A stretch of 64,000 nt of DNA, taken from NCBI RefSeq assembly GCF_000006765.1, contig NC_002516.2. One strand, written 5' to 3'. This document shows positions 1 to 64,000 of the stretch, piece after piece. Made by a program: the position numbers and the translations under genes. The notes beneath the pieces are model-generated. The model saw nothing but the letters and a program-made list of their open reading frames with translations. It was not told the origin of the DNA and did not search any database. Origin of the DNA: Pseudomonas aeruginosa PAO1 (GTDB taxonomy: Bacteria > Pseudomonadota > Gammaproteobacteria > Pseudomonadales > Pseudomonadaceae). Numbering within the stretch: the stretch's first letter is position 1; every line of letters starts with the position of its first letter.

Positions 1-2946
1 GCTGGCGAGCACGCCCAGGCGACCGCCATCGAGCAGCGTCTTCAGTTCCGCGGCAAAGACCGCCAGCGACACATCGTCGAAGGCGTAGTGATGGACGCTG
101 AGCAGGAGGTCGGCGCGCGCGCTGTCGCGGGTGACGACCAGCAGCAGGCGTGCCGGCGCCTCGTGGGCGAGGTCGAAGACTCGCGCGCCCTCACGGCGCA
201 CGCCATCCTCCAGCAACCGCTCGGCGTGGACGGCGTCGCTCGCCAGCAGGCGTTGCAGGGGCACCGCATGCGCCGCCAGCGCATGCGGCTGCGGCCCGTC
301 GACGCCCGTTTCGACACGCCGGCGCAGCGCCACATGCCGTTCCAGCAACTGGCGCAAGGCCTGTTCGATGGCGTCGGCCGTGGCGCCGACTATGCGCAGG
401 TGGGCCAGCAGGTTGTAGGAGGTGTCCTCCGGCGCCAGTTGCTGGGCCACCCACAGGCGCCGTTCGGCGAGGCTCAGCCCGGCGGCGCCGGCGCTCGGCT
501 CCGGCTCGTCGCCCTCGGGCGCGGCCTGGCGCAGCAGTTCCAGCAGGGCCTCGGGGGTCGCCGGGCCACCGGCGAACGCCTGCAACGGTACGCGTCGGGA
601 CAGTCGCTGGCGCAGCGTCGCGAGCAGGTGCACCGCCCGCAGGGAATCGCCGCCGGCGGCGTAGAAGCCCTGTCCGGCGCGCGGCGGCGCACCAAGCTGC
701 GCCTGCCAGGCCTGGTGTAGCGCCTGCTCCAGCGGATCGCTGGGCAGCGCCTGCGGCTCGGCGCCGGTCGCCTGGGGACGCGGCAGGGCCTTGCGGTCGA
801 TCTTGCCGTTGAGCGTCTTGGGCAGCTCCGCCAGGACCACGAACGCCGACGGCAACATGTAGTGCGGCAGACTTTGCCCAAGGTGCTCGTTCAGCGCCTG
901 GAGCGGCGGGGCGAACGGCGCCGCCAGGTAGCCGACCAGCCGACGCAGGCCGGCGCTGTCCTCGGTGAGCATGGCGCAGGCTTCGCTCACCCCGGGAAAA
1001 CTCGCCAGGCACGAGGCGATCTCACCCAGCTCGATGCGGAAGCCGTTGAACTTGACCTGGTCGTCGAGCCGGCCGAGGTGTTCCAGCACGCCGTCCTCGC
1101 GCATGCGTACGCGGTCGCCGGTGCGATAGCGGCGCTCGCCGCTGCCCGGATCGACGCGGAAACGCTCGGCGGTCTGCTCCGGCTTGCCGAAATAGCCACG
1201 CGCCAGGCCGATGCCGCCGAGGTACAGCTCCCCGGCCACGCCCAGCGGCAGCGGCGCCTCGAAGCCGTCGAGCACCTCCACCGTGGTGCCGGGCAGCGGT
1301 CGGCCGATGGGCGGCTCGTCGAGCGCTTCGGCGTGCAGGTCCAGTTCGTGCACCGTCGAATAGGTGGTGTCCTCGGTCGGCCCGTAGAGATTGACCAGGC
1401 GCCGTACCTGGGGTTGGCCACGAATCTGTCGCACCAGGTGGCCGCGCAGCGGTTCGCCGGCCAGGTTCAGCGTGCGCACCCCGCCCGGCAGGTCGCCGAG
1501 GGCGAGCAGCGCGGCGCACACCGAGGGCACGGTATTGAGCAGGCTGATCTCGTCGCGGCGCGGGTAGTCCGGCAGGCTGAACAGGTTTTCCACCAGGTGC
1601 AGCGTGCCGCCTTCGGCCAGGGTGCCGAACAGCTCGTAGACCGACAGGTCGAAGCACACCGAGGTCGCCGCCAGTACCCCGCTCCATTCTTCGGCGGCAT
1701 AGTGCTGGCCGGCCCAGCGCAGGAAGGCATGGGCGCTGCCGTGCTCGATGGCGACGCCCTTGGGGCGTCCGGTGGATCCGGAGGTATAGATGATGTAGGC
1801 GAGGTGGTCGGCGCCGACCTCGCTCGCGGGCAGCGCCAGGTCGTTCGCCTGGTCGCCGCCCTCCTCCAGCGTCAGGCATGGCCGGCCCAGCGCGGCGACC
1901 CGCTCGCGGGTGCTCGCGTCGACCAGCACCAGCAGGCAGTCGGCGTCGTCGAGCATGTAGGCCACCCGCTCCTCCGGATAGGCCGGGTCCAGCGGGACGT
2001 AGCAACCGCCGGCGCGGAGCACGCCAAGCAGGCCGACCAGCAGGCCGCTGTCGCGCCGCAGGCAGACCCCGACCCGCTGCTCCGGAGCCACCCCGGCGGC
2101 GCGCAGGCGCACGGCGAGCGCGGCGCTTTCGCGCTCCAGCTCGGCATAGCTGAGGCTACGGTCGGCGGCGTGCACGGCGATGCGCTGCGGTGTGCGCCGC
2201 GCCTGGGCCTCGAACAGATGGTGGAGTACGCCGCGCGACGGGGCGGCCTGGGGCTCGCTGCGCAGGGCCTGCAAACGGCGCTCTTCGTCGGCGTCCAGCC
2301 AGGGCAGCCGGCCGACGCAGGCCTGGGCGTCGACCAGGCCGCGCGCCAGGCGCGCGAGATGGCCGGCGATACGCCGCAATTCGTCGTACTGGGGATCGCG
2401 CAGAGCCAGGCCGACGCTGCCGTCCGCCGCCAGCACCAGGGCCAGCCAGCCGGGGCTGCTCGCCGTCGGCCGCGCCGCCAGCACCTGGACCGCGCAGCGC
2501 CCGGCCAGGGCGGCGCGCTCCTGGCCGTCGGCGGATAGCTGCCGCCGGGCGTCATCGAGTTCTTCCGCCAGCCGCGCGCTACGTTCGGCGGACGACTCCA
2601 TCGCCCGGTAGGAGGAACGCAGCAGCGCGGGCGCCTGCCGCCCGCGAACCGTGATCGGCTCGGGAAAGCCCAGGGTGATCTCTTCGTTGCCGTAGCGTCC
2701 CAGCAGTACCAGGAACGCCGCCAGCCAGTGCGCCGCCGGGAACGCTTCCGCGGCCGCCTCCGGCTCGAACCATTGCCAGGCGCAATGCGGGTCGCGCAAG
2801 GCGATTCGTCCCGGCAACTCCAGCCCCAGCGGGGCGCCTTGCAGGTAGCGCCGCTCCTGCGCAACCTCCGGGCGCACTGCGCGTCCCGCGGTCAGCGCCT
2901 TGCCCGACGAAAAGCTGCGTAACGGTAAGCCATGTCGCTCCTGCAT
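1..2946 (-). CDS. ambB: Non-ribosomal peptide synthetase AmbB (AMB/methoxyvinylglycine biosynthesis), 5' 982 codons; runs off the left edge
   Basis: Read manually on the minus strand from ATG at 2946 (MQERHGL..., RBS AAGGGGGAG). Adenylation motifs YIIYTSGSTGRPKG, NLYGPTE, YRTGD, NGKIDRKAL; PCP motif GGDSL near 640-660; condensation motif HHYAFDD near 60-95. Absent from the ORF track because it has no stop in the window. Adjacent to a LysE gene, as in the amb cluster. Confidence 0.9.
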   Translation of the reverse strand, partial: MQERHGLPLRSFSSGKALTAGRAVRPEVAQERRYLQGAPLGLELPGRIALRDPHCAWQWFEPEAAAEAFPAAHWLAAFLVLLGRYGNEEITLGFPEPITVRGRQAPALLRSSYRAMESSAERSARLAEELDDARRQLSADGQERAALAGRCAVQVLAARPTASSPGWLALVLAADGSVGLALRDPQYDELRRIAGHLARLARGLVDAQACVGRLPWLDADEERRLQALRSEPQAAPSRGVLHHLFEAQARRTPQRIAVHAADRSLSYAELERESAALAVRLRAAGVAPEQRVGVCLRRDSGLLVGLLGVLRAGGCYVPLDPAYPEERVAYMLDDADCLLVLVDASTRERVAALGRPCLTLEEGGDQANDLALPASEVGADHLAYIIYTSGSTGRPKGVAIEHGSAHAFLRWAGQHYAAEEWSGVLAATSVCFDLSVYELFGTLAEGGTLHLVENLFSLPDYPRRDEISLLNTVPSVCAALLALGDLPGGVRTLNLAGEPLRGHLVRQIRGQPQVRRLVNLYGPTEDTTYSTVHELDLHAEALDEPPIGRPLPGTTVEVLDGFEAPLPLGVAGELYLGGIGLARGYFGKPEQTAERFRVDPGSGERRYRTGDRVRMREDGVLEHLGRLDDQVKFNGFRIELGEIASCLASFPGVSEACAMLTEDSAGLRRLVGYLAAPFAPPLQALNEHLGQSLPHYMLPSAFVVLAELPKTLNGKIDRKALPRPQATGAEPQALPSDPLEQALHQAWQAQLGAPPRAGQGFYAAGGDSLRAVHLLATLRQRLSRRVPLQAFAGGPATPEALLELLRQAAPEGDEPEPSAGAAGLSLAERRLWVAQQLAPEDTSYNLLAHLRIVGATADAIEQALRQLLERHVALRRRVETGVDGPQPHALAAHAVPLQRLLASDAVHAERLLEDGVRREGARVFDLAHEAPARLLLVVTRDSARADLLLSVHHYAFDDVSLAVFAAELKTLLDGGRLGVLAS

Positions 2947-3011
2947 CGCTCTCCCCCTTCCGAGGCTGGGCACCGAGCGAAAAACTCTTCACGAAATGGC
3001 GACGAGTTACG

Positions 3012-3031
3012 AGCTAATACAATTGATAGGG
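3012..3031 (-). promoter_or_regulatory. Candidate las/rhl box upstream of ambB
   Basis: Minus-strand CCCTATCAATTGTATTAGCT fits NNCT-N12-AGNN, about 65 bp upstream of the ambB start; amb genes are known to be quorum-sensing controlled. Confidence 0.55.
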
Positions 3032-3041
3032 TGGTGACAGG

Positions 3042-3659
3042 TCAGGCCGAATGGCTTTCCGCGAGGATCGGGTACAGCGACGCGACCAACAGCAGCGCCA
3101 TCCCTACGTTGAACACCCTCAGCCAGCGCGGATCGCGCAGCACGTTGCGCAGCATGCTGCCGAAACCGGCCCAGATTCCGATGGTCGGCGCGTTGATCAG
3201 GGCAAATACCGTGGAGATCACCACCACGTTGGTGAAGTAGCCCTGCAACGGCGTATAGGTGCTTATGGCGCCGACCGCCATCACCCAGGCCTTCGGGTTG
3301 ACCCACTGGAACGCCGCCGCGCCCCAGTAGCTCAACGGCTTGCCACGTCCCTCCGGGTCGTTGCCGGCCGGGCCGGACGTGGCGATCTTCCAGGCCAGGT
3401 ACAGCAGGTACGCCGCGCCGACGTAGCGCAGGATGGTGTACAGCACCGGATAGGCCTCGAACACCGTGCCCAGGCCGAAGCCCACCGCCATCACCATGAT
3501 GAAGAAGCCGCAACTGATCCCGAGGATGTGCGGGATGGAGCGGACGAAACCGAAGTTGACCCCCGAGGCCAGCAACATGGTGTTGTTCGGACCGGGCGTG
3601 ACGGAGGTGACGAAGGCGAACAGGGAGAACGCCAGCAGCAGATCCACGGAGAGCGACAT
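3042..3659 (-). CDS. ambA: LysE-family exporter AmbA
   Basis: LysE signature TPGPNN...SGVNFG and FQWVNPKAW; hydrophobic; start taken at MSLSV with AAGGA 8 nt upstream; lies next to ambB. Confidence 0.88.
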   Translation of the reverse strand: MSLSVDLLLAFSLFAFVTSVTPGPNNTMLLASGVNFGFVRSIPHILGISCGFFIMVMAVGFGLGTVFEAYPVLYTILRYVGAAYLLYLAWKIATSGPAGNDPEGRGKPLSYWGAAAFQWVNPKAWVMAVGAISTYTPLQGYFTNVVVISTVFALINAPTIGIWAGFGSMLRNVLRDPRWLRVFNVGMALLLVASLYPILAESHSA

Positions 3660-3768
3660 TCGTTCCATCCTTTGAAGTGGGTGCGGGCAAGACGTTACTC
3701 CGCTTTGCCGCCGCGCCAGAGCAACAGTTGCCGAGAAAGTTGCCGTAACACTCCACCCGTCCGCCGCC

Positions 3769-4635
3769 CTAGCGTTGCACTCCCCAGCGCTTCACCGTGA
3801 GGCGCTCGATGCTGCCGAAAACCAGGTTCTCCACCAGCAGGCCGATCAGCACCACCACGGCCAGGCCGGCGAATACCTTGTCGGTGTACAGCTCGTTGCG
3901 GTTCTGGAAAATGTACCAGCCGAGCCCGCCCTTGCCGCTGCTCGCGCCGAACACCAGTTCCGCGGCGATCAGCGTGCGCCAGGCGAAGGCCCAGCCGATC
4001 TTCAGCCCGGCGAGAATCGACGGCAGCGCCGCCGGCACCAGGATCAGCAGGACGAAGCGCAGGCCACGCAGGCCGTAGTTGCGCCCTGCCATGCGCAGGG
4101 TCTCCGAGACACCGAGGAAACCGGCATAGGTGTTCAGCGCCAGCGCCCAGAGCACCGAATGCACCAGCACGAAGATCAGGCTGTTCTGGCCCAGGCCGAA
4201 CCAGAGCAGCGCCAGCGGCAGCAGCGCGATCGCCGGCAGCGGGTTGAACATCGCCGTGAGGGTCCCGAGCAGGTCGCGGCCCAACTGCGTGGAGACCGCC
4301 AGGCTGGTCAGAACGAAGGCCAGGACGATCCCCAGCAGGTAGCCCTTGAACAGCACCAGCAGGGAGATCCCCGCCTTGGCCGGCAGTTCGCCGCTGGCCA
4401 GGCCCTCGCCGAGGGCCCTGGCCGTCTGCAGGAAGCCTGGCAGCAGCAGGTCGTTGCCCTGGACCCGCGCCGCCAGCTCCCAGGCCAGCGCCAGCAGCGC
4501 CAGGATCAGCCCCTTGCGCAGCCAGCTCTGTTGCCAGAGACGCTGGCTCAGGGGAAGGCGCCGCTCCAGGGAGACCTCCAGCAGGGGTTCGAGCTGGACT
4601 TCGTATTCTTCGCGAACGCGCGTGACTCGACTCAT
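3769..4635 (-). CDS. ABC transporter permease (SsuC/TauC-like)
   Basis: Hydrophobic; PAIALLPLALLWFG and LPSILAGLKIGWAFAWRTLIAAE motifs of the nitrate/sulfonate/taurine permease class. Confidence 0.9.
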   Translation of the reverse strand: MSRVTRVREEYEVQLEPLLEVSLERRLPLSQRLWQQSWLRKGLILALLALAWELAARVQGNDLLLPGFLQTARALGEGLASGELPAKAGISLLVLFKGYLLGIVLAFVLTSLAVSTQLGRDLLGTLTAMFNPLPAIALLPLALLWFGLGQNSLIFVLVHSVLWALALNTYAGFLGVSETLRMAGRNYGLRGLRFVLLILVPAALPSILAGLKIGWAFAWRTLIAAELVFGASSGKGGLGWYIFQNRNELYTDKVFAGLAVVVLIGLLVENLVFGSIERLTVKRWGVQR

Positions 4636-4651
4636 CGATCGATTCCTCTGC

Positions 4652-5500
4652 TCAATGGGCCAGCCGGATATCGGCGAAGTCGAGGGTCGCGGCCGCCGTC
4701 GGTTCGCCGCCCTCGTCGAACAGCAAGCGGTGGATGCGTCGCGCCGCGGCTTGCAGCGGCTCGCCGCCAAGGCTGTGCAGCCCGAACGGGTGGCCGTGCA
4801 CTTCGGCCCGGACCCGCCCCGGGTGCGGCGAGAGCAGCAGGATGCGGTTGCCCACCACCAACGCCTCCTCGATGGAGTGGGTGACGAACAGCAGAGTGAA
4901 ACGCACCTCTTCCCACAGGCGCAGCAGTTCCTCCTGCATCTTTCGCCGGGTCAGCGCGTCCAGCGCGGCGAACGGCTCGTCCATCAGCAGGATCTTCGGC
5001 TGCATCGCCAGCGCCCGGGCGATCGCCACCCGCGCCTTCATGCCCCCGGACAGCGTGTGCGGGTAGGCCTCGGCGAAGCCCGCCAGGCCGACCTTCTCGA
5101 GGCATTCGTCGGCGCGTCGCTCGGCCTCGTCGCGCGTCACCTGGCCGGACACCCGCAAGGGGAACAGCACGTTCTGCCGTACGGTCTTCCATGGCGGCAA
5201 CTGGTCGAACTCCTGGAACACCACGATACGGTCGGGGCCGGGCGCCCTGACCGCCTGTCCCTGAAGGCGGATCTCGCCCTCGCTGGGCGTGATGAAGCCG
5301 GCCACCGCCTTGAGCAGGGTCGACTTGCCGCAACCGGACGGGCCGAGCAGGACGAAGCGATCGGCCGGGTCGACTTCGAAGCTGACCCGCTGGGTGGCCC
5401 GCACCACGCGCGAGCGGGTGCGGTATTCGAGGCTGACTCCGTCCACCGCCAGCAGGGCGTCGGCGGGGAGCGTGGAAGGTTGGCGGGAGGCGGCGTTCAT
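4652..5500 (-). CDS. ABC transporter ATP-binding protein (SsuB/TauB-like)
   Basis: Walker A GPSGCGKS, signature LSGGM, Walker B LLMDEPF, VTHSIEEA. Confidence 0.92.
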   Translation of the reverse strand: MNAASRQPSTLPADALLAVDGVSLEYRTRSRVVRATQRVSFEVDPADRFVLLGPSGCGKSTLLKAVAGFITPSEGEIRLQGQAVRAPGPDRIVVFQEFDQLPPWKTVRQNVLFPLRVSGQVTRDEAERRADECLEKVGLAGFAEAYPHTLSGGMKARVAIARALAMQPKILLMDEPFAALDALTRRKMQEELLRLWEEVRFTLLFVTHSIEEALVVGNRILLLSPHPGRVRAEVHGHPFGLHSLGGEPLQAAARRIHRLLFDEGGEPTAAATLDFADIRLAH

Positions 5501-5507
5501 CGGCGTC

Positions 5508-6530
5508 TCAACTCCCCTGCAACGGCGCGCCGTCCTGGAAGAAATAGTCCTGCCAGGAGGCCGGCTTGTTGCGGATCGCACCGACCCGGTAGAGAAACTC
5601 CGCCAGCGGATAGGTGTTCTTCGGCGTGACGCTGAACTCCACCTGCGGATTGGCGATGATCTTCAGCAGCGCGGCTCGGTCGATCTTCGCCCCGGTCACC
5701 CGGATATAGGTATCGGCGGCCGCCGCCTTGTCGTTCTGGGCGAAGGCCGCCGCTTCCTTCAGCGCCTCGACGAAGGCCCGGTAGGTCTTCGGGTTGTCCT
5801 GGCGGAACTTCTCCGTGGCGAACAGCACGGTCGGCGAATTCGGCCCCAGCAGCTCGTAGCTGTCGAGCACCACGTGGACCTTCGGGTTGGCCAGCGCCTG
5901 GTCCTGGAACGGCGGGTTGGAGAAATGCCCGGTCAGCTCGGTGCCGCCGGCCACCAGCGCGGCGGTGGCGTCCGGATGCGGCAGCGCCACGGTGTACTTG
6001 TCGAGGCGGTCGAACTGCTTGTCGCCCCACTGCTTCGCCGCGGCGTACTGGAGGAAGCGCGACTGCACCGAAACCCCCACCGCCGGCACGGCGATGCGAT
6101 CCCCGGCGCCGAAGTCGGCGATGCTCCTGACCCGCGGGTCGTTGCTCAGCAGGTAGTAGGGGAAGTTGCCCAGCGAAGCCACCGCCTTGACGTTCTGGCG
6201 CCCGCGGGTACGGTCCCAGATGGTCAGCAGCGGACCGACGCCGGCACCGGCGATATCGATCGCCCCGGACAGCAGCGCATCGTTGACCGCCGCGCCGCCG
6301 GACAGTTGGGTCCAGTCGACCTTGATTTGCAGGCCCTCGGCCTGGCCGTGCTTTTCGATCAGGCGCTGGTCGCGGACCACGTTGAGCAGCAGGTAGACGA
6401 TGCCGAACTGCTCGGCGATGCGGATCTCGCCCTCGGCCTGCGCCGGCCGGCTGGCCAGCAGCGTGGTGGCGAGGCTCAGGCCCAGGCCGAGCGCGGCGAC
6501 CAGGCGGGTGAAACGGGGAATGCGGTTCAT
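5508..6530 (-). CDS. ABC transporter periplasmic substrate-binding protein (SsuA/TauA-like)
   Basis: Signal peptide ending AQA; operon position; no Cys and no internal Met. Confidence 0.85.
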   Translation of the reverse strand: MNRIPRFTRLVAALGLGLSLATTLLASRPAQAEGEIRIAEQFGIVYLLLNVVRDQRLIEKHGQAEGLQIKVDWTQLSGGAAVNDALLSGAIDIAGAGVGPLLTIWDRTRGRQNVKAVASLGNFPYYLLSNDPRVRSIADFGAGDRIAVPAVGVSVQSRFLQYAAAKQWGDKQFDRLDKYTVALPHPDATAALVAGGTELTGHFSNPPFQDQALANPKVHVVLDSYELLGPNSPTVLFATEKFRQDNPKTYRAFVEALKEAAAFAQNDKAAAADTYIRVTGAKIDRAALLKIIANPQVEFSVTPKNTYPLAEFLYRVGAIRNKPASWQDYFFQDGAPLQGS

Positions 6531-6570
6531 GGAAACGCTCCTGGCGAAAAGGGGGAAGCGCGTGCCGTCG

Positions 6571-7458
6571 TCAGAACGGCGCGTCGCCCTGGATGGTGGT
6601 GCGGTAGAGCTTGCGCCGCAGGTGGGCCGGGCAACCGCCGGCGAGATGGATCAGCGAGCGGTTGTCCCAGAACACCAGGTCATGCGCCTGCCAGCGATGC
6701 CGGTAGATGTGCTCGGGGCGCACGCTGTGCGCATACAGCTCGGCGAGCAGTTGGGCGCTCTCGTCGGCCGGCAGGCCGACGATGCGGGTGGTGAAACCTT
6801 CGCTGACGAACAGCGCCTTGCGCCCACTTTCCGGGTGGGTGCGCACGATCGGATGGACCACTTCGCGCACCTCGGCGAGCTGGGCGGCGCTCAGGGTCGG
6901 CCGCCAGTTGCCCTCGAAGCGCGGTTCGCTGTAGCGGGCGGTATAGGAATGCGCCGCCGTGCGTCCCTCGATGGCCTTGCGCAGGGCTTCCGGCAGGCTG
7001 TCCCAGGCCTTGTGCATGTCGGCGAACAGAGTATCGCCGCCCTCCTCCGGCAGCTCCTGGGCATGCAGCATCGAGCCGAGGCTCGGCAGCTCCTTATAGG
7101 AAAGGTCGGAGTGCCAGAACTTGCCGGCATCGCCGAGACCGATGGGCTGGCCGTTCTCGACGATGTTGGAAACGATGAGGATCTCCGGATGCCCTGGGAG
7201 CAGGAACTGCTTCAGCACATGGATCTGCAACTCACCGAAGCGCCGGCTGAAGGCGATCTGCTGCGCCGGGGTGATGCGCTGCTCGCGGAACACCAGCACA
7301 TGGTGGTCCAGGTGCGCCCGGTGGATACGGCGGAAGTCCTCGGCGGCCAGGGGCAACCCGAGGTCGAGGCCGAGCACCTCGGCGCCGAACGCAGCGTCGA
7401 GGGCACGGATCTGCAAGGGAACGTCGGCGCGCGCTGGCGCCGGAAGGGAAACGGACAT
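6571..7458 (-). CDS. TauD/AtsK-family alpha-ketoglutarate-dependent dioxygenase
   Basis: HxD motif WHSDLSY, VHPIVRTHPESGRKALFV, WDNRSLIH; GGGAG RBS before MSVSL. Confidence 0.92.
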   Translation of the reverse strand: MSVSLPAPARADVPLQIRALDAAFGAEVLGLDLGLPLAAEDFRRIHRAHLDHHVLVFREQRITPAQQIAFSRRFGELQIHVLKQFLLPGHPEILIVSNIVENGQPIGLGDAGKFWHSDLSYKELPSLGSMLHAQELPEEGGDTLFADMHKAWDSLPEALRKAIEGRTAAHSYTARYSEPRFEGNWRPTLSAAQLAEVREVVHPIVRTHPESGRKALFVSEGFTTRIVGLPADESAQLLAELYAHSVRPEHIYRHRWQAHDLVFWDNRSLIHLAGGCPAHLRRKLYRTTIQGDAPF

Positions 7459-7559
7459 CGCTGACTCCCACGCAAGCCCGGACACGCCAGGCACGAGATA
7501 CCGCGCAAGGCGGCATGGATTCGGTGCGGCGCGCCGATTGGTCGGCAGGTACGCGAGAG

Positions 7560-7690
7560 CCTTTAATTTATTGGAATAAGAAAATTAATTTAAATATCTT
7601 TAAAGAATATAAATATGCTGCTCCGTACGGTTCGGCGTTCCTTGTAAGCACAAAAGTGAATTAATAAATAAAAACTTAGTATTTATGGCT
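7560..7690. promoter_or_regulatory. AT-rich divergent promoter region between the TauD/ABC operon and the peptide/XRE genes
   Basis: Sharp AT-rich island in a GC-rich background, between divergent genes. Confidence 0.6.
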
Positions 7691-7747
7691 CTAAGCGGCG
7701 AAGGGATAGTCTGGCTGCCATCGAACCCGCCGCCCGAGGAATGCCTC

Positions 7748-7906
7748 ATGGACCGCACCGACAACGTCATCGATTTCGCCCGCTACCGCTCGCGCCGCCA
7801 GGCACGCCGCCTGGGCGAAATGATGTGGGCGGTGTACGCCTGGCGGGCCGGCTACGCCGTGCCGCAACCGCCAGCCAGGCACGACGAGCGCAGCCGCCGG
7901 GCCTGA
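7748..7906 (+). CDS. Small hypothetical protein (52 aa, MDRTDNVIDFARYRSRR...)
   Basis: GAGGA RBS 7 nt before ATG 7748; stop lies 3 nt before the XRE gene start. Confidence 0.65.
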   Translation: MDRTDNVIDFARYRSRRQARRLGEMMWAVYAWRAGYAVPQPPARHDERSRRA

Positions 7907-7909
7907 CCG

Positions 7910-8542
7910 ATGAACCTGCCCGCCAGCGATGGCGTTGCCCACCTGGAACTGGCCGCCGGCGTGCATACCGAACCCGATGATCTGATTGGCCAGCGCGTCG
8001 CCCACAACCTGCTGCGCCTGCGCGGCAAGCGCAATCTCTCGCTGGACGCCCTGGCGCGGATTTCCGGTGTCAGCCGGGCGATGCTGGCGCAGATCGAGTC
8101 CGGGCGCAGCGTGCCGTCGATCAAGGTGCTGTGCAAGATCGCCCAGGGTCTCAAGGTGTCGGTGGCAGCCTTCCTCGACGATCGCGCCTTCGCCGGTGTC
8201 GCCGTGCTGCCGGCGCAACAGAGCAAGCGCCTGGTCAGCGCCGACGGCGCCTTCACCAGCCGCGCGCTGTTCCCCTTCGATGTGGCGCGCCAGGTGGAGT
8301 TCTACGAACTGCGCCTGCGCGGCCTCGGCCAGGAAGACGCCGAAGCCCACGCCCCCGGTACCCAGGAGAACCTGGTGGTGGCGCAGGGGGTACTGGAAGT
8401 GCGGGTCAACGAGGAGCGCTTCCTGCTCGCCACCGGCGACTCGATCCTGTTCTACGCCGACCAGCCGCACAGCTACCGCAACCCCGCCGATAGCGAAGCC
8501 CTGGCGTACCTGGTGATGACCTACCCGGAGCGCCTGGACTGA
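7910..8542 (+). CDS. XRE-family HTH transcriptional regulator with C-terminal cupin sensor
   Basis: LSLDALARISGVSRAMLAQIESGRSVPSIKVLCKIAQGL HTH; cupin AHAPGTQENLVV...GDSILFYADQPHSYRN. Confidence 0.9.
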   Translation: MNLPASDGVAHLELAAGVHTEPDDLIGQRVAHNLLRLRGKRNLSLDALARISGVSRAMLAQIESGRSVPSIKVLCKIAQGLKVSVAAFLDDRAFAGVAVLPAQQSKRLVSADGAFTSRALFPFDVARQVEFYELRLRGLGQEDAEAHAPGTQENLVVAQGVLEVRVNEERFLLATGDSILFYADQPHSYRNPADSEALAYLVMTYPERLD

Positions 8543-8569
8543 CCCCCGGCCTTGCTGCCATGGACGAAG

Positions 8570-8602
8570 AAAGGCCCGCCCGGTCATCCCGGGCGGGCCT
8601 TT
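8570..8602. terminator. Bidirectional intrinsic terminator
   Basis: Perfect 14-bp inverted repeat AAAGGCCCGCCCGG / CCGGGCGGGCCTTT with a 5-nt loop, between convergent genes. Confidence 0.85.
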
Positions 8603-8618
8603 TCCATCCGGCGACGGA

Positions 8619-9122
8619 TCAGCAGGTGCAGCACATCATCGGCATGCCGTTGCAACTCATCATCATCGGCATGCCGCACTCCATCATCTTCGCCATCAGC
8701 ATGCAGCAGTTCTTGAACATCTCCATGTCCATGCCCTGCATCGGCATCATCCTGCAGTGCATGGCGTCGCCCTGCATGGAGCACTCCATCATGCACTTCA
8801 TCGGAGCCATGCCCATCATCGGCATGCCCATCCCCATGCCCATCGTCGGCATCATCGCCATGCAGGCCTGGGACATGCCCATCATCGCCAGGTTGCCGCA
8901 CTGCATCATCATGGGCATGCCGCAGTTCATCATCATCGCCATCATCTCGGCGCTGTTGCGGAACTGGCCCATGTCCATACCCATCGCCGGCATCATCTTG
9001 CACAGCATGCCGTCGTCCATCGTTTCGCACTGCATGGTCGCCATCATCATCGGCATGCCCATCATGGGCATCATCGGCATGGCGGCATTCATGTTCATCG
9101 GCATCTGCATGGCATTCATCAT
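8619..9122 (-). CDS. Methionine/cysteine-rich protein of 167 aa with two internal repeats; function unknown
   Basis: AGGAG RBS 8 nt before ATG 9122; manual count 67 Met and 15 Cys; two homologous repeats of about 60 aa; followed by a terminator; candidate TTGCCG-N16-TAGAAT promoter at 9197-9170. Confidence 0.8.
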   Translation of the reverse strand: MMNAMQMPMNMNAAMPMMPMMGMPMMMATMQCETMDDGMLCKMMPAMGMDMGQFRNSAEMMAMMMNCGMPMMMQCGNLAMMGMSQACMAMMPTMGMGMGMPMMGMAPMKCMMECSMQGDAMHCRMMPMQGMDMEMFKNCCMLMAKMMECGMPMMMSCNGMPMMCCTC

Positions 9123-9421
9123 GGCGGTAACTCCTGTAGGCGAAGCGGGGGTAGGTGCGAATGGGGCCGATTCTAGGCAGCGCCGACGCACCGGCAAGAT
9201 GCCGGTGCAACAGCCGAGCCGGGCGCTGCATGGTGGCTAGCGGCGAGACAGCGAAGATGTTCGGCGCAATGACAGCGGATTCCGCTGCATGGCGGAGGAA
9301 CGCATCGTCACAGCCGGTATTTCGACGCGATGGATATTCGAAACGGACCTATCCAAATAACCCAGGTGAATAAACGTTCTAAGACCCGCAGCCTTTTTCC
9401 CCTTGCCGGGCGCAGCCCCGT

Positions 9422-10675
9422 CTATTGCGCCGCTTTCCGGTGCTCGGACGATGCCCTGCGGAAGTCGCGCGGGCCGACGCGGAAAGCGTGCGCGGCATTG
9501 CCCCAGACCAGCACGGCGGCCAAGCCGATCAGCGGTAGCAGGGTCCAGGGCAGCATCTCGCTGCCCCAGCGCTGCAACACCATGCCACCCAACGCTCCGC
9601 CGCCGGCGATGGCCAGGTTCCAGGCCACCACGATCATCGATTGGGCCAGGTCGGCGCCCTCCCCGGCGGCGTCCGCCGAGGCGGTCTGCAGCAGCGTCGC
9701 CGCGCCACCGAACGTCAGCCCCCAGAGGGCCAGGCCGGCGAACGCCAGCCAGCTCCAGCGAGCGCCCAGGCACAGCGCCAGCGCCGCCACGGCGAACAGC
9801 GCCAGGCTGGCCAGGACCATCCGCCGCAGGTGCCGGTCGACCAGCACGCCGACCAGCCAGATTCCCGCCACCGCGGCGCTGCCGAATACCAGCAGGGCCA
9901 GGTCCACCGAGGCGCCCAGGCCGACCTTGGCGAGGAACGGCGCGATATAGGTGTAGAGGATGTTGTGCGCCAGCACCCAGGCGACGATCACCAGCAATAC
10001 CGGACGCACGCCCGGCGTGCGCAGCACCCCGAGCAGGCGCAGGCGCCGCCCGGCCGGCTGGCCAGGGAAGTCCGGCACGCTGCGCAGCACCCAGCCGACC
10101 AGCAGCAGCGCGGTCAGCGACAACAGGCCGAAGGCCCAGCGCCAGCCGAGCAGGCCGCCCAGCCAGGTGCCCAGCGGAACGCCGAGCGACAGCGCCAGCG
10201 GCGCACCGAGCATGGCCACCGCCAGCGCCCGCCCCTGCTGCTCCGGCGGCACCAGGCGCCGCGCGTAGCCGGCCAGCAGGCCCCAGGCGAGGCCGGCGGC
10301 GACGCCGCTGCCGAAGCGCGCCAGCAGGGTCAGGCGGTAATCCGAGGAAACGGCGGTGAAGCTGTTGCAGACGAAGAAGATCAGCAGCGCCAGCAGCAGC
10401 ACCCGGCGCCGCCGCCAGCCCTGGGTCAGGCTCGCCGCCGGCAACGCGGCCAGTAGCGAACCCAGGGCATAGACGCTGACCAACTGCCCGGCCAGCGCCT
10501 CGCTGACCGCCAGCCCCGCGCCGATTTGCGGCAGCAGGCCGGCCGGCAGGGTTTCGCTGAGAATGGCGACGAAGCCGGACATCGCCATCGCCAGCAACGC
10601 GCTCAGCGGCAGCCGCGGCGCCACGGCCGACGCAGCGGCCCCGGCGTTCTCCGGAAATGCTTCGCGGCGTCCCAT
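9422..10675 (-). CDS. MFS transporter (DHA1 efflux-like)
   Basis: SETLPAGLLPQI, LTQGWRRRRVLL (motif A-like), about 12 hydrophobic segments; TGATG overlap with the upstream hydrolase. Confidence 0.88.
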   Translation of the reverse strand: MGRREAFPENAGAAASAVAPRLPLSALLAMAMSGFVAILSETLPAGLLPQIGAGLAVSEALAGQLVSVYALGSLLAALPAASLTQGWRRRRVLLLALLIFFVCNSFTAVSSDYRLTLLARFGSGVAAGLAWGLLAGYARRLVPPEQQGRALAVAMLGAPLALSLGVPLGTWLGGLLGWRWAFGLLSLTALLLVGWVLRSVPDFPGQPAGRRLRLLGVLRTPGVRPVLLVIVAWVLAHNILYTYIAPFLAKVGLGASVDLALLVFGSAAVAGIWLVGVLVDRHLRRMVLASLALFAVAALALCLGARWSWLAFAGLALWGLTFGGAATLLQTASADAAGEGADLAQSMIVVAWNLAIAGGGALGGMVLQRWGSEMLPWTLLPLIGLAAVLVWGNAAHAFRVGPRDFRRASSEHRKAAQ

Positions 10676-11850
10676 CAGCGCACCTCCGCGGAACGGTAGA
10701 CGGCGTCGCGCAGGTCGTTGACGAAGCGTCCCGACATGCCCTCGAACAGGGTGTTGGTGAGCGCCACCACCGACAGTTCGCGGGCCCGGTCGACGAACCA
10801 GGAATGCCCGTAGGCGCCGCCCCAGCGCCAGGTGCCGGGAGACTCCGGCGATTGCGCGATGGCCGGGTCACGCAGCACGGAGAAGCCCAGGCCGAAGCCG
10901 AAACCGGGATTGGCCGGCAGTTCCAGGCCGGGTAGCTGGTCGCGGCCCATTTCCTCCACCAGGCCAGGCGTCAGCAACGGCGCGCCGCCCTGGCGAAGGA
11001 CCTCCAGAAGGCGCAGCACGTCGCCGGCGCTGCCGATCATCCCCGCCCCGCCAGACGCATAGGCAGACGGCTCGAAGGCCCGACGCGGCTCGAAGCGAAT
11101 GCCGACGCAGTCCTCGAACGGCGTGACGGTCTCCCGCTCGGCCATCCGCCGCGGGCGTGGCCGGTCGCTGACGTAGACCGCCGCCAGGCGTTGCGCGTCG
11201 GCGCAGAGGAAGCCGCTGTCGCGCATGCCGGCTGGAATCCCGACCCGCTGCCGCAGCGCTTCCGCCAGCGGCCGCCCGTCGACCCGCTCCACCAGCGCGC
11301 CGAGCACGTCGGTGGCCAGCGAATAGCCCCAGGCGCGGCCGGGTTCGTAGAGCAAGGGCACGGAGGCCAGGCGACGGAGATTCTCGGCCAGGTCGAAACC
11401 CGGCAGGTCCATGCCATCGGAAATCCCGGCGCGGGCATAGGGGCCGTCTGCGTCGGCTTCGAGGAAGCGATAGCCGAGGCCGGCGCTGTGGCTCAGCAAC
11501 TGCCGCGGCGTGATGCGCGCCTCGCGGCCGTCGGCCAGGCGCGGACGGAACGCCGGCAACCAGTCGGCGATCGGCTCATCGAGGGCCAGCCGGCCCTCGT
11601 CCACCAGGCTCAGGGCCGCGACGCTGACGATCGGCTTGCTCACCGAGGCCAGGCGGAACAGGCTGTCCTCGCCCATTATCCGGCCGGCTTCGCGGTCGGC
11701 CAGGCCGGCAGCCCGTCGATAGAGCCACTGCCCCCGGTGTGCCACCAGCACCACCGCCCCCACCAGGCGCTGGTCGGCGAATGCCGCCTCGATCACCTGA
11801 TCGACATTTTCCGCCAGGCCGCAGCCTGGCTCTCGTTCGAAACTGGACAT
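10675..11850 (-). CDS. Serine hydrolase, beta-lactamase/family VIII esterase fold
   Basis: FRLASVSKP (SxxK), LLSHSAG, WGYS, WGGAYG motifs; no signal peptide. Confidence 0.88.
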   Translation of the reverse strand: MSSFEREPGCGLAENVDQVIEAAFADQRLVGAVVLVAHRGQWLYRRAAGLADREAGRIMGEDSLFRLASVSKPIVSVAALSLVDEGRLALDEPIADWLPAFRPRLADGREARITPRQLLSHSAGLGYRFLEADADGPYARAGISDGMDLPGFDLAENLRRLASVPLLYEPGRAWGYSLATDVLGALVERVDGRPLAEALRQRVGIPAGMRDSGFLCADAQRLAAVYVSDRPRPRRMAERETVTPFEDCVGIRFEPRRAFEPSAYASGGAGMIGSAGDVLRLLEVLRQGGAPLLTPGLVEEMGRDQLPGLELPANPGFGFGLGFSVLRDPAIAQSPESPGTWRWGGAYGHSWFVDRARELSVVALTNTLFEGMSGRFVNDLRDAVYRSAEVR

Positions 11851-11964
11851 GCGGGACTCTCCGCAGATGAAGGATGCGGACAGGCTAAGAGCGCTGCAAA
11901 AGCGGAAAAAGACGGATAGAGTTCCGTTCTATCCGGACCGTCATGTCCATAATCGGAGCCTTGC

Positions 11965-12858
11965 ATGGACAGCCTCAGCGGTTTCACCGTCTTCGTCCGC
12001 GTCGCCGAGACCCGCAGCATCGTCGGCGCCGCCCGGACCCTCGGCGTCAGCGCCTCGGCGGTGGGCAAGCGGGTCGCCCGCCTGGAAGAGAAACTCGGCG
12101 TGCGCCTGTTCCACCGCAGCACCCGCAGCATCACCCTGACCGCCGAAGGCAGCCTGTTCCTCGAGCGCAGCCGGCGCATCCTGGCCGAGATCGAAGCCAC
12201 CGAGCTGGAGCTGTCGCAAAGCCGCGAGACCCCGCGCGGGCGCCTGCGGGTCAGCCTGCCGCTGGTCAGCGGGCTGGTCCTGCCGACGCTCGCCGATTTC
12301 ATGCAGGCCTATCCGGACATCGAGCTAGACCTCGACTTCAGCGATCGCGTGGTGGATGTCGTCGACGAAGGCTTCGACGTGGTCCTGCGCACCGGCCAGC
12401 CGGTGGATTCGCGGCTGTCCATGCGCGAACTGGGTGAGTTCCAGCTGAAGCTGGTCGGCTCGCCGGCCTACTTCGCCCGCCACGGCACGCCGCGCTGCCC
12501 GGAAGACCTGCTGCGACACACCTGCCTGCACTACCGCTTCCCCAATACCGGCCGCCTCGAGGAATGGCCGCTGCGCCGCGCGGACGGCGAAGCCCCGCCG
12601 CAGATTCCGGTGTCGATGGTCTGCAACAACATCGAGACCCGCGTCTGCTTCGCCCTGCGCGACCAGGGCATCGCCTGCCTGCCGGACTTCTCGATCCGCG
12701 AGGCGCTGCGCGAAGGACGCCTGGTCAGCGTCCTCGACGCCTTCTGCGAGCGCCGCGCGCAATTCTTCCTGCTCTGGCCGTCCGGCCGCCAGGTCTCGCC
12801 CAAGCTGCGCGCCTTCATCGACTTCGTCGCGCCACGGGTGATCGCCACGCTGGGCTGA
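11965..12858 (+). CDS. LysR-family transcriptional regulator
   Basis: N-terminal HTH (SASAVGKRVARLEEKLGVRLFHRSTRSITLT); divergent from the hydrolase-MFS pair. Confidence 0.92.
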   Translation: MDSLSGFTVFVRVAETRSIVGAARTLGVSASAVGKRVARLEEKLGVRLFHRSTRSITLTAEGSLFLERSRRILAEIEATELELSQSRETPRGRLRVSLPLVSGLVLPTLADFMQAYPDIELDLDFSDRVVDVVDEGFDVVLRTGQPVDSRLSMRELGEFQLKLVGSPAYFARHGTPRCPEDLLRHTCLHYRFPNTGRLEEWPLRRADGEAPPQIPVSMVCNNIETRVCFALRDQGIACLPDFSIREALREGRLVSVLDAFCERRAQFFLLWPSGRQVSPKLRAFIDFVAPRVIATLG

Positions 12859-12961
12859 AGCGCGCCTGGCAGGGCCGGTCAAGCCGGCGGCAGACAGGAA
12901 CAAGACCGCGGCGGCCACGGAGCGTCTAATAGATACATCCACCCCTTGCCAGGCCGCATCC

Positions 12962-14260
12962 ATGATCAACATCGAGACGCCGACCTACTACACGGCGACC
13001 AAGAAGTACGAATTGTCCTTCCCCTCCCTGGAAACCGACCTGGACGCCGACGTGGTGGTGATCGGCGGCGGCTTCTCCGGGATCAACACCGCGCTTGAGC
13101 TGGCCGAGCACGGCATCACCGACATCGTCGTGCTGGAGGCCCGCCACCTCGGCTTCGGCGGTACCGGGCGCAACGGCGGGCAGATCATGGCCGGCATCGG
13201 CCACGACCTGGAGAAGATCCGCAAGGATGTCGGCGAGGACGGCCTGCGGGCGATCTTCGAGATCAGCGACCTCGGCGCCGACATCATCAAGGGCCGTATC
13301 GAGAAGTACGCCATCGACGCCGACTTCTGCCACGGCTACGGCTACATGGGCTTCAACGCACGCCAGGCGAAGACCCTGCAGGCCTGGGAAAAGGAATTCC
13401 GGTCGCTCGGCTCGCCCCATGAGATCCGTTACCTGCACGGTGCCGAGGTGCGCCAGATCATCGGCTCGGACGCCTACGGCAGCGCCCTGCTGCACATGGG
13501 CGGCGGCCATGTGCACTCGCTCAACCTGCTGCTCGGCGAAGCCAAGGCGCTGGCCGGCCTCGGCGCACGGATATTCGAATACAGCCCGGCGCTGGAGGTG
13601 CAATACGGCGAGCGCATCCGCGTGCGCACGGCCAAGGGCTCGGTCACCGCGAACAAGCTGCTCTGGGCCTGCGACAGCTTCCTCAACCGGCTCGAACCCG
13701 AGCTGCACCGCACCACCATCAATACCTACGCGTTCCAGATGATGACCGAGCCGCTGCCGGACGAACTGATCCAGCGGATCAGCCCGATCCGCGGCGCCTA
13801 CAGCGACATCCGCCCGGTCATCGACTACTACCGGGTGACCAACGAGAACCGCCTGCTGTTCGGCGCCGCCACACCCTTCGTCGAACGCATCCCCGGCGAC
13901 CTCAAGGCCTGGAACCGCAAGCTGATGCTGAAGATCTTCCCCTACCTGGAGCACGTCCGCATCGACCTCGCCTGGGGTGGGCCGATGGCTTGCAGCGCCA
14001 ACCTGTTCCCGCAGATCGGCAGCCTCTCGGGGCGGCCCAACGCGTTCTTCGTCCAGGGTTATTCCGGGTTCGGCGTGACCCCCAGCCACATCGTCTGCAA
14101 GGTCCTCGCCGAAGGCATGAGCGAAGGCTCGGCGCGCTACGACCTGCTCAGCTCGGTACGCCGCATCCCGATCCACGGCAAGGACCACTTCCGCCCGCTG
14201 CTGCTCAGCGCGGGCAAGACCTGGCACCAGCTCTCCGGCTACTGGAACGGCCGGCGCTGA
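12962..14260 (+). CDS. FAD-dependent oxidoreductase (PuuB/DadA-like)
   Basis: VVVIGGGFSG dinucleotide fold, GGTGRNGG, GYSGFGV. Confidence 0.85.
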   Translation: MINIETPTYYTATKKYELSFPSLETDLDADVVVIGGGFSGINTALELAEHGITDIVVLEARHLGFGGTGRNGGQIMAGIGHDLEKIRKDVGEDGLRAIFEISDLGADIIKGRIEKYAIDADFCHGYGYMGFNARQAKTLQAWEKEFRSLGSPHEIRYLHGAEVRQIIGSDAYGSALLHMGGGHVHSLNLLLGEAKALAGLGARIFEYSPALEVQYGERIRVRTAKGSVTANKLLWACDSFLNRLEPELHRTTINTYAFQMMTEPLPDELIQRISPIRGAYSDIRPVIDYYRVTNENRLLFGAATPFVERIPGDLKAWNRKLMLKIFPYLEHVRIDLAWGGPMACSANLFPQIGSLSGRPNAFFVQGYSGFGVTPSHIVCKVLAEGMSEGSARYDLLSSVRRIPIHGKDHFRPLLLSAGKTWHQLSGYWNGRR

Positions 14261-14292
14261 AACCTACCGATCACTCTACAAGGAGCATTCCC

Positions 14293-14658
14293 ATGGCCAT
14301 TACCGTTATCCGCCACGGCATCACCCTCGACGAACTGGACGCCTGGGGCAGCGTCGCCGACCTCGGCTCGGAGATCCTCGAAGGCGAGGTGAAAGCCTTC
14401 GGCAAGATGACCGCAGGAGCCCCCACCGACCCGGTCAGCGCCGCCTACTTCGGCACCACCGCCGGCAAGTTCCGCATGACCTATCCGTTCAGCGAACAGG
14501 CCACGGTGGTCAGCGGCGAGGTCCGCCTCACCGACGAGTCCACCGGCCAGAGCACGCTCTACAAGGCCGGCGACAGCTGGTTCGTCAGCAAGGGCACCCC
14601 GGTGCTCTGGGAGGTTGCCGACGGCGGCTTCGTCAAGCACTACTACGCGGTGGCTTGA
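14293..14658 (+). CDS. Cupin-domain protein (DUF861/EutQ-like)
   Basis: AGGAG RBS; YPFSEQATVVSGEVRLTDE...YKAGDSWFVSKG cupin pattern. Confidence 0.8.
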   Translation: MAITVIRHGITLDELDAWGSVADLGSEILEGEVKAFGKMTAGAPTDPVSAAYFGTTAGKFRMTYPFSEQATVVSGEVRLTDESTGQSTLYKAGDSWFVSKGTPVLWEVADGGFVKHYYAVA

Positions 14659-14874
14659 GACACCGAAGAGACGGCGAGCCGTTACGCAAGGCGTGCGCCT
14701 GCGGCGCTGCCCAACCCTCGACACGCCCCCGTAGGGCGAATAACCGCTCGCGGTTATCCGCCGTGAAACCCGTCGTAACGGCGGATAGCGCCTGCGGCGC
14801 TATTCGCCCTACCGGCAAGCCGTTACGCCCGGCGACGCTGCCCAACCCTCGACATGTCCCCGTAGGGCAATGAA

Positions 14875-14887
14875 ATGGACTCCTCCC
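14875..14887 (+). repeat. Left subterminal inverted repeat ATGGACTCCTCCC
   Basis: Exact reverse complement of 16224-16236. Confidence 0.95.
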
Positions 14888-14947
14888 TCCTACGGCGTCA
14901 AGCGCCAGACTAATGGTGCAGCCACAAGTCCCGGAGGGGGAGTCAGC

Positions 14948-15964
14948 ATGAACCTTAGTCGCATTGGTCTGGATCTGGCAAAACAAGTATTCCAGGTGCA
15001 CGGCGTTGATCGTCACGAGCATGTGGTATGTCGTCGCCAACTCAAGCGGGCACAGGTGCGGGATTTCTTTCGCCAACTGCCGCCGTGCCTGGTGGCGATG
15101 GAGGCCTGCGGCAGTGCGCACTACTGGGCGCGCGAGTTGCGGGAGCTGGGCCACACGGTACGCCTGATCGCACCGCAGTTCGTAAAACCCTACGTCAAGG
15201 GTGACAAGCACGATGCACACGACGCCGAGGCGATCTGCGAAGCCGCCAGTCGTCCGAGCATGCGCTATGTCCCGGTGAAGAGCGCAGAGCAGCAGGCCGT
15301 GCAGTCGATGCATCGGGTGCGCAGTCGTCTAGTGCGGGCCCGCACGGCGTTGTGCAATGAGGTGCGTGGCTTGCTGGGTGAGTTCGGGCTGATCGCGACT
15401 CGACGTGGGCGAGCGGCGACGATGGCCTTGCTCGAAACGGTCATGGCTACCGAGCCGGCGCCCTTGCCGGCCCCGATGGGCGAGCTGTTGCGTGAATTGA
15501 AAGATGAATTGCAGACGCTGGAGGCGCGCATCGCTCGACTGGAGCGACAGATTCAGGCTCACGTACGTGGCGATGCCCGCATCCAGCGCCTGCTGGCGGT
15601 GGAAGGCATCGGCCCGATCAGCGCCAGCGCGGTGGCGGCATCCGCCGGTGATGCACGGCAATTCCGCACGGGCCGCCAGTTTGCGGCCTGGCTGGGCCTG
15701 GTGCCACGGCAGCACTCCACGGGCGGGCAGCAGCGCTTGGGCAACATCAGCAAGCGCGGCGATACCTACTTGCGGACCTTGCTCATCCATGGCGCCCGTG
15801 CAGTCGTGCGCTGTTGCGCCAACAAGACCGATGCCCGCAGCCGCTGGCTGCAAGGTCTGCTGCAACGGCGTCCTGCCAATGTCGTCGCCGTTGCCCTGGC
15901 CAACAAGAATGCCCGGATCCTTTGGGCTTTACTCAGCCGGGAGACATGCTACCGGCCCGGTTGA
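14948..15964 (+). CDS. IS110/IS1111-family transposase (DEDD recombinase), 338 aa
   Basis: IGLDLAK, VAMEACG, KHDAHDAEAIC (DEDD); C-terminal GLVPRQHSTGG serine motif and GDTYLRTLLIHGA; GGAGGGGG RBS. Confidence 0.96.
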   Translation: MNLSRIGLDLAKQVFQVHGVDRHEHVVCRRQLKRAQVRDFFRQLPPCLVAMEACGSAHYWARELRELGHTVRLIAPQFVKPYVKGDKHDAHDAEAICEAASRPSMRYVPVKSAEQQAVQSMHRVRSRLVRARTALCNEVRGLLGEFGLIATRRGRAATMALLETVMATEPAPLPAPMGELLRELKDELQTLEARIARLERQIQAHVRGDARIQRLLAVEGIGPISASAVAASAGDARQFRTGRQFAAWLGLVPRQHSTGGQQRLGNISKRGDTYLRTLLIHGARAVVRCCANKTDARSRWLQGLLQRRPANVVAVALANKNARILWALLSRETCYRPG

Positions 15965-16223
15965 GCGTTCCTGCCACACCGTAGTTGAAACATCCACCAC
16001 GATTGCTCAGTGAATGACAATGATGACGAACCGGTCGAACCGGCCTGCATGAAACCTGGTTTATACGTGGGCTCCCTGCTGCAGTGAAGCAAAGCCGTTA
16101 GGGCGATCAGGTATGCAGGCGCGCATTTCATCAGGGCTCGGGAGTTGCAACACCACTCCATGAAGCCGGATATACGGATGCAGTCGTACACAGGTTTGAA
16201 ATCAAGACAAACACTGGCAAACC
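15965..16223 (+). ncRNA. Predicted bridge RNA/seekRNA in the IS right non-coding end (structured core about 16031-16185)
   Basis: Stems GCCTGCAT/ATGCAGGC and ACCTGG/TCAGGT enclose loops carrying TAGGGCGA (identical to the target) and TTATACG; a second loop carries CATTTCAT and ATATAC (matching the element's ends). RNA boundaries are inferred. Confidence 0.78.
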
Positions 16224-16236
16224 GGGAGGAGTCCAT
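16224..16236 (+). repeat. Right subterminal inverted repeat GGGAGGAGTCCAT
   Basis: Exact reverse complement of 14875-14887. Confidence 0.95.
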
Positions 16237-16917
16237 ATACGAATAACCGCTCGCGGTTATCCGCCGTGAAACCCGGCGTAACGGCGCATAGCGCCTGCGG
16301 CGCTATTCGCCCTACTCGGCAAGCCGTTCCGCCCGGAGGCGCTGCCCAGCCCTCGACATGTCCCCGTAGGGCGAATAACCGCTCGCGGTTATCCGCCGTG
16401 AAACCCGGCGTAACGGCGGATAGCGCCTGCGGCGCTATTCGCCCTACCGGCAAGCCGTTACGCCCGGCGACGCTGCCCAACCCTCGACATGTCCCCGTAG
16501 GGCGAATAACCGCTCGCGGTTATCCGCCGTGAAACCCGGCGTAACGGCGCATAGCGCCCGCGGCGCTATTCGCCCTACCCGACAAGCCGTTACGCCCGGC
16601 GGCGCTGCCCAGCCCTCGACACGCCCCGTAGGGCGAATAACCGCTCGCGGTTATCCGCCGTGAAACCCGGCGTAACGGCGGATAGCGCCTGCGGCGCTAT
16701 TCGCCCTACCCGACAAGCCGTTACGCCCGGCGGCGCTGCCCAGCCCTCGACACGCCCCCGTAGGGCGAATAACCGCTCGCGGTTATCCGCCGTGAAATCC
16801 GGCGTAACGGCGGATAGCGCCTGCGCGCTATCCGCCCTACCCGGCGAGCCGTTACGCCCGGAGGCGCAACCCGGCCCTCGACATGTCCCTGAACGGCCGC
16901 ACCGTCGGGCCGCGGGT

Positions 16918-17949
16918 TCAGGTGCTCTCCCGCGCCATCAGCTCGAACCCCATGTCCAGCGCGCTATCGCGCACCTCCTTGCCGGCGATCAGCGCCAGCA
17001 ACTGCTCCGCCGCGCGCCGGCCGATGGCTTCGCGCGGGGTGCGGATGCTGCTCAGGCGCGGGACCGTGCAGTCCGAACCCGGCAGGTCGTTGAAACCGAG
17101 CACGGCGATCTGTTCCGGCACCTTGACCCCACGGCGCAGGGCCTCCAGCAGCGCGCCCTGGGCCAGGTCGTCGTTGCAGAAGAACACCCCGTCGACCTGC
17201 GGCTGGCTGGCCAGCAACTGCACGAAGAGTTCGCCGCCGAGGGCCACCGAGGACGGCCGCGGCGTAAGGATTTCCAGCCCCGGGTCGTAGCAGCCGGCCT
17301 TTTGCAAGGCGCGGCGGAACCCCTCGCCGCGCAGCAGGGTGCGCTGGTCGAGCTGGGCGCCGATGTAGGCCAGGCGCCTGCGGCCGCGTGCCAGCAGGTG
17401 CTCGGCGGCGGCCTCGCCGGCGCGCAACTGGGAGAAGCCGACGCAATTGAGCCCGGAGCCGGAGTCCAGGTCCATCATGTACACGCAGGGAATGCCGCTG
17501 GCCTCGATCATCCGCCGGGCGCTCTCGGTGCGCTCGAAGCCGGTCAGCAGCAGGCCGCGCGGCTGGTAGGCCAGGTAGTTGCGGATCAGGTCCTCTTCCT
17601 CGTTGCGCGAGTAGTGGAAGTTGCCGATCAGCACTTCCAGGCCCTGCGGCCGCAGTACCGCGTGGATCGCCTCGAGGGTCTCGATGAACAGCAGGTTGGC
17701 CAGCGACGGCACCAGCACCGCCACGCTGTGGCTTTGCGCCGAGGCCAGCGCGCGCGCCGCGGGGTTGGCCACGTAGCCGAGTTCGCGGGCGGCGTCGCGG
17801 ACCTTCTGCGCCAGTTCTTCGGCGACGCTGGCGACGCCGCGCAACGCGCGCGACGCGGTGATCGGGCTGACCCCGGCGCGGCGCGCGACTTCGTTGAGGG
17901 TGGGACGTCCGGTGGTTCGCGTGTTCTTGTCGTTCTTGGTGATGCTCAT
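16918..17949 (-). CDS. gntR: LacI-family gluconate repressor GntR
   Basis: PTLNEVARRAGVSPITASRAL HTH, YVANPAARAL hinge; divergent from gntK. Confidence 0.93.
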   Translation of the reverse strand: MSITKNDKNTRTTGRPTLNEVARRAGVSPITASRALRGVASVAEELAQKVRDAARELGYVANPAARALASAQSHSVAVLVPSLANLLFIETLEAIHAVLRPQGLEVLIGNFHYSRNEEEDLIRNYLAYQPRGLLLTGFERTESARRMIEASGIPCVYMMDLDSGSGLNCVGFSQLRAGEAAAEHLLARGRRRLAYIGAQLDQRTLLRGEGFRRALQKAGCYDPGLEILTPRPSSVALGGELFVQLLASQPQVDGVFFCNDDLAQGALLEALRRGVKVPEQIAVLGFNDLPGSDCTVPRLSSIRTPREAIGRRAAEQLLALIAGKEVRDSALDMGFELMAREST

Positions 17950-17980
17950 CGTGGCCTGCTTGCCAAACAAAATTCCAGGC

Positions 17981-17994
17981 ACTAAGGTAGCGCT
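17981..17994 (+). promoter_or_regulatory. GntR operator 1
   Basis: ACTAAGGTAGCGCT matches the recalled P. aeruginosa GntR consensus AC-N-AAG-N-TAGCGCT. Confidence 0.75.
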
Positions 17995-18108
17995 GTCTCG
18001 CGACCTGGGCAATCGCCTGAGGCGGCCTGTCCGCCACTGCCCGCGCGGGATTCGACAGACCACAACGACAAGAAGGCGGAGCCAGGCTCGCGCGATTTTT
18101 TCCAGGTC

Positions 18109-18122
18109 GCAAAGATAGCGCT
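18109..18122 (+). promoter_or_regulatory. GntR operator 2
   Basis: GCAAAGATAGCGCT, one mismatch to the consensus, just upstream of gntK. Confidence 0.7.
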
Positions 18123-18143
18123 GTCTCACGCTTGAGGTGTTCC

Positions 18144-18665
18144 ATGCATCCACCCCTCCAAGCCCTGGTCATCATGGGTGTCGCCGGTTGCGGCAAGTCC
18201 AGCGTCAGCCAGGCCCTTTGCCAGCGCAGCGGCGCCCACGGCATCGAAGGCGACAGCTTCCATCCCGCCGCCAACATCCGCAAGATGAGCGCCGGCATTC
18301 CCCTCACCGACGACGACCGCGCCGGCTGGCTGGACACCCTCGCCGAGCAGCTGCGCCAGGCGGTGGCCGCCGGCAAGCTGCCGGTACTGACCTGTTCCGC
18401 CCTCAAGCGCGCCTACCGCGACCGGTTGCGCCGCGCGGTGCCCGGCCTCGGCATCGTCTACCTGGAACTGACCCCGGCGGTCGCCGCCGAGCGCGTCGCC
18501 CAGCGCCCCGGCCACTTCATGCCGGCGACCCTGATCGACAGCCAGTTCGCCGCCCTCGAGCCGCCGCTCGACGAACCCCTGACCCTGCGCCTGGACGCCA
18601 CCCTGCCGGTGGAATGCCTGGCGCAGGCCGCCCACGCCTGGTGGCTGGAGCACGCCGCCGCCTGA
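18144..18665 (+). CDS. gntK: Gluconokinase
   Basis: MGVAGCGKS, EGDSFHPAANIRKMSAGIPLTDDDR, CSALKRAYRD, HFMPATLIDSQF. Confidence 0.95.
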   Translation: MHPPLQALVIMGVAGCGKSSVSQALCQRSGAHGIEGDSFHPAANIRKMSAGIPLTDDDRAGWLDTLAEQLRQAVAAGKLPVLTCSALKRAYRDRLRRAVPGLGIVYLELTPAVAAERVAQRPGHFMPATLIDSQFAALEPPLDEPLTLRLDATLPVECLAQAAHAWWLEHAAA

Positions 18666-18682
18666 ATTCTTTCGCTTGTCCG

Positions 18683-18696
18683 ACAAAGATAGCGCT
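18683..18696 (+). promoter_or_regulatory. GntR operator 3, between gntK and gntP
   Basis: ACAAAGATAGCGCT, exact match to the consensus. Confidence 0.72.
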
Positions 18697-18761
18697 ACCC
18701 CGAAAAAGCGCTTCAATGAAACAGCAACTCCGGTAGAACAACGACAAAAGGAGAGCCCTCC

Positions 18762-20114
18762 ATGTTCGGCATGTCACACGATGCCTACCTGCTCCTCGAC
18801 GCCCTGGTGACCATCATCGGCCTGATCGTGCTGATCACCCGCTTCAAGGTGCATCCCTTCATCGCCCTGATCATCGCCGCCGGCTTCCTCGGCCTGACCT
18901 CGGGGATGCCGGTGGAGAAGATCGTCAAATCCTTCCAGGACGGCTTCGGCGGCGTGCTCGGCTTCGTCGGCGTGATCCTCGCCCTGGGCACCATGCTCGG
19001 CAAGCTGATGGCCGATTCCGGCGGCGCCGACCAGATCGCCCGCACCCTGATCCGCGCCTTCGGCAAGGAGCGGGTGCACTGGTCGATGATGCTCGCCGCG
19101 TTCCTGGTGGGCATCCCGCTGTTCTTCGAGATCGGCTTCATCCTGCTGATCCCGCTGGTGTTCATCGTCGCCCGGCGCAGCGGCGTGTCCCTGATCAAGA
19201 TCGGCATCCCGTTGCTCGCCGGCCTTTCCGCGGTGCACGGTCTGGTGCCGCCGCATCCCGGCCCGCTGCTGGCGATCGGCGTGTTCGGCGCCGACATCGG
19301 CAAGACCATCCTCTACGGCCTGATCGTCGCCCTGCCCACCGCCGCCATCGCCGGCCCGCTGTTCGGCGCGCTGGTCTCGCGCTACATACCCGGCACGCCA
19401 TCGGCGGAACTGGTCGAGCAGATCGCCCACGAGCCCGAGACCCAGGACCTGCCCAGCTTCGGCGTGACCCTGGCGACCGTGCTGCTGCCGGTGTTCCTGA
19501 TGCTGCTGAAGACCTTCGCCGACGTCGCCTTCCCCGATGGCCACGCGTTCCGCGCCTGGATGGACATGATCGGCCATCCGATCAGCGCCCTGCTCCTGGC
19601 CCTGCTGGTGGCGCTCTATACCTTCGGCTACGCCCGTGGCTTCGACTCGAAGAAGATCCTCAGGCTGCTCGACCAGAGCCTGGCACCGACCGCCGCCATC
19701 GTGATGATCATCGGCGCCGGCGGCGGCTTCAAGCAGATGCTGGTGGCCAGCGGGGTCGGCGACGTCATCGGCCATCTCGCGGTGAACGCGCAGATCTCGC
19801 CGATCCTGCTGGCCTGGCTGGTGGCCGCGGTGATCCGCATCGCCACCGGCTCGGCCACCGTCGCCACCATCACCGGGGCCGGCATCGTGGTGCCGGTGAT
19901 CGACCTGATTCCCGGCGTCAACCGCGAGTTGCTGGTGCTCGCCACCGGCGCCGGCTCGCTGATCCTCTCCCATGTCAACGACGCCGGGTTCTGGCTGGTC
20001 AAGCAGTACTTCAACATGAGCGTCAGCGAGACCTTCAAGACCTGGACCGCGATGGAGACCATCCTCTCCGTGGTCGGCCTGGTCTTCATCCTGTTGCTGT
20101 CGCTGGTGCTCTGA
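18762..20114 (+). CDS. gntP: Gluconate permease (GntP family)
   Basis: GLVPPHPGP, GSATVA, SHVNDAGFWLVKQYF motifs. Confidence 0.95.
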   Translation: MFGMSHDAYLLLDALVTIIGLIVLITRFKVHPFIALIIAAGFLGLTSGMPVEKIVKSFQDGFGGVLGFVGVILALGTMLGKLMADSGGADQIARTLIRAFGKERVHWSMMLAAFLVGIPLFFEIGFILLIPLVFIVARRSGVSLIKIGIPLLAGLSAVHGLVPPHPGPLLAIGVFGADIGKTILYGLIVALPTAAIAGPLFGALVSRYIPGTPSAELVEQIAHEPETQDLPSFGVTLATVLLPVFLMLLKTFADVAFPDGHAFRAWMDMIGHPISALLLALLVALYTFGYARGFDSKKILRLLDQSLAPTAAIVMIIGAGGGFKQMLVASGVGDVIGHLAVNAQISPILLAWLVAAVIRIATGSATVATITGAGIVVPVIDLIPGVNRELLVLATGAGSLILSHVNDAGFWLVKQYFNMSVSETFKTWTAMETILSVVGLVFILLLSLVL

Positions 20115-20139
20115 GCACCAGCCCGACCGGAGTTCAGCC

Positions 20140-20283
20140 ATGACCGAACCAATGCAACGCCCCGACCACGAAGCCTCGCGCTGGCCGCGCGACTTCGATA
20201 TCCGCCAGCGCTATGCCGAGCAGCAGGAACTGCTTGAGCCACCGCCGGCGCGGCCCCGCGAAGAGCCTACCGCCGACGCCTGA
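20140..20283 (+). CDS. Candidate 47-aa small ORF (MTEPMQRPDHEASRWPRDFDIRQRYAEQQELLEPPPARPREEPTADA)
   Basis: GGAG 7 nt before ATG; starts 25 nt after the gntP stop; followed by a 14-bp hairpin; below the ORF-track size cutoff. Confidence 0.4.
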   Translation: MTEPMQRPDHEASRWPRDFDIRQRYAEQQELLEPPPARPREEPTADA

Positions 20284-20299
20284 AGCCAGCCGGCGCCAT

Positions 20300-20337
20300 G
20301 CCTTTGCTCCCGCCCCCCACGAAGCGGGAGCAAAGGC
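20300..20337. terminator. Strong hairpin, probable end of the gnt transcript
   Basis: Perfect 14-bp stem GCCTTTGCTCCCGC/GCGGGAGCAAAGGC with a 10-nt loop; no clear U-tract. Confidence 0.55.
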
Positions 20338-20446
20338 TGATTTCCGGCAAGGGCGCGACGGTTTTCCTGCTGAAACGATTTACCTTCGATCCGGACCGCG
20401 CTACAACAGTCCCACGCCTTTCATCCACGTCATTCGAGGACCCGCC

Positions 20447-22072
20447 ATGACCGCCCCGCTCCACCTCGATTCGCTGTTTCCCAGCCTCGACGCCATTCCC
20501 GAGCAGTACCGCCCCGACGCCCCCATCGAGCAGCGCGACTACCTGGTCGACGGCCAACTGCGACATTGGGACGGCCCGCTGGCGCCGGTACGCAGCCCGG
20601 TATTCCTCGCCGAGGCCGACGGCGAGCGCCAGGTGATCCTCGGCAGCACCCCGCTGCTCGACGCCGACGCCGCGCTCGCCGCGCTCGACGCCGCGGTGCG
20701 GGCCTACGACCACGGCCAGGGCCTGTGGCCGAACCTGCGGGTGGCCGAGCGCATCCAGCACGTCGAACGCTTCCTGGCGCGGATGCGCGAGCAACGCGAG
20801 GCGGTGGTCAAGCTGCTGATGTGGGAAATCGGCAAGAACCTCAAGGACTCCGAGAAAGAGTTCGACCGCACCTGCGACTACATCGTCGATACCATCGAAG
20901 CGCTGAAGGAACTCGACCGCCACTCCAGCCGTTTCGAACTGGAACAGGGCACCCTCGGCCAGATCCGCCGGGTTCCACTGGGCGTGGCGCTGTGCATGGG
21001 GCCGTACAACTATCCGCTGAACGAAACCTTCACCACCCTGATCCCGGCGCTGATCATGGGCAATACGGTGGTGTTCAAGCCGGCCAAGTTCGGCGTGCTG
21101 CTGATCCGCCCGTTGCTGGAAGCCTTCCGCGACAGCTTCCCGCCAGGAGTGATCAACGTCATCTACGGGCGCGGCCGGGAAACCGTGTCGGCGCTGATGG
21201 CCAGCGGCAAGGTCGACGTGTTCGCCTTCATCGGCACCCATTCCGGCGCCAGCGACCTGAAGAAGCTGCACCCCCGCCCGCACCGCCTGCGCGCCGCCCT
21301 CGGCCTGGACGCGAAGAACCCGGGTATCGTCCTGCCGCAGGTCGACCTGGACAACGCGGTGAACGAGGCGGTCACCGGCGCGCTGTCCTTCAACGGCCAG
21401 CGCTGCACCGCGCTGAAGATCCTGTTCGTCCACGAAAGCGTGCTGCGACCGTTCCTCGACAAGTTCAGCGCGCGCCTGGCCAGCCTCAAGCCGGGCATGC
21501 CGTGGGAACCGGGAGTGGCGCTGACGCCGCTGCCGGAGCCGGGCAAGGTCGACTATCTCGAAGGCCTGCTGAACGACGCCCTGGCCAAGGGCGCACGAGT
21601 GGTCAATGCGGGCGGCGGCGAGCATCGGCAAAGTTTCTTCTACCCCGCTCTGCTGAGTCCGGTGAGCCCGGACATGCGCCTCTACCACGAGGAGCAGTTC
21701 GGTCCGCTGGTGCCGGTGGTGCCCTATCGCGAGCTGGACGAGGTGATCGACTACGTCCTGCGCTCCGACTACGGCCAGCAGTTGAGCCTGTTCGGCAACG
21801 ACCCGGCGCAGATCGGCCGGCTGGTCGACGCCTTCGCCAACCAGGTCGGCAGGATCAACGTCAACGCCCAGTGCCAGCGCGGCCCGGACAGCTACCCGTT
21901 CAACGGCCGGAAGAATTCGGCGGAAGGCACCCTGTCGGTCCATGACGCGCTGCGGGTGTTCTCCATCCGCACCCTGGTGGCGACCCGCGACACCGAGGCG
22001 AACAAGACCCTGGTCAGCGAGATCATCCGCAACCGCGCGTCGAACTTCCTCACCACCGACTACATCTTCTGA
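20447..22072 (+). CDS. gapN: NADP-dependent non-phosphorylating glyceraldehyde-3-phosphate dehydrogenase (ALDH superfamily)
   Basis: GPYNYPLNE, VVFKP, FNGQRCTA catalytic Cys, EEQFGP; GAGGA RBS. Confidence 0.85.
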   Translation: MTAPLHLDSLFPSLDAIPEQYRPDAPIEQRDYLVDGQLRHWDGPLAPVRSPVFLAEADGERQVILGSTPLLDADAALAALDAAVRAYDHGQGLWPNLRVAERIQHVERFLARMREQREAVVKLLMWEIGKNLKDSEKEFDRTCDYIVDTIEALKELDRHSSRFELEQGTLGQIRRVPLGVALCMGPYNYPLNETFTTLIPALIMGNTVVFKPAKFGVLLIRPLLEAFRDSFPPGVINVIYGRGRETVSALMASGKVDVFAFIGTHSGASDLKKLHPRPHRLRAALGLDAKNPGIVLPQVDLDNAVNEAVTGALSFNGQRCTALKILFVHESVLRPFLDKFSARLASLKPGMPWEPGVALTPLPEPGKVDYLEGLLNDALAKGARVVNAGGGEHRQSFFYPALLSPVSPDMRLYHEEQFGPLVPVVPYRELDEVIDYVLRSDYGQQLSLFGNDPAQIGRLVDAFANQVGRINVNAQCQRGPDSYPFNGRKNSAEGTLSVHDALRVFSIRTLVATRDTEANKTLVSEIIRNRASNFLTTDYIF

Positions 22073-22079
22073 AGCGCCT

Positions 22080-22104
22080 GTCCCTCTCCCGCCGGGAGAG
22101 GGAC
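22080..22104. terminator. Hairpin after gapN
   Basis: GTCCCTCTCCC-GCC-GGGAGAGGGAC perfect 11-bp stem; may be a small dispersed palindromic repeat rather than a terminator. Confidence 0.5.
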
Positions 22105-22122
22105 CTGCCGCCACCTCCCCCA

Positions 22123-22170
22123 CTGTCCGCCAGGCAGCAGCCGTGCAACAGGCTGCCGCCCCGGCAACAC
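22123..22170. promoter_or_regulatory. Two degenerate 18-bp enhancer sites (candidate SfnR UAS)
   Basis: CTGTCCGCCAGGCAGCAG (22123-22140) and CTGCCGCCCCGGCAACAC (22153-22170) resemble CTGTTGCC-N2-GGCAACAG. Confidence 0.5.
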
Positions 22171-22213
22171 CTCCTGCTCGCGCGAACCCGCGCAACCAGT
22201 GGCCTGCGCGGGT

Positions 22214-22229
22214 CGGCACAGGCTGTGCA
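22214..22229 (+). promoter_or_regulatory. sigma54 -24/-12 promoter
   Basis: CGGCACAGGCTGTGCA (GG-N10-GC), 60 bp before the ORF at 22290. Confidence 0.75.
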
Positions 22230-22289
22230 ACGGCCCGGACTCCAGGGTAGCCGTCGACCGGACGGCCCCGCTGCCTACCAGGAGTCCGC

Positions 22290-23549
22290 ATGAACGCCCG
22301 CGTCCATCCCGAAGCCACCGCCACCAGTCTCTCCGAAGGCGCCGACTACGAACTGCTCGCCCAGCGTTTCCGACCGATCTTCGCGCGCATCGCCGAAGGC
22401 GCCGTCGAGCGCGAACGGCAACGCGAACTGCCCCACGAGGCGATCGCCTGGCTCAAGCAGGCCGGCTTCGGCGCCGTGCGCGTGCCGCGCGAGCACGGCG
22501 GCGCCGGCGCCTCGCTGCCGCAGTTGGTTCAGTTGCTGATCGAACTGGCCGAGGCCGACTCCAACATCACCCAGGCCCTGCGCGGCCACTTCGCCTTCGT
22601 CGAGGACCGTCTCAATGCCGAGCCCGGCCCTGGCCGCGACCGTTGGCTGCGGCGCTTCGTCGAGGGCGACCTGGTCGGCTGCGCCTGGACCGAGGTCGGT
22701 TCGGTACGGCTGGGCGAAGTGCTCACCCGCGTCTCGCGCAAGGACGACGGTCGCTGGGTGGTGAACGGCAGTAAGTACTACAGCACCGGCAGCCTCTTCT
22801 CCGACTGGATCGATCTGTATGCCCAGCGCGACGACACCGGCGCCGATGTGATCGCGGCGATCCGCACCGACCAGCCCGGCGTGCGCCAGAGCGACGACTG
22901 GGACGGCTTCGGCCAGCGCACCACCGGCAGCGGCACGTCGCTGTTCGAGGATGCCGAGGTGGAGGAAGAGAACCTCATCGACTTCGCCAGCCGCTTCAAG
23001 TACCAGACCGCGTTCTACCAGTTGGTCCTGCTCGCGGTGCTGGCCGGCACCGGCCGCGCCGCCTTGCGCGACGTCGCCGCCGAGGTGCGCGGGCGGACCC
23101 GTATCTACAGCCACGGCAATGCCCCGCGAGTCAGCCAGGATCCCCAGGTGCAGCAGGTGGTCGGGCGCATCGCCGCGCGCGTCTACGCCGCCGAGGCGGC
23201 CACCCTGTGCGCCGCCGAAGCGGCCCAGCGCGCCTACCTGGCGCGCTTCGTAGGCGACCCGCAGGCGGAGAAGGAGGCCAATATCGCCGCCGAGATCGAA
23301 TCGGCCAAGGCCCAGGCGATCGTCGCCGAACTGGTGTTGCAGGCCACCAGCGAGCTGTTCGACGCCAGCGGCGCTTCCGCCGTCGGCCGCGGCAAGCAGC
23401 TCGACCGCCACTGGCGCAATGCGCGCACCGCCGCCTCGCACAATCCCCTGATCTACAAGCAACGGATCGTCGGCGACTGGGAGATCAACGGCAGCGAGCC
23501 GCCCTACGTCTGGCAGATCGGCAGCGGTCCGGCCACGGCGTCCCGCTGA
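22290..23549 (+). CDS. Acyl-CoA dehydrogenase-fold flavin-dependent monooxygenase (DszC/SfnB-like)
   Basis: NGSKYYSTG, DDWDGFGQRTTGSG, LDRHWRNART, SHNP. Confidence 0.85.
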   Translation: MNARVHPEATATSLSEGADYELLAQRFRPIFARIAEGAVERERQRELPHEAIAWLKQAGFGAVRVPREHGGAGASLPQLVQLLIELAEADSNITQALRGHFAFVEDRLNAEPGPGRDRWLRRFVEGDLVGCAWTEVGSVRLGEVLTRVSRKDDGRWVVNGSKYYSTGSLFSDWIDLYAQRDDTGADVIAAIRTDQPGVRQSDDWDGFGQRTTGSGTSLFEDAEVEEENLIDFASRFKYQTAFYQLVLLAVLAGTGRAALRDVAAEVRGRTRIYSHGNAPRVSQDPQVQQVVGRIAARVYAAEAATLCAAEAAQRAYLARFVGDPQAEKEANIAAEIESAKAQAIVAELVLQATSELFDASGASAVGRGKQLDRHWRNARTAASHNPLIYKQRIVGDWEINGSEPPYVWQIGSGPATASR

Positions 23550-23579
23550 ACCTCGCCCATCCCATCGCAAGGAGTTGCC

Positions 23580-24815
23580 ATGAGCGCACTGGAAAAGAAC
23601 GCCGCCGATCCCTATCGGCAACCGCTGCCACGGACCCCGGCCCGGCGCATCGCCGACGACGCCGAGGCGATCCGCGTCGCCCGCGAACTGGCCGGGCTGT
23701 TCGCCGAGGAAGCCTCGCTGCGCGACCGCCAGCGCCGGCTGCCGGTGGCCGAACTGGAAGCCTTCTCGCAGAGCGGCCTATGGGGCATCAGCGTACCGCG
23801 CGCCTACGGCGGCGCCGAGGTCGGCTACCGGACCCTGGCCGAAGTACTGAAGACCATCGCCGCGGTAGACCCGTCCCTGGCGCAGTTGCCGCAGAACCAC
23901 CTGGCGGTGCTCGACCATTTGCGCCTGGACGGCAGCGAGGAGCAGAAACGCTTCTTCTACGGCCTGGTGCTAGACGGCGTGCGCTTCGGCAACGCCTTCT
24001 CCGAACGCCACAGCCGTACCGTCGCCGAATTCCAGACACGAGTGCTGGCGGATGGCGACGGGTTCCGCATCGACGGCCGCAAGTTCTATTCGAGCGGCGC
24101 CCTGCTCGCCCACTGGGTACCGGCCGTCGGCCTCGACGCCGAGCAGCGCGCGCACCTGGCGTTCATCCCGCGCGACGCGCCGGGGCTGACGGTGATCGAC
24201 GACTGGTCCGGCTTCGGCCAGCGCACCACCGCCAGCGGCACCGTCATCCTGGACAACGTGCGGGTGCCGGCCGAGCACGTCATCCCGGTGCACCGCGCCT
24301 TCGACCGCCCCACCGCCGCCGGCGCCGTATCGCAGTTCATCCAGGCCGCCATCGACGCCGGCATCGCCCGTGGCATCCTCGCCGAGACCGTGCAGCAGGT
24401 GCGCCGCCACGCGCGGCCATGGATAGACGCCAACCAGCAGCATGCCTGGGAAGACCCCTACACCATCCAGCAGGTCGGCGACCTGCGCATCCGCGTGCGC
24501 GCCGCGGAAGCCGTGCTCGACCTGGCGGCCGACGCCATCGAAGCGGCGCTCGCCGCCCCCGACGAGGAGAGCGTGGCCGCCGCCTCGATCGCGGTGGCCG
24601 AGGCCAAGGTGCTCACCACCGAAGCCGCCCTGCTCGCCGCCAACCGGCTGTTCGAACTGGCCGGCACGCGCTCGACCCTGGAGGAACTCAATCTCGACCG
24701 CCACTGGCGCAACGCCCGCACCCACACCCTGCATGACCCGGTGCGCTGGAAATACCATGCCATCGGCAACTACCAGTTGAATGGGGTGAAGCCACCGCGG
24801 CACGCCTGGCTCTAG
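23580..24815 (+). CDS. SfnB-family sulfur-acquisition oxidoreductase
   Basis: GRKFYSSGAL, DDWSGFGQRTTASG, LDRHWRNARTHTLHDPVRWK. Confidence 0.88.
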   Translation: MSALEKNAADPYRQPLPRTPARRIADDAEAIRVARELAGLFAEEASLRDRQRRLPVAELEAFSQSGLWGISVPRAYGGAEVGYRTLAEVLKTIAAVDPSLAQLPQNHLAVLDHLRLDGSEEQKRFFYGLVLDGVRFGNAFSERHSRTVAEFQTRVLADGDGFRIDGRKFYSSGALLAHWVPAVGLDAEQRAHLAFIPRDAPGLTVIDDWSGFGQRTTASGTVILDNVRVPAEHVIPVHRAFDRPTAAGAVSQFIQAAIDAGIARGILAETVQQVRRHARPWIDANQQHAWEDPYTIQQVGDLRIRVRAAEAVLDLAADAIEAALAAPDEESVAAASIAVAEAKVLTTEAALLAANRLFELAGTRSTLEELNLDRHWRNARTHTLHDPVRWKYHAIGNYQLNGVKPPRHAWL

Positions 24816-24874
24816 GAGCCGTCCCGGGCCCTGGGGCGGATATCGCCACTGGCGTCATCCGCCGTCCGCCCAGG

Positions 24875-26284
24875 TCAGGCCGGCAGCGCGTTGCGCCCGG
24901 CCTCCTTCTCCCAGAGGGCCCGCAGGTCGCGATAGCCGGCCGCCGGATGGGAATCCGGCAGCCGCGGGCCGTCGCCGAACAACTTCTCGCGCAGGGTTCC
25001 CGGCGCATATTCGGTCTTGTACACCCCGCGCTTCTGCAACTCCGGCACCAGCAATTCGACCACGTCGCTGAAGGTTTCGTGGGCCAGCGCATAGGCCAGG
25101 TTGAAGCCATCCACGTCGGTGTCCTCCACCCACTCCTGCAACAGGTCGGCGACGGTCGCCGGGCTGCCGACGAACAGCGGTCCGAAGCCGCCGATACCGA
25201 CCCAGTCGGCCAGTTCGCGGACCGTCCAGGTGCGCGTCGGATCGGCGCTGGAAAACGCTTCCACCGCCGATTGGATCGCATTGGTGTGGATGTGCCGCAG
25301 CACCTGGTCCGGCCGATACTGGCCGAAGTCGATCCCGGTCCAGCCGGAGATCAGCGCCAGGGCCCCTTCGTAGCTGACGAAGGCGCGGTATTCGTCGAAC
25401 TTGGCCCTGGCCTTGGCGTCGGTTTCGCCCAGCACCACCGTCTGCAGGTTGAACACCAGTACCTTGCGCGGATCGCGGCCGGCCTCGGCGACGCGCTGGC
25501 GGATGTCGGCGACCGCCTGCTTGAGCACGGTCTTCGATGGCGCGGCGACGAACACGCACTCGGCGTGCTCGGCGGCGAAGCGCTTGCCACGACTCGACGC
25601 GCCGGCCTGGTAGAGCACCGGCGTGCGCTGCGGCGACGGTTCGCAGAGATGGATGCCGGGTACCTGGAAGTGCTCGCCGACATGGCGGATCTCGTGAATC
25701 TTGCCTGGGTCGCTGAAGATCCTTCGGCGACGGTCGCGGAGCACCGCGCCGTCCTCCCAACTGCCTTCGAAGAGCTTGTAGAGCACCTGTAGGTATTCGT
25801 CGGCATAGTCGTAGCGGCGGTCGTGGTCGAGCTGGGCCTGCTGGCCGAGGTTGCGCGCGCCGCTTTCCAGGTAGGAGGTCACTACGTTCCAGCCGATCCG
25901 GCCCTTGGTCAGGTGGTCCAGGGTCGAGAGTCGGCGGGCGAAGGGATAGGGATGCTCGAAGGACAGCGAGGCGGTCAGGCCGAAGCCCAGGTGGCGAGTC
26001 ACCGCGGCCATCGGCGTGATCAGCGCCAGCGGGTCGTTCACCGGTACCTGGGCGGCCTGGCGGATCGCCGCGTCGCCATTGCCGTCGAGCACATCGTAGA
26101 TGCCCAGCACGTCGGCGATGAACAGTCCGTCGAAACGGCCGCGTTCGAGCAACCGCGCCAGGTCGGTCCAGTACTCCAGGTCCTTGTACTGCGAGGAGCG
26201 GTCGCGCGGATGCGCCCAGAGGCCGGGCGACTGGTGGCCGACACAGTTCATTTCGAAGGCGTTGAGACGGATTTCGCGCGGCAT
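24875..26284 (-). CDS. NtaA/DmoA/DszA-family FMNH2-dependent monooxygenase
   Basis: LERGRFDGLFIADVLG, STLDHLTKGRIGWNVVTS, QRTPVLYQAGASSRG, DGFNL; AAGGAG RBS. Confidence 0.9.
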   Translation of the reverse strand: MPREIRLNAFEMNCVGHQSPGLWAHPRDRSSQYKDLEYWTDLARLLERGRFDGLFIADVLGIYDVLDGNGDAAIRQAAQVPVNDPLALITPMAAVTRHLGFGLTASLSFEHPYPFARRLSTLDHLTKGRIGWNVVTSYLESGARNLGQQAQLDHDRRYDYADEYLQVLYKLFEGSWEDGAVLRDRRRRIFSDPGKIHEIRHVGEHFQVPGIHLCEPSPQRTPVLYQAGASSRGKRFAAEHAECVFVAAPSKTVLKQAVADIRQRVAEAGRDPRKVLVFNLQTVVLGETDAKARAKFDEYRAFVSYEGALALISGWTGIDFGQYRPDQVLRHIHTNAIQSAVEAFSSADPTRTWTVRELADWVGIGGFGPLFVGSPATVADLLQEWVEDTDVDGFNLAYALAHETFSDVVELLVPELQKRGVYKTEYAPGTLREKLFGDGPRLPDSHPAAGYRDLRALWEKEAGRNALPA

Positions 26285-26321
26285 GGGGACTCCTTGGCTT
26301 GCCTGTGCATCCGGCACCCCG

Positions 26322-26337
26322 TGCACAGCCCGTGCCG
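26322..26337 (-). promoter_or_regulatory. sigma54 -24/-12 promoter
   Basis: Minus-strand CGGCACGGGCTGTGCA, 38 bp before the monooxygenase start. Confidence 0.75.
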
Positions 26338-26409
26338 GGCCGCGGGGCCGCGCCGGACAACGCCTGGGTGGCAAGCCCCTGTCGCTGTGCGGGCGCAACT
26401 GCTGGGCAA

Positions 26410-26427
26410 GTGTTGGTGGATCAACAC
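26410..26427. promoter_or_regulatory. 18-bp palindromic enhancer site (candidate SfnR UAS)
   Basis: GTGTTG-GTGGAT-CAACAC, centred 83 bp upstream of the -24 GG. Confidence 0.55.
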
Positions 26428-26461
26428 ATTCGCCCGCCCCACCCGAGCCCCGAGCCCCGAA

Positions 26462-26935
26462 CCCCGTAGGGCGAATAGCGCCCCGGCGCTATCCGCCAGC
26501 GCACCGGTACCCCGCCCGGCGGATAGCCGCGAGCGGCTATTCGCCCTACCCGAGCTCCTCGTAACCCGTAGGGCGAATAGCGCCCTGGCGCTATCCGCCA
26601 GCGCACCGGTACCCCGTCCGGCGGATAGCCGCGAGCGGCTATTCGCCCTACCCGAGCATCCCCATTGACCCGTAGGGCGAATAGCGCCCCAGCGCTATCC
26701 GCCAGCGCACCGGAACCCCAGCCGGCGGATAGCCGCGAGCGGCTATTCGCCCTACCCGAGCATCCCCATTACCCGTAGGGCGAATAGCGCCCCAGCGCTA
26801 TCCGCCAACGCACCGGTACCCCACCCGGCGGATAGCCGCGAGCGGCTATTCGCCCTACCCGAGCATCCCCATTACCCGTAGGGCGAATAGCGCCCCAGCG
26901 CTATCCGCCAGCGCACCGGTACCTCGTCCTACCCG
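26462..26935. repeat. Second GTAG-family REP array, about 103-bp period (5 forward and 4 inverted REPs)
   Basis: GTAGGGCGAATAGCGCC at 26466, 26568, 26672, 26775 and 26878, alternating with inverted GTAGGGCGAATAGCCGCTCGCGGCTATCCGCC. Confidence 0.92.
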
Positions 26936-27693
26936 AGCGCCCCGTGCGCCCAGCGCCGGTAGAGTCCGCGCGCCGCCGCGTCGAGCAGGTAGCCGAGCAG
27001 GCCGATCAGCAGCACCATCGCCATCAGCTCGGAGTACGCCAGGCGGTCGCGGGTGTCGAGGATGTAGTAGCCGAGCCCGGCGCTGACGCCAAGCATCTCG
27101 CAGGGCACCAGGACGATCCAGAGGATGCCGATGGCCAGGCGCACGCCGGTCAGCACATGGCCGAGGATGCCCGGCAGGATCACCCGGCGCAGGGTTTCCC
27201 AGGGCGTGGCGGCGAGGCTGCGGCTCAGTTGCAGCCAGCGCGGGTCGAGCTGGCGCACGCCGGCGGCGGTATTCAGCAGGATCGGCCAGAGCGCGGCGAA
27301 GGCCAGCAGGAAATAGATCGGCTGGTCGCCCACGCCCATCAGCATCACCGCGATGGGCATCCACGACAGCGGCGAGATCATCCGCAGGAACTGGAACGCC
27401 GGAGTGGTCGCCGCTTCCAGGTTGCGCGAGGCGCCCACCAGCAGCCCCAGCGGCACTCCCACCAGCAGCGCCAGGAACAAGCCCAGCAGGACCCGTTTCA
27501 GGCTCACCAGCACGTGCTCGTAGAGTTCGCGGCGTTCCAGCAGTTCACCCAGGCTGAGCAACGTCGCCTGCGGCGAGAAGCGTGCCGAAAGGCCGTCGGC
27601 GGCGCCGAACAGGGCCACGCCGAGCCACCACAGGGCGAACAGCGTCAACAGCCCGGCGACGCCTAGCGCGCCCTGGCGCAGCGTCTGCCTCAC
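26929..27693 (-). CDS. ABC transporter permease
   Basis: FLRMISPLSWMPIA, ILPGILGHVLTGVRLAIG; SsuC/NrtB-like class. Confidence 0.88.
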   Translation of the reverse strand: MRQTLRQGALGVAGLLTLFALWWLGVALFGAADGLSARFSPQATLLSLGELLERRELYEHVLVSLKRVLLGLFLALLVGVPLGLLVGASRNLEAATTPAFQFLRMISPLSWMPIAVMLMGVGDQPIYFLLAFAALWPILLNTAAGVRQLDPRWLQLSRSLAATPWETLRRVILPGILGHVLTGVRLAIGILWIVLVPCEMLGVSAGLGYYILDTRDRLAYSELMAMVLLIGLLGYLLDAAARGLYRRWAHGALG

Positions 27694-28889
27694 GGGCTGA
27701 TCTCCTCGCTGCGCTGGAAGCCCTCGGCGAGGCCGAACGCCTGCAACCCGCCGACCTCTGCCAGGGCCTGGCGGACGAAGCGGTCGTCCACCAGGTCACT
27801 GGCCACCTGGCGCGGATCGAGGCTAGCGAGGAAGGCATTATTGCCTTCGATCAGGGTGTCCTTCAGCCGCCGCACCAGTTCCTCGGTATAGCTCGGATAG
27901 GGATAGGGCTGGAAGTCGATGCGCCGCTCCTGCCAGTCGGCGTGGCGGATCGCGCCGCTGGCGAGATAGGCCTGCTGCTCCTCGGCGCCCGGCGCCAGCA
28001 CCCGGCCGAGGACCTCCGGTGCGTGCGGCGTATAGCGGTTGGCTCCGGCCTTGGACAGCAACTGTGCGGCCTCGGCGCGGTGCTCGCGAGTCCATAGCTG
28101 GGCCTTGACGATGGCGTTGACCACCTTTTGCGACCACTGCGGCCGCCGCTCCAGGTCGTGTTCGTGCATGAACACCACGCAGCAGGCGTGGTTGCGCCAG
28201 ACATCGCCGGTGAAGCGCTGTACCCGGCCGACCTTGAGGTTCTCCGCCAGGGCGTTGAACGGCTCGGCGACGATGTAGCCGTGGATGCGCTTGCTGGCCA
28301 GCGCCGGTGGCATGTCCGAAGGCGGCAGCACCACCAGGTTGACCTCGTCGGCGGCCAGCGCCGCGCCCACCGCACGGCTCACCGCGCGCAGGCCGTTGTC
28401 GCGCAGCAGTTGCTGCAACACCACGTTGTGGATCGAGTACCAGAACGGGATCGCCACGCTCTTGCCGCCGAGCTGGCGCACGTCGGCGATCTCCGGAGCC
28501 ACCGTGAGCCCCGAGCCGCCGACGTGGTTCCAGGCCACCACCTTGGCCGGCACCTTGCTGCCGTAGCGGGCCCAGACGGTCATCGGCGACAGCAGGTGGA
28601 TGACGTTGACCTGGCCGGAGATGAACGCCTCGATCACCTGCGCCCAGCTACGCAACAGCACCGGCCGTTCGGCCTGGATGCCCTCGGCCTCGAACAGGCC
28701 GTTGGCATGGGCCACCAGCAAGGGCGTGGCGTCGGTGATCGGCAGGTAGCCGATGCGCACCGGCGCGTCGGGTTCGGCGGCGGCACGCGCCTGCAGGCTG
28801 CTCAGCAGCGGCAACGCGCCGGCAGCGCTGAGCAGCGCGGCGAGCTTGAGGATGTCACGTCGGGAATGGGTCGGGTCGTCCAGGCACAT
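27690..28889 (-). CDS. ABC substrate-binding protein with Tat signal (NrtA/CmpA-like)
   Basis: SRRDILK twin-arginine motif; VRIGYLPITDATPLLVA; GGAGG RBS before MCLDD. Confidence 0.85.
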   Translation of the reverse strand: MCLDDPTHSRRDILKLAALLSAAGALPLLSSLQARAAAEPDAPVRIGYLPITDATPLLVAHANGLFEAEGIQAERPVLLRSWAQVIEAFISGQVNVIHLLSPMTVWARYGSKVPAKVVAWNHVGGSGLTVAPEIADVRQLGGKSVAIPFWYSIHNVVLQQLLRDNGLRAVSRAVGAALAADEVNLVVLPPSDMPPALASKRIHGYIVAEPFNALAENLKVGRVQRFTGDVWRNHACCVVFMHEHDLERRPQWSQKVVNAIVKAQLWTREHRAEAAQLLSKAGANRYTPHAPEVLGRVLAPGAEEQQAYLASGAIRHADWQERRIDFQPYPYPSYTEELVRRLKDTLIEGNNAFLASLDPRQVASDLVDDRFVRQALAEVGGLQAFGLAEGFQRSEEISP

Positions 28890-29691
28890 GGGAGGCCTCC
28901 GGCTGAGCGATGGGATGGGCATGGGTGCGGCTCGCCCGCCGTAGGGTTTTCAGGATCTCGATGCGCAACGCGCCCAGTTCCTCGACCAGCTCCGCGCGTG
29001 GCTGCGGCAGGTCGATGCGCCACTCGCCGAGGGTCCGCGCCGGGCTGTCACCCAGTAGCAGGATGCGTTCGGAGAGCAGCAGGGCCTCGTCGATATCGTG
29101 GGTGATCAGGACCACGGCGGTGCCGCGCTCGTGGATCGCCCGCAGCAGCAGCTGCTGCATGTCGGCGCGGGTCACTTCGTCCAGCGCGCCGAAAGGTTCG
29201 TCGAGCAGCAGCACTTTCGGCTGCCGCGCCAGGCAGCGGGCCAGCGCGGTGCGCTGGGCCATGCCGCCGGAGAGTTGCGCCGGGTAGCGGGCACGGGCGT
29301 GCTCCAGGCCGACCGCGGCGATCGCCTGGTCGACGCGGGCCTGGCGGGTGGCCGCGTCGAGGTGCGGCTGGCGGGCGAAATCGAGGCCGAAGGCGACGTT
29401 CTTCTCCAGGTTCAGCCAGGGCAGCAGGCTGGGGTCCTGGAACGCCACCGCGACGCCCGGATGCGGTCCGCGCAGGGGCTCGCCGAGTACCCGCACGCTG
29501 CCGGCGGCCGGCTCCTGCAGGCCGGCCAGCACGCGCAGCAGGCTGGACTTGCCGACGCCGCTGGGACCGAGGATCGAGACCACCTCGCCGGCGCCCAGGC
29601 GCAATTCGAAATCGCCGAGCACCGCCTGCCAGCCGGCACCGCGCGGATAGCCGAGGGCGATCCCGCGAGCGTCGAGGAGCGCCTCGCTCAT
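28855..29691 (-). CDS. ABC transporter ATP-binding protein
   Basis: GPSGVGKS, LSGGMAQR, LLLDEPF, ITHDIDEA. Confidence 0.92.
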   Translation of the reverse strand: MSEALLDARGIALGYPRGAGWQAVLGDFELRLGAGEVVSILGPSGVGKSSLLRVLAGLQEPAAGSVRVLGEPLRGPHPGVAVAFQDPSLLPWLNLEKNVAFGLDFARQPHLDAATRQARVDQAIAAVGLEHARARYPAQLSGGMAQRTALARCLARQPKVLLLDEPFGALDEVTRADMQQLLLRAIHERGTAVVLITHDIDEALLLSERILLLGDSPARTLGEWRIDLPQPRAELVEELGALRIEILKTLRRASRTHAHPIAQPEASHVPGRPDPFPT

Positions 29692-30755
29692 GCCTTGGCC
29701 TCGGCCTGGCGTTGCAGTTCGGCGCGCAGTTGCACCAGGCTCGGCGTAACGATCGGGACGAACGCCGACTCGCGCCAGCGGCGGGCGAAACCGGCGCCGT
29801 GCTCGCTCAGGTAGGCCTTGCCGCCGCTGGCCTGCAACTCCAGTTGCACGGCATTGGCGGCGGCTTCGGCGAGCCCGATGCGGATGCGGAACAAGCGTGC
29901 CGGCTGGCTGGCGAACTCGCCGCTGGCCAGTCCGGCGTGCAGCGCCGCCACGTGTCCGTCGAGGGTTTCGCGCTGTGCCGCCAGCTCGCCATCCAGGAGC
30001 GAACGGCTGCCGCCCAGGTGCCGCTGCACTTCGTCCAGTGCGCGGCGCGCCAGGCCGATGGCCATGCCGCATTGCAGGCCGAGGAAGGCCGGGCGCACCC
30101 GTGGCAGGAACTGCCGGGCGTCGTCGTGCAACAGCCAGTCGCGCCCGACCGCCACCGCGCGCAGATCGAGGGCGGCGGTGTTGCTGCATTGCAGGCCGAG
30201 CAGGCGCAGGTCCGCCGAGCGCTGCAAGCCGGCGAGTCCTTCGGGAATCGCCAGGACGAAGGGCTTGCCGCCCTCCCCGTGTTCGATCGCCGCCGCCACC
30301 ACGAAATCGCCGCTGCGCAGGTTGGTCACCCACGGCAGGCGACCGTCCAGGCGCCAGCCGGCCTCCTCCGCGTGCGCCACCACCTGCAGCGCCTCGATCC
30401 CGGAGAGGAACTTCATCGCGTTGGACAGCCCGGTGGCGCCGGCCAGGCGGCCGGCCAGCAGGTCGCCGAGCAGGCGTTGGCGCAGTTCCTGGTTGGGACT
30501 CTGCAACAGGTACTCGATGAAGGCGCGCTGGCCCCAGAAGACGAACGCCGCGGTCAGCGAGCGCGCCGCCACTGCGGCCACCCGCTCCACCGCGTCGGCG
30601 AGCGTGCCGCCGGCGCCGCCGAGGCGTTCCTCCACCGCCACGCCGAGCACGCCGGCGGCGGCCAGGCGCGGCAGCAGCGCGGCGGGATCGGCGTCGCCGC
30701 GGTCGAGGGCGTCGGCCTGGCGGTCGAGCCAGTCGCTCAGGGTCGGGTCAAGCAT
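29688..30755 (-). CDS. Acyl-CoA dehydrogenase-like flavoprotein
   Basis: GATGLSNAMK, LDGRLPWVTN, LLGLQCSNTA, FARRWRESAF. Confidence 0.75.
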   Translation of the reverse strand: MLDPTLSDWLDRQADALDRGDADPAALLPRLAAAGVLGVAVEERLGGAGGTLADAVERVAAVAARSLTAAFVFWGQRAFIEYLLQSPNQELRQRLLGDLLAGRLAGATGLSNAMKFLSGIEALQVVAHAEEAGWRLDGRLPWVTNLRSGDFVVAAAIEHGEGGKPFVLAIPEGLAGLQRSADLRLLGLQCSNTAALDLRAVAVGRDWLLHDDARQFLPRVRPAFLGLQCGMAIGLARRALDEVQRHLGGSRSLLDGELAAQRETLDGHVAALHAGLASGEFASQPARLFRIRIGLAEAAANAVQLELQASGGKAYLSEHGAGFARRWRESAFVPIVTPSLVQLRAELQRQAEAKA

Positions 30756-30804
30756 GGTCGTCACTCCTTGCGCCGGCGCGGCATGCCGCCCGGCAAGCGC
30801 AGGC

Positions 30805-31365
30805 TCAGGCCTGCGGGTTGGTCCAGCGATATTGCTCCAGCTCGGCATTGAGCGGCGTGCGGGCGAACACGTTGGCGAAGTTGCAGAGCGTCGCCAGGCT
30901 CACCCCGAGGATCACTTCCAGGGCCTGGGCCTGGTCGAAACCGGCGGCGCGGAAGGCTTCGAACTGCTCGTCGGTGACCGCACCGCGGCTGGCGATCACC
31001 GCGCGGGTGAAGTCGGCCAGGGCTTCGTAGCGGGCATCGGGCAGTTCGCCGCGGGCGCGCAGGGCCTCGATCACCGGCTCCGGCAGGCGCGCCTTGTTGC
31101 GCGCCACCGCGGTGTGCCCGGCAACGCAGAAGTCGCAGCCATGGGTGGTGGCCGCCACCAGTTGCACCACTTCCCGCTCGGGCAGGCCGAGGCTGGCCTT
31201 GGCGTTCAGCCCGGACACGGTGAGGTAGGTTTCCAGGGCGGCCGGCGCATTGGCCAGCACGCCGAGCAGATTCGGGATATAACCCGAGTTGTTCAGCGCG
31301 GTCTGGAGGAACGGACGCGCCGCCTCGGGGGCGTTTTCCAGGGTGAGCACGGGAACGCGTGACAT
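30805..31365 (-). CDS. AhpD/carboxymuconolactone decarboxylase-family protein
   Basis: REVVQLVAATTHGCDFCVAGH (E-x11-CxxC-xx-H AhpD motif). Confidence 0.85.
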   Translation of the reverse strand: MSRVPVLTLENAPEAARPFLQTALNNSGYIPNLLGVLANAPAALETYLTVSGLNAKASLGLPEREVVQLVAATTHGCDFCVAGHTAVARNKARLPEPVIEALRARGELPDARYEALADFTRAVIASRGAVTDEQFEAFRAAGFDQAQALEVILGVSLATLCNFANVFARTPLNAELEQYRWTNPQA

Positions 31366-31469
31366 GCTTTCGACTCCGGTGGTTGAGGTGTCGAAGAAGT
31401 CTCTTGGTAATAAGAAATCCATTCAATATTCTAAAGTCGCTATCACTTGCTCTTGAGTCTTTCCCTTAG

Positions 31470-32375
31470 ATGAATTCGTCCAACCCCCTTGTCGATTGGT
31501 TATTAGACAGCCTCGAAGTCGACACCAGCCTGTTCCATGTCGGTCGCTACTGCGGCGGCTGGCATGCCTCCACCCACGGTCTGGCGCGTGCCAGCTTCCA
31601 CCTGGTGGTGCAGGGACACTGCTGGGCGCACGTCGCCGGAAGCGCCCGGGGCTGGCGACTGGACAGCGGCGACGCGCTGTTCTTCCTGCGCGACGTCGAG
31701 TTCCGCCTGTCCAGCGAGGCCACCGCCGAGGCCGCGCGCTGCCAGCCGCGTGGCGAAATGCAGGCGCTGGAGTGGAACGCGGCGGACGGTGCCGGCCTGG
31801 TCTGCGGGTTCTTCCACTTCCATTCGGGATTGTCCGGGCTGATCGTCGACGCCCTGCCCGACTGGCTGATCCTGCGCGCCGGCGATCCGGCGCTGGACGC
31901 GGCGCGACGCCTGTTCGCCCTGATCGTCGACGAGTGCCGCCGCCAGCCGGCGCCGTCGCCGGTTCTGCTGGAGCGCCTCAGCCACCTGCTGTTCCTCTAC
32001 GTGTTGCGCCAGCAGGTGCTCGACAACCCGACCCTCGGCGGCCTGGTGGCACTGGCACGCCAGCCGCAGTTCGCCGGCCTGCTGGAAGCGCTGATCGAGG
32101 CACCCGAACAGCCCTGGAGCCTGGAACAGATGGCCGAACGCACCGGACTCTCGCGCTCGGCCTTCTTCAAGCGCTTCAACGAACTCAGCGGTCAGTCGCC
32201 GGGGCAGGTCCTGCTGGCCCTGCGCATGCACCGCGCCTGCGCCCTGCTGCGCGCCGACGCCAGCGTCGCCGAGGTCGCGGCGGCGGTCGGCTACCAGTCC
32301 ACCGCCGCCTTCACCCGTGCCTTCCACAAGGCCACCGGACAGCAGCCGGGGGCCTATCGCAAGGCCAGCCGCTGA
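31470..32375 (+). CDS. AraC-family regulator with N-terminal cupin domain (RclR-like)
   Basis: FHLVVQGHCW, LVCGFFHF, C-terminal WSLEQMAERTGLSRSAF...VGYQSTAAFTRAFHK; divergent from the AhpD operon. Confidence 0.85.
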   Translation: MNSSNPLVDWLLDSLEVDTSLFHVGRYCGGWHASTHGLARASFHLVVQGHCWAHVAGSARGWRLDSGDALFFLRDVEFRLSSEATAEAARCQPRGEMQALEWNAADGAGLVCGFFHFHSGLSGLIVDALPDWLILRAGDPALDAARRLFALIVDECRRQPAPSPVLLERLSHLLFLYVLRQQVLDNPTLGGLVALARQPQFAGLLEALIEAPEQPWSLEQMAERTGLSRSAFFKRFNELSGQSPGQVLLALRMHRACALLRADASVAEVAAAVGYQSTAAFTRAFHKATGQQPGAYRKASR

Positions 32376-33992
32376 TCACCAGAGACCGATCGGTACCAGG
32401 CGCCCGCCTTCCGGCTCGCCGTAGCGGAACGCCTGGCCGCGCAGGTCGATCTCCGCGTTGCTGATGGTAGTCCGCCGCTTCAGCCCGCGCAGCCAGTCGA
32501 ACAGCATCCCGGCATGGGCCTCGCGCACCGCCGCATGCGCCGGGTCGGCGCCGAGGTCGCGCAATTCGCCGGGGTCGCTGGCAAGGTCGAACAGTTGGGC
32601 GCGGAAGCCGTCGTAGGCGATGTACTTCCAGCGCTCGCTGCGCACCATGTACATGCGGCAGGCATCGATGGGTCGGCCCAGGCGCTCCCGCGCCGGCGCC
32701 TGGAAGGCGTAGTCGTACTCGGCGATGGCGTAGCGGCGCCAGTCCGCCGGCGGCGCGCCATGGACGAAGGGCAGCAGCGAACGGCCCTCGATGCGATGGC
32801 TGGCGGGCTCGACGGCGAAGGCTTCGAGGATGCTCGGCAGTACGTCGATGGACTGCACCAGCGCCTCCTCCACCCGGCCGCGGGTGGCGTCCGCCTCGGG
32901 GCGCGGATCGCGGATCAGCAACGGCACGCCCACCGCCGACTCGAGGAGGAACTCCTTCTCGCCCAGGCCGTGGTCGCCGAGGAAATCGCCATGGTCACTG
33001 GTGAAGACGATCAGGGTATCGTCCCAGCGCCCGCTGGCGCGCATGTGCTGGAAGAGCCGGCCGAGCTGGTCGTCGACCTGGCGGATCAGCCCCATGTAGG
33101 TAGGTATCACCTGCCGGCGCACGTCTTCGCGGGAGAAATTGAGGCTCTCGCGATGTTCGCGGAAGGCGCGGTACACCGGGTGGTCGCTTTCTTCGCCGGG
33201 CGCCGCGCGTAGCGCCGGGAGCACCTGGTCGGCGCGGTACAGCGCGTGGTACGGCGCCGGCGCGATGTAGGGCCAGTGCGGCTTGATGTAGGACAGGTGC
33301 AGGCACCAGGGACGCTCGCCCTGCTCGTCGATGAAATCCATGGCGCGACGGGTGGTATAGGCGGTCTCGCTGTGCGCCTCCGGCAAGCGTGTCGGCAATC
33401 CGGCATGGCGCATCCGCCAGCCGCTGAGGATTTCCCCGTCGGCGCCGGCGGCGGCGTTGGCCCAGTCGTGCCAGGGGTTGTCGCCGGTGAAGCCGAGGCG
33501 CCGCAGGTAGTGGGTGTAGGGCGCGCGTTCGCGCTTGTCGGCGAAGGCCGGGTCATCCGGGTAGACCCCATCATTGCGGTCGTAGGGCTCGAAGCCGGCT
33601 TCGGCGAGGGCCGCGCCGCGCGCGCTAGCCGGATCGATGCCGAGCCGCCGCATGCCTTCCAGGTTGGCCGTGGCGTGGGTCTTGCCGACCAGCGCGGTGC
33701 GGACTCCCGCGGCGCGCAGGTAGTCGCCCAGGGTCAGCTCCTCCAGCGGCAGCGGCACCGCGTTCCAGGCCACCTGGTGGCTGCTGACGTAGCGCCCGGT
33801 GTACGAGGACATCCGCGACGGCCCGCAGATGGTGCCCTGGGTATAGGCACGGGCGAAGCGCACGCCCTCCGCGGCCAGGCGGTCGATGTTCGGCGTGTGC
33901 AGATAGGGATGGCCGTAGCAGGACAGGTAATCGCGACGCAGTTGGTCGCACATGATGTAGAGGACGTTGCGGATCGGCTTGGGCTGGCTCAT
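32376..33992 (-). CDS. Formylglycine-type sulfatase/phosphonate monoesterase-family hydrolase
   Basis: CDQLRRD, HTPNIDRLA, CGPSR (CxPxR), GKTH, KPHWP, SDHG. Confidence 0.9.
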   Translation of the reverse strand: MSQPKPIRNVLYIMCDQLRRDYLSCYGHPYLHTPNIDRLAAEGVRFARAYTQGTICGPSRMSSYTGRYVSSHQVAWNAVPLPLEELTLGDYLRAAGVRTALVGKTHATANLEGMRRLGIDPASARGAALAEAGFEPYDRNDGVYPDDPAFADKRERAPYTHYLRRLGFTGDNPWHDWANAAAGADGEILSGWRMRHAGLPTRLPEAHSETAYTTRRAMDFIDEQGERPWCLHLSYIKPHWPYIAPAPYHALYRADQVLPALRAAPGEESDHPVYRAFREHRESLNFSREDVRRQVIPTYMGLIRQVDDQLGRLFQHMRASGRWDDTLIVFTSDHGDFLGDHGLGEKEFLLESAVGVPLLIRDPRPEADATRGRVEEALVQSIDVLPSILEAFAVEPASHRIEGRSLLPFVHGAPPADWRRYAIAEYDYAFQAPARERLGRPIDACRMYMVRSERWKYIAYDGFRAQLFDLASDPGELRDLGADPAHAAVREAHAGMLFDWLRGLKRRTTISNAEIDLRGQAFRYGEPEGGRLVPIGLW

Positions 33993-34088
33993 GACGGCTC
34001 GCGAAAAGGAAACGACGCTTCATTTCGCGGTCCGCCGCGTCCGGCGGCAAGCGCATTCGGAACATAGTTGGCATGCGTGCGACGCAAT

Positions 34089-35000
34089 TCAGGTGGCGTC
34101 GTCGACCCGCTTCAGTTCGTCGATCATCGCCTCCGCCAGCGGCGACAGGCTGTAGCCGGCGCGGCTGACGATGCCGTAGCGGGTATGCAGTTCGTCGAGG
34201 TCGTCGGGCAGCTCGCGCACCCGCAGCGGACGCAGGCCTCCCTGTCCCGGCGGCGCCAGGTCGCCGAGGCCGCTGCTGATGCCGATGGCATCCGAGGCGA
34301 GAACCACGCCGAGCAGGCTATGGCCGTTCTCGCACTCGATGGCCGGGCGGAAGTCGGGACGCCCGCTGAGGTCCACCAGCACCTTGCGGATGTTCGGCGG
34401 GCTGATGTTGGTCGCCAGCGGGAAGCTCAACAGCTCCTCGGCGGAAACGCTCTCGCGAGCGGCCAGCGGATGCCCCTCGCGGCAGCAGAAATGCCAGCGC
34501 CGGGGACGCAGGCGCGAGGTCCGGTATTGCGGGTCGGCCTCGAAATGCCGGGTGTCGGCGACGAAGAACTCGAACTCCTCGGCCTGCAGGCGGCGGTTCA
34601 GCGCCTGCCAGTGTTCGACCTGGAAACTCACCCGCGCCTTCGGATAACGCACGTTGAAGCGCCCCACCGCACGCGGCACCAGCCAGGTGGCGGGAGCCGG
34701 TCCGGCGCCGAAGCGCAGTTCGCCGGCCTCCAGGCCGTTGAACAGGGCGATCTCGTTGGCCAGGTTGTGCGCGCCGCTGACCAGCCGGCGCGCATGTTCG
34801 AGGACGATCAGGCCCTGCTTGGTCGGACGCAGGTCCTTGGCCGCGCGGTCCACCAGGCGGCAGCCAGCGCTGTGTTCGAGCGCCTGGATGCTGCGGCTGA
34901 AGGCCGATTGCGAAAGGTTAACCGCCAGCGCCGCGGCGACGAAGCTGCGGTGCTCGTGAAGGGCGATGAAGTGGCGGAGCTGGCGGAGATCGATATGCAT
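34089..35000 (-). CDS. LysR-family regulator (SftR-like by context)
   Basis: IDLRQLRHF...NLSQSAFSRSIQALE HTH; divergent from the TonB receptor. Confidence 0.88.
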   Translation of the reverse strand: MHIDLRQLRHFIALHEHRSFVAAALAVNLSQSAFSRSIQALEHSAGCRLVDRAAKDLRPTKQGLIVLEHARRLVSGAHNLANEIALFNGLEAGELRFGAGPAPATWLVPRAVGRFNVRYPKARVSFQVEHWQALNRRLQAEEFEFFVADTRHFEADPQYRTSRLRPRRWHFCCREGHPLAARESVSAEELLSFPLATNISPPNIRKVLVDLSGRPDFRPAIECENGHSLLGVVLASDAIGISSGLGDLAPPGQGGLRPLRVRELPDDLDELHTRYGIVSRAGYSLSPLAEAMIDELKRVDDAT

Positions 35001-35149
35001 TTTCTACATGGAAAATATCGGGCGAATGCAATTGCCGGGGACGGCGTGGGCTTTTTATAAAGGCAATCTCTTATTCCGTAAAAGCAATATAAAACATAAA
35101 TAAATAACCATACGGAATTAGCAGTCACCCCTTCATCCAGGACCCACAC

Positions 35150-37519
35150 ATGAATCGCCGACCCGCGTACCGCTCCATCCCGTCGTCCCGCAGCGCACCG
35201 TTCCGCCGTCGCCTGCTGCCCCTGTCGATCTGCCTGGCCTGCGCCGGAGGGGCGCAACTGGCCGGCGCCGACGACACCCCCGCGGGCACCGAAGAGGCGC
35301 GCCAGGCGCAGCCGGCCACCACCCTGCAGACCGTCACGGTGACCTCGCGGCGACGGGTGGAAAACTCCCAGGATGTGCCCACCGCGATGAGCGTGCTCGG
35401 CGGCGAAACCCTGGAGAGCCAGCGCATCTACCGGGTGCAGGACCTGCAGCAACTGGTGCCGAGCACCAACGTCGCCTACGTCCACGCGCGCCAGTCCAGC
35501 GTGTCGATCCGCGGCCTCGGCAACAACCCGGCCAGCGACGGCCTGGAAGGCAGCGTCGGGCTGTACCTCGACAACGTCTACCTCGGCCGCCCCGGCATGG
35601 CCTCGTTCGACCTTCTCGACATCGAGCAGCTGGAGGTCTTGCGCGGCCCGCAGGGCACCCTGTTCGGCAAGAACACCACGGCCGGGGTGATCAACATCGG
35701 CACCCGTGCGCCGAGCTTCACTCCGGAGCGCAGCGTTGAGATATCCGGCGGCGAGGACGGCTACTTCCAGGCCAGGGGCACGATTTCCGGACCGCTCGGC
35801 GAGACCCTCGCCGGGCGCCTGTCGGCCTACCGCACCCGCGACGACGGCTACGTGAAGAACCTCCACGACGGCAATACCCTCAACGGCGGCGCACGCCAGG
35901 GTTTCCGCGGGCAGTTGCTGTTCAAGCCGAACGACGACTTCAGCCTGCGCTGGATCGGCGACTACAACGAGGAAGACTCCGACAATGGTGTCCTTACCCT
36001 GTTCAGCAGCGGCCCCACGGTGAACGGCGTGAACCGCTACGAACAGCGCGCCGCTGCGGCCGGCGCGACGCTGGTGGACGGCCATCGGCGCAAGGTCAAC
36101 TTCGACTCGGACCAGCAGGTCACGGTGTTCCAGGGCGGAACCTCGGTGGAAGCCAACTGGAAGCTGGCCAACGACTTCACCCTCACTTCCATCAGCGCCT
36201 ACCGCTGGTGGGATTTCACGCCGCGCAACGACGACGGCCTGGACGTACCGGCGGCCTATAACGCCGGAGTCTCGGTGCGCGACAAGCAGTGGTCGCAGGA
36301 AATCCGCCTGGCTTCGCCCAGCGGCGGCTTCTTCGACTACGTGCTCGGCGCCTACTACTTCGGCCAGGACCTCGACAACAAGTCCTTCACCGACTACGGG
36401 CCCAGGGCAGACATCTGGAACGGAACCCCCGCCGGCGCCCTGAGCGACGTCAGCACCCGCGGTCGCGGGCACATCGACACCGACAGCTACGCGCTGTTCG
36501 CCCAGGGCACCTGGCACCTAACCGAGCGCCTGGACCTCACCGCCGGCGTGCGCGGCACCTACGAGGAAAAGTCCGCCTGGGTCGAACGCTACGCCCCGCT
36601 CGGCGGCGCCGCGGTGAGCGGCGCGGCGGCGGCCGCGCGCAACGGCAGGGTCGGCGCCTACGACAGCGGCGACATCGGCCTGCACAGCGTCAGTCCGTCC
36701 GCTCTGCTCAGCCTCAGCTACCGCTTCAGCGACCAGGTTCTGGGCTACGCCTCGCTGTCCCACGGCGAGAAATCCGGCGGCGTCAACCTGACCGTGGCCA
36801 GCGCTCCCAGCGCCGGTGCCGACTCGCTGCTGATTGGCACCGAGCGCGCCAACGATGCCGAGCTGGGGTTGAAGACCACCCTCCTCGACAACCGCCTGAT
36901 CCTCAACGGCAACCTGTTCTGGACCGTGGTCCACGGCTACCAGGCCAATGCCTACGACGAGGCCAACCGCACCCAGTACCTGACCAATGCCGGCGATGTG
37001 CGCTCGCGCGGCCTGGAGTTCGAAGCGACGGCCCTGCCGATCCGCGGCCTGACCCTGAATTTCAATGCGTCCTACAACGACGTTCGCTACCTGTCCTACA
37101 AGAACGCCCCGTGCGCCCCCGAGGTGGCCTTCCAGGCCGGCGCCCCGGCGTCCTGCGACCTCAGCGGGCACCAGGTGGTCGGTGCCTCGAAGTACATCGC
37201 CAACTTCAATGGCGAGTATCGCTGGAAGCTCGACGATGGCCTGGAGCCCTACCTCACCGCCAGCTACGCGTTCCGCTCCAGGGCGGTGGGCACCATCGAC
37301 GACTCCGCATACGGACAGATCCCCAGCTACGCCCTGGTCAACGCCTCCGCCGGCCTGCGCGGCGACTACGGGGACGGCCAGTGGGACCTGTCCCTGTGGC
37401 TGAAGAACGCTTTCGACAAGACCTACTTCACCAGCCTCTGGAATTCCGCCAACGGCGGCTACGCCGGCGTGCTCGGCACGCCGCGCACCCTGGGCGTGAC
37501 CGCCCGCTACGACTTCTGA
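35150..37519 (+). CDS. TonB-dependent outer-membrane receptor (SftP-like by context)
   Basis: Signal peptide, TonB box TVTVT, LEVLRGPQGTLFGKNTTAG plug motif, C-terminal ARYDF. Confidence 0.93.
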   Translation: MNRRPAYRSIPSSRSAPFRRRLLPLSICLACAGGAQLAGADDTPAGTEEARQAQPATTLQTVTVTSRRRVENSQDVPTAMSVLGGETLESQRIYRVQDLQQLVPSTNVAYVHARQSSVSIRGLGNNPASDGLEGSVGLYLDNVYLGRPGMASFDLLDIEQLEVLRGPQGTLFGKNTTAGVINIGTRAPSFTPERSVEISGGEDGYFQARGTISGPLGETLAGRLSAYRTRDDGYVKNLHDGNTLNGGARQGFRGQLLFKPNDDFSLRWIGDYNEEDSDNGVLTLFSSGPTVNGVNRYEQRAAAAGATLVDGHRRKVNFDSDQQVTVFQGGTSVEANWKLANDFTLTSISAYRWWDFTPRNDDGLDVPAAYNAGVSVRDKQWSQEIRLASPSGGFFDYVLGAYYFGQDLDNKSFTDYGPRADIWNGTPAGALSDVSTRGRGHIDTDSYALFAQGTWHLTERLDLTAGVRGTYEEKSAWVERYAPLGGAAVSGAAAAARNGRVGAYDSGDIGLHSVSPSALLSLSYRFSDQVLGYASLSHGEKSGGVNLTVASAPSAGADSLLIGTERANDAELGLKTTLLDNRLILNGNLFWTVVHGYQANAYDEANRTQYLTNAGDVRSRGLEFEATALPIRGLTLNFNASYNDVRYLSYKNAPCAPEVAFQAGAPASCDLSGHQVVGASKYIANFNGEYRWKLDDGLEPYLTASYAFRSRAVGTIDDSAYGQIPSYALVNASAGLRGDYGDGQWDLSLWLKNAFDKTYFTSLWNSANGGYAGVLGTPRTLGVTARYDF

Positions 37520-37541
37520 ACCGATCGCCGAGGAACCCGCC

Positions 37542-38882
37542 ATGCCCAGATTCCCGATGCTCCTGCTCAGCGCCGCGCTGCTCGCCGCCGGCGCCCATGC
37601 CGCGCCCAGCGTCTACCCCACCGGAGTGACCCGCTACGACCCGCAGAAGGCCTTCAACCAGTACGTGATCTTCAGCGGCGCAGACCGCAAGACCCACCTG
37701 ATCGACATGAACGGCAACGAGGTGAAGCGCTGGGACTACCCCGGCTTCCCCGCCGCCGTGATCGACCCGGCCCTGAACGGCGGCAAGCGCGGCCATGTGC
37801 TGCTGCAACTGGCCGACCTGGCCGCTCCGGACAAGCTGGCCTCGCCCGGCAACGGCCTGGCCAACCAGGCCCTCGGCGAGCTGGACTGGGATGGCAAGGA
37901 GGTCTGGCGCTGGGGTGACCAGGCGCCGGGCGGCGCCGCCCATCAGCACCACGACCAGCGCCGGCTGGCCAACGGCAACACCCTGCTGCTGGCGAACAAG
38001 GTCCACGCGGTGAAGGGCTTCGCCGTGCCCCGGGTAATCGATGACGTGATCTACGAGGTCACGCCGCAGGGCAAGCTGGCCTGGAGCTGGACCGCTTCGG
38101 AGCATCTCGACGAATTCGGATTCACCGCCGACCAGTTGAAGCGGGTGCGGGCCAGCGAGAACCCCGACTACCTGCACATCAACAACCTCGCCCCGCTCGG
38201 CGAGAACCGCTGGCACGCTGCCGGCGACCGGCGCTTCGCCCCGGACAACCTGCTGCTCGACTCACGCAACGCCAACTTCATAGCGATCGTCGACAAGGCC
38301 AGCGGCAAGGTGGTCTGGCGCCTCGGCCCGAACCTTCCGCCGATCGACCCGAAGAGCGCCCGTAAGCTGCCGCGCCCGGTGGACCAGATCAGTGGCCAGC
38401 ACGACGCCCACCTCATTCCCGAGGGCCTGCCGGGCGCCGGCAACCTGCTGGTGTTCGACAACCAGGGTGACGCCGGTTACCCCTCGGTACCGCGCGGGCT
38501 GGTCTCCGGCTCGCGGGTACTGGAAATCGACCCGCTGAAGAAGCAGATCGTCTGGCAATACACTGCCGAGGACTCGCAGCAGCCCGGCTGGGCCTTCTAC
38601 AGCGCCTTCATCAGCAGCGCGCGGCGCCTGCCCAACGGCAATACGCTGATCGACGAAGGGCAGAACGGACGCTTCTTCCAGGTAACGCCCGGCGGCGAGA
38701 TCGTCTGGGAGTACGTCAGCCCCTACTTCGGCAAGGCGCCGCGCGGCGACGCCCGGAGCAACTGGGTCTACCGCGCGCTGCCGGTGGCCTACGACTGGGT
38801 GCCCGAAGGTACGCCGCGCGAGGAGAAGGCGGTGAACCTGGCGGTTCCCGGCGCCACGCCGCAGGTCACGGCGCGGCGTTGA
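37542..38882 (+). CDS. Periplasmic arylsulfotransferase (ASST)-family beta-propeller
   Basis: Signal peptide AHA; HHD, HINN and QHDAH histidine motifs; repeated LPNGNTLI/GEIVW blades. Confidence 0.8.
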   Translation: MPRFPMLLLSAALLAAGAHAAPSVYPTGVTRYDPQKAFNQYVIFSGADRKTHLIDMNGNEVKRWDYPGFPAAVIDPALNGGKRGHVLLQLADLAAPDKLASPGNGLANQALGELDWDGKEVWRWGDQAPGGAAHQHHDQRRLANGNTLLLANKVHAVKGFAVPRVIDDVIYEVTPQGKLAWSWTASEHLDEFGFTADQLKRVRASENPDYLHINNLAPLGENRWHAAGDRRFAPDNLLLDSRNANFIAIVDKASGKVVWRLGPNLPPIDPKSARKLPRPVDQISGQHDAHLIPEGLPGAGNLLVFDNQGDAGYPSVPRGLVSGSRVLEIDPLKKQIVWQYTAEDSQQPGWAFYSAFISSARRLPNGNTLIDEGQNGRFFQVTPGGEIVWEYVSPYFGKAPRGDARSNWVYRALPVAYDWVPEGTPREEKAVNLAVPGATPQVTARR

Positions 38883-39033
38883 AGCGGATGGCGGCGGATA
38901 GAGCCACGGCCCGCTACCCGCCCCTGCGGCCACCCGGCGCCACGCAGGGGAGCGAGGCTCGCGGGTGGTCCCCTGCACAGCCCCGCCGCTTCGGGCTAGG
39001 ATGTGCCTTCGTTCCCCCGGTCGGCCCGCGCCC

Positions 39034-39939
39034 ATGCCCAGAGCCAGCAAAGTCACCGATCCGTCCTACGAGCTGATGGACGATCACGAAGGCCATTCGC
39101 TGATCTACCGCCAGCACGGCTTCCCCAGCCCGCTGGTGCGCTGGCACTTCCACAAGGAATACGAGCTGCACCTGATCGTCGCCAGCTCCGGCAAGGTATT
39201 CATCGGCGACTACATCGGCAACTTCGCCCCCGACACCCTGTTCCTCACCGGTCCCAACCTGCCGCACAACTGGATCAGCCAGGTGGAGCCCGACGAGGTG
39301 GTGGCCCGGCGCGACATGCTGGTGAACTTCACCGACGAGGTGCTGGAGGACGGCAGCGGCGTATTCTCCGAGCTGAACCGCCTGGCCCCGCTGCTGGCGC
39401 GGGCGCGCTACGGCATCGAGTTCCGCGACCCGGCGCTGATCGGCGAAAGCCGGCGACTGTTGCAACGCATCGCCGACAGCGGCGGCATGACCCGCCTGGG
39501 ATACTTTTTTATCCTCATGGAACAGCTCGCCGAATGCGAGGACTACCAGTTGCTCTCCACCGTCACTTCCTCGCAACTGGCCGACGAGCACAACGTCGAA
39601 CGGATCAACCGGGCGGTGGACTACATCTTCCAGCACTACGCCCAGGACCTCACCCAGGAGCAGGTCGCCGCCCACCTGGGCATGACCCCCACCTACTTCT
39701 CGCGCTTCTTCAAGCAGGCCGCCGGGCGCGGCTTCGTCGAGTTCGTCAACCGCCTGCGCATCAGCAAGTCCTGCGAGCTGCTGGCCCGCAGCGAGCTGCC
39801 GGTGACCGAGGTGTGCTTCGAGTCGGGCTTCAGCAACCTGTCCAATTTCAACCGGCGCTTCCAGCAGCTCAAGGGCATGACGCCCACCGGCTACCGGCGC
39901 CTGGTGACCCAGCGGCTGACCGAGCAGAACCTGCTCTGA
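39034..39939 (+). CDS. mtlR: AraC-family mannitol operon activator
   Basis: RWHFHKEYELH cupin; C-terminal AraC HTH; directly upstream of mtlE. Confidence 0.88.
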   Translation: MPRASKVTDPSYELMDDHEGHSLIYRQHGFPSPLVRWHFHKEYELHLIVASSGKVFIGDYIGNFAPDTLFLTGPNLPHNWISQVEPDEVVARRDMLVNFTDEVLEDGSGVFSELNRLAPLLARARYGIEFRDPALIGESRRLLQRIADSGGMTRLGYFFILMEQLAECEDYQLLSTVTSSQLADEHNVERINRAVDYIFQHYAQDLTQEQVAAHLGMTPTYFSRFFKQAAGRGFVEFVNRLRISKSCELLARSELPVTEVCFESGFSNLSNFNRRFQQLKGMTPTGYRRLVTQRLTEQNLL

Positions 39940-39961
39940 GCCTCCAGCGCCCCACCCCGGC

Positions 39962-40027
39962 GGTGCAAAAAAGTATCGGTCGAAGTGCAGTCGAGGCTTT
40001 GTCGGTTGCGTGACGCGCCTGTGTAAT
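39962..40027 (+). promoter_or_regulatory. MtlR direct-repeat site and PmtlE promoter
   Basis: GGTGC-N5-AGTAT-N7-AGTGC-N5-AGGCT (39962-39998) matches the recalled P. fluorescens MtlR site; followed by TTGTCG-N17-TGTAAT. Confidence 0.75.
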
Positions 40028-40043
40028 CGGCAGCGAGCGACAC

Positions 40044-40054
40044 AAAAACAATAA
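40044..40054 (+). promoter_or_regulatory. A-rich Hfq/Crc catabolite-repression motif in the mtlE leader
   Basis: AAAAACAATAA contains AAnAAnAA. Confidence 0.55.
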
Positions 40055-40096
40055 TGTCTTCCGCGCCGCCCGCCGGCCCGGAAGAGGAGTTCACCG

Positions 40097-41407
40097 ATGA
40101 ACGACTCGATCAAGGCCTGCCTGGCCGCCGCCTGCCTCGCCCTGCCCCTGCTGGCCCAGGGCGCCGAGACCCTGACCATCGCCACGGTCAACAACAACGA
40201 CATGATCCGCATGCAACGCCTGTCCAAGGTGTTCGAGGAAAGCCACCCGGACATCGCGCTGAAATGGGTGGTGCTCGAAGAGAACGTCCTGCGCCAGCGC
40301 CTGACCACCGACATCGCCACCCAGGGCGGACAGTTCGACCTGCTCACCATCGGCATGTACGAAGCCGCGCTTTGGGGCGCCAAGGGCTGGCTGGAGCCGA
40401 TGAGCGGGCTGCCCGCCGACTACGCCCTGGACGACCTGTTGCCCTCGGTGCGCGACGGTCTCTCCGTCAAGGGCACGCTGTACGCCCTGCCGTTCTACGC
40501 CGAAGCCTCGATCACCTACTACCGCAAGGACCTGTTCCAGCAGGCCGGGCTGCGGATGCCCGAGCAACCGACCTGGACCCAGCTCGGCGAGTTCGCCGCC
40601 AGGCTCAACCGCCCGGACCAGGGCCAGTACGGTATCTGCCTGCGCGGCAAGGCCGGCTGGGGCGAGAACATGGCGTTGATCGGCACCCTGGCCAACGCCT
40701 TCGGCGCACGCTGGTTCGACGAGCGATGGCAGCCCGAATTCAGCGGCGGCGAATGGAAGAAGGCTCTCGACTTCTATGTCTCCACCCTCAAGCGGTACGG
40801 CCCGCCCGGCGCCTCCAGCAACGGATTCAACGAGAACCTGGCGCTGTTCAACAGCGGCAAGTGCGCGATCTGGGTGGACGCCAGCGTCGCCGGTTCGTTC
40901 GTCACCGACAAGAGCCAGAGCAAGGTCGCCGACGCCACCGGCTTCGCCTTCGCCCCCCGGGAAGTCACCGACAAGGGCGCCTCCTGGCTGTATTCCTGGG
41001 CCCTGGCGATTCCCGCCAGCTCGCGCGCCAAGGACGCGGCGAAGGCCTTCGCCACCTGGGCCACCTCGCAGGCGTACGGCAAGCTGGTGGCGGACAGGGA
41101 AGGCGTAGCCAACGTGCCGCCCGGCACCCGCGCCTCGACCTACAGCGAGGCCTACCTGGCCGCCGCGCCGTTCGCGCGGGTCACCCTGGAATCGCTGAAG
41201 CGCGTCGATCCCAACCATCCGACGCTGAAGCCGGTGCCCTATGTCGGCATCCAGTTGGTCACCATCCCCGAGTTCCAGGCCATCGGCACCCAGGTCGGCA
41301 AGCTGTTCTCCGCCGCCCTCACCGGGCAGATGAGCAGCGACCAGGCGCTCGCCGCCGCGCAGCAGAGCACCGCCCGCGAGATGAAGCGCGCCGGCTATCC
41401 GAAGTAG
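40097..41407 (+). CDS. mtlE: Polyol ABC transporter substrate-binding protein
   Basis: Signal peptide; CUT1 sugar-binding protein; operon context. Confidence 0.9.
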   Translation: MNDSIKACLAAACLALPLLAQGAETLTIATVNNNDMIRMQRLSKVFEESHPDIALKWVVLEENVLRQRLTTDIATQGGQFDLLTIGMYEAALWGAKGWLEPMSGLPADYALDDLLPSVRDGLSVKGTLYALPFYAEASITYYRKDLFQQAGLRMPEQPTWTQLGEFAARLNRPDQGQYGICLRGKAGWGENMALIGTLANAFGARWFDERWQPEFSGGEWKKALDFYVSTLKRYGPPGASSNGFNENLALFNSGKCAIWVDASVAGSFVTDKSQSKVADATGFAFAPREVTDKGASWLYSWALAIPASSRAKDAAKAFATWATSQAYGKLVADREGVANVPPGTRASTYSEAYLAAAPFARVTLESLKRVDPNHPTLKPVPYVGIQLVTIPEFQAIGTQVGKLFSAALTGQMSSDQALAAAQQSTAREMKRAGYPK

Positions 41408-41482
41408 TCCGCCGCCGGGCGCAGCCGCGCCCGGCGCGGCGCTGCTCGAGCGCTTGTCCTTGAAGATCCAGACGGAGTCGCC

Positions 41483-42415
41483 ATGAACACCTCGGCCCTC
41501 GATACCCCGCTCCCGGCCCGTCCCGCCCGCCGCCGTCTCCAGCGCCGCCGGCGCGGCCCTGGCTGGCTCCTGGTCAGCCCCTCGGTGGCGCTGCTGCTGT
41601 TGTGGATGATCGTGCCCCTGGGCATGACCCTGTATTTCTCGCTGATCCGCTACAACCTGCTGTATCCCGGCGAGAATGCCTTCGTCGGCCTGGAGAACTT
41701 CACCTTCTTCGTCACCGACGCCGGCTTCCTGCCCGGCGCGCTGAACACCCTGCTGCTGGTGGGCAGCGTGCTGGCGATCAGCGTGGCGTTCGGCGTGCTC
41801 ATCGCCGCGCTGCTGGAGGCCGGCGAGTTCTTCGGCCGCGGCGCGGTGCGGGTGTTGCTGATCTCGCCGTTCTTCATCATGCCGACGGTGAGCGCGCTGC
41901 TCTGGAAGAACCTGATCTTCCACCCGGTCTCGGGCATCCTCGCCGCCGTCTGGCGCCTGTTCGGCGCCGAGCCGGTGGATTGGCTGGCGCACTATCCGCT
42001 GCTGTCGATCATCCTCATCGTCTCCTGGCAATGGCTGCCCTTCGCCATCCTGATCCTGATGACCGCCATGCAGTCCCTCGACCAGGAGCAGAAGGAGGCT
42101 GCCCGCCTCGACGGCGCCGGTCCGCTGGCGATCTTCTGGCACCTGACCCTGCCGCACCTGGCGCGGCCCATCGCGGTGGTGCTGATGATCGAGACGATCT
42201 TCCTGCTCTCGGTGTTCGCCGAGATCTTCACCACCACCAGCGGCGGCCCCGGCTACGAATCGACCAACCTCGCCTACCTGATCTACAACCAGGCGCTGCT
42301 GCAGTTCGATGTCGGCATGGCCTCGGCCGGGGGCCTGATCGCGGTGCTGATCGCCAATATCGCCGCCATCGTGCTGGTGCGGATGATCGGCAAGAACCTT
42401 ACCGAGCGCAGCTGA
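41483..42415 (+). CDS. mtlF: Polyol ABC permease
   Basis: EAARLDGAG EAA motif; operon context. Confidence 0.9.
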   Translation: MNTSALDTPLPARPARRRLQRRRRGPGWLLVSPSVALLLLWMIVPLGMTLYFSLIRYNLLYPGENAFVGLENFTFFVTDAGFLPGALNTLLLVGSVLAISVAFGVLIAALLEAGEFFGRGAVRVLLISPFFIMPTVSALLWKNLIFHPVSGILAAVWRLFGAEPVDWLAHYPLLSIILIVSWQWLPFAILILMTAMQSLDQEQKEAARLDGAGPLAIFWHLTLPHLARPIAVVLMIETIFLLSVFAEIFTTTSGGPGYESTNLAYLIYNQALLQFDVGMASAGGLIAVLIANIAAIVLVRMIGKNLTERS

Positions 42416-42425
42416 GGAACCCGCC

Positions 42426-43259
42426 ATGCTGACACTCAAGCAATCCCGCCGCCTGCGCAATGCCCTGCTCGGCCTGCTCTGCTGGGGCATCGCCCTGCTG
42501 CTGTTCTTCCCGATCTTCTGGATGCTGCTGACCAGCTTCAAGAGCGAGATCGACGCCTTCGCCACGCCGCCGCAGTTCATCTTCCAGCCGACCCTGGAGA
42601 ACTACCTGCACATCAACGAGCGCAGCGACTACTTCGCCTACGCCTGGAACTCGTTGCTGATCTCCTCCTCGGCGACTCTCCTGTGCATGCTCGTCGCGGT
42701 GCCGGCGGCCTACTCCATGGCCTTCTTCGAGACCCGCCACACCAAGCGCACGCTGCTCTGGATGCTGTCGACCAAGATGCTTCCGCCGGTCGGCGTACTG
42801 ATGCCGATCTACCTGCTGGCCAAGCAGTTCGGCCTGCTCGATTCGCGGCTGGCGCTGATCATCGTCTACACCCTGATCAACCTGCCGATCGTGGTCTGGA
42901 TGGTGTACACCTACTTCAAGGACATCCCCGTGGACATCCTCGAAGCAGCGCGCCTGGACGGCGCCGGCACCTGGCAGGAGATCGTCCGCGTACTGCTGCC
43001 GATCGCCCGCGGCGGGCTCGCCTCGACCCTGCTGCTGTCGCTGATCCTGTGTTGGAACGAGGCCTTCTGGTCGCTCAACCTGACCTCCTCGGCCGCCGCC
43101 CCGCTGACCGCCCTGGTCGCCTCCTATTCCAGCCCCGAAGGACTGTTCTGGGCCAAGCTCTCGGCCGTCTCCACCCTCGCCTGCGCGCCGATCCTGGTCT
43201 TCGGCTGGATCAGCCAGAAGCAGCTGGTACGCGGCCTTTCCTTCGGCGCCGTGAAATGA
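42426..43259 (+). CDS. mtlG: Polyol ABC permease
   Basis: EAARLDGAG EAA motif; operon context. Confidence 0.9.
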   Translation: MLTLKQSRRLRNALLGLLCWGIALLLFFPIFWMLLTSFKSEIDAFATPPQFIFQPTLENYLHINERSDYFAYAWNSLLISSSATLLCMLVAVPAAYSMAFFETRHTKRTLLWMLSTKMLPPVGVLMPIYLLAKQFGLLDSRLALIIVYTLINLPIVVWMVYTYFKDIPVDILEAARLDGAGTWQEIVRVLLPIARGGLASTLLLSLILCWNEAFWSLNLTSSAAAPLTALVASYSSPEGLFWAKLSAVSTLACAPILVFGWISQKQLVRGLSFGAVK

Positions 43260-43298
43260 AGCGCATCCCCATCCTTTCGTCCACGGAGGTATTCCGCC

Positions 43299-44411
43299 AT
43301 GGCTGATCTCAAGATCCGCAACCTGCAGAAAGGCTTCGACGGCCAGGCCATCATCAAGGGCATCGACCTCGACGTCCGCGACCGCGAGTTCGTAGTCTTC
43401 GTCGGCCCCTCCGGCTGCGGCAAGTCGACCCTGCTGCGCCTGATCGCCGGCCTCGAAGAGGCCAGCGGCGGCAGCATCGCCCTCGACGGCACGGACATCA
43501 CCGACACCCCGCCGGCGAAACGCGACCTGGCGATGGTCTTCCAGACCTACGCGCTGTACCCGCACATGACGGTGCGCAGGAACCTCTCCTTCGCCCTCGA
43601 CCTGGCCGGCGTCGACAAGCGCGAGGTCGCCGCCAAGGTCGACGCCGCCGCACGCATCCTCGAACTGCAAGCGCTGCTGGAGCGCAAGCCGCGCCAGCTC
43701 TCCGGCGGCCAACGGCAGCGGGTGGCGATCGGCCGGGCGATCGTGCGCAACCCGAAGATATTCCTCTTCGACGAACCGCTGTCCAACCTCGACGCCGCCC
43801 TGCGCGTGCAGATGCGCCTGGAACTGGCGCGGCTGCACCAGGAACTGGCGGCGACCATGATCTACGTGACCCACGACCAGGTCGAGGCGATGACCCTGGC
43901 GGACAAGGTCGTGGTGCTCAACGGCGGGCGCGTCGAGCAGGTCGGCTCGCCGCTGGAGCTTTACCACCATCCGGCCAACCTGTTCGTCGCCGGCTTCCTC
44001 GGCACGCCGAAGATGGGCTTCCTGCGCGGCCATCTCAGCCGCAACCAGGGCGAGCGCTGCGAGGTCGCCCTCGAATGCGGCGCGCGCGTCGGCCTGCCGC
44101 TATGCGCCGGCGAGCTGGCCACCGGCAGCCCGGTGACCCTCGGCATCCGCCCGGAACACCTGAACATCGCCCGCCCGGGCCATGCCTTCCAGGGCCTGCT
44201 GCGGGTCGCCGCCGACGTCAGCGAGCGCCTGGGCAGCGACAGCTTCTGCCATGTCCGCGCCGACTCGGGGGAAATGCTCACCCTGCGCGTGCGCGGCGAT
44301 TTCGCACCGGACTACGGCGCCCCCCTGGAGCTGGGCTTCGATCCGGAGCACTGCCACCTGTTCGACAGCAACGGCCAGGCCCTCGACAAACGACTGCAAC
44401 AGGCGGCCTGA
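43299..44411 (+). CDS. mtlK: Polyol ABC ATP-binding protein (MalK-like)
   Basis: [28 protein letters not shown]. Confidence 0.92.
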
Positions 44412-44433
44412 AGCCGCCAGCGGGAACCCACCG

Positions 44434-45909
44434 ATGAAACTCAACCGGCAGCACCTCCCCCTGCTGGCGACCGCTGTCGCCCGCCCGTCCTACGACCCCG
44501 CGCAACTGCGCCAGGGCATCGTCCACATCGGCGTCGGCGGCTTCCACCGCGCGCACCAGGCGGCCTACACCGACGCCCTGATGAACCGCGGCGAAGCCCT
44601 CGACTGGGCTATCTGCGGCGCCGGCCTGCGCAGCGACGACCGCGCCATGCACGACGCCCTGGCCGCCCAGGACTACCTCTACACCCTCTACGAGCTGGGC
44701 GACCAACCGGACACCGAGGTCCGCGTGATCGGCGCCATCAGCGGCATGCTGCTCGCCGAGGACGGCGCCGAGGCGCTGCTGGAAAAACTTGCCGAGCCGG
44801 CCATCCGCATCGTCTCGCTGACCATCACCGAAGGCGGCTACTGCATCGACGATGGCAGCGGCGAGTTCCTCGCCGAGTTGCCGCTGGTGCGCCACGACCT
44901 GGCCAACCCGCGGACCCCGCGCGGGGTCTTCGGCTTTCTCTGCGAGGCTCTGCGGCGGCGCCGCGACACAGGCGTGCCGGCGTTCACCGTGATGTCCTGC
45001 GACAACCTCCCGCATAACGGCGAGGTGGCGCGCAAGGCGCTGCTGGCCTTCGCCGAACGGCTCGACCCGGGGCTGGCGCGCTGGATCGCGACGCACGTCA
45101 GCTTTCCCAACGCCATGGTCGACCGCATCACCCCGATGACCAGCCCCGCCCACCGCCGCCAACTGGCCCAACGGCACGACGTGGAAGACGCCTGGCCGGT
45201 GGTCTGCGAACCCTTCGTGCAATGGGTGCTGGAAGATCGTTTCAGCGCTGGGCGCCCGGCCTGGGAAAAGGTCGGCGTGCAGTTCACCGACGACGTCACG
45301 CCCTACGAGGAGATGAAGATCGGCCTGCTCAACGGCAGCCACCTGGCGCTCACCTACCTGGGCTTCCTGCGCGGCTACCGCTTCGTCCACGAGACCCTCG
45401 GCGACCCGCTGCTGCGCCGCTACGTGCGGGCCTTCATGGACCGCGACGTGGCCCCGCTGCTGGCACCGGTACCGGGGATCGACCTGGAACGCTACAAGGA
45501 CAGCCTGGTCGAGCGCTTCGCCAACCGCGCCATCGCCGACCAACTGGAACGGGTCTGCTCGGACGGCTCGTCGAAGTTTCCCAAGTTCATCGTCCCCACC
45601 GCCAATCGGCTGATCGCCGCCGGCCGGCCGCTGGAACGGGTGGCCCTGGTGGTGGCGGCCTGGGCGCTGTACCTGGGCGGGGTCGACGAGCATGGCGAAC
45701 GCTACCCGATTCCCGATCCGCGCGCCGCCGAATGCCAGGCGCTGGTTGCCGAACGCCACGGCCTGGGCCGGCGCCTGCTCGGCGTGGAGACCGTGTTCGG
45801 CCCGGCGATCCCGGCCTCGGCGGCCTTCGTCGAGGCCTTCGAGCGGCTCTACGACAGCCTGCGCCGACACGGCGTCAGCGAAACCCTGCGCCAGGTACTC
45901 GGCGAATGA
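44434..45909 (+). CDS. mtlD: Mannitol 2-dehydrogenase
   Basis: HIGVGGFHRAHQA, SCDNLPHNG, FPNAMVDRITP, KIGLLNGSH. Confidence 0.93.
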   Translation: MKLNRQHLPLLATAVARPSYDPAQLRQGIVHIGVGGFHRAHQAAYTDALMNRGEALDWAICGAGLRSDDRAMHDALAAQDYLYTLYELGDQPDTEVRVIGAISGMLLAEDGAEALLEKLAEPAIRIVSLTITEGGYCIDDGSGEFLAELPLVRHDLANPRTPRGVFGFLCEALRRRRDTGVPAFTVMSCDNLPHNGEVARKALLAFAERLDPGLARWIATHVSFPNAMVDRITPMTSPAHRRQLAQRHDVEDAWPVVCEPFVQWVLEDRFSAGRPAWEKVGVQFTDDVTPYEEMKIGLLNGSHLALTYLGFLRGYRFVHETLGDPLLRRYVRAFMDRDVAPLLAPVPGIDLERYKDSLVERFANRAIADQLERVCSDGSSKFPKFIVPTANRLIAAGRPLERVALVVAAWALYLGGVDEHGERYPIPDPRAAECQALVAERHGLGRRLLGVETVFGPAIPASAAFVEAFERLYDSLRRHGVSETLRQVLGE

Positions 45910-47414
45910 CTCCGGAGGGCCGCATGCACGGATTGTTCCTCGGCATCGATTGCGGCACCCAGGGTAGCAAGGCGCTGCTGCTCGACGCCGGCAGCGGCCG
46001 CACGCTGGGCCTGGGCAGCGCCGCGCAGCGCCCGCCGGAAGGCCGCGACGGACGCCGCGAGCAGGACCCGGCGGACTGGCTGGAAGCCATGGCCAGCGCG
46101 GTACGCATGGCCCTGGAAGAAGCCGCGGTGGACGGCCGCGAGGTCCGCGCCCTGGCGGTTTCCGCCCAGCAGCATGGGCTGCTCCTGCTCGACGCCGAGG
46201 GCCGGGCGCTGCGCCCGGCCAAGCTCTGGTGCGACACCGAGAGCGCGGCGGAGAACCGCGAGCTGCTGGAAGCCCTCGGCGGCCCGGCCGGCTCGCTGGA
46301 ACGCCTGGGACTGGTGCTCGCGCCGGGCTACACGCTGTCCAAGCTGCTCTGGAGCAGGCGCCGCTTTCCCGAGCTGTTCGCCCGCGTCGCGCACATCCTC
46401 CTGCCCCACGACTACCTCAACCACTGGCTCACCGGCCGCGTCTGCAGCGAAGCGGGCGACGCCTCCGGTAGCGGCTACTTCGACGTGCGCCGGCGCACCT
46501 GGGCCAGCGACGTGCTGGAGCTGGTCGAGCCGGGCGGACGCCTGGCGGCGGCGCTGCCGGAGCTGATCGAGCCCGGCGCCTGCATCGGCAACCTGCGCCC
46601 CGAAGCGGCCGCCGCCCTCGGCCTGGCTCCCCACACGCGGGTCGCCGGCGGCGGCGGCGACAACATGCTCGCCGCCATCGGCACCGGCAACATCCGCCCC
46701 GGCCTGCTCACCGCCAGCCTGGGCACCTCCGGCACCCTGAGCGCCTATGCCGAGCGGCCGCTGGTCAGTCCGCACGGCGAGCTGGCGACCTTCTGCGCCT
46801 CGTCCGGCGGTTGGCTGCCGCTGGCCTGCACGATGAACCTCACCGGCGCCTGCGGCCTGGTACAGGACCTGCTGCACCTCGACCTCGACGAATTCTCCCG
46901 GCTGGCCGCCCAGGCGCCGGTCGGCGCCGAGGGTCTGCTGATGCTGCCGTTCTTCGACGGCGAGCGGGTTCCGGCGCTACCGCACGCCAGCGCCAGCCTG
47001 CATGGCATGACCGCGGCCAACCTGAGCCGCGCCAATCTTTGCCGGGCGGTGCTCGAAGGCACCGCCTTCGGCCTGCGCTACGGCCTCGACCTGCTGCGCG
47101 CCAGCGGCCTGCCGGGCGAGGAAATCCGCCTGGTCGGCGGCGCGGCGAAGAACCCGCTGTGGCGGCGGACGCTCGCCGACCTGCTCGGCCTGCCGCTGGT
47201 CTGTCCGCGGCAGACCGAGGCCGCCGCCCTTGGCGCGGCGCTCCAGGCGGCCTGGAGCCTGGGCCGCGAAAGCGGCGCCGGTGAAAGCCTGGAAGCCCTG
47301 TGCCGGCGCTGCGTGGCGCTCGACGAGTCGACCCGCACCCAGCCCCAGGCGCGACAACAGGCGGCCTACGAACAGGCCTACCGGCGTTACCTGGAGCACC
47401 TGCCTCCGCGATAA
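45906..47414 (+). CDS. mtlY: Xylulokinase
   Basis: LGIDCGTQGSKA, GGGDNMLAA, SLGTSGT; alternative start at 45924. Confidence 0.9.
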   Translation: MTPEGRMHGLFLGIDCGTQGSKALLLDAGSGRTLGLGSAAQRPPEGRDGRREQDPADWLEAMASAVRMALEEAAVDGREVRALAVSAQQHGLLLLDAEGRALRPAKLWCDTESAAENRELLEALGGPAGSLERLGLVLAPGYTLSKLLWSRRRFPELFARVAHILLPHDYLNHWLTGRVCSEAGDASGSGYFDVRRRTWASDVLELVEPGGRLAAALPELIEPGACIGNLRPEAAAALGLAPHTRVAGGGGDNMLAAIGTGNIRPGLLTASLGTSGTLSAYAERPLVSPHGELATFCASSGGWLPLACTMNLTGACGLVQDLLHLDLDEFSRLAAQAPVGAEGLLMLPFFDGERVPALPHASASLHGMTAANLSRANLCRAVLEGTAFGLRYGLDLLRASGLPGEEIRLVGGAAKNPLWRRTLADLLGLPLVCPRQTEAAALGAALQAAWSLGRESGAGESLEALCRRCVALDESTRTQPQARQQAAYEQAYRRYLEHLPPR

Positions 47415-47454
47415 TGGTCGCTTTCCTTCCTCTTCTGGCGTTTTGGAGATCTGC

Positions 47455-48387
47455 ATGTACCTGGTGTGTGGCGAGGCCCTTTTCGATGTCTTCAGCCTGG
47501 AAAGCGCTGCGCGCAGCAACGAGCTGGGCTTCACCGCGATCGCCGGCGGCTCGCCGTTCAACGTCGCCGTCGGCCTGCGCCGGCTGGGCGTGGAGGCGGC
47601 GCTGTTCGGCGGGCTGTCCAGCGACTACCTGGGCGCGCGGCTGCGCCGGGTGCTCGAAGAAGAAGGCGTGGACTGCGGCTTCCTGGTGCCCAGCGACGCC
47701 CCGACCACCCTGGCGATGGTCGGCCTCGACGCCAGCGGCTCGGCGCAATACCAGTTCCGCGGCGAGGGCTGCGCCGACCGCCAGGTGCGCCTGGAACACC
47801 TGCCGACGCTGGATGGGCGGATACGCGGGCTGCACGTCGGCTCCTACACCCTGGTGGTGACGCCGGTGGCCGACACCCTGCTGGCGCTGGTCCGGCGCGA
47901 GAGCGGCCGTCGCCTGGTCAGCCTGGACCCCAACGTGCGCCTCGACCCGCAGCCGGACATCGACCTCTGGCGGCGCCGGGTCGAGGCCTTCGCCAGTCAT
48001 GCGCACCTGATCAAGGCCAGCGAGGAAGACCTGGCCCTGCTCTACCCCGGCCGCGACCCCGGCGAGGTAGCCCGCGGCTGGCTGAACCCGCGCTGCCGGC
48101 TGGTCTTCGTCACCCACGGCGGGGCCGGCGCCAGCGTGCACTGCACCCACGGCAGCTGGAGTCGCCCGGCGGATACCGCCCTGCCACTGCGCGATACGGT
48201 CGGCGCCGGCGATACCTTCCAGGCGGCGACCCTCGCCTACCTCCGCCGCCTCGACGCCGACAGCCCGGCCGGGCTAGCCGCGCTGTCGCGGGAAGCGATC
48301 GACGCGATGCTCGCCTTCGCCATCCGCGCGGCGGCGGTCACCTGCTCGCGGGTGGGGCCGGACCTGCCGTTCGCCCACGAGCTTTGA
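47455..48387 (+). CDS. mtlZ: Fructokinase (PfkB family)
   Basis: GGSPFNVA, SLDPNVR, DTVGAGDTF. Confidence 0.92.
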   Translation: MYLVCGEALFDVFSLESAARSNELGFTAIAGGSPFNVAVGLRRLGVEAALFGGLSSDYLGARLRRVLEEEGVDCGFLVPSDAPTTLAMVGLDASGSAQYQFRGEGCADRQVRLEHLPTLDGRIRGLHVGSYTLVVTPVADTLLALVRRESGRRLVSLDPNVRLDPQPDIDLWRRRVEAFASHAHLIKASEEDLALLYPGRDPGEVARGWLNPRCRLVFVTHGGAGASVHCTHGSWSRPADTALPLRDTVGAGDTFQAATLAYLRRLDADSPAGLAALSREAIDAMLAFAIRAAAVTCSRVGPDLPFAHEL

Positions 48388-48429
48388 GGCCGGCCGTGCG
48401 GAGGGTCAGGCCGAGGGCTGCCGCCCGGT

Positions 48430-49665
48430 CTAGCGCCCCGGCCGCGCCAGCCACTCCCGGCCCTTGAGCATGGCGTTCCAGTACACCCAGGGCAGTACGT
48501 GGCGCTTGAGCAGCCAGGCGAAGCGGCTGGCCGCGGTGGGCTCCAGCGGGAAGGTCGGCAGCAGCTTGCCGGCATAGCCGAACTCCGCCAGCACCACCCG
48601 GCCGCGCTCGACGGTCAGCGGACAACCGCCGTAGCCGTCGTAGCGCAGCGGCAGGCCACGGCCGCTGCGCAGGCCGAGAAGGTTCTCGGCCACCACCACG
48701 ATCTGCTTGCGCGCCGCCGCCGCGGTCTTCGCGTTGGCGGTGCCGCAGACATCGCCGAGGGCGAAGATCTCGCCATGGCGGACATGTTGCAGGGTCGCCG
48801 GGTCGACTTCGCACCAGCCGGCCGCGTCGCCCAGGCCGCTGGCGGCGACGAAGGTCGGCGGCAGCTGCGGCGGCACCACGTGCAGCAGGTCGAAGTCCTT
48901 TTCCGCCAGATTGGTGTTGCCGTCGGCGTCCTTCACCTCGAACCAGGCCTTGCGCGCCGCGCCGTCGACCTTCACCAGGTTGGAATTGAACGCCAGCTCG
49001 GCCGAATACTTGCGCACGTACTCCATCAGCGGCGGAACGAAATCGGCGACACCGAACAACGCCGCGCCGGCCAGGTCGAACTCGACCTCGATGTCCTGCA
49101 GCACGCCCTCCCGCAGCCAGTGGTCGCAGGACAGGTACATGGCTTTCTGCGGCGCCCCGGCGCACTTGATCGGCATCGCCGGCTGGGTGAACAGCGCCTT
49201 GCCGCCGCGCAGGCCGCGCACCAGCTCCCAGGTGTAGGGCGCCAGGTCGTAGCGGTAGTTGGAGGTGACGCCGTTGCGCCCCAGGGTCTCCTCCAGGCCC
49301 TCGATGCGCTCCCAGGCCAGGCGCAGGCCGGGGCAGACGATCAGATTGCGGTATTCCAGGCTGTCGCCGCCCTCCAGCAACAGTCGGCGCGCCTCGGGGT
49401 CGACCCGCTCGACGCGGGTGCGCAACCACTCCACGCCGGGCGGGACCAGCCCGGCCATCGGCCGCGCGGTGTCGCCCTGTGCGTAGGCGCCGCCACCGAC
49501 CAGGGTCCAGCCCGGTTGGTAGTAGTGGGTGTCCGCCGGCTCGATCAGGCTGATACGCAACCCCGGCGAACGTTTCAGCAGGCTGGCGATCACGCCGATG
49601 CCGGCCGCGCCGCCGCCGATCACGGCGATGTCGGTGGTGAGTTCTGAAGCGTTAGCGCTCTGCAT
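48430..49665 (-). CDS. sqr: Sulfide:quinone oxidoreductase (type II-like)
   Basis: GGGAAG FAD fold, HYYQPGWTLVGGG, KCAGAPQK and YGGCPL cysteine pair typical of type II SQR. Confidence 0.82.
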   Translation of the reverse strand: MQSANASELTTDIAVIGGGAAGIGVIASLLKRSPGLRISLIEPADTHYYQPGWTLVGGGAYAQGDTARPMAGLVPPGVEWLRTRVERVDPEARRLLLEGGDSLEYRNLIVCPGLRLAWERIEGLEETLGRNGVTSNYRYDLAPYTWELVRGLRGGKALFTQPAMPIKCAGAPQKAMYLSCDHWLREGVLQDIEVEFDLAGAALFGVADFVPPLMEYVRKYSAELAFNSNLVKVDGAARKAWFEVKDADGNTNLAEKDFDLLHVVPPQLPPTFVAASGLGDAAGWCEVDPATLQHVRHGEIFALGDVCGTANAKTAAAARKQIVVVAENLLGLRSGRGLPLRYDGYGGCPLTVERGRVVLAEFGYAGKLLPTFPLEPTAASRFAWLLKRHVLPWVYWNAMLKGREWLARPGR

Positions 49666-49781
49666 GGGAGTTCCTTCGACGATCCGAGTGGGTGGGCGCG
49701 CGCCAGGCCGCCGCGCGCGAAACCCTATCACCCTAGCAGCACGGCGCTGGCGCGCGGCATCCGGCTGTAATCCGCCGGTAA

Positions 49782-49799
49782 CTGTTGCCCTGGCAACAG
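49782..49799. promoter_or_regulatory. Perfect 18-bp palindrome (candidate SfnR UAS)
   Basis: CTGTTGCC-CT-GGCAACAG, centred 94 bp upstream of the -24 GG. Confidence 0.7.
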
Positions 49800-49851
49800 C
49801 GGAGCAACAGGCAGCGCCCGCGGACCAGCAGAAACTGTTGGAGAAAACCTC

Positions 49852-49864
49852 CAACTCTTTGATT
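49852..49864 (-). promoter_or_regulatory. IHF site between the UAS and the sigma54 promoter
   Basis: Minus-strand AATCAAAGAGTTG is an exact match to WATCAANNNNTTR. Confidence 0.65.
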
Positions 49865-49882
49865 TTTCTATGGATTAGCAAA

Positions 49883-49898
49883 CGGCACGGCTTGTGCA
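49883..49898 (+). promoter_or_regulatory. sigma54 -24/-12 promoter
   Basis: CGGCACGGCTTGTGCA (GG-N10-GC). Confidence 0.78.
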
Positions 49899-50083
49899 AA
49901 CAGACCCGGCAGAGGCTTGGCGATCGCGCCAGCCACCTATCCGAACTGCCAGAGGTGCCCAGCGAGCATGTCGTTACCGCCTGTTTCCCCTCCCTCCTCC
50001 AGGCGTTCCACCCGCACCACCGAACCCGCGAGCCGCGCCACACCGATGCCGCTGGCGGAACCACCACGCTGCAAGGCTGAACC

Positions 50084-51319
50084 ATGACCGACGAAACCGC
50101 ACCCAAGGATCTTCGTGACCAGGCGCCCCGGCTACTCCCGGCACGCCTCATCGAGAACGACGCCCAGGCGTTGCAGGCCGCCCACGAGGTAGCCGGACTG
50201 GCCCGTCGCGAAGCGGCGCTACGCGACCGCGAACGACGCCTGCCCTGGCAGGAACTGGAACTCTTCACCCGCCTCGGCCTGGGCGGCATCGGCATTCCCC
50301 GCGCCCATGGCGGCGCGCAGGTTTCCCATGTGACCCTGGCCGAGGTGTTCCGTGTCATCTGTGCCGCCGACCCGGCCCTCGGACAGATTCCGCAGAACCA
50401 GTTCGGCCTGCTCAGCGTGATCGACAACGTCGCCAGCCCGGCGCAGAAACGCAAGCTGTTCCGTGGCATCCTCGACGGCCGCCGGCTGGCCAACGCCGGC
50501 CCGGAGCGCAATACCCGCCACACCCTGGAGCTGAAGGCGCGGGTCCGTCGCGACGGCGACGGCTACCGGGTCAGCGGCGAGAAGTTCTACTCCACCGGCG
50601 CCTTGTTCGCCCACTGGGTGGCGGTCAAGGCCATCGACGAGGAAGAGCGCGCGGTGATGCTCTTCGTCGAGCGCGGCGCTCCCGGCCTGCGCATCGTCGA
50701 CGACTGGTCCGGCTTCGGCCAGCGCACCACCGCCAGCGGCACGGTACTGCTGGACGAGGTTCCGGTAGCCGGCGACATGCTGATCCACAACGGCCTGCTG
50801 GCCGAGATCCCGAGCCTCCAGGGCGCCGTCTCGCAACTGATCCAGGCCGCCATCGACGCCGGCATCGCCCAGGCGGCGCTGGACGACGCCCAGGCTTTCG
50901 TCCGCGAACGCAGCCGGCCCTGGATCGACGCCCAGGTCGAACGCGCCAGCGATGAGCTCTACAGCATCGCCGAGGTCGGCCGCCTGCAAATCGAGCTGCA
51001 CGCCGCCAACGCCCTGCTGGAGAAGGCCGGCCAGGTCCTCGACGAAGTGGCCGCGCGGCCGGTGGACGCCGAGTCGGCGGCACGCGCCTCGATCGCCGTG
51101 GCCGAGGCCAAGGTGCTGAGCACCGAGATCAGCCTGGCCGCCAGCGAGAAGCTCTTCGAGCTGGCCGGCAGCCGTGCCACGCTCGCCGAGTTCAACCTCG
51201 ACCGGCACTGGCGCAACGCCCGCACCCATACCCTGCACGACCCGGTGCGCTGGAAAGTCCACGCGGTCGGCGACTACTACCTGAACGGCGCCCGTCCGGC
51301 GCGTCACTCATGGATCTGA
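50084..51319 (+). CDS. SfnB-family sulfur-acquisition oxidoreductase
   Basis: GEKFYSTGAL, DDWSGFGQRTTASG, DRHWRNARTHTLHDPVRWK. Confidence 0.88.
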   Translation: MTDETAPKDLRDQAPRLLPARLIENDAQALQAAHEVAGLARREAALRDRERRLPWQELELFTRLGLGGIGIPRAHGGAQVSHVTLAEVFRVICAADPALGQIPQNQFGLLSVIDNVASPAQKRKLFRGILDGRRLANAGPERNTRHTLELKARVRRDGDGYRVSGEKFYSTGALFAHWVAVKAIDEEERAVMLFVERGAPGLRIVDDWSGFGQRTTASGTVLLDEVPVAGDMLIHNGLLAEIPSLQGAVSQLIQAAIDAGIAQAALDDAQAFVRERSRPWIDAQVERASDELYSIAEVGRLQIELHAANALLEKAGQVLDEVAARPVDAESAARASIAVAEAKVLSTEISLAASEKLFELAGSRATLAEFNLDRHWRNARTHTLHDPVRWKVHAVGDYYLNGARPARHSWI

Positions 51320-51329
51320 GGAGCGCCCG

Positions 51330-52547
51330 ATGAGCCTCGCACACGCTACGCGCGACAATCCCACGGCCGCTGCCCATCGCATCGGCAGCGACGACGAAGC
51401 CCTGGAAACGGCCCGCGAGCTGGCCGCCCTGTTCGCCCGCGAAAGCATCCAGCGCGACCGCGAGCGGCGCCTGCCGCTGGAAGAACTGGAACTGTTCTCC
51501 CGCTCCGGCCTGTGGGGCATCGCGGTGCCCCGCGAATACGGCGGGGCCGGCGTCTCGCGGGTGACCCTGGCGAAGGTGGTGGCGATCGTCAGCGCCGCCG
51601 ACAGTTCTCTGGGGCAGATTCCGCAGAACCATTTCTATGCCCTCGAAGTGCTGCGGGTGAACGGCTCGCCGGCGCAGAAAGGTCGCCTGTTCGGCGCCGC
51701 CCTGGCCGGCGAGCGTTTCGGCAACGCCCTGGCCGAGATCGGCACGCGTACCGCCAGCGAGCGCCGTACCCGCCTGCGCGCCGACGGCGACGGCTACCGC
51801 CTGGACGGGCGCAAGTTCTACTGCACCGGCGCACTCTACGCGCAGCGGGTGCCGACCCTGGCGGTGGACGACGAGGGCCGCCAGCAACTGGCCTTCGTCC
51901 CGCGCGACAGCGCCGGGCTGGAAATCGTCGACGACTGGTCCGGCTTCGGTCAACGCACCACCGGCAGCGGTTCGGCGCTGTTCGACCGGGTAGCGGTGGC
52001 CGCCGAGGACGTGGTCTCGTTCCAGGACGCCTTCGAGCGCCCGACCACCGTCGGCCCGCTGGCGCAGATCCTCCACGCGGCGATCGACGCCGGGATCGCC
52101 CGCGGCGCCTTCGAGGACACCCTGCGTTTCGTCCGCGAGCGCGCCCGGCCCTGGGTCGACTCCGGCGTCGACAAGGCCAGCGACGACCCACTGACCATCC
52201 ATGAGATCGGCCGCCTGGCGATCCGCCTGCACGCCGCCGAAGCGCTGCTGGAGCGTGCCGGGCGGGTGCTCGACCGGGCCACCGCCGAGCCGGACGCGGA
52301 AAGCGTGGCGGCCGCCTCGATCGCCGTCGCCGAAGCCCGCGCGCTGACCACCGAGGTCGCCCTGCTGGCCGGCAGCAAGCTGATCGAGCTTGGCGGCAGC
52401 CGCGCCTGTCTCGCCGAACTCGGTCTCGACCGCCACTGGCGCAACGCCCGCGTACACACCCTGCACGACCCGGTGCGCTGGAAGTACCACGCGGTCGGCG
52501 ACTACTACCTCAACGGCCGCCTGCCGCCACGCCGCGGCACGCTCTGA
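51330..52547 (+). CDS. SfnB-family sulfur-acquisition oxidoreductase
   Basis: Same motifs as the 50084 and 23580 paralogues. Confidence 0.88.
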   Translation: MSLAHATRDNPTAAAHRIGSDDEALETARELAALFARESIQRDRERRLPLEELELFSRSGLWGIAVPREYGGAGVSRVTLAKVVAIVSAADSSLGQIPQNHFYALEVLRVNGSPAQKGRLFGAALAGERFGNALAEIGTRTASERRTRLRADGDGYRLDGRKFYCTGALYAQRVPTLAVDDEGRQQLAFVPRDSAGLEIVDDWSGFGQRTTGSGSALFDRVAVAAEDVVSFQDAFERPTTVGPLAQILHAAIDAGIARGAFEDTLRFVRERARPWVDSGVDKASDDPLTIHEIGRLAIRLHAAEALLERAGRVLDRATAEPDAESVAAASIAVAEARALTTEVALLAGSKLIELGGSRACLAELGLDRHWRNARVHTLHDPVRWKYHAVGDYYLNGRLPPRRGTL

Positions 52548-52564
52548 ACGCCGAAGGAACCGCC

Positions 52565-53953
52565 ATGAGCAAGAAGCAGATTCTCCTAAACGCCTTCAGC
52601 ATGAATTGCGTCGGCCATATCAACCACGGCCTCTGGACCCACCCACGCGACCGCTCCAGCGACTACCGCAAACTGCGCCACTGGACCGAGCTGGCCCGGC
52701 TGCTGGAGCGCGGCCTGTTCGACGGCCTGTTCATCGCCGATATCCTCGGCGTCTACGACGTCTACCAGGGCGGCATCGAGGTGACCGCCCGCGAAGCCGT
52801 CCAGTTGCCGGTGAACGACCCGCTGATGCTGGTCTCGGCCATGGCCGGGGTCACCGAGCACCTGGGTTTCGGCGTCACCGCCAACCTCACCTACGAGGCG
52901 CCCTACCCGTTCGCCCGGCGGCTCTCGACCCTCGACCATTTGAGCGACGGGCGGATCGGCTGGAACATCGTCACCGGCTACCTGGAAAGCGCGGCCAAGG
53001 CCATGGGCCAGTCCGCGCAGATCGAGCACGACCGCCGCTACGACCGCGCCGACGAGTACCTGGAGGTCCTCTACAAGCTCTGGGAGGGCAGCTGGGAAGA
53101 CGACGCGGTGCTCGCCGACCGCCAGCGACGGGTCTACGCGCGGCCGGAGAAGATCCACAAGATCCGCCACCATGGCGAGTTCTACCAGGTCGAGGGCTAC
53201 CACCTCGCCGAGCCCTCTCCACAGCGCACCCCGGTGCTGTTCCAGGCCGGCTCCTCGGAGCGTGGCCTGGCCTTCGCCGCGCGCCACGCCGAATGCGTGT
53301 TCGTCTCCGGACAGACCCGCGAGGCCACCCGCCAACTGGTGCAGCGCATCCGCGCGGCGGTGGTCGGTGCCGGCCGTCGCGCCGAGGACATCAGGATCTT
53401 CATGGGCATCAACGTGATCGTCGCCGCCACCGCGGCCGAGGCCCGCGACAAGCATGCCGAGTACCGCCGCTACGCCAGCCCCGAGGCCGGCCTGGCGCAC
53501 TTCGCCAGCTCCAGCGGCATCGACCTGTCGCGCTACGGACTCGACGAGCCGATCCGCTACGAGAAGAACAACGCCATCGAGTCGGTGGTGAAGAACCTCA
53601 CCGTGGCGCGCACCGACTCCACCGTGCGCAAGCTCCTCGACCAGTTGGCCCTGGGCGGCCGCTACGTGACCCTGGTAGGCGACCCGCGCCAGGTCGCCGA
53701 CGACCTCGAAGGCTGGATCGCCGATACCGGCCTGGACGGCTTCAACCTGACCCGCACCGTGGAGCCGGAGAGCTACGCCGACTTCATCGACCTGGTGGTG
53801 CCCGAGTTGCAGGCACGCGGCAGCTACAAGACCGCCTACGCTCCCGGCACCCTGCGGGAGAAGCTCTTCGGCGACGGCCGCGCGCGCCTGCAGGCGGAAC
53901 ACGCCGGCGCCGCCTTCCGCCAGCCCCCGGCCGCGCGCCAGCGCCAGGCCTGA
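52565..53953 (+). CDS. NtaA/DmoA/DszA-family FMNH2-dependent monooxygenase
   Basis: LERGLFDGLFIADILG, STLDHLSDGRIGWNIVT, QRTPVLFQAGSS; paralogue of the 24875-26284 gene. Confidence 0.9.
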   Translation: MSKKQILLNAFSMNCVGHINHGLWTHPRDRSSDYRKLRHWTELARLLERGLFDGLFIADILGVYDVYQGGIEVTAREAVQLPVNDPLMLVSAMAGVTEHLGFGVTANLTYEAPYPFARRLSTLDHLSDGRIGWNIVTGYLESAAKAMGQSAQIEHDRRYDRADEYLEVLYKLWEGSWEDDAVLADRQRRVYARPEKIHKIRHHGEFYQVEGYHLAEPSPQRTPVLFQAGSSERGLAFAARHAECVFVSGQTREATRQLVQRIRAAVVGAGRRAEDIRIFMGINVIVAATAAEARDKHAEYRRYASPEAGLAHFASSSGIDLSRYGLDEPIRYEKNNAIESVVKNLTVARTDSTVRKLLDQLALGGRYVTLVGDPRQVADDLEGWIADTGLDGFNLTRTVEPESYADFIDLVVPELQARGSYKTAYAPGTLREKLFGDGRARLQAEHAGAAFRQPPAARQRQA

Positions 53954-53984
53954 CCCCACTTTCCCTTTCGTTCAGGAGCCCACC

Positions 53985-54779
53985 ATGCTGAACACCCTGA
54001 AAACCCTGAGCCTGGCCGTCCTCCTCGGCAGCGGCCCGGCCCAGGCCGCCGACGCCCCGCTGAAGATCGGCACCACCGCCGCCTTCGCCCCGCCGCTGGA
54101 AGTCGCCGTGAGCGAAGCCGGCAAGCAGGGACTGAAGGTCGAACTGGTCGAGTTCAGCGACTGGAACGCCCCCAACATCACCCTCGCCCAGGGCGACATC
54201 GACGCCAACTACTTCCAGCACGTGCCCTTCCTGGAAAACGCCAACCGCGAAGGCGGCTTCCAGTTGAAGCCGTTCGCGCCGGGGATCATCAACAACGTCG
54301 GGCTCTATTCGAAGCGCTACGCCAGCCTCGCAGAGTTGCCGGAAGGCGCCAGCGTGGCCATCGCCAACGACCCGATCAATGGCGGCCGCGGCCTGCAACT
54401 GCTACAGAAGGCCGGCCTGCTGAAGCTCAGGGACGGCGTCGGCTACAAGGCGACCCTCGACGATATCGTCGACAACCCGAAGGACATCCGCATCACCGAG
54501 CTGGAGGCGGTGCAACTGGCGCGCGCCCTCGACGATTTCGACCTGGCCCAGGGCTACCCGCACTACCTGCGCCTGGCCGGGACCATCGACCCGACCCGGG
54601 CACTGCTGTTCGACGGGATCGACAACCGGGAATACGTGATCCAGTTCGTCACCCGCGGCGACTACCAGGACCGCGACGGCCGCCTGGCGCGCTTCGTCGA
54701 CATCTACCAGCATTCACCGGTGGTCCGCGCCGCGCTGGACAAGGCCCATGGCACGCTGTACCAGCCGGGCTGGGAGTGA
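53985..54779 (+). CDS. MetQ/NlpA-family substrate-binding protein
   Basis: [27 protein letters not shown]; no lipobox Cys. Confidence 0.88.
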
Positions 54780-55885
54780 CGGCCATGACCGTTCCCCCGA
54801 GCCTGCTGCCCCTCGAACCGTTCCCGACGGCGCCCGACACGCGCGCCTCCACGCCGCACATCCGTCTCCACGGCCTGGGCAAGCGCTACCCCGGTGGAGT
54901 CCAGGCCCTGCGGGAGATCGACCTGGAAATCCGCCGCGGCGAAGTGTTCGGCATCATCGGCCGCAGCGGCGCCGGAAAGTCCTCGCTGATCCGCACCCTC
55001 AATCGCCTGGAGCGTCCCAGCGAGGGGCAGGTGCTGATCGACGACGAAGACATCGGCGGCTACGACGGCCAGCGCCTGGTCGCCCTGCGCCGACGCATCG
55101 GCATGATCTTCCAGCACTTCAACCTGATGTCGGCCAAGACCGTGCGGCAGAACATCGCCCTGCCGCTGCGGGTGGCCGGGGTGCCCCGGGCACGGATCGA
55201 GGAGCGGGTCGCCGGGCTGCTGCAACTGGTCGGCCTGGAGGAAAAACGCGACGCCTATCCGGCACAGCTCTCCGGCGGGCAGAAACAGCGCGTCGGCATC
55301 GCCCGCGCGCTGGTGCACCAGCCGCAGATACTGCTTTGCGACGAAGCCACCTCGGCGCTGGACCCGGAGAGCACCCAGGCGATCCTCGCGCTGCTGCGCG
55401 ACATCAACCGCCGGCTGGGCCTGACCATCGTCCTGATCACCCACGAGATGGCGGTCATCCGCGAGATCTGCGACCGCGTGGTGGTCCTCGAATGCGGCCG
55501 CATCGTCGAACAGGGCGAAGTCTGGGAAGTCTTCGGCGATCCGCGCCATGCCGTCACCCGAAGCCTGCTCGGCAGCCTGCGCGCCGCCCTCCCGGCCGAC
55601 CTCCAGGCGCGCCTGCGCCAGGCTCCCGGCGCCGGCGACCCGGTGCTGCTCGATCTCCAGTACACCGGCGCCAGCCGACGGGTGCCGGACCTGCTGGCCA
55701 TCGCCAGGGCCATCGGCCAGCGCGTCGACCTGCTCCACGGCGGCATAGAGCGGATCCAGGGCCGCGCCCTGGGGCGCCTGCTGCTACAGGTCGGCGCGCC
55801 GCCCGGCGAGCTTCCCGGCGTGCTGGCCAAGGCCGCGCTGGTGGCGGACAAGGTGGAGGTGCTCGGCCATGTCGCCCATGCTTGA
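54776..55885 (+). CDS. MetN-like ABC ATPase
   Basis: [36 protein letters not shown]-terminal NIL-like region. Confidence 0.9.
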
Positions 55886-56522
55886 ACGGCTCTGGCAAGG
55901 TTTCCTCGATACCCTGCTGATGATCGGCGCGTCCTCCGCCATCGTCCTGCTGGTGGGTATCCCGCTGGCCCTGGTGCTGGTCACCACCGGGCCGGGCGGG
56001 ATCTTCGAGGCGCGCCTGCTCAATCGCATCCTGGGCGGTCTGGTCAACGTGCTGCGCTCGGTACCCTTCCTGATCCTGATGGTGGCGCTGATTCCCTTTA
56101 CCCGGATGATCGTCGGCACCAGCTATGGAGTCTGGGCCGCGGTGGTGCCGCTGACCATCGCCGCCACGCCGTTCTTCGCGCGGATCGCCGAGGTCAGCCT
56201 GCGCGAAGTCGACCACGGCCTGGTGGAGGCGGCCCAGGCGATGGGCTGCGAACGCCGCCACATCATCTGCAACGTACTGTTGCCGGAGGCGCGACCGGGC
56301 ATCGTCGGCGGCTTCACCATCACCCTGGTGACCATGATCAATTCCTCGGCCATGGCCGGCGCGATCGGTGCCGGCGGCCTGGGCGACCTGGCCTACCGCT
56401 ACGGCTACCAGCGCTTCGACACCCAGGTGATGCTCACCGTGATCATCGTCCTTGTGCTGCTGGTCACGTTGATCCAGTTCGGCGGCGACCGCCTGGCCCG
56501 CCTGCTGAACAAACGCCTGTAG
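55869..56522 (+). CDS. MetI-like ABC permease
   Basis: [31 protein letters not shown]. Confidence 0.9.
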
Positions 56523-56699
56523 AATCCGCCCTCCCGGCCTGGGAGGGCTGGCGCTTTGCCGAGGGCGACAGGAACCAGCGTCGCCGCGACAGCGCATCTT
56601 TCCCCGCGCCGGACAGACCTGTATCTGTCGTCCTCCGGTCATCCGGCGACGCCAGACTGGTCGGCAATCCCGTGAAAAAGAAAGAAGGAAAGGCGCCTC

Positions 56700-57827
56700 A
56701 TGCGGCAAAGATTCTGGCAAGGAACATTCAAGACCCTGGGCTTCCTCGGCCTGACGGCGGGGCTCGCCGCCCAGGCCGCGGAGCCGTCCGGCAAGGCCCT
56801 CAGCGCCGCCGCCGGCGTGCCCTGGCCGGCGGTCATCGCCCACCGCGGCGCCTCGTACGACGCCCCCGAGGAAACCGCCGCGGCCTACCTGCTGGCCCGC
56901 GACCTCGGCGCCGACTACCTGGAAGCCGACGTGCAGCGCAGCCGCGACGGCGTGCTGGTCGCCCTCCACGACGACACCCTGGAGCGCACCACCGACGTCG
57001 CCGAGGTCTTCCCGGAGCGCGCCAAGGACCCGGTGAGCAGCTTCACTCTCGCCGAACTCAAGCGCCTGGACGCCGGCTCCTGGTTCAATCGCGCCTTCCC
57101 CCAACGCGCCCGGCCCGGCTTCGTCGGCCTGCGCATCCTCACCCTCGACGAGATGCTCGACATCGCCGAGGGCGGCGCCAACAAGCCGGGCCTGTACCTG
57201 GAGACCAAGGTACCGGCGCAATTCCCCGGCATCGAAGACGACCTGCGCAAGCTGCTGGAACGCCGCGGCTGGCTGCAACCCCGCGAGCGCGCCGCCGCCG
57301 GGCATGTCGACGTGGCCCACGGCAATGGCCGGGTGATCCTGCAGACCTTCGAGAAGAGCAGCCTGGAACTGCTGCAAGAAAGCATGCCGCAAGTGCCGAA
57401 GATTCTCCTGCTGTGGCTCGGTGACGGCTACCTGGAAGCCCGTTCGCCAGTGACCTTCAAGGAATCCGGGGAAACCGACAAGGCGGCCTTCTACGCCAGG
57501 CAGGAAGTGAAGTCCGAAGCCGAGTTCGGCGCCTGGCTGGACTGGGCCAAGGCCCACGGCGCGCTGGGCACCGGGCCCTCGGCGACCCTCAGCGAACGCG
57601 GCGAACAGAGCTACGCCGACCTGGTGAAACCCTGGATGAACCGCATGACCCACGCGCGCGGGTTGTTCATCCATGCCTACTCGGTGGACTCGGCGGAAGA
57701 CTTCAAGGCCCTAGGCGCGGCCGGCGTCGACGGTTTCTTCACCAACCGCACCTCGGAACTGCTGAAGTTCCAGGGCCGCCCGGCGGCGCAAGACATGGAC
57801 GCGCTGCTGCGCCGGCACGGCTACTGA
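56700..57827 (+). CDS. Secreted/periplasmic glycerophosphodiester phosphodiesterase
   Basis: Signal peptide; IAHRGAS, YLEADVQ, LHD, LETK, DGFFTN. Confidence 0.9.
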   Translation: MRQRFWQGTFKTLGFLGLTAGLAAQAAEPSGKALSAAAGVPWPAVIAHRGASYDAPEETAAAYLLARDLGADYLEADVQRSRDGVLVALHDDTLERTTDVAEVFPERAKDPVSSFTLAELKRLDAGSWFNRAFPQRARPGFVGLRILTLDEMLDIAEGGANKPGLYLETKVPAQFPGIEDDLRKLLERRGWLQPRERAAAGHVDVAHGNGRVILQTFEKSSLELLQESMPQVPKILLLWLGDGYLEARSPVTFKESGETDKAAFYARQEVKSEAEFGAWLDWAKAHGALGTGPSATLSERGEQSYADLVKPWMNRMTHARGLFIHAYSVDSAEDFKALGAAGVDGFFTNRTSELLKFQGRPAAQDMDALLRRHGY

Positions 57828-57892
57828 GCCTCGGCCTGGCCGGCGGATGAGCGCGGGCGGCCATCCGCAGTTCCCGCTTGGGCGGCGCGGCG

Positions 57893-59047
57893 CTAGCCGG
57901 CGCTGTCGCTGCCGAAGCGTGCCAGCTGCATCTCGCGCAGCCGGCTGAGGGTGCGACGGAAGGCGAAGGCCAGGTAGCCCTCGGTATAAAGTGCCTCCAA
58001 CGGCACCCTGGCCTCCAGGTAGAGCGGCACCTTGCGGTCGTAGCATTCGTCCACCAGGGCGATGAAGCGCCGCACGCCGTCGTCGTGCACCGACAACTGC
58101 GGCAATTCGCGATCACCCGCCTCCACCAGTTGCGCGCCGTCCTCGGTGCCACGGGCTATGCGGCCTTCGCGCTGGCTGGCGCTCAGGCACGGCAGGTCGT
58201 CCATCAGGATCGCCCGGTAGCGGTCGCAAAGGCCGATGAAGTCCAGCGCCGACAGCGGCGCCTCGCAGAGCTGCGCATAGCTGCACCAGAGCACCGATTC
58301 GCTGTGCCGGTGCACCGCCAGCGGGCGGTGCCCCAGTTCGATGGGCTGCGTGGATGCCGCTTCGCCGGCACTCAGGCGCGCGAAGAGTTCGGCGAAACCG
58401 CTCGCCTGCCCCGCCTCCACCACCCAGTAGCGTTGCTCGGCCCGGCCGGGATGCAGGCGGTGGTCCTGGCCGCCATCCACCGCGACCACCGCCATGTGCC
58501 GCTGGATCGCCTCGATCGCCGGGAGGAAGCGTTCGCGGTTGAAACCGTCGGCGTACAACTGCTCCGGTGGCTGGTTGGAAGTGGCCACCAGCACCACGCC
58601 CTCCTCGAACATGATGCGCAGCAGGCTGCCGAGCAGGATGGCATCGCCGATATCGCTGACGAACAGCTCGTCGAAGCACAGCACCCGCACGTCCCGCGCC
58701 AACTCGCGGGCCAGGGCGCGCAACGGGTCGGCTGTACCGGTCAGTTCGAACTGGCGCTGGTGCACCCATTGCATGAAGTGGTGGAAGTGCTGGCGCCGCG
58801 CGGGCACGCGCAGGCACTGGTAGAAGTGATCCATCAGCCAGGTCTTGCCGCGTCCTACCGGTCCCCACAGGTAGACGCCCTGGATCGCGCCGTGGCGGTG
58901 AGCTTCATGCAGGGCCTGGAAACAACGCTCCAGCGCCTCGGCGGCGCGCCGCTGCGCCTCGTCGGGAGCGAAACCGCGCTGTTCCACGGCCTGGCGATAG
59001 ACGGCGAGCGGCGACATGGCCGGCAGATCGGGAGAGGTATCGGGCAT
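57893..59047 (-). CDS. zapE: AFG1/ZapE-family ATPase
   Basis: GPVGRGKTWLMD, LCFDE, TSNQPPEQLY, RTLSRLREM; the start may be the downstream MSPL. Confidence 0.82.
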   Translation of the reverse strand: MPDTSPDLPAMSPLAVYRQAVEQRGFAPDEAQRRAAEALERCFQALHEAHRHGAIQGVYLWGPVGRGKTWLMDHFYQCLRVPARRQHFHHFMQWVHQRQFELTGTADPLRALARELARDVRVLCFDELFVSDIGDAILLGSLLRIMFEEGVVLVATSNQPPEQLYADGFNRERFLPAIEAIQRHMAVVAVDGGQDHRLHPGRAEQRYWVVEAGQASGFAELFARLSAGEAASTQPIELGHRPLAVHRHSESVLWCSYAQLCEAPLSALDFIGLCDRYRAILMDDLPCLSASQREGRIARGTEDGAQLVEAGDRELPQLSVHDDGVRRFIALVDECYDRKVPLYLEARVPLEALYTEGYLAFAFRRTLSRLREMQLARFGSDSAG

Positions 59048-59218
59048 CGGGCAGTTCCACCTGGCGCAGAGCGCGGAGCCAGACGCTCCGCAAAGCGCCG
59101 AGTCTACTGCGCCCGGCTGGGTTTGGGCGAATGCCGCAGCGCCGGCACGGCGGATAGTCGCGGGAGGTTGGCCGAATAACCGCTTGCGCTTACCCGCCGC
59201 AATCCCGAGCGCCTGAAC

Positions 59219-60345
<1,127 letters not shown>

Positions 60346-60349
<4 letters not shown>

Positions 60350-61530
60350 GAGTAGAAGGTCGGTTGCGGCGGTGACTGGTTCAGCGCCCAGTCGCCCAGC
60401 TCGCGGATCTTGTAGTCCAGCGGGTCGTGCAGGGTCTGGGTGCGCAGGTTGCGCCAGTAGCGGTCCAGGCGCAGGGCGGCGTGAGTGGAGCGGGCGCCGG
60501 TGACTTCGAACATGCGGTTGCACAGGTCGAGGCCGTTGCGCGTCGCGGCGACCTTGGCGGCGGCGATGGCCAGGGCCAACTGGCCGCGCTCGCTGGCGTC
60601 CAGCGCCGGGCCCTTGGACCAGGCGGCGTCGAGGCGCTGCGCGGCGCGCTCGACCAGCGCCCGGGTGCTTTCCAGGCCGACCCAGAATTCGCCGTAGCGC
60701 GCCAGCACATAGGGGTCAGCATTGGCCTCGGCGACCTCGGAGCGGAACCACGGTCGCGCTTCGCGCAGGGTGTACTGGCGAGCCTCCTCGAAGGCGCCTT
60801 CGGCGATGCCGAGGAACACCTCGGTGAAGATCAACTGGGCGATCAGCGGCCGCAGGCAGGCGAACGGCGTGCTCAGCGGCCCGGGATCGAGCAGCAACTC
60901 GCTCTCCTCCACCCGCACCCGCTCGAAGATCGCGCTGCCGCTGTCGGTCTGCCGCTGGCCCATGTTGTCCCAATCCTGGCCCAGGCTGATACCGCTGCGC
61001 GCGGTGGGGATGGCGGCAATCAGCAGCGCCCCGCCCTCGCCGTCCAGTGCCGAGGCGATGAGCATCTCCGAATCGCGGGCGCCGGAGCAGAAGCTCTTCT
61101 TCCCGGAGAACTCGCGCCAGCCGTCGAAGCGCCGGGCCACGGTACGGTTGTCCAGCGGGTTCAGCGCGTTGCCCCAGAACCAGCGGTTGCGCGCGGTCAG
61201 CTCGAACCACGGCTGCCATTGCTCGGGCCGCGAGAACAGGCGCACGGTGGCCAGCATCAGGTGCTGGAAGCCATAGACGTGGGCGATCGAGCTGTCGACC
61301 CGGGCCAGTTCGCGCACGGTTTGCAGGGTTTCGCTCCAGCTCGCCCCCAGGCCGCCGTATTCGCGCGGGATGATCAGCGACAACAGGCCGCTGCGGCGCA
61401 ACGCGTCGCGCTCGGCCTTCGGGGTACCGCCGGCGACGTCGCGCTCGGCGGCGTTCTCGGCGAAATCGGCGGCCAGGCGCCGGGCGATCTGCAACGGCGT
61501 TTGCGCCTCGGGGCGGGTCTTCGCATTCAC
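60346..61530 (-). CDS. msuC: Methanesulfinate monooxygenase-like acyl-CoA dehydrogenase-fold protein
   Basis: GKKSFCSGA, WDNMGQRQTDSG, LDRYWRNLRTQTLHDP; GTG start with GAGGAG; follows msuD. Confidence 0.85.
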
Positions 61531-61559
61531 AGGGGGTTTCTCCTCGGGGGCCCGGCTGC

Positions 61560-62705
61560 TCAAGCGCCGGCGCGAGCCGGCAGCACGTCGTTGGCGATCA
61601 TTTCGCCGAACGGCCCGGTCAGGTTGGTCAGCCCACGGCCGGCCAGGCTGGCGTAGGGTTCGGGCAGCAGCGGGAAGACCAGTTCGGCGAAGCGGTAGGC
61701 CTCTTCCAGGTGCGGATAGCCGGAGAAGATGAAGCTGTCGATGCCGAGCTCGGCGTATTCCCCGATGCGCTCCGCCACCTGCCGCGGATCGCCGACCAGC
61801 GCGGTGCCGGCGCCGCCGCGCACCAGGCCGACCCCGGCCCAGAGGTTCGGCTGGATCTCCAGGCGATCGCGGCGACCGCCGTGCAGCGCGGCCATGCGTC
61901 GCTGGCCTTCGGAGTCGAAACGGGCGAAGGACTGCTGCGCGGCGGCGATGGTTTCGTCGGAGATGTGTTCGATCAGCCTGTCCGCGGCGCGCCAGGCTTC
62001 TTCGGCGGTTTCGCGGACGATCACATGCAGGCGGATGCCGAACTTCACCGTACGCCCATGGCGAGCCGCTCGCTGGCGCACGTCGGCGATTTTCGCCGCC
62101 ACCGCCGGCAACGGCTCGCCCCAGGTCAGGTAGACGTCCACCTGTTCGCCGGCCAGTTCGTGGGCGGCCTCCGAGGAACCGCCGAAGTACAGCGGCGGAT
62201 ACGGCCGTTGCAGCGGCGGATAGAGCGCCTTGGCGTTCTCCACGTGGATGTGCTTGCCGTGGAAGTCCACCGCCTCGCCCTGCAGGACGCGCCGCCAGAC
62301 CCGAAGGAACTCGTCGGTGACCTCGTAGCGCTCGGCGTGGCCGAGATGGATGCCGTCGCCGCGGTTCTCGTCGGGATCGCCGCCGGTGACCACGTTGATC
62401 AGCAGGCGCCCGCCGGACAGGCGGTCGAGGGTCGCCGCCATCCGCGCCGAGACGGTCGGCGAAACGATTCCCGGACGGATCGCCACCAGGAAGCGCAGGC
62501 GCTCGGTCAGCGGCGCCAGCGCCGAGGCCACCACCCAGGAGTCCTCGCAGGAGCGTCCGGTGGGGATCAGCACGCCGTGATAGCCAAGGCTGTCGGCCGC
62601 CTGTGCCACCTGCTTCAGGTAAGGCAGCGAGACCGGCCGCGCCCCCTGGCTGGTGCCGAGGAAGTGGCCATCGCCGTGGGTCGGGAGGAACCAGAACACG
62701 TTCAT
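61560..62705 (-). CDS. msuD: FMNH2-dependent methanesulfonate/alkanesulfonate monooxygenase
   Basis: [51 protein letters not shown]. Confidence 0.92.
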
Positions 62706-62714
62706 CGGCGCACC

Positions 62715-63275
62715 TCAGGCGATCTTCAACAGTTCGGAGCGTCCGCCGAACAGCGGCGCGGCGCGCTCGGCGGCGAGGCGGATGCGCGCCTTCAGCGGCT
62801 CGCTGACGATCCGGTAGTTGTCGAAGTCGGCCTCGCTGGCGTAGACCCCGATGGGCAGGGTGATCGCCTGGAAGAAGCTGAACAGCGGGCGCAACTGGTG
62901 GTCGAGGACCAGCGCGTGGCGCTCGGTGCCGCCAGTGGCGGCGAGCAGCACCGGGGTGTCGATCAAGGCGTTGAGGTCGATCAGGTCGAACAGGTGCTTG
63001 AGCAGGCCCGGATAGGAGCCACGGTAGACCGGCGAGGCGACCAGCAGCAGGTCGGCGCTTTCGATCTCGTCGAGCACCGCCTGCAGTTCCGCCGGCGCCT
63101 GGTTGCGCGCCAGGGTAGCGCCCAGCGGCGCGGCGATGTCGGTCAGCTCGATGACCCGGCTGTCGATCGGCAACGACTGGCCAAGCTCGGCGATCAGGGC
63201 CTGGGTGAGTACCAGGGTGCGGGACGGGCGATAGGTGCCGCCGGAGACGGCGACGACTTTGAAGGGGCTGGTCAT
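62715..63275 (-). CDS. msuE: NADH-dependent FMN reductase
   Basis: SGGTYRPSRT, SPVYRGSYPGLLKHLFD, ATGGTERHAL. Confidence 0.92.
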   Translation of the reverse strand: MTSPFKVVAVSGGTYRPSRTLVLTQALIAELGQSLPIDSRVIELTDIAAPLGATLARNQAPAELQAVLDEIESADLLLVASPVYRGSYPGLLKHLFDLIDLNALIDTPVLLAATGGTERHALVLDHQLRPLFSFFQAITLPIGVYASEADFDNYRIVSEPLKARIRLAAERAAPLFGGRSELLKIA

Positions 63276-63317
63276 GGGATTTCCCTGTGGACTGTTGCGC
63301 TAGGTGCAGTGCCCTGG

Positions 63318-63333
63318 AGCAAGGGCCGTACCA
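63318..63333 (-). promoter_or_regulatory. sigma54 -24/-12 promoter of msuEDC
   Basis: Minus-strand TGGTACGGCCCTTGCT, 43 bp before the msuE start. Confidence 0.8.
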
Positions 63334-63384
63334 ACGGGGAAATGTGCATTTTCCGGGCAGTTGCGGCGGGTTTCCGGCCTCGGC

Positions 63385-63433
63385 CTGTCAGCCACGCAAC
63401 AGCGCTGCTGTCCGACTGTTGCCCGGGCAACAG
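63385..63433. promoter_or_regulatory. Tandem 18-bp enhancer sites (candidate SfnR UAS)
   Basis: CTGTTGCC-CG-GGCAACAG (63416-63433) and CTGTCAGCCACGCAACAG (63385-63402), 31 bp apart. Confidence 0.7.
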
Positions 63434-63434
63434 T

Positions 63435-63701
63435 TCAGTTCAGCTTGTAGGCCTGGAGCAGGAATATCTGGAATGCCCGCGCCGAATGCTGGTCGCCCGG
63501 CGGCAGGACGAACGGCGGCAGGCGCCCCTTGCGGCGCTTGACGTCGGCCCAGCGCTGGCCATTGCGCGAATGGAACTGGCAGAACGGCTGGTCGCCCAGG
63601 TAGAACACCCCAGGCCGCGGCTCGCGGATGCGCGGCCAGCGGCGCAGGCAATCCAGCAGCGGGCCGAGGTCGGCGAGTTGTTCCGGCGAACAGTACGGCA
63701 T
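63435..63701 (-). CDS. Small hypothetical protein (88 aa)
   Basis: GAGGA RBS before MPYCSPEQ; no recognised motif. Confidence 0.6.
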   Translation of the reverse strand: MPYCSPEQLADLGPLLDCLRRWPRIREPRPGVFYLGDQPFCQFHSRNGQRWADVKRRKGRLPPFVLPPGDQHSARAFQIFLLQAYKLN

Positions 63702-63936
63702 GCAGCGATCCTCTTCGCCGGGTCGGGAAACCAAGGTTGCTGTGACTGGAGGACCGGGCGGACTCGGCGCGGCCGGGAAAGCGGCTACCGGGAGCGAGCG
63801 ACACAGGCGAGCGGAGCGAAGCATGGCGACGTCCCTGGTCCGGCCAACGAGATTCACCGCTCCGTTGTAGAACAGCCGCCGTCCGGGTTCTTGCCGGTTT
63901 TGTGGGGGAATTGTGAAAGACTGTAAAGCGCCCCGC

Positions 63937-64000
63937 TCACTTGCCCACCAGCGAGACCACGTTGTGCCGTGGCGAGGTTTCCAGCTCGCCGATCTTCTCC
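63937..64000 (-). CDS. 3' end of a gene entering from the right edge (...EKIGELETSPRHNVVSLVGK), possibly a second SfnR-like regulator
   Basis: Open frame ending TGA at 63937; the IGEL segment echoes the SfnR C-terminus; only 20 codons visible. Confidence 0.4.
   Translation of the reverse strand, partial: EKIGELETSPRHNVVSLVGK

Follow-up and report, generated by a model that had tools for sequence, protein, structure and literature searches.

A methionine-rich protein family encoded beside an XRE-cupin regulator in Pseudomonas aeruginosa: a possible reserve of sulfur amino acids

Storage polymers of bacteria are known for carbon, nitrogen and phosphorus; we know of no bacterial protein that stores sulfur amino acids. 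Metallothioneins and Csp are small, cytoplasmic and dominated by sulfur ligands, but these are supplied by Cys, with little or no Met, and the proteins fall into recognisable families with links to metal regulons. In plants, delta-zeins and 2S albumins are dense in Met and Cys, stabilised by Cys, made at sufficiency and mobilised later; the Met content of the delta-zein DZS18 is quoted as 24% (PMC3514235). Our search of the literature on bacterial Met-rich or sulfur-storage proteins returned just three groups, namely MrpX, a set of Met-rich proteins from the Gladyshev laboratory and the plant storage proteins, and no bacterial counterpart of the sulfur-rich seed proteins.

MrpX, a periplasmic peptide of Azospira suillum, contains 20% Met and 44% charged residues, carries a signal peptide and is encoded in an operon with yedYZ (msrPQ) that an ECF sigma/anti-sigma pair (SigF/NrsF) controls; chlorite or hypochlorite raises its expression 20- to 60-fold, and YedY/MsrP recycles it (PMC4436054). 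The Gladyshev-laboratory proteins, which include Nostoc FeNos/MRP1 (33% Met, 12% Cys), served as substrates in redox assays and were assigned no natural function (PMC3514235). On the regulatory side, XRE-cupin proteins of P. aeruginosa are local repressors of adjacent metabolic genes, among them ErfA, PsdR, PauR and PA2312; experiments did not yield a regulon for PA2312, whose protein was insoluble and whose gene was silent in rich medium (PMC7901475). SutR (YdcN) is a sulfur-utilisation regulator according to its E. coli record and a reference cited in PMC8464067.

We analysed a 64,000-nt stretch of the P. aeruginosa PAO1 genome (the window; contig NC_002516.2), in which a small protein of extreme Met content is encoded convergently with an XRE-cupin gene. 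Like MrpX, it is a small bacterial protein defined by its Met content and placed beside a dedicated regulator; unlike MrpX, it has 40% Met and 9% Cys, a compact predicted fold, no consistent linkage to Msr genes and an XRE-cupin partner. Compared by description, FeNos/MRP1 is close to it as a hypothetical bacterial protein with extreme Met and Cys, a similar Met:Cys ratio and a similar size class. In contrast to metallothioneins and Csp, Met outnumbers Cys by 4.5 to 1, no family model covers the protein and metal genes are not consistently linked to it. The resemblance to the plant proteins is a functional analogy; these are eukaryotic proteins of the secretory pathway with no sequence or fold relationship to the bacterial protein (no Pfam match). 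The regulator has the HTH_3 + Cupin_2 architecture of SutR and of the published XRE-cupin units and, as in those units, is tightly linked to a specific neighbour. Unlike them, it accompanies neither an enzyme nor a transporter, its cargo being a single Met-rich protein and a 52-aa ORF, and the regulator and Met-rich genes converge.

The coding strand and its expression signals

The Met-rich ORF occupies positions 8619..9122 of the minus strand and encodes 167 aa plus a stop. Translation confirmed the 67 Met and 15 Cys residues counted in the initial annotation; together they make up 49.1% of the protein, in which charged residues account for 9.6%. We judge this ORF, which lies between PA2312 and an MFS gene, to be a genuine protein-coding gene of P. 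aeruginosa because its dN/dS is low, its frame is always intact and its ribosome-binding site and promoter are conserved. The Met frame has a dN/dS of 0.23; the value for the Ile-rich frame opposite is 0.70, and the other five frames as a whole range over 0.70–1.3. Frame conservation in homologs had been named at the outset as a check on the gene, and the Met frame is unbroken in 46/46 reconstructed family loci, as it is in each of 62 different variants from metagenomes.

The opposite strand carries a 226-aa Ile-rich ORF (8560..9240, plus), which is the usual database annotation and which we judge not to be a gene. Were it real, as a small membrane protein, the Met frame would be its shadow, a proposition that we find scarcely credible. 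The plus-strand ORF is open and as rich in GC3 as its counterpart (0.96 in both, the two frames having their wobble positions in common), it would extend the small-ORF/regulator operon on the same strand, and at least 210 database clusters correspond to it, their members labelled hypothetical or membrane protein. Openness, though, is expected automatically opposite a sense frame that is free of Tyr and rich in GC3, and we ascribe it to these two properties. Stops interrupt the Ile-rich frame in 11/46 loci and 20/62 metagenomic variants; the frame starts at the foot of a terminator hairpin and lacks conserved ends. Its synonymous Ile changes (ATC to ATT or ATA) were seen a single time in ~2,500 codons, whereas the non-synonymous change of ATC to ATG was seen 15 times. 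Read in the Met frame, 71 Met-majority columns from 36 sequences contained ATA once and ATT never, while degenerate codons of the same frame carried A or T at the wobble position in a clear minority of cases, for example 28 of 135 for Asn and 43 of 176 for Ala. The comparative data (dN/dS, internal stops and Ile wobble) thus refute the plus-strand ORF as a gene.

Databases mostly carry the opposite-strand ORF, and the Met-rich gene is usually missed or mis-stranded. The exact Met-rich protein is absent from 15 billion predicted proteins, whereas the antisense artefact has hundreds of entries; among NCBI-sourced P. aeruginosa proteins none matches the Met frame, save one partial entry. The family has probably escaped notice through the systematic choice of the Ile-rich shadow ORF by gene finders. 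By gene numbering, PA2313 is the ORF annotated between PA2312 and the MFS gene, and published array and RNA-seq results listed under that name may concern the wrong frame.

The expression signals listed in the initial annotation were all found. A Shine-Dalgarno sequence, AGGAG (9132..9136, minus), lies 9 nt upstream of the ATG, and relatives keep GGAG, GGGAG or AAGGA at 6–9 nt. The motif scan returned a single promoter match in the region, where 0.3 are expected from shuffles: a sigma-70-type promoter-like site, TTGCCG-N16-TAGAAT (9170..9197, minus), conserved across Pseudomonas as CTTG(T/C)CG-N17-(C/T)TAGAAT. Between the two convergent genes lies a hairpin predicted by folding to be a bidirectional intrinsic terminator (8570..8602), with a 14-bp G+C-rich stem and T-rich runs on both strands; the 76-nt intergenic stretch folds at -44.6/-48.6 kcal/mol. 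A simple scan missed it because each T-run has fewer than five T. A sigma-54 promoter was considered and rejected: upstream of the gene, relatives keep an element resembling TGGCA...TTGCT, but the distance from GG to GC consistently exceeds that of a sigma-54 site by one base, and the GG itself is missing in many species. Rfam searches of the whole window, together with a permissive scan of 7400..9500, detected no riboswitch or known RNA.

Predicted fold, composition and family

An AlphaFold2 model (pTM 0.69) predicts a disordered, Met/Pro-rich tail followed by two copies of a ~60-aa hairpin-helix-hairpin domain, each with pLDDT ~90. The tail, rich in Met, Pro and Asn, comprises residues 1-25 (9048..9122, minus), with pLDDT <50 for residues 1-19. 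Domain 1, a beta-hairpin/helix/beta-hairpin delimited by pLDDT and by the repeat alignment, spans residues 26-83 (8874..9047, minus). It is joined by a linker (residues 84-107; 8802..8873, minus), which the model and relatives resolve into a short helix and a low-complexity GMGMGMPMMGM stretch, to domain 2 (residues 108-167; 8622..8801, minus), in which the model repeats the hairpin, helix and hairpin. The linker differs in length among strains and is, for example, 4 aa shorter in P0001. Domain 2 bears the conserved Cys set of the family and ends in CCTC; C123, P127 and C157 are invariant. In the model, Met occupies both the core and the surface of the domain.

The initial annotation had proposed two repeats of about 60 aa and a real folded protein. 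Both proposals hold up: the two halves align with a local score of 180, against 67 ± 9 for shuffles, and Cys, Gly and Pro positions are nearly invariant across phyla in domains modelled at pLDDT ~90. Its statement that a signal peptide is lacking agrees with our inspection; the N-terminus is Pro-rich and predicted to be disordered, the first 40 residues contain neither Lys nor Arg, of which the whole protein (expected size ~18 kDa) has just 6, and the protein is probably cytoplasmic. Scans against Pfam and NCBIfam gave no match at E up to 10, a sequence-profile search of the PDB nothing at E up to 1, and Foldseek searches of the PDB with the two-domain and one-domain models no match below E=0.07.

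Members of the family occur throughout the genus Pseudomonas, P. aeruginosa and the P. fluorescens and P. putida groups among them, and extend to Alpha- and Betaproteobacteria and Myxococcota. Met content stays at 36–47% in the Gamma-, Beta- and Alphaproteobacteria and the Myxococcota, even between proteins with 40–50% identity, compared with 21–33% in the characterised Gladyshev set (PMC3514235). This extreme Met/Cys density, held by selection across phyla, is what a sulfur-rich storage protein would display. The tails are repetitive, variable in length and expanded by repeats; in single-domain relatives (P0023, P0035, L042) the N-terminal tail has grown into a long (MMPMxG)n. Conservation across phyla extends to about five Cys positions. 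A deviant subgroup (P0012, P0013, P0015 and P0041) has 28% Met and no XRE-cupin gene nearby. The 58 matches of the family profile include no characterised protein. The gene is not plasmid-borne, as judged from a tblastn search of plasmids that returned no match. The metagenome scan mostly recovered close Pseudomonas relatives and thus added counts and little new diversity.

A composition of 40% Met and 9% Cys could serve a cytoplasmic chelator of soft metals (Cu(I), Ag(I), Hg(II) or Cd(II)), analogous to metallothioneins or Csp, in which the Met-rich tail and the Cys domains sequester metal through thioether and thiolate ligands; we regard this as unlikely. The tail and linker contain strings of the MxM, MMPM and MGM kinds, which resemble the Cu(I)-binding Mets motifs of Ctr1, CopA/PcoA and CueO, and the conservation of the fold and of about five Cys goes beyond the requirement of a store. 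On the other hand, Cu(I) sites built on Met are typically periplasmic and the present protein lacks a signal peptide, and Pfam yields no match to a metallothionein, Csp or Cu-binding family; the comparison extended to Met-rich copper-binding proteins of the PcoE, SilE and CopM kind, and no family model matched.

The precedent of MrpX (PMC4436054) suggests a different use of Met, as a sacrificial sink in which HOCl or peroxide would oxidise surface residues and methionine sulfoxide reductases would restore them. The properties of the protein make this a poor prospect, among the least probable of the roles that we considered: it has no signal peptide and no SigF/NrsF-type regulator, its 9.6% of charged residues contrasts with 44% in MrpX, much of its Met must be buried in the compact predicted fold, and its 15 Cys would suffer irreversible damage.

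The XRE-cupin regulator and the neighbourhood

Convergent with the Met-rich gene is an XRE-HTH + cupin regulator of PA2312 type (7910..8542, plus; PA2312 itself by gene order), with Pfam matches to HTH_3 (E=3.6e-13) and Cupin_2 (E=5.3e-11). It is SutR-like, with 32% identity to E. coli SutR over the full length. Its best PDB match is 1Y9Q (E=1.4e-25), whose cupin pocket contains D-methionine (PMC7901475); this ligand may originate from crystallisation. Upstream, a conserved 52-aa ORF of PA2311 type (7748..7906, plus) stops 3 nt before the regulator ATG. It carries the motif V-I-D-F-x-x-Y-R-K-R-x-Q-A ... M-W-x-x-Y-A, is annotated as "hypothetical" in P. aeruginosa and has no Pfam match. The small ORF, the regulator and the Met-rich gene belong together as a conserved module of three genes, [small 52-aa ORF -> XRE-cupin regulator ->] [<- Met-rich gene]. 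The XRE-cupin gene adjoins the Met-rich gene in ~38 of 42 genome loci, among them those of Steroidobacter, Kofleriaceae, Pseudoxanthomonas, Magnetospirillum, Phyllobacterium and Sorangium, in 45 of 47 metagenome loci, and also in L050, L051 and L055. Two distant homologues adjoin regulators of Rrf2 or ArsR type instead.

The promoter of the small-ORF/regulator operon contains an AT-rich palindrome, TAAATA-N9-TATTTA (7665..7685, plus), recognised by comparison of Pseudomonas promoters; AAAT-N11-ATTT occurs in 24/33 Pseudomonas regulator promoters versus 0/33 promoters of the Met-rich gene. Exhaustive dyad enumeration revealed no operator, and no exact palindrome, common to both Pseudomonas promoters. 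In distant lineages, TCCG-N6-YGGA is found 110–150 nt upstream of the Met-rich ATG (L036, L041 twice, L050 and L051) and in the regulator-operon promoter of L043/L044 and L050; promoters of the Met-rich gene or the regulator operon account for 8 of 13 occurrences across 132 kb. For Pseudomonas, synteny suggests that the XRE-cupin protein controls the Met-rich gene. In a published RNA-seq set, PA2311 rose 6.7-fold and PA2312 3.3-fold, alongside the sulfate-starvation genes PA0283, PA0284, cysT and PA3445-46 (PMC9736018).

The initial annotation had placed the gene inside a sulfur-scavenging region among sulfur-depleted proteins. The second part of this description fits one flank: the window contains a sulfonate cluster with TauD and a sulfonate ABC transporter, in which a binding protein (5508..6530) has no Met or Cys beyond its start codon and TauD contains 1.3%, while genes on the other side are ordinary (2–3%). 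As a conserved property the scavenging region fails. Of the 42 genome loci, just 16 have a scavenging gene nearby, encoding SsuA/TauA-type binding proteins, SsuD-like monooxygenases, SfnB-like dehydrogenases or MetQ, and of the 47 metagenome loci just 12 have one; these 26–38% of Pseudomonas-type loci are phylogenetically non-independent. A link to sulfur amino acids nevertheless holds, through the near-universal SutR-like XRE-cupin partner and not through the adjacent sulfonate cluster. It is matched in distant lineages, where genes for CBS, CGL, MetQ and cysteine dioxygenase surround the module. In L043-L046, metQ, CBS, CGL, the small ORF and the XRE gene form an operon-like row with the regulator last, and upstream of the Met-rich gene a divergent gene on the other strand encodes cysteine dioxygenase, an enzyme that removes surplus Cys. 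In Magnetospirillum (L041), CGL and CBS are directly upstream, with PALP and CGL past the regulator.

Another sulfur-linked role is conceivable, in which the protein, for example, carries or buffers reactive sulfur (persulfide, H2S) on its Cys residues or acts as partner or signal input of the XRE-cupin/small-ORF pair. In two lineages the module is flanked by CBS and CGL, enzymes that produce H2S and persulfide, and by cysteine dioxygenase; the Rrf2 and ArsR-type families, which supply the non-orthologous regulators of the distant homologues, include sensors of cysteine and persulfide; the Cys set is conserved; and the convergent gene pair is tightly so. A role of this kind leaves 36–47% Met and the repeat-expanded Met-rich tails unexplained, and no rhodanese, SQR or persulfide dioxygenase was found among neighbour families present in at least three loci or among the listed genes of the other contigs. 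We rate it as improbable, somewhat more so than metal chelation.

The neighbourhood offers little to the chelator. Facing one distant homologue, on the other strand, is a gene for an ArsR-type (HTH_20) regulator, and in one Pseudomonas locus (L020) a P-type ATPase, a weak match and the single one among 55 family loci, is inserted between gene and regulator. Homologues of CopA, CueR, CusRS/CFBA and CueO are not consistently linked in these 55 loci; CusR/CusS matches in five of them are to two-component regulators that we take to be generic. The 47 metagenome loci contain one CusC-like match, the queried copper genes are absent from the whole 64-kb window, and the partner is a metabolite-sensing XRE-cupin protein, not MerR, CsoR, CopY or a two-component copper sensor. 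The Cu(I)/Ag(I) sponge proposed in the initial annotation thus finds no support in its context.

The oxidant sink, proposed there as well, has almost none. MsrA, MsrB, MsrP and MsrQ are encoded in 0/55 family loci and nowhere in the window, and an MsrP homologue lies within 6 kb in 3/47 metagenome loci. PA2313 is reported to be biofilm-induced, and its transposon mutant to be more susceptible to tobramycin in biofilms (PMC9262955), which would favour the sink provided that PA2313, assigned to this locus by numbering, is the same gene; the wild-type response of that mutant to H2O2 (PMC9262955) counts against it if the insertion hits the Met-rich gene. A RiPP precursor peptide was also considered and rejected, the sole conserved neighbours being the regulator and the small ORF, with no conserved maturation enzymes, and a folded protein of 167 aa being atypical for a precursor.

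A proposed sulfur amino-acid reserve and its implications

The reading that we favour, tentatively and at less than an even chance, is that the Met-rich protein is a reserve or buffer of sulfur amino acids made when methionine is plentiful. It is the most likely reading because the gene is nearly always paired with a sensor-repressor of methionine type. The XRE-cupin protein would act as a local repressor, like its characterised Pseudomonas relatives, and would be released by a metabolite of the controlled pathway, perhaps methionine itself or a closely related sulfur amino acid. Synthesis of the Met-rich protein would then be confined to times of sulfur amino-acid surplus; each chain would store 82 sulfur atoms as Met and Cys, and proteolysis during shortage would give these amino acids back; where reverse transsulfuration genes (CBS/CGL) are co-located, their products could turn released Met into Cys. 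As to direction, the Met-rich gene could be induced by surplus or by shortage.

There are counterpoints to the reserve. The conservation of the fold and of the Cys positions (dN/dS 0.23) exceeds the needs of a pure store and fits a specific binding function, for example a metal site. The subgroup without XRE-cupin, the homologues with neighbours of Rrf2 or ArsR type, the minority share of loci with scavenging genes and the absence of an exact palindrome common to the two Pseudomonas promoters count against it as well. The fuller proposal, that the module is the first dedicated bacterial protein reserve of methionine and sulfur, with a folded protein built of Met under a methionine-sensing XRE-cupin repressor and its 52-aa partner, is somewhat more doubtful than storage or buffering as such.

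The Met-rich family is a concrete example of how GC3-rich genomes conceal compositionally odd genes, and its predicted fold is a test case for how far one flexible residue can build a hydrophobic core. If the protein is instead a metal binder or an oxidant scavenger, it would still represent a new family for such a role. If storage is true, a protein-based store of sulfur amino acids would have a defined gene, regulator and signal, and a function would be assigned to PA2312, the one P. aeruginosa XRE-cupin regulator without a known regulon.

Coding strand of the Met-rich locus

We first settled which strand codes; an Ile-rich plus-strand ORF (8560..9240, 226 aa), referred to as the shadow ORF, is just as open as the Met-rich minus-strand ORF (8619..9122). 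Third codon positions of the two frames coincide, and GC3 is 0.96 in each. Across 36 orthologues of Pseudomonas type, the Met frame has a dN/dS of 0.23, compared with 0.70 for the Ile frame and 0.9–1.3 for the remaining ones. In 71 Met-majority columns, ATG is replaced by ATA once and by ATT never, although both minus-strand changes would leave plus-strand Ile unaltered; replacement by ATC, which turns Met into the preferred Ile codon, is seen 15 times. A clear minority of the degenerate codons in the Met frame has A/T at the wobble position (e.g., Asn 28/135, Ala 43/176). Internal stops interrupt the Ile frame at 11 of the 46 loci and in 20 of the 62 distinct metagenomic variants, whereas the Met frame, whose conservation the initial annotation had made one check on the gene, is intact in all 46 loci and all 62 variants. 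On this comparative evidence, in which substitution rates, wobble changes, stops, and signals are concordant, the Met frame is the gene. The comparative data reject the reading that the real gene encodes the annotated plus-strand membrane protein, which is almost certainly wrong. By genetic-code reasoning, the shadow frame is open because the sense frame lacks Tyr codons and has very few NNT codons.

The Met-rich ORF is a genuine gene that has a promoter and a terminator of its own. As first described, it encodes 167 aa, including 67 Met and 15 Cys, and has an AGGAG ribosome-binding site, which we place 9 nt before the ATG. The candidate promoter TTGCCG-N16-TAGAAT proved to be the sole promoter-like site in 8400..9500 (0.3 expected from shuffles), and the suspected bidirectional terminator is a 14-bp G+C-rich hairpin (8570..8602) with T-rich runs on each strand, which stands between the Met-rich gene and the convergent regulator gene. 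A CTTG(T/C)CG-N17-(C/T)TAGAAT promoter, a Shine-Dalgarno sequence, and the start codon are all conserved upstream of the Met frame in relatives. Further conserved elements lie beyond the –35 hexamer, ~60 and 150 nt from the ATG, in the minus-strand upstream region (9200..9290) and in relatives' loci L001–L035: an imperfect dyad, yAGC-N10-GCTG, and a TAGCAG/CTGCT box at ~150 nt. Parts of these elements resemble a sigma-54 –24/–12 site, but the spacer has one base too many.

The real Met frame is almost never annotated, and the shadow ORF is widely deposited instead. A collection of ~15 billion predicted proteins contains the 226-aa shadow ORF but neither the exact 167-aa protein nor either of two longer ORFs on the minus strand here, an in-frame 192-aa TTG extension and a 215-aa ORF in another frame. 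The Met-rich protein as query retrieved 36 clusters, chiefly from raw-read assemblies, and a profile run against 1.84 billion representatives matched only 58 of them. The shadow ORF retrieved at least 210 clusters from many Pseudomonas species, labeled "hypothetical protein", "membrane protein", or "putative membrane protein"; one entry, P0139 (96% identical), is labeled Listeria monocytogenes and is probably from a contaminated assembly. The real gene is nevertheless common, since DNA-level searches found it at 42 species-level genome loci and in 202 metagenome stretches.

Predicted fold and composition of the product

The product is a cytoplasmic tandem-domain protein of extreme Met and Cys density. 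The two repeats reported earlier hold up, as the protein halves align with a score of 180 versus 67 ± 9 for shuffled sequence. An AlphaFold2 model built on a 38-sequence alignment (mean pLDDT 77.8, pTM 0.69) predicts domains at residues 26–83 and 108–166 (pLDDT ~90 each), with residues 1–19 and 94–105 disordered. Each predicted domain comprises a β-hairpin, a 16-residue helix, and a second β-hairpin. A single domain modeled alone keeps this topology but its pLDDT falls to 70, which suggests that the two domains pack against each other and that single-domain relatives may act as dimers. The linker (8802..8873, –; GMGMGMPMMGM) differs in length among P. aeruginosa strains, the homolog P0001 being four residues shorter, consistent with slippage in an ATG-GGC repeat.

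Two architectures occur among the relatives. The tandem form is that of Pseudomonas, Janthinobacterium, Paucimonas, Steroidobacter, and Pseudoxanthomonas. The other, with one domain and an extended, repetitive tail of Met, Pro, and Gly, is found in Sorangium, Kofleriaceae, Magnetospirillum, and Phyllobacterium, as well as on numerous metagenomic contigs. Conservation across the family is complete or almost so at five Cys, two Pro, one Gly, and a number of Met positions. Met makes up 36–47% of the relatives even at 40–50% identity to the window protein. A few relatives (P0074, P0084, P0063, P0068) have Leu, Val, or Ala in place of many core Met yet retain the Cys, so the fold does not require Met; across the family, Met-richness itself looks like a selected property. 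A subgroup at loci L047–L049 (P0012, P0013, P0015, P0041) has less Met (28%) and is flanked by MBOAT and MYG1-like genes instead of an XRE-cupin gene; its regulation or role may differ.

Pfam, NCBIfam, and PDB sequences gave no match to the protein, nor did Foldseek against PDB, and our search of Pfam, NCBIfam, PDB, and the literature found no curated family, solved structure, or publication describing the family. The periplasmic Met-rich peptide MrpX of Azospira suillum, plant sulfur-rich storage proteins, and an uncharacterised protein from Nostoc (33% Met, 12% Cys) that has served as a redox substrate (PMC3514235) come closest, as analogies only.

A conserved module with an XRE-cupin regulator

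An XRE-cupin regulator and a small ORF form a conserved module with the Met-rich gene. Gene order around that gene agrees with PA2309–PA2323. The convergent regulator gene (7910..8542, +; PA2312 type) is present at ~38 of 42 genome loci, including all distant taxa, at 45 of the 47 metagenome loci that span 9 kb or more, and on further contigs. The third component, a 52-aa ORF (7748..7906, +; PA2311 type) that begins MDRTDNVIDFARYRSRRQARRLGEMMWAVYAWRAGY and stops 3 nt before the regulator ATG, has no Pfam family. More than 30 Pseudomonas loci conserve it ahead of the regulator, and it can be recognised at L041, L043–L046, and L050; distant lineages have weaker relatives with VIDLxEYRRxRQ and a Trp-rich tail, and L055 has a 53-aa ORF at this position. 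The window is from P. aeruginosa: the exact sequences of the regulator, the MFS transporter, and a small ORF occur on at least 1000 contigs, and all named members of their clusters are of that species. All-against-all clustering of neighbouring ORFs revealed no further family common to most loci. Two distant homologs have other regulators: at L054 (7441..8159) a convergent Rrf2-family protein with an 88-aa ORF replaces the XRE-cupin, and at L053 (4860..6713) a divergent ArsR-type HTH_20 protein does. In L020 (5503..7236), a Pseudomonas MAG, an insertion of ~6 kb lies between the Met-rich gene and the regulator; it includes a P-type ATPase, possibly a metal pump, that shares 34% identity with part of E. 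coli CopA. No other of the 55 family loci has an adjoining P-type ATPase.

Along its entire length the regulator shares 32% identity with E. coli SutR (YdcN), whose annotation is that of a sulfur-utilisation regulator. The best solved relative of the regulator is 1Y9Q of Vibrio cholerae (E=1.4e-25), whose cupin pocket contains D-methionine (Trouillon et al., PMC7901475). In P. aeruginosa, all eight XRE-cupin regulators act locally as highly specialised repressors of adjoining metabolic genes and bind palindromes as dimers; PA2312, the second gene of a two-gene operon, is the only one whose regulon defied determination (PMC7901475). RNA-seq of a PA3973 overproducer showed PA2311 up 6.7-fold and PA2312 up 3.3-fold, alongside sulfate-starvation genes (PMC9736018). 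The local XRE-cupin unit is a known kind of regulatory frame, whereas its Met-rich cargo is not.

In distant lineages, a palindrome, TCCG-N6-YGGA, lies 110–150 nt upstream of the Met-rich ATG at L036, L041 (twice), L050, and L051 and recurs in the small-ORF/regulator operon promoter at L043/L044 and L050; 8 of its 13 occurrences in 132 kb fall in these two promoter classes. In Pseudomonas, we found no exact palindrome common to both promoters. The regulator-operon promoter there has its own AT-rich palindrome (TAAATA-N9-TATTTA, 7665..7685) in a strikingly AT-rich intergenic region (7560..7690; the window has 69% G+C), and AAAT-N11-ATTT is found in 24 of 33 such Pseudomonas promoters regardless of the upstream neighbour. 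In Pseudomonas, we infer the link from regulator to Met-rich gene from synteny only.

Sulfur amino-acid context and possible function

The initial annotation placed the gene in a sulfur-scavenging region with sulfur-depleted neighbours. The depletion is real: the NMT1-type periplasmic binding protein of a sulfonate/taurine-like ABC system (5508..6530, –; PA2309 type; 340 aa) has no Met or Cys after its start codon, and the adjacent TauD has 1.3% Met + Cys, a scarcity that is classic for sulfur-sparing proteins made in sulfate starvation. The setting does not generalise; synteny extends to the convergent regulator but not to the adjoining sulfonate cluster (TauD, binding protein, ABC ATPase, permease), and any sulfur-scavenging gene flanks only 16 of 42 genome and 12 of 47 metagenome loci. 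Minority recurrent neighbours are sulfonate-type binding proteins with ABC parts, SsuD-like monooxygenases, SfnB-like acyl-CoA dehydrogenases, MetQ with a permease, TonB receptors with ECF sigma/FecR pairs, and sigma-54 activators. Elsewhere in the window, an IS110-family transposase (DEDD_Tnp_IS110 + Transposase_20; 14870..15964, +) sits between DAO/LysR genes and a gluconate cluster (LacI-type regulator, kinase, GntP).

Two distant lineages are more telling. At L043–L046, a metQ-CBS-CGL-small ORF-regulator row converges on the Met-rich gene, and a cysteine dioxygenase gene lies upstream on the opposite strand, divergent from it; in Magnetospirillum (L041), CGL and CBS are directly upstream, and PALP and CGL lie past the regulator. 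The Met-rich gene is recurrently placed among sulfur amino-acid genes. Queries with CopA, CueR, CusRS/CFBA, CueO, and methionine sulfoxide reductases found essentially none in ~100 loci. A soft-metal chelator, chemically attractive as it is, gains no support from gene context and is unlikely; an MrpX-like oxidant sink, against which every contextual and compositional test that could be applied turned out, is highly improbable.

We tentatively propose, as a possibility short of an even chance, that the protein is produced in sulfur amino-acid surplus and degraded in shortage, and that a methionine-type compound releases the repressor. The protein's fold and Cys set are more strictly conserved than a mere store needs. 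Other roles linked to sulfur, for example reactive-sulfur buffering or partnership with the regulator, would leave the maintained Met content unexplained and are quite unlikely. Under the storage proposal, the regulator would repress the Met-rich gene until methionine or a related compound releases it, the protein would accumulate during surplus, and, where CBS/CGL genes are nearby, Met freed by its degradation could later be converted to Cys. The placement of genes for cysteine dioxygenase, which disposes of surplus, and for CBS/CGL fits such production in surplus and later conversion of Met.

Follow-up and report, generated by a model that had tools for sequence, protein, structure and literature searches.

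The 3′ non-coding end of the insertion sequence ISPa11 in this stretch encodes, with a probability that we put at about 0.9, the ISPa11 seekRNA/bridge RNA, which would read the REP target with one module and the joined ends of the element with the other. The reading is carried by relatives of the element bearing different targets. The stems of the RNA covary in 58 sequences, and four guide segments covary with their own DNA sites in 47 loci; covariation among such relatives had been named in the original prediction, made from this sequence only, as a way to check it. The element, its RNA, the target match and the predicted donor match were already published in 2024. What we consider useful here is the independent covariation over 47-58 relatives with different targets, where the target guides and the donor segments of the IS1111 clade track DNA, and a conserved GAUGR/YCAUC helix that overlaps the donor guide.

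An intact copy of ISPa11 inside a REP unit

The window, that is, the whole 64,000-nt stretch analysed, contains one insertion sequence, a 1372-bp element on the + strand. Its transposase is identical to the ISPa11 protein printed by Siddiquee et al. 2024 at 338/338 amino acids, and its 3′ non-coding region (NCR) coincides with the printed ISPa11 NCR (Siddiquee et al., Supplementary Table 1) at 270/275 positions. The five differences, which may reflect either variation between strains or faulty text in the PDF, sit in the outer parts of the NCR, and both RNA modules are free of differences. In a large database the nearest protein cluster is titled 'IS110-like element ISPa11 family transposase [Pseudomonas aeruginosa]'. 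The locus is an intact copy of ISPa11, a member of the IS1111 group of the IS110 family, at its usual Pseudomonas REP site; ISPa11 was described in 2006 as a REP-specific element of P. aeruginosa PAO1 (PMC1525189). Its borders and main parts are as follows.

14862-14867, + strand: left half of the interrupted REP target, GTAGGG
14868-16239, + strand: whole ISPa11 copy, with a border ambiguous by 1 nt (the core C is either 14868 or 16240)
14868-14874, + strand: left extension of 7 nt, CAATGAA; base 1 is the core C, and ATGAA is the part read by the putative 5′ donor guide
14875-14886, + strand: left subterminal inverted repeat ATGGACTCCTCC, the exact complement of 16225-16236
14948-15964, + strand: tnp, a single long ORF for a 338-aa DEDD transposase (PF01548 and PF02371)
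16225-16236, + strand: right subterminal inverted repeat GGAGGAGTCCAT
16237-16239, + strand: right extension of 3 nt, ATA
16240-16249, + strand: right half of the interrupted REP target, CGAATAACCG, whose first C is the core

The ends have the layout of the IS1111 group, with exact 12-bp subterminal inverted repeats and extensions of 7 nt (left) and 3 nt (right), and the left-end arrangement (C/T)AATGNN followed by ATGGAC... is kept, with few exceptions, among the ~70 relatives with a located left end. Non-coding DNA amounts to ~80 nt from the left end to the ATG and to 275 nt from the stop codon to the right end, a long NCR downstream of tnp being an IS1111 trait.

The left flank terminates in ...CCCCGTAGGG, and the REP unit that the element interrupts belongs to a tandem array of REPs. 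When the flanks are rejoined, they give the 17-mer GTAGGGCGAATAACCGC. The array contains five further intact copies of it (at 14731, 16366, 16497, 16628 and 16760), and four copies with one mismatch lie on the other strand at 26533-26858. Element and target have the single base C in common, and the target is not duplicated, as in site- and orientation-specific insertion. In a 2026 review the ISPa11 target is listed as GTAGGGCGaATAACCGC, with a lower-case a at the one position of seven where the guide described below mismatches. For annotation, the locus can be recorded as an intact ISPa11 that is presumably active and has five further exact target sites beside it. No second copy of the element and no orphan RNA module was found within the 64,000-nt window. 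A search of a plasmid collection for annotated copies returned a single partial match of 81%, on an Aminobacter plasmid, which is uninformative.

Both IS110-family transposase domains are recognized in the protein, PF01548 (2e-16) and PF02371 (9e-25). Residues D9, E52, D89 and D92 align with D11, E60, D102 and D105 of IS621 and are invariant in 17 relatives. S257 is also invariant among the 17, and the adjoining position 258 is T here and S in 12/17. HMMER places S241 of IS621 opposite T258, next to the invariant S257, and the assignment of the putative nucleophile is ambiguous by one residue, S257 or T258. The copy is intact, as had been proposed from its DEDD and Ser motifs, its inverted repeats and its guides.

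Published RNA species and the evidence from a single sequence

The transposase TnpPa11 has been purified together with bound RNA, and sequencing of this RNA gave a main species of 96 nt and a long one of 172 nt, both of which map downstream of tnp (Siddiquee, Pong, Hall & Ataide, Nat Commun 2024, PMC11187229, Fig. 3e, Supplementary Figs 5, 6). The system class originally proposed, an IS110/IS1111 RNA-guided recombinase with its RNA in the 3′ non-coding end, is therefore the published one for this very element, and the remark that ISPa11 is among the elements studied is borne out by PMC11187229 and PMC11208160. In the latter paper, according to the legend of Extended Data Fig. 10c, ISPa11 is one of six elements drawn with LTG, RTG, LDG and RDG (Durrant et al. 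2024). The approximate positions of the two purified species, as far as the legend of Extended Data Fig. 6b in 10.1101/2024.04.26.591405 allows them to be placed, are:

16003-16174, + strand: long seekRNA of 172 nt, approximate, at +39..+210 counted from the end of the stop codon at 15964
16030-16125, + strand: short seekRNA of 96 nt, approximate; the legend prints '86-161', which is 76 nt, and 66-161 gives 96 nt, so that the start would be +66, judging from the stated length

All ten strings that the original prediction had quoted with coordinates are present where it had placed them, and so are its minor stems. Both stem-loops appear in the minimum-free-energy fold. The z-scores of the fold are weak (-0.9 for the whole tail, -1.5 for 16022-16189), and in single-sequence folding the minus strand folds almost as stably as the plus strand. 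A search of Rfam 15 with E up to 10 gave 0 matches in 15965-16240 and only weak REP-like P33 matches in the flanks; a model of the IS1111 type may be absent from Rfam 15. Each 8-mer match by itself would arise by chance with a probability of about 0.05, one exact match of the 259-nt tail to a 20-bp site being found in ~5% of shuffles. All this would suit an explanation in which the guide matches are accidents of a G+C-rich tail and the region acts as DNA, for instance in protein binding or in termination. We regard that explanation as extremely improbable: the three exact guide matches occur jointly in only 2/5000 shuffles, compensatory changes in the stems and guide-site covariation in relatives are extensive, and the purification and sequencing of RNA have been published for exactly this sequence (PMC11187229). 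Taken alone, the ISPa11 sequence lends only moderate support to the guide reading, the strong support being that of covariation in relatives and of published experiments. Since the single-sequence fold is not significantly above shuffles, we relied for the structure on covariation and on G·U pairs, and the G·U pairs within the stems point to an RNA made from the + strand.

Conserved stems and a multiloop in the donor region

The structural segments considered below are these:

16022-16026, + strand: GAUGA, 5′ strand of a conserved outer helix with UCAUC at 16128-32
16043-16059, + strand: 5′ strands of the loop-1 stems, GCCTGCAT (16043-50) and ACCTGG (16054-59)
16070-16096, + strand: loop-1 apical hairpin with GGCT (16070-73) and AGCC (16093-96) at its base
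16107-16120, + strand: 3′ strands of the loop-1 stems, TCAGGT (16107-12) and ATGCAGGC (16113-20)
16135-16167, + strand: loop-2 hairpin, GGCT (16135-38) with AGCC (16164-67) and apical GGAGT (16141-45) with ACTCC (16155-59)

Relatives were collected as 80 loci with 53-80% protein identity from species-representative genomes, and their ends were found via the inverted repeats. For the structure, 58 distinct RNA-region sequences were aligned with MAFFT, the variable hairpin being folded in each sequence separately. Over the whole structure, 88.6% of cells are paired vs 72.9% in shuffles, and the covariation score is 0.462 vs 0.160 in shuffles (0/500 shuffles). When the partners are slid by 1-3 columns, the score is at most 0.086.

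The outer stem of loop 1 is paired in 96.8% of cells and has compensatory changes at 7/7 pairs. The second stem, ACCTGG/TCAGGT, which consists in ISPa11 of five Watson-Crick pairs and one G·U pair, is 68.7% paired, with conservation limited to its outer, loop-distal pairs. The apical GGCY/RGCC stem of loop 1 is 97% paired with compensatory changes at 4/4 pairs, and the GGCY/RGCC stem of loop 2 is 99.6% paired with such changes at 2/4 pairs; atop the latter, all 58 relatives have an apical hairpin of at least 4 bp, with sequences that are unrelated.

RNAalifold additionally revealed the helix between GAUGA at 16022-26 and UCAUC at 16128-32, which is 99.6% paired in the 58 sequences and contains two covarying pairs. 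Module 1 lies inside the region closed by this helix, which also shares bases with the 5′ donor guide. In the closure of loop 2, only the pairing of GC 16121-22 with GC 16180-81 is invariant. Judged from the alignment, the donor region is a multiloop and not a simple internal loop. The two-loop fold originally drawn is thereby sustained for loop 1 and for the hairpin of loop 2, whose stems covary strongly, and revised for the way in which loop 2 is closed.

A loop-2 stem formed by GCAT 16123-26 and ATGC 16178-81 was considered as a conserved element and rejected, as 37% of its cells are paired. The bases C-A-T at 16124-26 had been drawn twice in the earlier reading, in the GCAT stem and in the guide CATTTCAT.

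Target guides in module 1

Module 1 spans 16043-16120, and its internal loop presents two segments matching the target:

16060-16069, + strand: 5′ target guide, with TTATACG at 16061-67 complementary, but for one mismatch, to CGAATAA, the top strand of the right target half
16097-16106, + strand: 3′ target guide, with TAGGGCGA at 16099-16106 repeating the top strand of the target over the insertion point and hence able to pair with the bottom strand

The guide test used the 47 loci with both flanks; each guide, placed by the alignment register, was scored against its cognate DNA site and against the sites belonging to the remaining loci. The 3′ target guide matches the left flank plus core at 5.85/7 positions of its own site and at 2.79 positions of the sites of other loci, and the core position is matched in 47/47 loci. 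For the 5′ target guide and the right flank the values are 5.36/8 and 2.85, respectively. Neither difference was reached in any permutation (0/5000 each), counts which are inflated by relatedness and are thus not probabilities; the number of distinct haplotypes that change in coordination, given below for the donor guides, is the sturdier argument. In the window, the 5′ target guide has one mismatch against every REP target.

The original prediction had assigned guides both to the REP target and to the element's own ends and had put the bottom-strand guide first in each loop. The order agrees with the one published for the IS1111 group, and the tracking of own sites in 47 loci holds for all four guides, those of module 2 included.

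Candidate donor guides in module 2

That module 2 comprises donor-binding segments tracking the joined ends of the element is the claim in question. Siddiquee et al. assign target-matching segments only and leave the role of the long RNA open (PMC11187229). In the case of ISEc11, an 82-nt short seekRNA without the second hairpin supports transposition at 42% vs 15% for the long form (PMC11187229). As this short RNA is enough for transposition without a donor module, a donor-guide role in IS1111 elements is argued from sequence evidence only, and it is on this role that the covariation of the donor segments bears. The features concerned are:

16124-16131, + strand: candidate 5′ donor guide CATTTCAT, the complement of the left end ATGAAATG at 14870-77
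16170-16176, + strand: candidate 3′ donor guide ATATAC(G), in which ATATAC (16170-75) equals the right end plus core (16235-40)
16215-16220, + strand: TGGCAA, likely -35 of a predicted junction promoter, whose -10, TACAAT, arises only when 16238-39 joins 14868-71

Across the 47 loci, the 5′ donor guide matches its own left end at 6.23/8 positions and those of other loci at 5.56, and the 3′ donor guide matches its own right end plus core at 5.98/6 positions and those of other loci at 5.03; each gave 0/5000 in permutations, with the same reservation about relatedness. At the right end there are seven haplotypes (ATATAC, ATATAT, ATGTAC, ATGTAT, ATGCAT, ATACAT and ATCTAT), and the 3′ donor guide is an exact copy in 46/47 loci. 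At the left end there are six, of which ATGAA, ATGGA, ATGGG, ATGGT and ATGAC go with the exact guides TTCAT, TCCAT, CCCAT, ACCAT and GTCAT, respectively, and the sixth, ATGTG, is mirrored at 4/5 positions; exact matches of the 5′ donor guide are present in 37/47 loci overall. The two variable positions of this guide match in 100% and 79% of cognate pairs vs 74% and 38% of non-cognate pairs. Family-wide, the 5′ donor guide is ~5 nt long, since only NNCAT covaries with ATGNN, and the 8-nt match of ISPa11 is longer than typical.

The joined ends would give TGGCAA-17 nt-TACAAT, and the -10 is TACAAT or TATAAT in 61/69 relatives. A scan of the integrated ISPa11 copy found no promoter-like or terminator-like site. 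The sequence thus allows us to infer a junction promoter in the ISPa11 circle, like the junction promoters known for the IS110 family. The donor ends vary little, and the same bases form the -10 of this predicted promoter, so that each donor guide offers only 2-3 variable positions at which covariation can be judged.

It is conceivable that only module 1 is a guide, with the ends recognized by the transposase via the 12-bp inverted repeats and module 2 serving as a scaffold, as a processing signal or as a left-over. The transposition of ISEc11 with its short seekRNA speaks for this, as does the fact that the most abundant Tnp-bound ISPa11 RNA is, by the figure legend of 10.1101/2024.04.26.591405, the 96-nt form ending near 16125, before the donor segments. 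Moreover, long inverted repeats are present in IS1111 elements and absent from IS110 elements, and the donor ends would be constrained by the predicted junction promoter anyway. The promoter, however, accounts for the conservation of the ends and not for the co-change of a distant RNA segment, and it is such co-change that is seen in the two strands of module 2, which mirror the right-end and left-end haplotypes as given above. Durrant et al. 2024 made the same donor assignment for ISPa11 (PMC11208160). We therefore consider a guide function confined to module 1 improbable.

The helix found by RNAalifold is a second possible reason for the conservation of the 5′ donor guide. CATTTCAT might be kept for its pairing with GAUGA at 16022-26, which closes the multiloop, the match to the left end being secondary. 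Apart from the near-complete pairing and the two covarying pairs of this helix, the base following CAT is in favour of such an explanation: it is C in 43/58 sequences, and C pairs with the G at RNA column 1 and cannot pair with the A of the left end, which suggests that the helix itself is under selection. Durrant et al. (PMC11208160) also place the donor-binding nucleotides of many IS1111 RNAs in a multiloop. Yet the first N of NNCAT lies outside the helix, and it is this position whose match to the left end falls from 79% in cognate to 38% in non-cognate pairs. The two roles are, besides, compatible if the helix opens on DNA binding. An explanation by the helix in place of the left end hence seems unlikely to us, and we retain the reading of module 2 as a donor module.

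A proposed mechanism

According to the preferred reading, that of a target module plus a donor module, the NCR would be transcribed from the + strand, most likely together with tnp, from the promoter that is formed only in the excised circle, and the transcript would yield the seekRNA/bridge RNA that binds the DEDD transposase. In module 1 (16043-16120), a stem would close an internal loop whose two strands jointly set the insertion point GTAGGG^C: in the right half of the target, TTATACG would pair with the top strand, and in the left half, up to and including the core C, TAGGGCGA would pair with the bottom strand. Module 2 (~16121-16181) would read the joined ends ...CCATATA-C-AATGAAATGG, the left end being paired by its top strand to CATTTCAT and the right end plus the core by its bottom strand to ATATAC. 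Donor and target could thereby be bound to one RNA during strand exchange by the transposase at the common core base C. That module 2 pairs with the donor in the course of the reaction, and the chemistry itself, we infer by analogy with IS621.

A further, rather speculative and in our opinion unlikely variant is that the donor part of IS1111 RNAs is not an internal loop like that of IS621: the 5′ guide would be locked in the GAUGR helix, the long transcript would mask the donor guide, and processing or DNA binding would split target-reading from donor-reading RNA. If true, a masked or split donor guide could time excision against insertion. A copy of the circle-junction sequence, ACAATGA at 16017-23, adjoins the upstream GAUGR segment.

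Reprogramming of guides has been demonstrated for ISEc11 and ISEc21 (PMC11187229) and for IS621 (PMC11208160). In the literature we found no test of redirection by guide changes for ISPa11 itself; by analogy, it is reasonable to expect that ISPa11 can be reprogrammed by editing the loops, as had been proposed.

Comparison with known systems

The closest counterparts are the two published descriptions of the same element. The ISPa11 seekRNA of Siddiquee et al. has the same REP target, GTAGGGCGaATAACCGC, and the same single marked mismatch, and the order of guides is the published IS1111 order, in which the complement of the top strand stands on the 5′ side (PMC11187229). The ISPa11 bridge RNA of Durrant et al., compared here by its figure legend, is likewise a two-module RNA in the right end with target and donor guides, and many IS1111 RNAs carry their donor-binding nucleotides in a multiloop according to the same source (PMC11208160).

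IS621 of the IS110 group (PDB 8WT6) resembles ISPa11 in its DEDD RuvC-like and Tnp domains, in its two bispecific RNA modules, in the short core common to donor and target and in its insertion into REP sequences. It differs in that its RNA is encoded upstream of tnp with the reversed guide order, whereas the ISPa11 RNA lies downstream; its core has 2 nt (CT), whereas that of ISPa11 is a single C; and it lacks long subterminal inverted repeats, of which ISPa11 has 12-bp ones. The two proteins are distant, with E ~1e-8 to 1e-10, mostly over the C-terminal domain.

Within the IS1111 group, ISEc11, ISKpn4 and ISPst6 also carry the motif GCCGGATAT... followed by GCA in the 3′ NCR (Supplementary Table 1, PMC11187229), and their right ends read CATATA or CATATG. 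Their targets, a linear site or attC sites, differ from that of ISPa11, and their transposases are probably ~30% identical to that of ISPa11, a figure taken from the general between-group level in the pairwise matrix of PMC11187229. Here, too, the guide tracks the end, in that GGATATGCG of ISKpn4 goes with CATATG and GGATATACG of ISPst6 with CATATA (Supplementary Table 1, PMC11187229).

The Joined Ends of ISPa11 and a Helix over the 5′ Donor Guide

When the right end of ISPa11 (16215-16239) is joined to its left end (14868-14871), a sigma-70-like promoter, TGGCAA-17-TACAAT, is predicted from the sequence; no promoter-like site was found in the integrated ISPa11 copy. Among the 69 relatives examined, the −10 box reads TACAAT in 42 and TATAAT in 19, and the −35 box is TTGCAA-like. 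The donor site and the −10 box of the joined ends are the same bases, and this double role may be why the donor ends vary little.

The letters of the junction recur within the element:

16017-23, + strand: ACAATGA, same letters as the circle junction (top strand)

At the junction, these letters come from both ends: the right end contributes its final A, followed by the core C (the base common to the element and its REP target) and the AATGA of the left end. The copy is overlapped by GAUGA (16022-26), which pairs with UCAUC (16128-32) inside the 5′ donor guide carried by loop 2 of the ISPa11 RNA. The helix thus formed is 99.6% paired, with two covarying pairs (58 relatives). The segment 16017-26 could act as a mimic of the left end, masking the 5′ donor guide.

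Target Sites and the Core Base

ISPa11 is inserted in a tandem REP array with a period of about 131 bp (14700-14868 and 16240-16800 in the window), which holds five more exact 17-nt targets. A second REP array on the − strand (26533-26858) contains four targets with one mismatch. When compared to Rfam, the REP units gave weak, sub-threshold matches to the Pseudomonas sRNA P33.

In five loci encoding relatives of the ISPa11 transposase (L001, L013, L028, L029 and L049), the base at the left junction is C, whereas the right flank begins with T. C is also the base found in their 3′ guides, both target and donor, while the 5′ target guide of L001 and L028 bears the complement of T, so that the core base implied by one guide of the loop does not agree with that of the other.

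Variation among Relatives

The 3′ non-coding region reaches 450-490 nt in L011, L037 and L038 vs. the usual length of about 270 nt. In L011 the added DNA separates the RNA module from the stop codon of tnp. The spacing between stop codon and module is the usual one in L037 and L038, so that their added DNA appears to be located 3′ of the module.

Separately, L017, L018 and L019 represent one element, with two copies in the metagenome chromosome OW818677.1 and one in an Ilumatobacteraceae MAG contig; their right flanks are identical (CGTTGAAAAACGTTTTCG) and their left flanks differ.

Comparison with the Published seekRNA and IS621

The legend of Extended Data Fig. 6b (10.1101/2024.04.26.591405) places the 96-nt ISPa11 seekRNA, the transposase-bound guide RNA, at 86-161 after the stop codon, which comes to only 76 nt. 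Were the span 66-161, it would match the length stated there and begin with the CCGG hairpin, at about 16030 in the window.

In the transposase itself, the alignment with IS621 concerns two adjacent residues:

15718-15723, + strand: tnp codons 257-258, candidate nucleophile residues S257/T258 (HMMER alignment with IS621)

At position 258, 12 of the 17 relatives have Ser and the other five Thr; the catalytic serine of IS621, S241, was aligned by HMMER to T258 of ISPa11 and not to the invariant S257.
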